In this document: in pieces, positions 1 to 7,907 of the stretch
How the letters are laid out: every line of letters begins with the position of its first letter
Numbering within the stretch: the first letter of the stretch is position 1
IMG/VR virus record: IMGVR_UViG_2703718786_000001
Span: 1-7,907 of that record
Strand: one strand, 5' to 3'
Source of the DNA: a virus
Taxonomy: Monodnaviria > Loebvirae > Hofneiviricota > Faserviricetes > Tubulavirales
Length of the DNA: 7,907 nucleotides
Translations under genes and position numbers: made by a program
Notes under the pieces: generated by a model
Seen by the model: the letters and a program-made list of their open reading frames with translations, nothing else
The model's database searches: none
Told to the model about the DNA's origin: nothing

Positions 1-16
1 GAAAATCACGGTCAGC
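1..16. repeat. Terminal redundancy: 16 nt at 1-16 are identical to 7892-7907, so the unit genome is circular and 7,891 bp
   Basis: Exact match of gaaaatcacggtcagc at both window ends. The pIII frame on the minus strand stays open and in phase across the junction. Confidence 0.8.
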
Positions 17-142
17 AACTTCTGAAACAGATGAAACAATATAATCATCAACAGTTATATTCTGTCGTTCGATAATTTTTTCTATCTTCTTTATTACATC
101 AACGGGTATTTGTAGCCGGATTTCTGTCTTTTGCATAAAAAC

Positions 143-220
143 TCACATATTACTCTTAAAACCCATAACACAACAAAGCCCACAAAGAGAGCCGTACATC
201 ATGAAAATAAATTCCCACAT
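143..220 (-). CDS. Hypothetical 25-aa hydrophobic, Cys-rich peptide (MWEFIFMMYGSLCGLCCVMGFKSNM)
   Basis: ATG at 220-218 preceded by GGAG 6 nt upstream. It sits just after the coat-gene terminator and was too short for the ORF track. No homology evidence; could be chance. Confidence 0.2.
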   Translation of the reverse strand: MWEFIFMMYGSLCGLCCVMGFKSNM

Positions 221-234
221 AAAGAACTCCGATC

Positions 235-256
235 AAAAAAGGGCGGATATCCGCCC
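235..256 (-). terminator. Rho-independent terminator downstream of the major coat gene
   Basis: Palindrome gggcggatatccgccc (241-256) followed on the minus strand by TTTTTT (plus-strand A-run 235-240), just 3' of the coat stop codon at 274-276. This is the position of the strong terminator after gVIII in Ff phages. Confidence 0.7.
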
Positions 257-273
257 TTCCCCATAAAAACAAC

Positions 274-525
274 TCAGATACTTCTGACGGCACCCCATAC
301 CTTACGAACGCCAGCAAAAGTCAGATAAACAGCCACTCCTGAAACACCGATAGAAAGAATAACGGCAGAAACAGAAGACATATCAATACTGCTAGTCAAT
401 GATGAAAAATCGACTGTGCTTTCAGCAAAAGACGGAGATGCAGCAAGAGCAGAAGCAGCGGAGAGAGATAAAACTGCACCTTTCTTATTAACACCCTTAA
501 AAAAATTAGTCATTTTTGCAAACAT
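274..525 (-). CDS. Major coat protein precursor (pVIII-like), 83 aa
   Basis: ATG at 525-523 with AAGGAG 9 nt upstream. N-terminal signal peptide (MFAKMTNFFKGVNKKGAVLSLSAASALAASPSFA) followed by a predicted mature peptide of about 49 aa with an acidic N-terminus, a hydrophobic core and a basic C-terminus (..AGVRKVWGAVRSI), the typical inovirus coat layout. The tracked ORF start at 585 is probably too long. Confidence 0.75.
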   Translation of the reverse strand: MFAKMTNFFKGVNKKGAVLSLSAASALAASPSFAESTVDFSSLTSSIDMSSVSAVILSIGVSGVAVYLTFAGVRKVWGAVRSI

Positions 526-527
526 AA

Positions 528-701
528 TTAAAGTCTCCTTATTAGACTCCAGATTGTGGAAATAATCATGCCAAGAAAAAAACAAAATACTGGCAGTGAA
601 AACCCCGTTAAAAACGCCGAAGAATCAATCCCCGACACATCAGGTATCCCCACGCAAACAGCATTAATTTGCGTGGAAACTGAATCCGAATTAGCCGACA
701 T
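528..701 (-). CDS. Small hypothetical protein, 57 aa, with a hydrophobic C-terminal segment; occupies the pVII/pIX (minor coat) position
   Basis: Translation MSANSDSVSTQINAVCVGIPDVSGIDSSAFLTGFSLPVFCFFLGMIISTIWSLIRRL. Its stop TAA (530-528) lies 2 nt before the coat ATG and its last codons contain the coat Shine-Dalgarno, a coupled arrangement typical of gIX/gVIII. The start is uncertain; internal GTG starts are possible. Confidence 0.35.
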   Translation of the reverse strand: MSANSDSVSTQINAVCVGIPDVSGIDSSAFLTGFSLPVFCFFLGMIISTIWSLIRRL

Positions 702-704
702 ATG

Positions 705-935
705 TTACATTAAACATTTACAGTCCTCTATGAACTTTAAACAAAGTGCATTAAGCCTTATCAGCTTTGTCATTTCATAAGAATCCAGCGGAATGCGAGG
801 ATTATTAAGCAACAGTGAAATATGACTCATACACACAATGAATATGTCAAATGCAACCGAATAATTAGAGGAGGAAAACTCAGCCACACCTTTACTGTAA
901 TAAGATTGTATAAGCCCGACGAAATCCCTACTCAT
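705..935 (-). CDS. Small hypothetical protein, 76 aa; positional equivalent of a minor virion or morphogenesis protein
   Basis: ATG at 935-933 overlaps the TGA stop of the upstream gV-like gene (ATGA overlap). It is the internal start of tracked ORF 705..986. No recognisable motif. Confidence 0.4.
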   Translation of the reverse strand: MSRDFVGLIQSYYSKGVAEFSSSNYSVAFDIFIVCMSHISLLLNNPRIPLDSYEMTKLIRLNALCLKFIEDCKCLM

Positions 936-1303
936 AATTTGTCTTTTCCATCTTTTGAATCCAGTGGGATAAAAACTAAATCCCACGGACGTGCTGTATT
1001 AATGGCTCCGCGTTCATTGACTTTGAAGTATGAAGGGTGAATAAGATAACGACCAACCGAATATGGTGGCTGCCCATCATTAACTGGAACAACGATTTCA
1101 ATACGCTCGCGACCACGCTCTAATAACATCTTCTGTATACGTGATTCACGCTCAACCATCTTTTTTGAACCATCATCATTAAATACTGGTTCACCATTCT
1201 TATCTTTTTCCTGATAGGAAAAAGTATTTACTTCAATAACATCATCCCCTTCTTCTACAACAACAATCAGAAGGTCACGGGTATCAAGCGTTATCTTAGC
1301 CAT
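932..1303 (-). CDS. ssDNA-binding protein (Ff gene V-like / CTXphi RstB-like), 123 aa
   Basis: ATG at 1303 with AAGGAG 8 nt upstream. The segment DGQPPYSVGRYLIHPSYFKVNERGAI resembles the DNA-binding region of Ff gVp (EGQPAYAPGLYTVHLSSFKVGQFGSL, recalled from memory). It lies immediately downstream of the replication gene as in Ff and CTX phages. Confidence 0.65.
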   Translation of the reverse strand: MAKITLDTRDLLIVVVEEGDDVIEVNTFSYQEKDKNGEPVFNDDGSKKMVERESRIQKMLLERGRERIEIVVPVNDGQPPYSVGRYLIHPSYFKVNERGAINTARPWDLVFIPLDSKDGKDKL

Positions 1304-1315
1304 AATTAAATCTCC

Positions 1316-2443
1316 TTAAGCAACAAGATATAGTTCTGCTTTACGCTCACGATAAAAATCTGGTTTCACAACAACATCATTAAACTCAATTTCTTTAATT
1401 TCTCTGATGATGACGCCAGGAAACAGAGAAACATTGTATTCCCGCGCGATGTCTATACCAATTTTACGAAGTCTTGCCCGATGCTCTTTAATCTGCCTTT
1501 TAGATAAATCAAACCGTTCACCATTAGCCCATGAATACGCATAAAAAGCAGTTGTATGCGCAGCCCTGACAGTGTCAACTATCTTTTTCTCTAAAAGTTC
1601 TGAAGCAACACTTTTCACATCCATAGTAGAAGGTCTCGTTTTTTTATGTATATCAACAAACTCATTTAATAAAGGATATAACTCACCTTCAAAATCAGCA
1701 TAACCCCAGTCAGTAAGATTCTGTTTCTTCAAAAAGCGTCTTTTTAATTTCAGTTCAAACCTGATTACACCATATATAAGCAGGAACTCATACAATTTCT
1801 GGAGGTAGCGATATTCTTCACTATCAGTACCAAATTTTTTCTCTGTCTTTTTCATTGAATGGATAAGGAGATCATGACTTTTATTATAAATACTTGGATA
1901 CATGTAATTAACTTTCCCCCCATCCGTCATAAAATCAGCAGTCTGACCATTAGGTCGTAGATTTCCATTCATACGACGAAAAGTCAGCATAGAAAGCGCA
2001 CGTATTACGCTGTTTTCATTGCCCGGACCAACAGCAATATTTCTGTTCACGTGTGTCTCAATGACCTGAGCGCCATCCCATACATGACCGCAGTAAGAAC
2101 CATCTGCACATTGACGAAGTTTTCGTCGACGACCTTTGGTAAACTCCGGCAGCCCAAGCGAGCGTAAGATCTGGTTAAAAACACCAAAACATTCATCCAC
2201 TGAGGCACATCCAAAAACGTTATCCAGCTTTCCCCACCGAGACGGATTACCGGACATTGTCAGTTCAGAACCACGAATTTTGATAGAAACAACGTCACTG
2301 AAAGATCCTTCATGAACAAAAACAGGTTGAGAAAGAGAAGAAACTTCCCCCGTTTCAAGGTGTATGCGCTGATAACCCACATTACTGATGTGGGGCAGTT
2401 CAAAACCAAAGTCCTGCCGAGCTTTCAACCAGTCAAAATTCAT
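1316..2443 (-). CDS. Rolling-circle replication initiation protein (pII/RstA-like)
   Basis: Large ORF with similarity to Ff pII by memory (GKLDNVFG versus GHNVFG; NEN and NGQT motifs). The start is set at ATG 2443 (MNFDW...) because a consensus sigma70 promoter lies just upstream. The longer tracked start at 2551 (MLRCNF..., 411 aa) is also possible and gives a better N-terminal length match to Ff pII. Confidence 0.75.
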   Translation of the reverse strand: MNFDWLKARQDFGFELPHISNVGYQRIHLETGEVSSLSQPVFVHEGSFSDVVSIKIRGSELTMSGNPSRWGKLDNVFGCASVDECFGVFNQILRSLGLPEFTKGRRRKLRQCADGSYCGHVWDGAQVIETHVNRNIAVGPGNENSVIRALSMLTFRRMNGNLRPNGQTADFMTDGGKVNYMYPSIYNKSHDLLIHSMKKTEKKFGTDSEEYRYLQKLYEFLLIYGVIRFELKLKRRFLKKQNLTDWGYADFEGELYPLLNEFVDIHKKTRPSTMDVKSVASELLEKKIVDTVRAAHTTAFYAYSWANGERFDLSKRQIKEHRARLRKIGIDIAREYNVSLFPGVIIREIKEIEFNDVVVKPDFYRERKAELYLVA

Positions 2444-2467
2444 AAAACGAACATGAAAAAGATATGC

Positions 2468-2524
2468 GTAACCATAGATGTTACTATAAGAACATTGCCA
2501 TGTTACTGTCAATACAAATGTTAC
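2468..2524. promoter_or_regulatory. Operator-like repeats in the divergent control region
   Basis: ATGTTAC occurs three times on the plus strand (2478-2484, 2500-2506, 2518-2524), with small inverted repeats gtaac-N7-gttac (2468-2484) and aacat-tgcc-atgtt (2491-2504). The repeats overlap the spacer and -10 region of the putative rep promoter. Confidence 0.35.
2483..2512 (-). promoter_or_regulatory. Candidate sigma70 promoter for the replication gene
   Basis: On the minus strand: TTGACA (plus 2512-2507), an 18-nt spacer, then TATAGT (plus 2488-2483). Predicted transcription start is near 2475, about 30 nt upstream of ATG 2443. Confidence 0.5.
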
Positions 2525-2581
2525 GTAGCAAGTGAAGTTACACCGCAACATAATATGGAAAAAGACGAAGGGAACAAAAAT

Positions 2582-2857
2582 ATGAAATGGTTAGAAGATT
2601 ACATAGATGAGCTAAAAGAGAGGTTAAAACTGCAAAGCGATTATGCAACAGCACAATATCTCGGAATACCAAGGCAAAGTATGACAAAAATAAGAAATAA
2701 TACGGCTTTAATTGGACATGATAAGTGCCTGAAAATAGCCAATGCTTTAAAAATAGACCCTGTTGAAATCATAGCCACTGTCAATGCCCAAAAGGAAAAG
2801 GACAAGGATCTAAAGGCAATGTGGATTCGACTAGCAAAAGAGAAAGGGAATCAGTAA
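2582..2857 (+). CDS. Helix-turn-helix transcriptional regulator (putative phage repressor, Xre/CI-like), 91 aa
   Basis: The only convincing plus-strand gene. ATG at 2582 with purine-rich GAAGGGA upstream. HTH-like segment QSDYATAQYLGIPRQSMTKIRNN. Divergent from the rep gene as rstR is from rstA in CTXphi. The tracked ORF start at 2312 overlaps rep and is rejected. Confidence 0.65.
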   Translation: MKWLEDYIDELKERLKLQSDYATAQYLGIPRQSMTKIRNNTALIGHDKCLKIANALKIDPVEIIATVNAQKEKDKDLKAMWIRLAKEKGNQ

Positions 2858-2858
2858 A

Positions 2859-2876
2859 AGTGCGGGAAACCGCACT
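2859..2876. other. Short hairpin directly after the regulator stop codon
   Basis: agtgcgg-GAAA-ccgcact, a 7-bp stem with a GNRA-type loop. It is followed by a T-run only on the minus strand, so the direction of any terminator function is unclear. Confidence 0.3.
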
Positions 2877-2878
2877 AA

Positions 2879-3207
<329 letters not shown>

Positions 3208-3250
3208 TTATAGCAGTTATCGATAAGACAAAAAGATGCCCCGTTAAAAG

Positions 3251-3346
3251 CAGTGCGTACAAGAGCGTTATGTGTAAATCGGGCGCGGCGATCGCCATTT
3301 TCGCCGCACCCGATTCAACATAACGGCATATACCTTATACGCACTG
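3251..3346. other. Structured element B: second copy of the dif-like forked hairpin
   Basis: Outer stem cagtgcgta (3251-3259) pairs with tacgcactg (3338-3346); the outer-stem changes relative to element A are compensatory (c to t on the left, g to a on the right). Inner 14-bp stem 3278-3291/3301-3314 has one mismatch. Minus-strand arm AGTGCGTATAA-GGTATA-tgccg-TTATGTTGAAT (plus 3313-3345) matches dif at 9/11, 5/6 and 10/11 positions, with a 5-nt insertion. Confidence 0.55.
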
Positions 3347-3614
3347 CAATGAGATGCGGTAAAAACAGACTGAAAGCGACACCGACCCTCACCAGAACGC
3401 TGTAAATCATCAATTCCATCAACATGCCACATCAATGCATGGACGACTCACGCCTTGCGTCGTTCGTCTCGCTGACTGCCCGTTTAAAGGCGGTCTGGCA
3501 GGCGGCGCGTTGCGCTGTCTCCTGCTGCTCTGTCATCTCTCACTGGCTTCGGCGGGCTGACAGCTGCGTCACATGAAACATCATCATGCCGCCTTCCATG
3601 CCGCTGGCGCGGCA

Positions 3615-5932
<2,318 letters not shown>

Positions 5933-5940
5933 TCACCCGT

Positions 5941-6231
<291 letters not shown>

Positions 6232-6245
6232 TCACCACCTGATTA

Positions 6246-7865
<1,620 letters not shown>

Positions 7866-7907
7866 AACCACCCCCAAAATAACAATGTTGCGAAAATCAC
7901 GGTCAGC

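Follow-up and report, generated by a model that had tools for sequence, protein, structure and literature searches.

The DNA analyzed here, a stretch of 7,907 nucleotides (nt) referred to as the window, is an inovirus genome in which all structural genes lie on the minus strand, in the order coat, terminator, 25-amino-acid (aa) open reading frame (ORF), small gene, pIII, DUF2523 pVI-like protein, Zot/pI, and secretin. The window, which represents one unit of the phage, is the reverse complement of the whole 7907-nt draft contig LOFT01000033.1 (GCA_001607045.1), from which it differs only at positions 3179-3180, where the window has TT and the contig has NN. Our analysis centered on the small gene and its junction with gene III, and the following features are referred to throughout.

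2551-1316, minus strand: replication protein, assigned from the Pfam families of homologous loci.
1303-932, minus strand: single-stranded DNA-binding protein, assigned from the Pfam families of homologous loci.
274-525, minus strand: major coat protein gene, 83 aa from ATG 525; relatives have an 83-aa gene called in this position.
235-256, minus strand: intrinsic terminator after the coat gene, GGGCGG-ATAT-CCGCCC and then TTTTTT (perfect inverted repeat I3).
143-220, minus strand: 25-aa hydrophobic ORF (MWEFIFMMYGSLCGLCCVMGFKSNM) with GGAG upstream, in the same frame as the small gene.
1-136, minus strand: small gene with a predicted ribbon-helix-helix (RHH) product, codons 1-45 plus 1 nt; homologues P0001-P0020, and an identical gene in L011 and L013.
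7892-7907, no strand: terminal duplicate of window 1-16, an untrimmed contig-end overlap (exact over 16 nt; single copy in relatives).
7848-7891, minus strand: rest of the extension of the open frame, in which codons 46-49 (RNIV) are authentic small gene and codons 50-60 are out-of-frame sequence in the pIII frame.
7880-7881, minus strand: deletion junction, t7881 being followed directly by a7880 (placement uncertain by 1 nt), with a +1 frameshift.
7868-7875, minus strand: SD-like GGGGGTGG, 2 nt upstream of GTG 7865, retained despite the deletion.
6246-7865, minus strand: gene III, pIII of 539 aa from GTG 7865, the homologous GTG being picked by the gene caller.

An SD-like GTGAG precedes the small gene at 146-142, overlapping the TGA (145-143) of the upstream 25-aa ORF. 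The original prediction had placed the small gene in the frame of this ORF (220-143), separated from it by only one TGA. The shared frame was confirmed, and the gap was found to be the TGA at 145-143 plus two codons. The same arrangement, in frame with TGA plus two codons in between, was observed wherever the ORF accompanies the RHH gene, and its L001-type counterpart (MFDFIFMMFGSLCGLCCVIGFKSNL) is conserved in the distant type without a RefSeq annotation. The 25-aa ORF could encode a pVII/pIX-like cap protein. When the region was scanned for promoter and terminator consensus sequences, the coat-gene terminator was not listed and no credible promoter was found for the small gene.

From the ATG at 136-134 on the minus strand, the frame of the small gene is free of stops to position 1 and then continues into pIII once the overlap of the contig ends is collapsed. 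This overlap is an exact 16-nt direct repeat (GAAAATCACGGTCAGC), window 1-16 being the same as 7892-7907. With a literal end-to-end join, a stop follows the 46th codon (...ADRDFR-TGA); with the overlap counted once, a fused ORF of 593 aa is obtained. In 16 related loci the 16-mer is present only once, with the sequence running straight through the point of the contig end, and the protein reads ...EVADRDFRNIV... across the junction in all window-type relatives. As none of the related loci has a second copy here, collapsing the overlap is justified, and, on the sequence of these relatives, counting it once is the correct way of closing the circle. The earlier translation of the frame (MQKTEIRLQ...) was reproduced exactly in the collapsed form and in that form only, indicating that the overlap had been silently collapsed before. 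The extension ahead of pIII had been put at about 65 codons; the frame is indeed open, for 60 codons ahead of ATG 7847 or 54 ahead of GTG 7865. Base composition gives a probability of about 0.03 for 60 open codons. Since 49 of these codons belong to a conserved gene (see below), just 11 further codons needed to be open (P of about 0.5), and the same 11 codons are also open in the pIII frame of intact relatives. We noticed that 16 nt is unusual as the length of a de Bruijn k-mer overlap and that it equals the size of a deletion lying 11 nt away.

Comparison with relatives, proposed with the original prediction as a way to find a stop codon or a separate small gene, revealed that codons 1-49 of the frame are a real gene, as all 16 related Escherichia coli filamentous-prophage loci (16/16) carry a separate, 56- to 63-aa version of it. 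Homologous protein clusters span 56 to 64 aa and fall into two types. In the protein search, 18 window-type clusters (58 to 64 aa) were 90 to 100% identical over residues 1-49, and all of them continue with ...NIVKPFSFDF... and then a short variable end; among those with a source name, nearly all are from E. coli. The distant type, represented by WP_000107046.1 (56 aa, 43 to 45% identity), occurs on about 700 contigs; complete E. coli genomes, which hold only this L001-type allele of the module, list it directly upstream of pIII as a hypothetical protein. The two subfamilies share 18 invariant residues within positions 1-49 as well as the KPFSF motif, and dN/dS between them is 0.26 to 0.34. 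Judged from this ratio, the 49 codons are under purifying selection. An exhaustive HMMER search of 1.84 billion representatives yielded nothing beyond these clusters and P0023 (see below), so the family appears to be confined to this phage group as far as these sequences tell, and a Pfam search returned nothing relevant for the small protein.

In the intact loci, the end of the small gene is tightly packed against gene III. In the window type, its TAA lies 11 nt inside gene III, giving a 14-nt overlap with the pIII GTG, and the L013 protein is 63 aa long with an intact tail; in the distant type, 4 nt separate TGATGA from the pIII ATG that follows. These stop positions relative to the pIII start showed that the small gene and pIII are separate genes, and we infer from the overlap that the two would be translationally coupled. 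The last residues of the P0001-P0018 tails vary by frameshifts in a TTTTGGGGGTGG run just upstream of the pIII start, yielding the variants GGWS, GGGREIK, GR, GRLL, and LGSGREIK, none of which is in the pIII frame.

What distinguishes the window is a stretch of 16 nt (AAGCCTTTCTCTTTTG, minus strand) that every relative carries and that is missing here, the deleted form reading CAACATTGTT joined directly to ATTTTGGGGG. The gap was visible in the alignment with L003 and L004 and by BLAST against 13/13 window-type loci. The L011 and L013 prophages are the same as the window except for the pIII Gly-Thr repeat, the att site, and this gap, and they are 100% identical to it over the deletion stretch apart from the 16 nt. 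The loss takes out the invariant KPFSF tail together with the stop codon and shifts the small gene into the pIII frame, so that the frame difference between the two genes, +1 in 16/16 related loci, is 0 in the window alone. The contig ends 27 nt from the deletion site, and the untrimmed 16-nt overlap is 11 nt away from it. Repeat-mediated deletion was considered as its origin and rejected because the microhomology at the junction amounts to only 1 nt.

The deleted form was then sought in sequence collections. The exact pattern of the deleted junction gave 0 matches in IMG/VR, and neither there nor in JGI metagenomes or GTDB species genomes did the deleted form turn up. A gapped junction pattern matched only undeleted relatives (L005 and L006) and one unrelated sequence by chance (L007). 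At the protein level, the 22 matches of two word-index searches were all 56 to 72 aa long, and a word-index search with the 60-aa query including the frameshifted tail gave no match longer than 64 aa. Neither the 5.8 billion proteins covered by the word index nor the 1.84 billion representatives searched exhaustively yielded a fused homologue, and none of the 16 loci examined carries a fusion. The single long match of the exhaustive search, P0023 (5144 aa, matched in 36 stretches), is probably an artefact of repetitive sequence. When the pIII of the window was looked up from its GTG, ATG, and TTG starts, nothing was on record; the end-truncated product of 553 aa did lead to the source contig, LOFT01000033.1. 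These data speak to the three explanations offered with the original prediction. A chance open frame is contradicted by the conservation of 49 of the 60 codons and their dN/dS, and an in-frame fusion of a regulatory module to pIII found no counterpart in the loci, the protein searches, or the collections. Loss of a stop codon as a point change did not hold up either, since a 16-nt deletion with a +1 frameshift is the cause and the KPFSF tail is lost along with the stop.

For pIII itself, two starts had been suggested, GTG 7865 and ATG 7847. The former is preceded by GGGGGTGG-TT and opens, as read from the sequence, a Sec-type signal peptide (7865-7797) with a basic n-region directly at the N terminus, likely cleaved after VRA; the same GGGGGTGG stands before the called pIII start of L003, where the gene caller uses the same GTG. 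ATG 7847 has neither an SD nor a basic n-region. Thus, GTG 7865 is most likely the start of pIII on these features, and ATG 7847 is the less likely one. In the fused frame, the hydrophobic core of the signal peptide would be found at residues 61-71. Further into gene III, a 12-nt tandem repeat of 14 copies at 6610-6778 encodes a (Gly-Thr)n linker; in L011 and L013, which are otherwise identical prophages, the repeat is 96 nt longer.

The first residues of the frame had been guessed to form an RHH domain, and this was supported at the level of predicted fold by AlphaFold2 and Foldseek. The AlphaFold2 model of residues 1-49, a single chain predicted from an alignment of only 12 sequences in two subfamilies, has an extended N terminus followed by helices at 12-25 and 29-48, with a mean pLDDT of 84, and thus a strand-helix-helix topology within about 45 residues. 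In the full-length model, tail residues 50-63 are disordered and the N-terminal strand is unpaired in the monomer. When the model was compared with the PDB by Foldseek, the great majority of the top 50 matches were RHH proteins, albeit at E-values of 0.08 to 0.8, including CopA_SO (TM 0.86 to 0.88), Arc, CopG, KacA/AtaR, TacA, ParD, and AmrZ. Sequence profiles pointed the same way at low significance: a PHROG Arc-like repressor was matched at an E-value of 0.017, hmmsearch of PDB profiles gave Arc at 1.2, and hhalign placed residues 5-39 on Arc residues 9-43 (26% identity, E-value of 0.013, probability of 3.4%), in the same register as hmmsearch. No RHH family was recovered from Pfam even at E-values up to 10, and there was no significant match to a curated RHH family. 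The N-terminal strand alternates polar or basic residues (K/T3, E5, R/K7, and Q/K9) with hydrophobic ones (I/F6, L/V8, and I/L10), E5 and P11 are invariant in the two-subfamily alignment, and helix A begins at P11, with N26/T28 capping helix B. Taken together, residues ~3-48 are likely to form an Arc/CopG-type RHH domain as modeled. A search for operator-like repeats in window positions 1-1000 returned only the terminator palindrome and weak pairs.

The predicted protein resembles Arc of phage P22 and the CopG/MetJ family in size (a 49-aa core in a 56- to 64-aa protein), in the predicted strand-helix-helix order, and in the strand alternation, the proline at the junction of strand and helix A, and the N/T cap before helix B; with Arc, the alignment to residues 9-43 contains no gap. 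In contrast to these proteins, it has no significant Pfam RHH match, lacks a glycine in the turn between the helices, and carries its own invariant KPFSF in a disordered C-terminal tail, and its gene is located in the inovirus morphogenesis module in presumed direct coupling with gene III rather than in an immunity region. An N-terminal RHH domain followed by a disordered C-terminal tail is likewise a property of RHH antitoxins (CopA_SO, TacA, AtaR/KacA, and ParD). Unlike these, the small gene has no adjoining toxin gene, being flanked by the 25-aa hydrophobic ORF and pIII, and its tail of about 7 to 15 residues is much shorter than toxin-neutralising tails. A type II antitoxin was rejected because no toxin gene adjoins the small gene: in the window as in the 16 loci, it is accompanied by the coat gene, the 25-aa ORF, and pIII, with no match to a toxin family in Pfam. 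With respect to gene arrangement, the region shows the compact packing of Ff-type phages, in which an upstream stop overlaps or abuts the next start (here GTG...TAA over 14 nt, or TGATGAaATG), and the pIII SD lies inside the upstream coding sequence. We know of no gene between gene VIII and gene III in Ff, IKe, or I2-2. For UPphi, two unknown genes are mentioned where I2-2, IKe, and M13 have an intergenic region (PMC7307601).

Since the deletion is seen in this contig only, it represents a private lesion or an assembly error rather than an evolved fusion. We therefore consider it very probable that a separate, conserved Arc/CopG-like gene has been run into the pIII frame by a 16-nt deletion private to this contig. 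Whether the deletion is real or an error of assembly appears about equally likely.

That the 16-nt loss arose purely in assembly or circularisation, the phage of the isolate having an intact 63-aa gene and the open frame being absent from the real molecule, has in our view somewhat less than an even chance. The position of the deletion, so close to the contig end and to an untrimmed overlap of identical size, is suggestive of such an error, as is the NN at the att site in the public record, which marks a scaffolded or edited draft. Moreover, no other sequence among the 16 loci and about 100 contigs of this allele group has the deletion, the motif that it removes is invariant in the family, and all else is identical to L011. 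However, it is rare for short-read de Bruijn assemblers to create such a clean 16-nt deletion when no k-mers support it, and a real polymorphism among the phage copies (a bubble) would explain a contig break beside the site equally well. The identical contig is also reported in 2 samples, which would favor a real deletion if these are independent isolates.

An evolved, functional fusion, in which the RHH module has become a new N-terminal domain of pIII, is very improbable. The open frame and the intact RHH core (residues 1-49) of the fused product would be in line with it, and so would the finding that the small gene is inherited with the N-terminal domain of pIII as a mosaic block (see below). 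Yet neither of the two large protein searches returned a fused homologue, and the genes are separate in every related locus. The frameshifted join abolishes the conserved tail, so that the domain is followed by out-of-frame residues (ILGVVV) and an internal signal peptide, and the genome is otherwise identical to unfused prophages, which leaves no time for adaptation of a fusion. A literal junction, with the 16-mer truly present twice in a terminal repeat or a linear molecule and the small ORF ending after 46 codons, agrees with the end-to-end reading of the contig and is just as hard to credit, given that all related loci, including prophages identical to the window, have the 16-mer once and that the phage family has circular genomes integrating at dif. 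Finally, an upstream frame open by chance and devoid of coding meaning can practically be dismissed, for even though a probability of about 0.03 for 60 open codons is not negligible, 49 of the 60 are conserved in two subfamilies with 18 invariant residues and a low dN/dS, and their structure is predicted with confidence.

How the small gene is inherited was evident from comparison with the other E. coli prophage type. Identity to that type is 85 to 92% up to the small gene, where it stops exactly at the ATG (window 134-136), and high identity resumes only inside pIII, at about 6790-7100. The block in between, comprising the small gene and the N-terminal part of pIII, shows about 69% identity, and the two appear to behave as one exchangeable mosaic block. 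At a larger scale, the coat-RHH-pIII-pVI-Zot-secretin module is joined in L008, L010, and L013 to three replication modules (a Phage_GPA protein of 667 aa beside an IS110 transposase, a Rep_trans protein of 398 aa, and a G2P_X_C protein of 411 aa). Because the small gene follows the coat-pIII module across these three, its target is likelier to be linked to morphogenesis or pIII than to the switch between replication and lysogeny.

Under the preferred reading of a private 16-nt deletion, the intact phage would have a 63-aa gene between the coat terminator, with its 25-aa ORF, and gene III. Its product would be a small, dimeric Arc/CopG-like DNA-binding regulator, as the predicted fold suggests, with KPFSF in the disordered tail as a putative interaction motif, and its translation would be coupled to initiation at pIII. 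Loss of the 16 nt near the 3′ end would then shift the reading by +1 into the frame of pIII, where by chance no stop intervenes. If real, the deletion may be sub-clonal, for instance in one copy of a tandem array or of a replicative-form (RF) population, and this would also account for the break of the assembly graph at the site. With a real deletion, pIII would still be made from its own SD and GTG 7865, while ribosomes that arrive after translating the small gene would produce pIII with 54 additional cytoplasmic residues before its signal peptide, and free RHH protein would presumably be lost.

A more far-reaching combination of ideas is conceivable and, taken jointly, improbable. A real deletion would place an RHH domain before the signal peptide of pre-pIII and leave it tethered to the membrane after cleavage. 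Independently of this, the intact 63-aa RHH/KPFSF protein would be an unrecognised inovirus regulator, inherited in a block with the receptor-binding part of pIII and coupled to it, for example setting pIII dosage or superinfection exclusion according to receptor type.

For annotation, these results mean that the locus should be described as a disrupted or questionable small gene followed by a normal gene III from GTG 7865, and not as a pIII of 593 aa. What is new is an assignment at the fold level, predicted Arc/CopG-like with a KPFSF tail, for a family of hypothetical proteins found on many hundreds of E. coli contigs. Its site in the morphogenesis module and its travel with the pIII N-terminal domain make the protein a candidate regulator of gene III or of assembly. 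More generally, ORFs that cross contig junctions need to be checked against terminal overlaps and relatives before they are interpreted.

Outside the small-gene region, the window was compared with other replicons. A megablast search with the whole window gave no match among INPHARED phages, and PLSDB plasmids gave short non-coding matches only. The GC-rich non-coding segments 2930-3082 and 3400-3617 are 85 to 97% identical to unannotated segments of hundreds of Escherichia/Shigella plasmids, small plasmids of 2.6 kb included, and the region may be a shared Xer/cer-like or origin-type element. On the plus strand, window 2312-2857 holds a 181-aa ORF antisense over the 5′ end of the replication gene, of which gene callers in relatives take only the C-terminal 91 to 100 aa. 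In L002, which has another replication module, the corresponding place is annotated as a helix-turn-helix protein. The 181-aa ORF may encode the phage repressor, and the true start of pII (called at 411 or 375 aa) is correspondingly uncertain.

The L011 and L013 prophages lie between hipBA and a fimbrial operon, the neighborhood of dif. A 15-nt core, CAGTGCGCATAATGT (window 3207-3193), is duplicated at the prophage ends in L011 and resembles the XerC arm of E. coli dif. The dif-like core and the prophage site together identify the phage as a dif-integrating E. coli inovirus, and its integration is probably mediated by XerCD. Two dif-like sites were recognized on the minus strand, at 3170-3210 (AGTGCGCATAATGTGACACGCGTTATTTATGTTGAA) and at about 3313-3350 (AGTGCGTATAAGGTATATGCCGTTATGTTGAAT). 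The NN of the public record (L018, positions 4728-4729) falls inside the central region of the dif-like attP, where L011 and L013 lack 4 nt (TTAT). Directly upstream at the same chromosomal site, L011 carries a second, unrelated inovirus (positions 1-3662) with a Phage_Coat_A pIII, a 403-aa Zot, and a 406-aa secretin, which possibly belongs to the UPphi/I2-2-like group described previously (PMC7307601).

Follow-up and report, generated by a model that had tools for sequence, protein, structure and literature searches.

The segment at positions 2444-2877 of the window, by which we mean the whole 7907-nt stretch of DNA analysed here, is best read as an inovirus repressor-operator immunity switch of a known kind, one that resembles the switch of CTXphi, the cholera-toxin phage of Vibrio cholerae, in its logic but is not a member of the CTXphi family. 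It comprises an array of GTTAC boxes, two divergent promoters (P_rep, for the replication gene rep, and a predicted P_reg, for a regulator gene), the gene for a 91-aa helix-turn-helix (HTH) protein and a hairpin. Judging from the sequence and its conservation, we put at about 80% the probability that the HTH protein acts on the GTTAC boxes and controls P_rep.

The window looks like a complete, circularly permuted inovirus genome (an E. coli-type filamentous phage). Its minus strand carries a gpII-type rep gene (2443-1316), a gene for an ssDNA-binding protein, small coat-like ORFs, a pIII-like ORF, a DUF2523 (pVI-like) gene, zot and a secretin gene; the sole convincing plus-strand gene in the window encodes the 91-aa HTH protein (2582-2857). 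A megablast search of the phage collection found no close relatives of the whole window. The pIII-like ORF (6246-7877, minus strand) contains a long run of Gly-Thr dipeptides that stems from a simple DNA repeat at about 6600-6800. Given that the length of this ORF differs between E. coli relatives (1614 versus 1656 nt), the run is likely a length-variable linker. Elsewhere, two palindromic modules of about 100 nt each (3108-3207 and 3243-3346) hold dif-like sequences with XerC and XerD arms, in direct as well as inverted orientation; one of these, at 3110-3136, is AGTGCGCACAATGGCGTTATGTGTAAA. The E. coli dif itself was not found in the window, even with up to three mismatches allowed. In both E. 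coli prophages examined (L001 and L002) the alignment to the window begins at 3389, and relatives form tandem arrays.

The rep gene (1316-2443, minus strand) encodes a 375-aa rolling-circle initiator of the gpII/G2P type and is the first gene of a long minus-strand phage operon. Rep matches the Pfam family G2P_X_C (1.2e-19) and phrog_702 (5e-73), has a weak match to Phage_CRI, and is 47% identical to its equivalent in phage If1. Its start at 2443, from which the protein begins MNFDW..., is as given in the initial annotation of this DNA; an in-frame upstream start at 2551 was rejected because the extension is not conserved in homologs. An 11-codon minus-strand ORF, which runs from 2475 to a TGA overlapping the rep ATG, was likewise dismissed as a leader peptide, since it is not kept in L018 or L006. 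On the minus strand, the sequence ahead of the rep ATG (2444-2460, ...CATGTTCGTTTTATG) contains no recognisable Shine-Dalgarno sequence, and rep may be translated weakly in itself or depend on coupling to something else.

Upstream of rep, a minus-strand promoter consisting of TTGACA, an 18-nt spacer and TATAGT had been proposed, and it is borne out at 2512-2483, with its -35 at 2507-2512 and its -10 at 2483-2488 (both on the minus strand). With 11 of 12 sigma-70 matches, P_rep is the best site in the window, where no other site exceeds 10/12. In each of the nine aligned loci, too, the highest-scoring minus-strand promoter lies at this position, with 10-11 matches out of 12 and a spacer of 17-18 nt. 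The -35 is TTGACA in eight of the nine and TTGACG in the ninth; the -10, found at the same place in homologs, reads TATAGT, TATCGT, TACAGT, TATATT or TAGATT, so that T1, A2 and T6 are kept. A conserved -35 combined with variable inner -10 bases is the pattern expected of a working promoter.

The 138-base spacer between rep and the regulator gene contains four direct copies of GTTAC (starting at 2480, 2502, 2520 and 2537), one inverted copy and a GAAC element. Box 1 (GTAAC, the inverted GTTAC, minus strand, 2468-2472) is invariant in 9/9 aligned loci and stands 7 or 8 nt from box 2 (GTTAC, plus strand, 2480-2484). In the window the two form GTAAC-N7-GTTAC across the predicted P_rep start site, at about 2476; box 2, which is found in all homolog spacers, overlaps the final two bases of the P_rep -10. 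The GAAC element (plus strand, 2490-2493) lies inside the P_rep spacer, is invariant in sequence and is always 12 nt before box 3 in all loci; it is possibly a degenerate left half-site. The remaining boxes are all on the plus strand: box 3 (GTTAC, 2502-2506) is invariant and abuts the P_rep -35, box 4 (GTTACGT, 2520-2526) is always 18 nt after box 3 and spans seven consecutive invariant columns, and box 5 (GTTAC, 2537-2541), also invariant, follows box 4 by 17-18 nt within the predicted P_reg spacer.

The initial annotation had described this array as three ATGTTAC repeats with two short inverted repeats. The three repeats do exist, at 2478, 2500 and 2518, but the conserved core is GTTAC and the 'AT' prefix is lineage-specific; the list had also left out the fourth direct copy (2537-2541), the inverted GTAAC (2468-2472) and the invariant GAAC (2490-2493). 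Among inverted repeats, GTAAC-N7-GTTAC (2468-2484) is meaningful, but the others amount to a 71% palindrome around TACGTA and a 7-nt pair set 111 nt apart. GTTAC is not enriched over the whole window (15 sites versus 11.8 expected). Five of the 15 sites nevertheless fall within 74 nt; when 15 sites were placed at random 200,000 times, such clustering was reached with a frequency of 7e-5. The GTTAC copies at 2888 and 2934 sit in a junction that is shared with cassettes of unrelated regulators, and hence were rejected as specific targets.

We compared the contigs of ten clusters of homologs (60-100% identical) found by a protein search with the regulator; a back-translated peptide scan of the genome contig collection found no relatives of it. 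Wherever the upstream flank is present, the homolog is divergent from an inovirus rep gene. Nine loci, with regulators 63-99% identical and representing about six independent lineages, were aligned (the window, L003, L018, L005, L006, L007, L009, L013 and L015), and the array was also found in L008 and in L023 (Aeromonas salmonicida, regulator 67%). Across the nine sequences, 40 of the 138 spacer columns are invariant, with five runs of at least five columns, and none of 100,000 column shuffles reached these runs. The invariant islands are GTAAC, GTTAC, GAAC, GTTAC followed by nGTCAA, GTTACGT, GTTAC, and the A2, A4 and T6 of the plus-strand -10. Mean pairwise identity is 0.96 for box columns, 0.84 for promoter hexamers and 0.46 elsewhere in the spacer. 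By the measure of this alignment, the spacer is confirmed as a real, conserved control region, in which promoter and boxes form conserved islands within diverged sequence.

The regulator gene (2582-2857, plus strand) encodes a 91-aa protein of the XRE/Cro type and is preceded by a purine-rich ribosome-binding site at about 2567-2573. The ATG at 2582 had been proposed as its start, and homologs share a conserved N-terminus, M[KR]W[FL]. In-frame upstream starts at 2555 and 2453 were rejected, as their extensions are not conserved in homologs. Public annotations over-extend the protein: PGAP gives 100 aa from the ATG equivalent to 2555, and other callers give 134-135 aa. Given this N-terminus, and given that the predicted P_reg start, at about 2561, lies downstream of the 2555 ATG, 2582 is supported as the start codon.

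The Pfam models HTH_3, HTH_19 and HTH_26 score 17-19 bits against the regulator, below their gathering cut-offs of 22-30; phrog_4441 (6e-19) and phrog_638 (1e-17), annotated as HTH and transcriptional regulator, match strongly, and no curated NCBIfam or Pfam family covers the protein. An AlphaFold2 model built from the nine-sequence alignment (pLDDT 82) has six helices and shows the five-helix, lambda-repressor-like fold with an HTH that defines XRE/Cro-C1 proteins. The best Foldseek matches are 434 Cro, the N-terminal domain of P22 c2 and C.AhdI, with a probability of 1.0 and E-values of only 0.02-0.1. The 91 residues are all helical, and a C-terminal S24 peptidase or oligomerisation domain is absent. 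In the model, the helix at 31-38 (RQSMTKIR) is likely the recognition helix; it is nearly invariant among homologs that keep the GTTAC boxes, and resembles the QQS start of the 434 helix. In L016 (Spartinivicinus ruber CP048878.1, 4719-5000) the regulator is 60% identical and the helix reads RQAISKLR; the facing Rep is of a different family (Phage_GPA), and no GTTAC array was found in the 282-nt spacer. This one case hints that recognition helix and box co-vary. The region upstream of Burkholderia phage phiE12-2 gp24 (39% identical) has other repeats and no GTTAC array.

A weaker plus-strand -10, CATAAT at 2549-2554, had been noted earlier as a candidate for driving the regulator gene; it holds up as part of P_reg (2526-2554, plus strand), a predicted weak promoter with TAGCAA as its -35 (2526-2531), a 17-nt spacer and 8 of 12 matches. 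P_reg is found at the same relative position in seven of nine loci and is not found there in the other two; A2, A4 and T6 of its -10 are invariant.

From this arrangement we infer that the 91-aa protein would bind as a repressor to the GTTAC boxes, which tile 2468-2541. Boxes 1 and 2 cover the P_rep start, box 2 the -10, GAAC and box 3 the spacer, and box 3 the flank of the -35, so that occupied boxes would exclude RNA polymerase. With rep shut off, the co-oriented downstream phage genes and rolling-circle replication would be silenced as well. Because boxes 4 and 5 overlap the -35 and the spacer of P_reg, the protein would also limit its own synthesis, which makes negative autoregulation of this weak promoter probable. 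In one possible layout, four adjoining operators of 17-18 bp (2468-2484, 2489-2506, 2508-2524 and 2525-2541) would each take one dimer, every operator pairing an invariant GTTAC right half with a GTAAC-like left half (GTAAC, aGAAC, GTCAA or GTAGC). The left half-sites were identified post hoc and one of them is the -35 itself, and binding to direct repeats is a possible alternative. The N7 or N8 between boxes 1 and 2 and the distances of 22, 18 and 17 nt between the direct boxes do not all fit any single rigid dimer geometry. As for induction, no peptidase domain, LexA box or antirepressor gene is visible in the sequence; the best candidate LexA site has 5/8 core bases of CTGT-N8-ACAG.

The same layout might serve a different purpose, in which the protein, as a Cro-like or copy-control modulator or by activating its own promoter, tunes rep during chronic productive infection without conferring immunity. 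The protein is small (91 aa) with 434 Cro as its best structural match, and the cassette has neither a second regulator nor an SOS link, all of which would suit such a role. Furthermore, the predicted P_reg start has a box centred about 45 nt upstream of it, from which P_reg could be activated, and Pf4r, the repressor of an inovirus, does auto-activate its own expression (PMC7379572). However, no core element of P_rep is left uncovered by the boxes, and this favours repression whatever the biological role; diversity of cassette types beside a conserved rep is a signature of heteroimmunity (PMC11509585), and the relatives are tandem prophages in E. coli chromosomes. We thus regard a purely modulatory role as unlikely, and prefer a repressor that confers immunity.

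The question of which protein the boxes belong to can be addressed by loci in which Rep and the regulator have parted company. E. coli JNE112863 encodes a Rep with 96.8% identity across all 375 residues. Its DNA matches the window (96%) as far as the rep ATG, where the match breaks off precisely at 2443, and again from 2878 onward. In the intervening segment it has another spacer, in which the GTTAC array is missing, and a 110-aa HTH gene that is unrelated. The reverse is also seen. The full array and a regulator homolog are kept in L009 and L010, whose Reps give only chance-level BLASTP matches to that of the window (E about 1), in L008 and L013, whose Reps give no BLASTP match to it, and in L005, whose Rep is a classic Phage_CRI protein. 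Given a near-identical Rep without the array and dissimilar Reps with it, we conclude that the boxes belong to the regulator and not to Rep.

This bears directly on the proposal that the GTTAC repeats serve the plus-strand replication origin as iterons to which Rep binds. On the minus (viral) strand, GTTCTTATAGTAAC...GGTTAC resembles the Ff nick region, GTTCTTTAATAGTGGAC, with the gpII-binding repeats behind it, and it was this likeness that led us to test the origin reading. The motif is on the viral-sense strand just upstream of rep, and the rep module changes as one block against the structural genes, so the origin is expected in or near the module. A nearly identical Rep beside a spacer that lacks the array argues the opposite, as do Reps without detectable similarity that keep it: GAAC and the GTTAC boxes follow the regulator, and the repeats do not co-vary with the initiator. 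We take this natural Rep swap to rule the proposal out and assign it next to no probability; since the boxes belong to the regulator, they are putative operators.

A search with the boxes alone is consistent with this linkage. The box-only DNA pattern has 18 specified bases, so that mostly chance matches were expected, and three collections (viral, genome and metagenome) gave 17 matches at 14-15 distinct sites. The full array is present in three of the 17, and only those three encode an adjoining regulator homolog. One of the three lies in a prophage fragment of Aeromonas salmonicida ATCC 33658 (L023, NZ_LSGW01000083.1), in which positions 1-700 hold the complete array and a 67% identical regulator. 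The 230 nt upstream contain dif-like sequences and no rep gene, and the site is apparently near the contig start; an orphan cassette, the end of a prophage or a break in the assembly could each account for this.

It is also very improbable that the boxes are sites for a host factor, or that the HTH protein is an antitoxin-type regulator, with the array serving something other than control of rep by a phage-encoded protein. The antitoxins HigA and PezA are among the weak structural and sequence matches of the protein, and some homologs have an overlapping downstream ORF. In the window, however, no ORF partner lies downstream of the regulator, and the toxin-antitoxin version was ruled out for want of such a partner gene. 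Nor would a host factor be expected from an array that is cassette-specific, that recurs in phages of E. coli, Aeromonas and assorted metagenomes, and that is gone where the regulator has been swapped. Control of P_rep by the phage's own regulator accordingly stays our preferred reading of the boxes.

The right end of the exchanged segment is marked by two features. Directly after the regulator stop, a hairpin, GUGCGGG-AAAC-CCGCAC (2859-2876, plus strand; -12.9 kcal/mol, z = -3.2), is a probable terminator or stabiliser; the other three cassettes each have their own hairpin at the same place, with both arms changed. Beyond it, 2878-2916 (ATCGGGTGTAACAGAACTCCCGAACCGCTGCGCGGT) is nearly invariant behind four different regulator cassettes, beside Reps only 55% identical. 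Candidate roles for this stretch, which holds two small hairpins, are those of a recombination junction, an origin element and a terminator. Given the hairpin and the common junction, 2444-2877 is a discrete unit, which can be described as an exchangeable immunity cassette of operators, two promoters, regulator gene and hairpin.

Exchange is also evident on a larger scale. Tandem prophages in 165 E. coli genomes match the structural half of the window at about 90% identity, and those roughly 165 genomes with shared structural genes have different rep and regulator modules. The rep-spacer-regulator segment was found in just one complete E. coli genome, that of strain 504211 (94.6% over 2380-2900). 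This strain shares an ssb-rep-spacer-regulator block with the window (96% identity to 944-2916), joined to a different structural module: its secretin region matches weakly (about 73%), and its remaining structural genes have no DNA match to the window. By these comparisons, the window genome is a mosaic in nested units. A bolder version of our reading holds the cassette to be a portable single-protein bistable switch, made of four adjoining asymmetric operators, two back-to-back promoters, a repressor gene and a terminator hairpin, that would move whole between inoviruses with unrelated Reps via two fixed junctions (the rep start codon and 2878-2916), with neither a Cro partner nor an SOS input. 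We offer this version tentatively and consider it rather doubtful as a whole.

Taken together, our results provide a concrete map of putative operators for a repressor family, so far uncharacterised, that occurs in inoviruses of enterobacteria, Aeromonas and the environment. They show that filamentous phages exchange immunity cassettes at junctions precise to the base pair and do so independently of Rep, and heteroimmunity through such shuffling would help explain how tandem filamentous prophages coexist in E. coli chromosomes. A repressor/promoter pair as compact as this could also serve as a reusable genetic part. None of this alters the general view of control in temperate filamentous phages, and the finding would not surprise a specialist; what the window adds is an unusually clear natural swap and a clean operator map.

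Small, reverse-oriented HTH genes are known from several inovirus replication modules, namely ORF15 of phiRSM3, ORF13 of phiRSS0, the XRE proteins of phiLf and phiSHP2, and YPO2273 of YpfPhi, and a role for their products in repression or immunity has been proposed (PMC3816273, PMC4266046). For YPO2273 the regulatory role 'awaits experimental demonstration' (PMC4266046), and operators for phiRSM ORF15, phiRSS ORF13 and YPO2273 are not defined in these papers (PMC3816273, PMC4266046). In tblastn searches, inovirus proteins of Ralstonia, Xanthomonas and Stenotrophomonas are 25-28% identical to the regulator (Ralstonia 25%), and the phiRSM3, phiRSS0, phiLf and phiSHP2 proteins are only distant relatives of it.

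The lambdoid phages offer a parallel in design. The OR operators of 434, P22 and lambda, and those of the C-proteins of restriction-modification systems, are served by the same HTH fold and likewise consist of adjoining operators of about 17 bp that span back-to-back divergent promoters. Lambdoid phages, however, use two proteins, Cro and CI, whereas the cassette has a single protein with no RecA-cleavable domain. Its operators, if palindromic, would also differ in having one invariant and one degenerate half, and the target here is the rolling-circle rep gene of an ssDNA phage.

Among filamentous phages, Pf4r is an inovirus immunity repressor that, as a dimer, acts on repeats within a region of divergent promoters (PMC8402870, PMC7379572), and binding to non-palindromic or direct repeats has been described for Pf4r and P2 C (PMC8402870). 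Direct repeats are present here too, although the Pf4 repeats are GGGGAAATA and ours are GTTAC. Pf4r faces an excisionase gene and not rep (PMC7379572); Rep of Pf4 (PA0727) is controlled indirectly via XisF4, whereas here the regulator gene faces rep itself. A search of PDB sequences with the 91-aa protein (E <= 10) gave three matches, 3kxa and two designed proteins, and the best 50 fold matches are Cro, c2 and C-protein types, with no Pf4r or P2 C chain recognised among them by name.

The closest comparison is with CTXphi, whose rstR/rstA switch the initial annotation had invoked as a model. P_rstA of CTXphi is co-repressed by LexA, whereas the cassette has no LexA box, and no gene for an RstC-type antirepressor was seen in the window. 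RstA has no similarity to the Rep encoded here, which is of the Pfam G2P type, and ig-2 has no GTTAC array. RstR (112 aa) is 31% identical to the regulator over 59 aa, confined to the HTH (pairwise E of 0.002), a similarity that is generic; CTXphi, though present in the phage collection, is not among the 37 tblastn matches to the regulator at E <= 0.01. The cassette is thus an analogue of the CTXphi switch and not its homolog. The likeness that stands is one of layout and logic: conserved islands, boxes that travel with the regulator and an exchangeable cassette. In CTXphi, as here, a small HTH gene (rstR) diverges from the replication gene (rstA) across a spacer of about 125-140 nt that contains the rep promoter. 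The palindromic dif-like modules at 3108-3207 and 3243-3346 resemble the folded single-strand attP of CTXphi, and dif-like sites and tandem prophages of relatives are common to both systems. Finally, allele-specific RstR represses the rstA promoter in ig-2, and the diversity of rstR and ig-2 gives rise to type-specific immunity (PMC11509585); repressor and spacer vary there as a cassette beside a conserved rep, just as they do between E. coli JNE112863 and the window.
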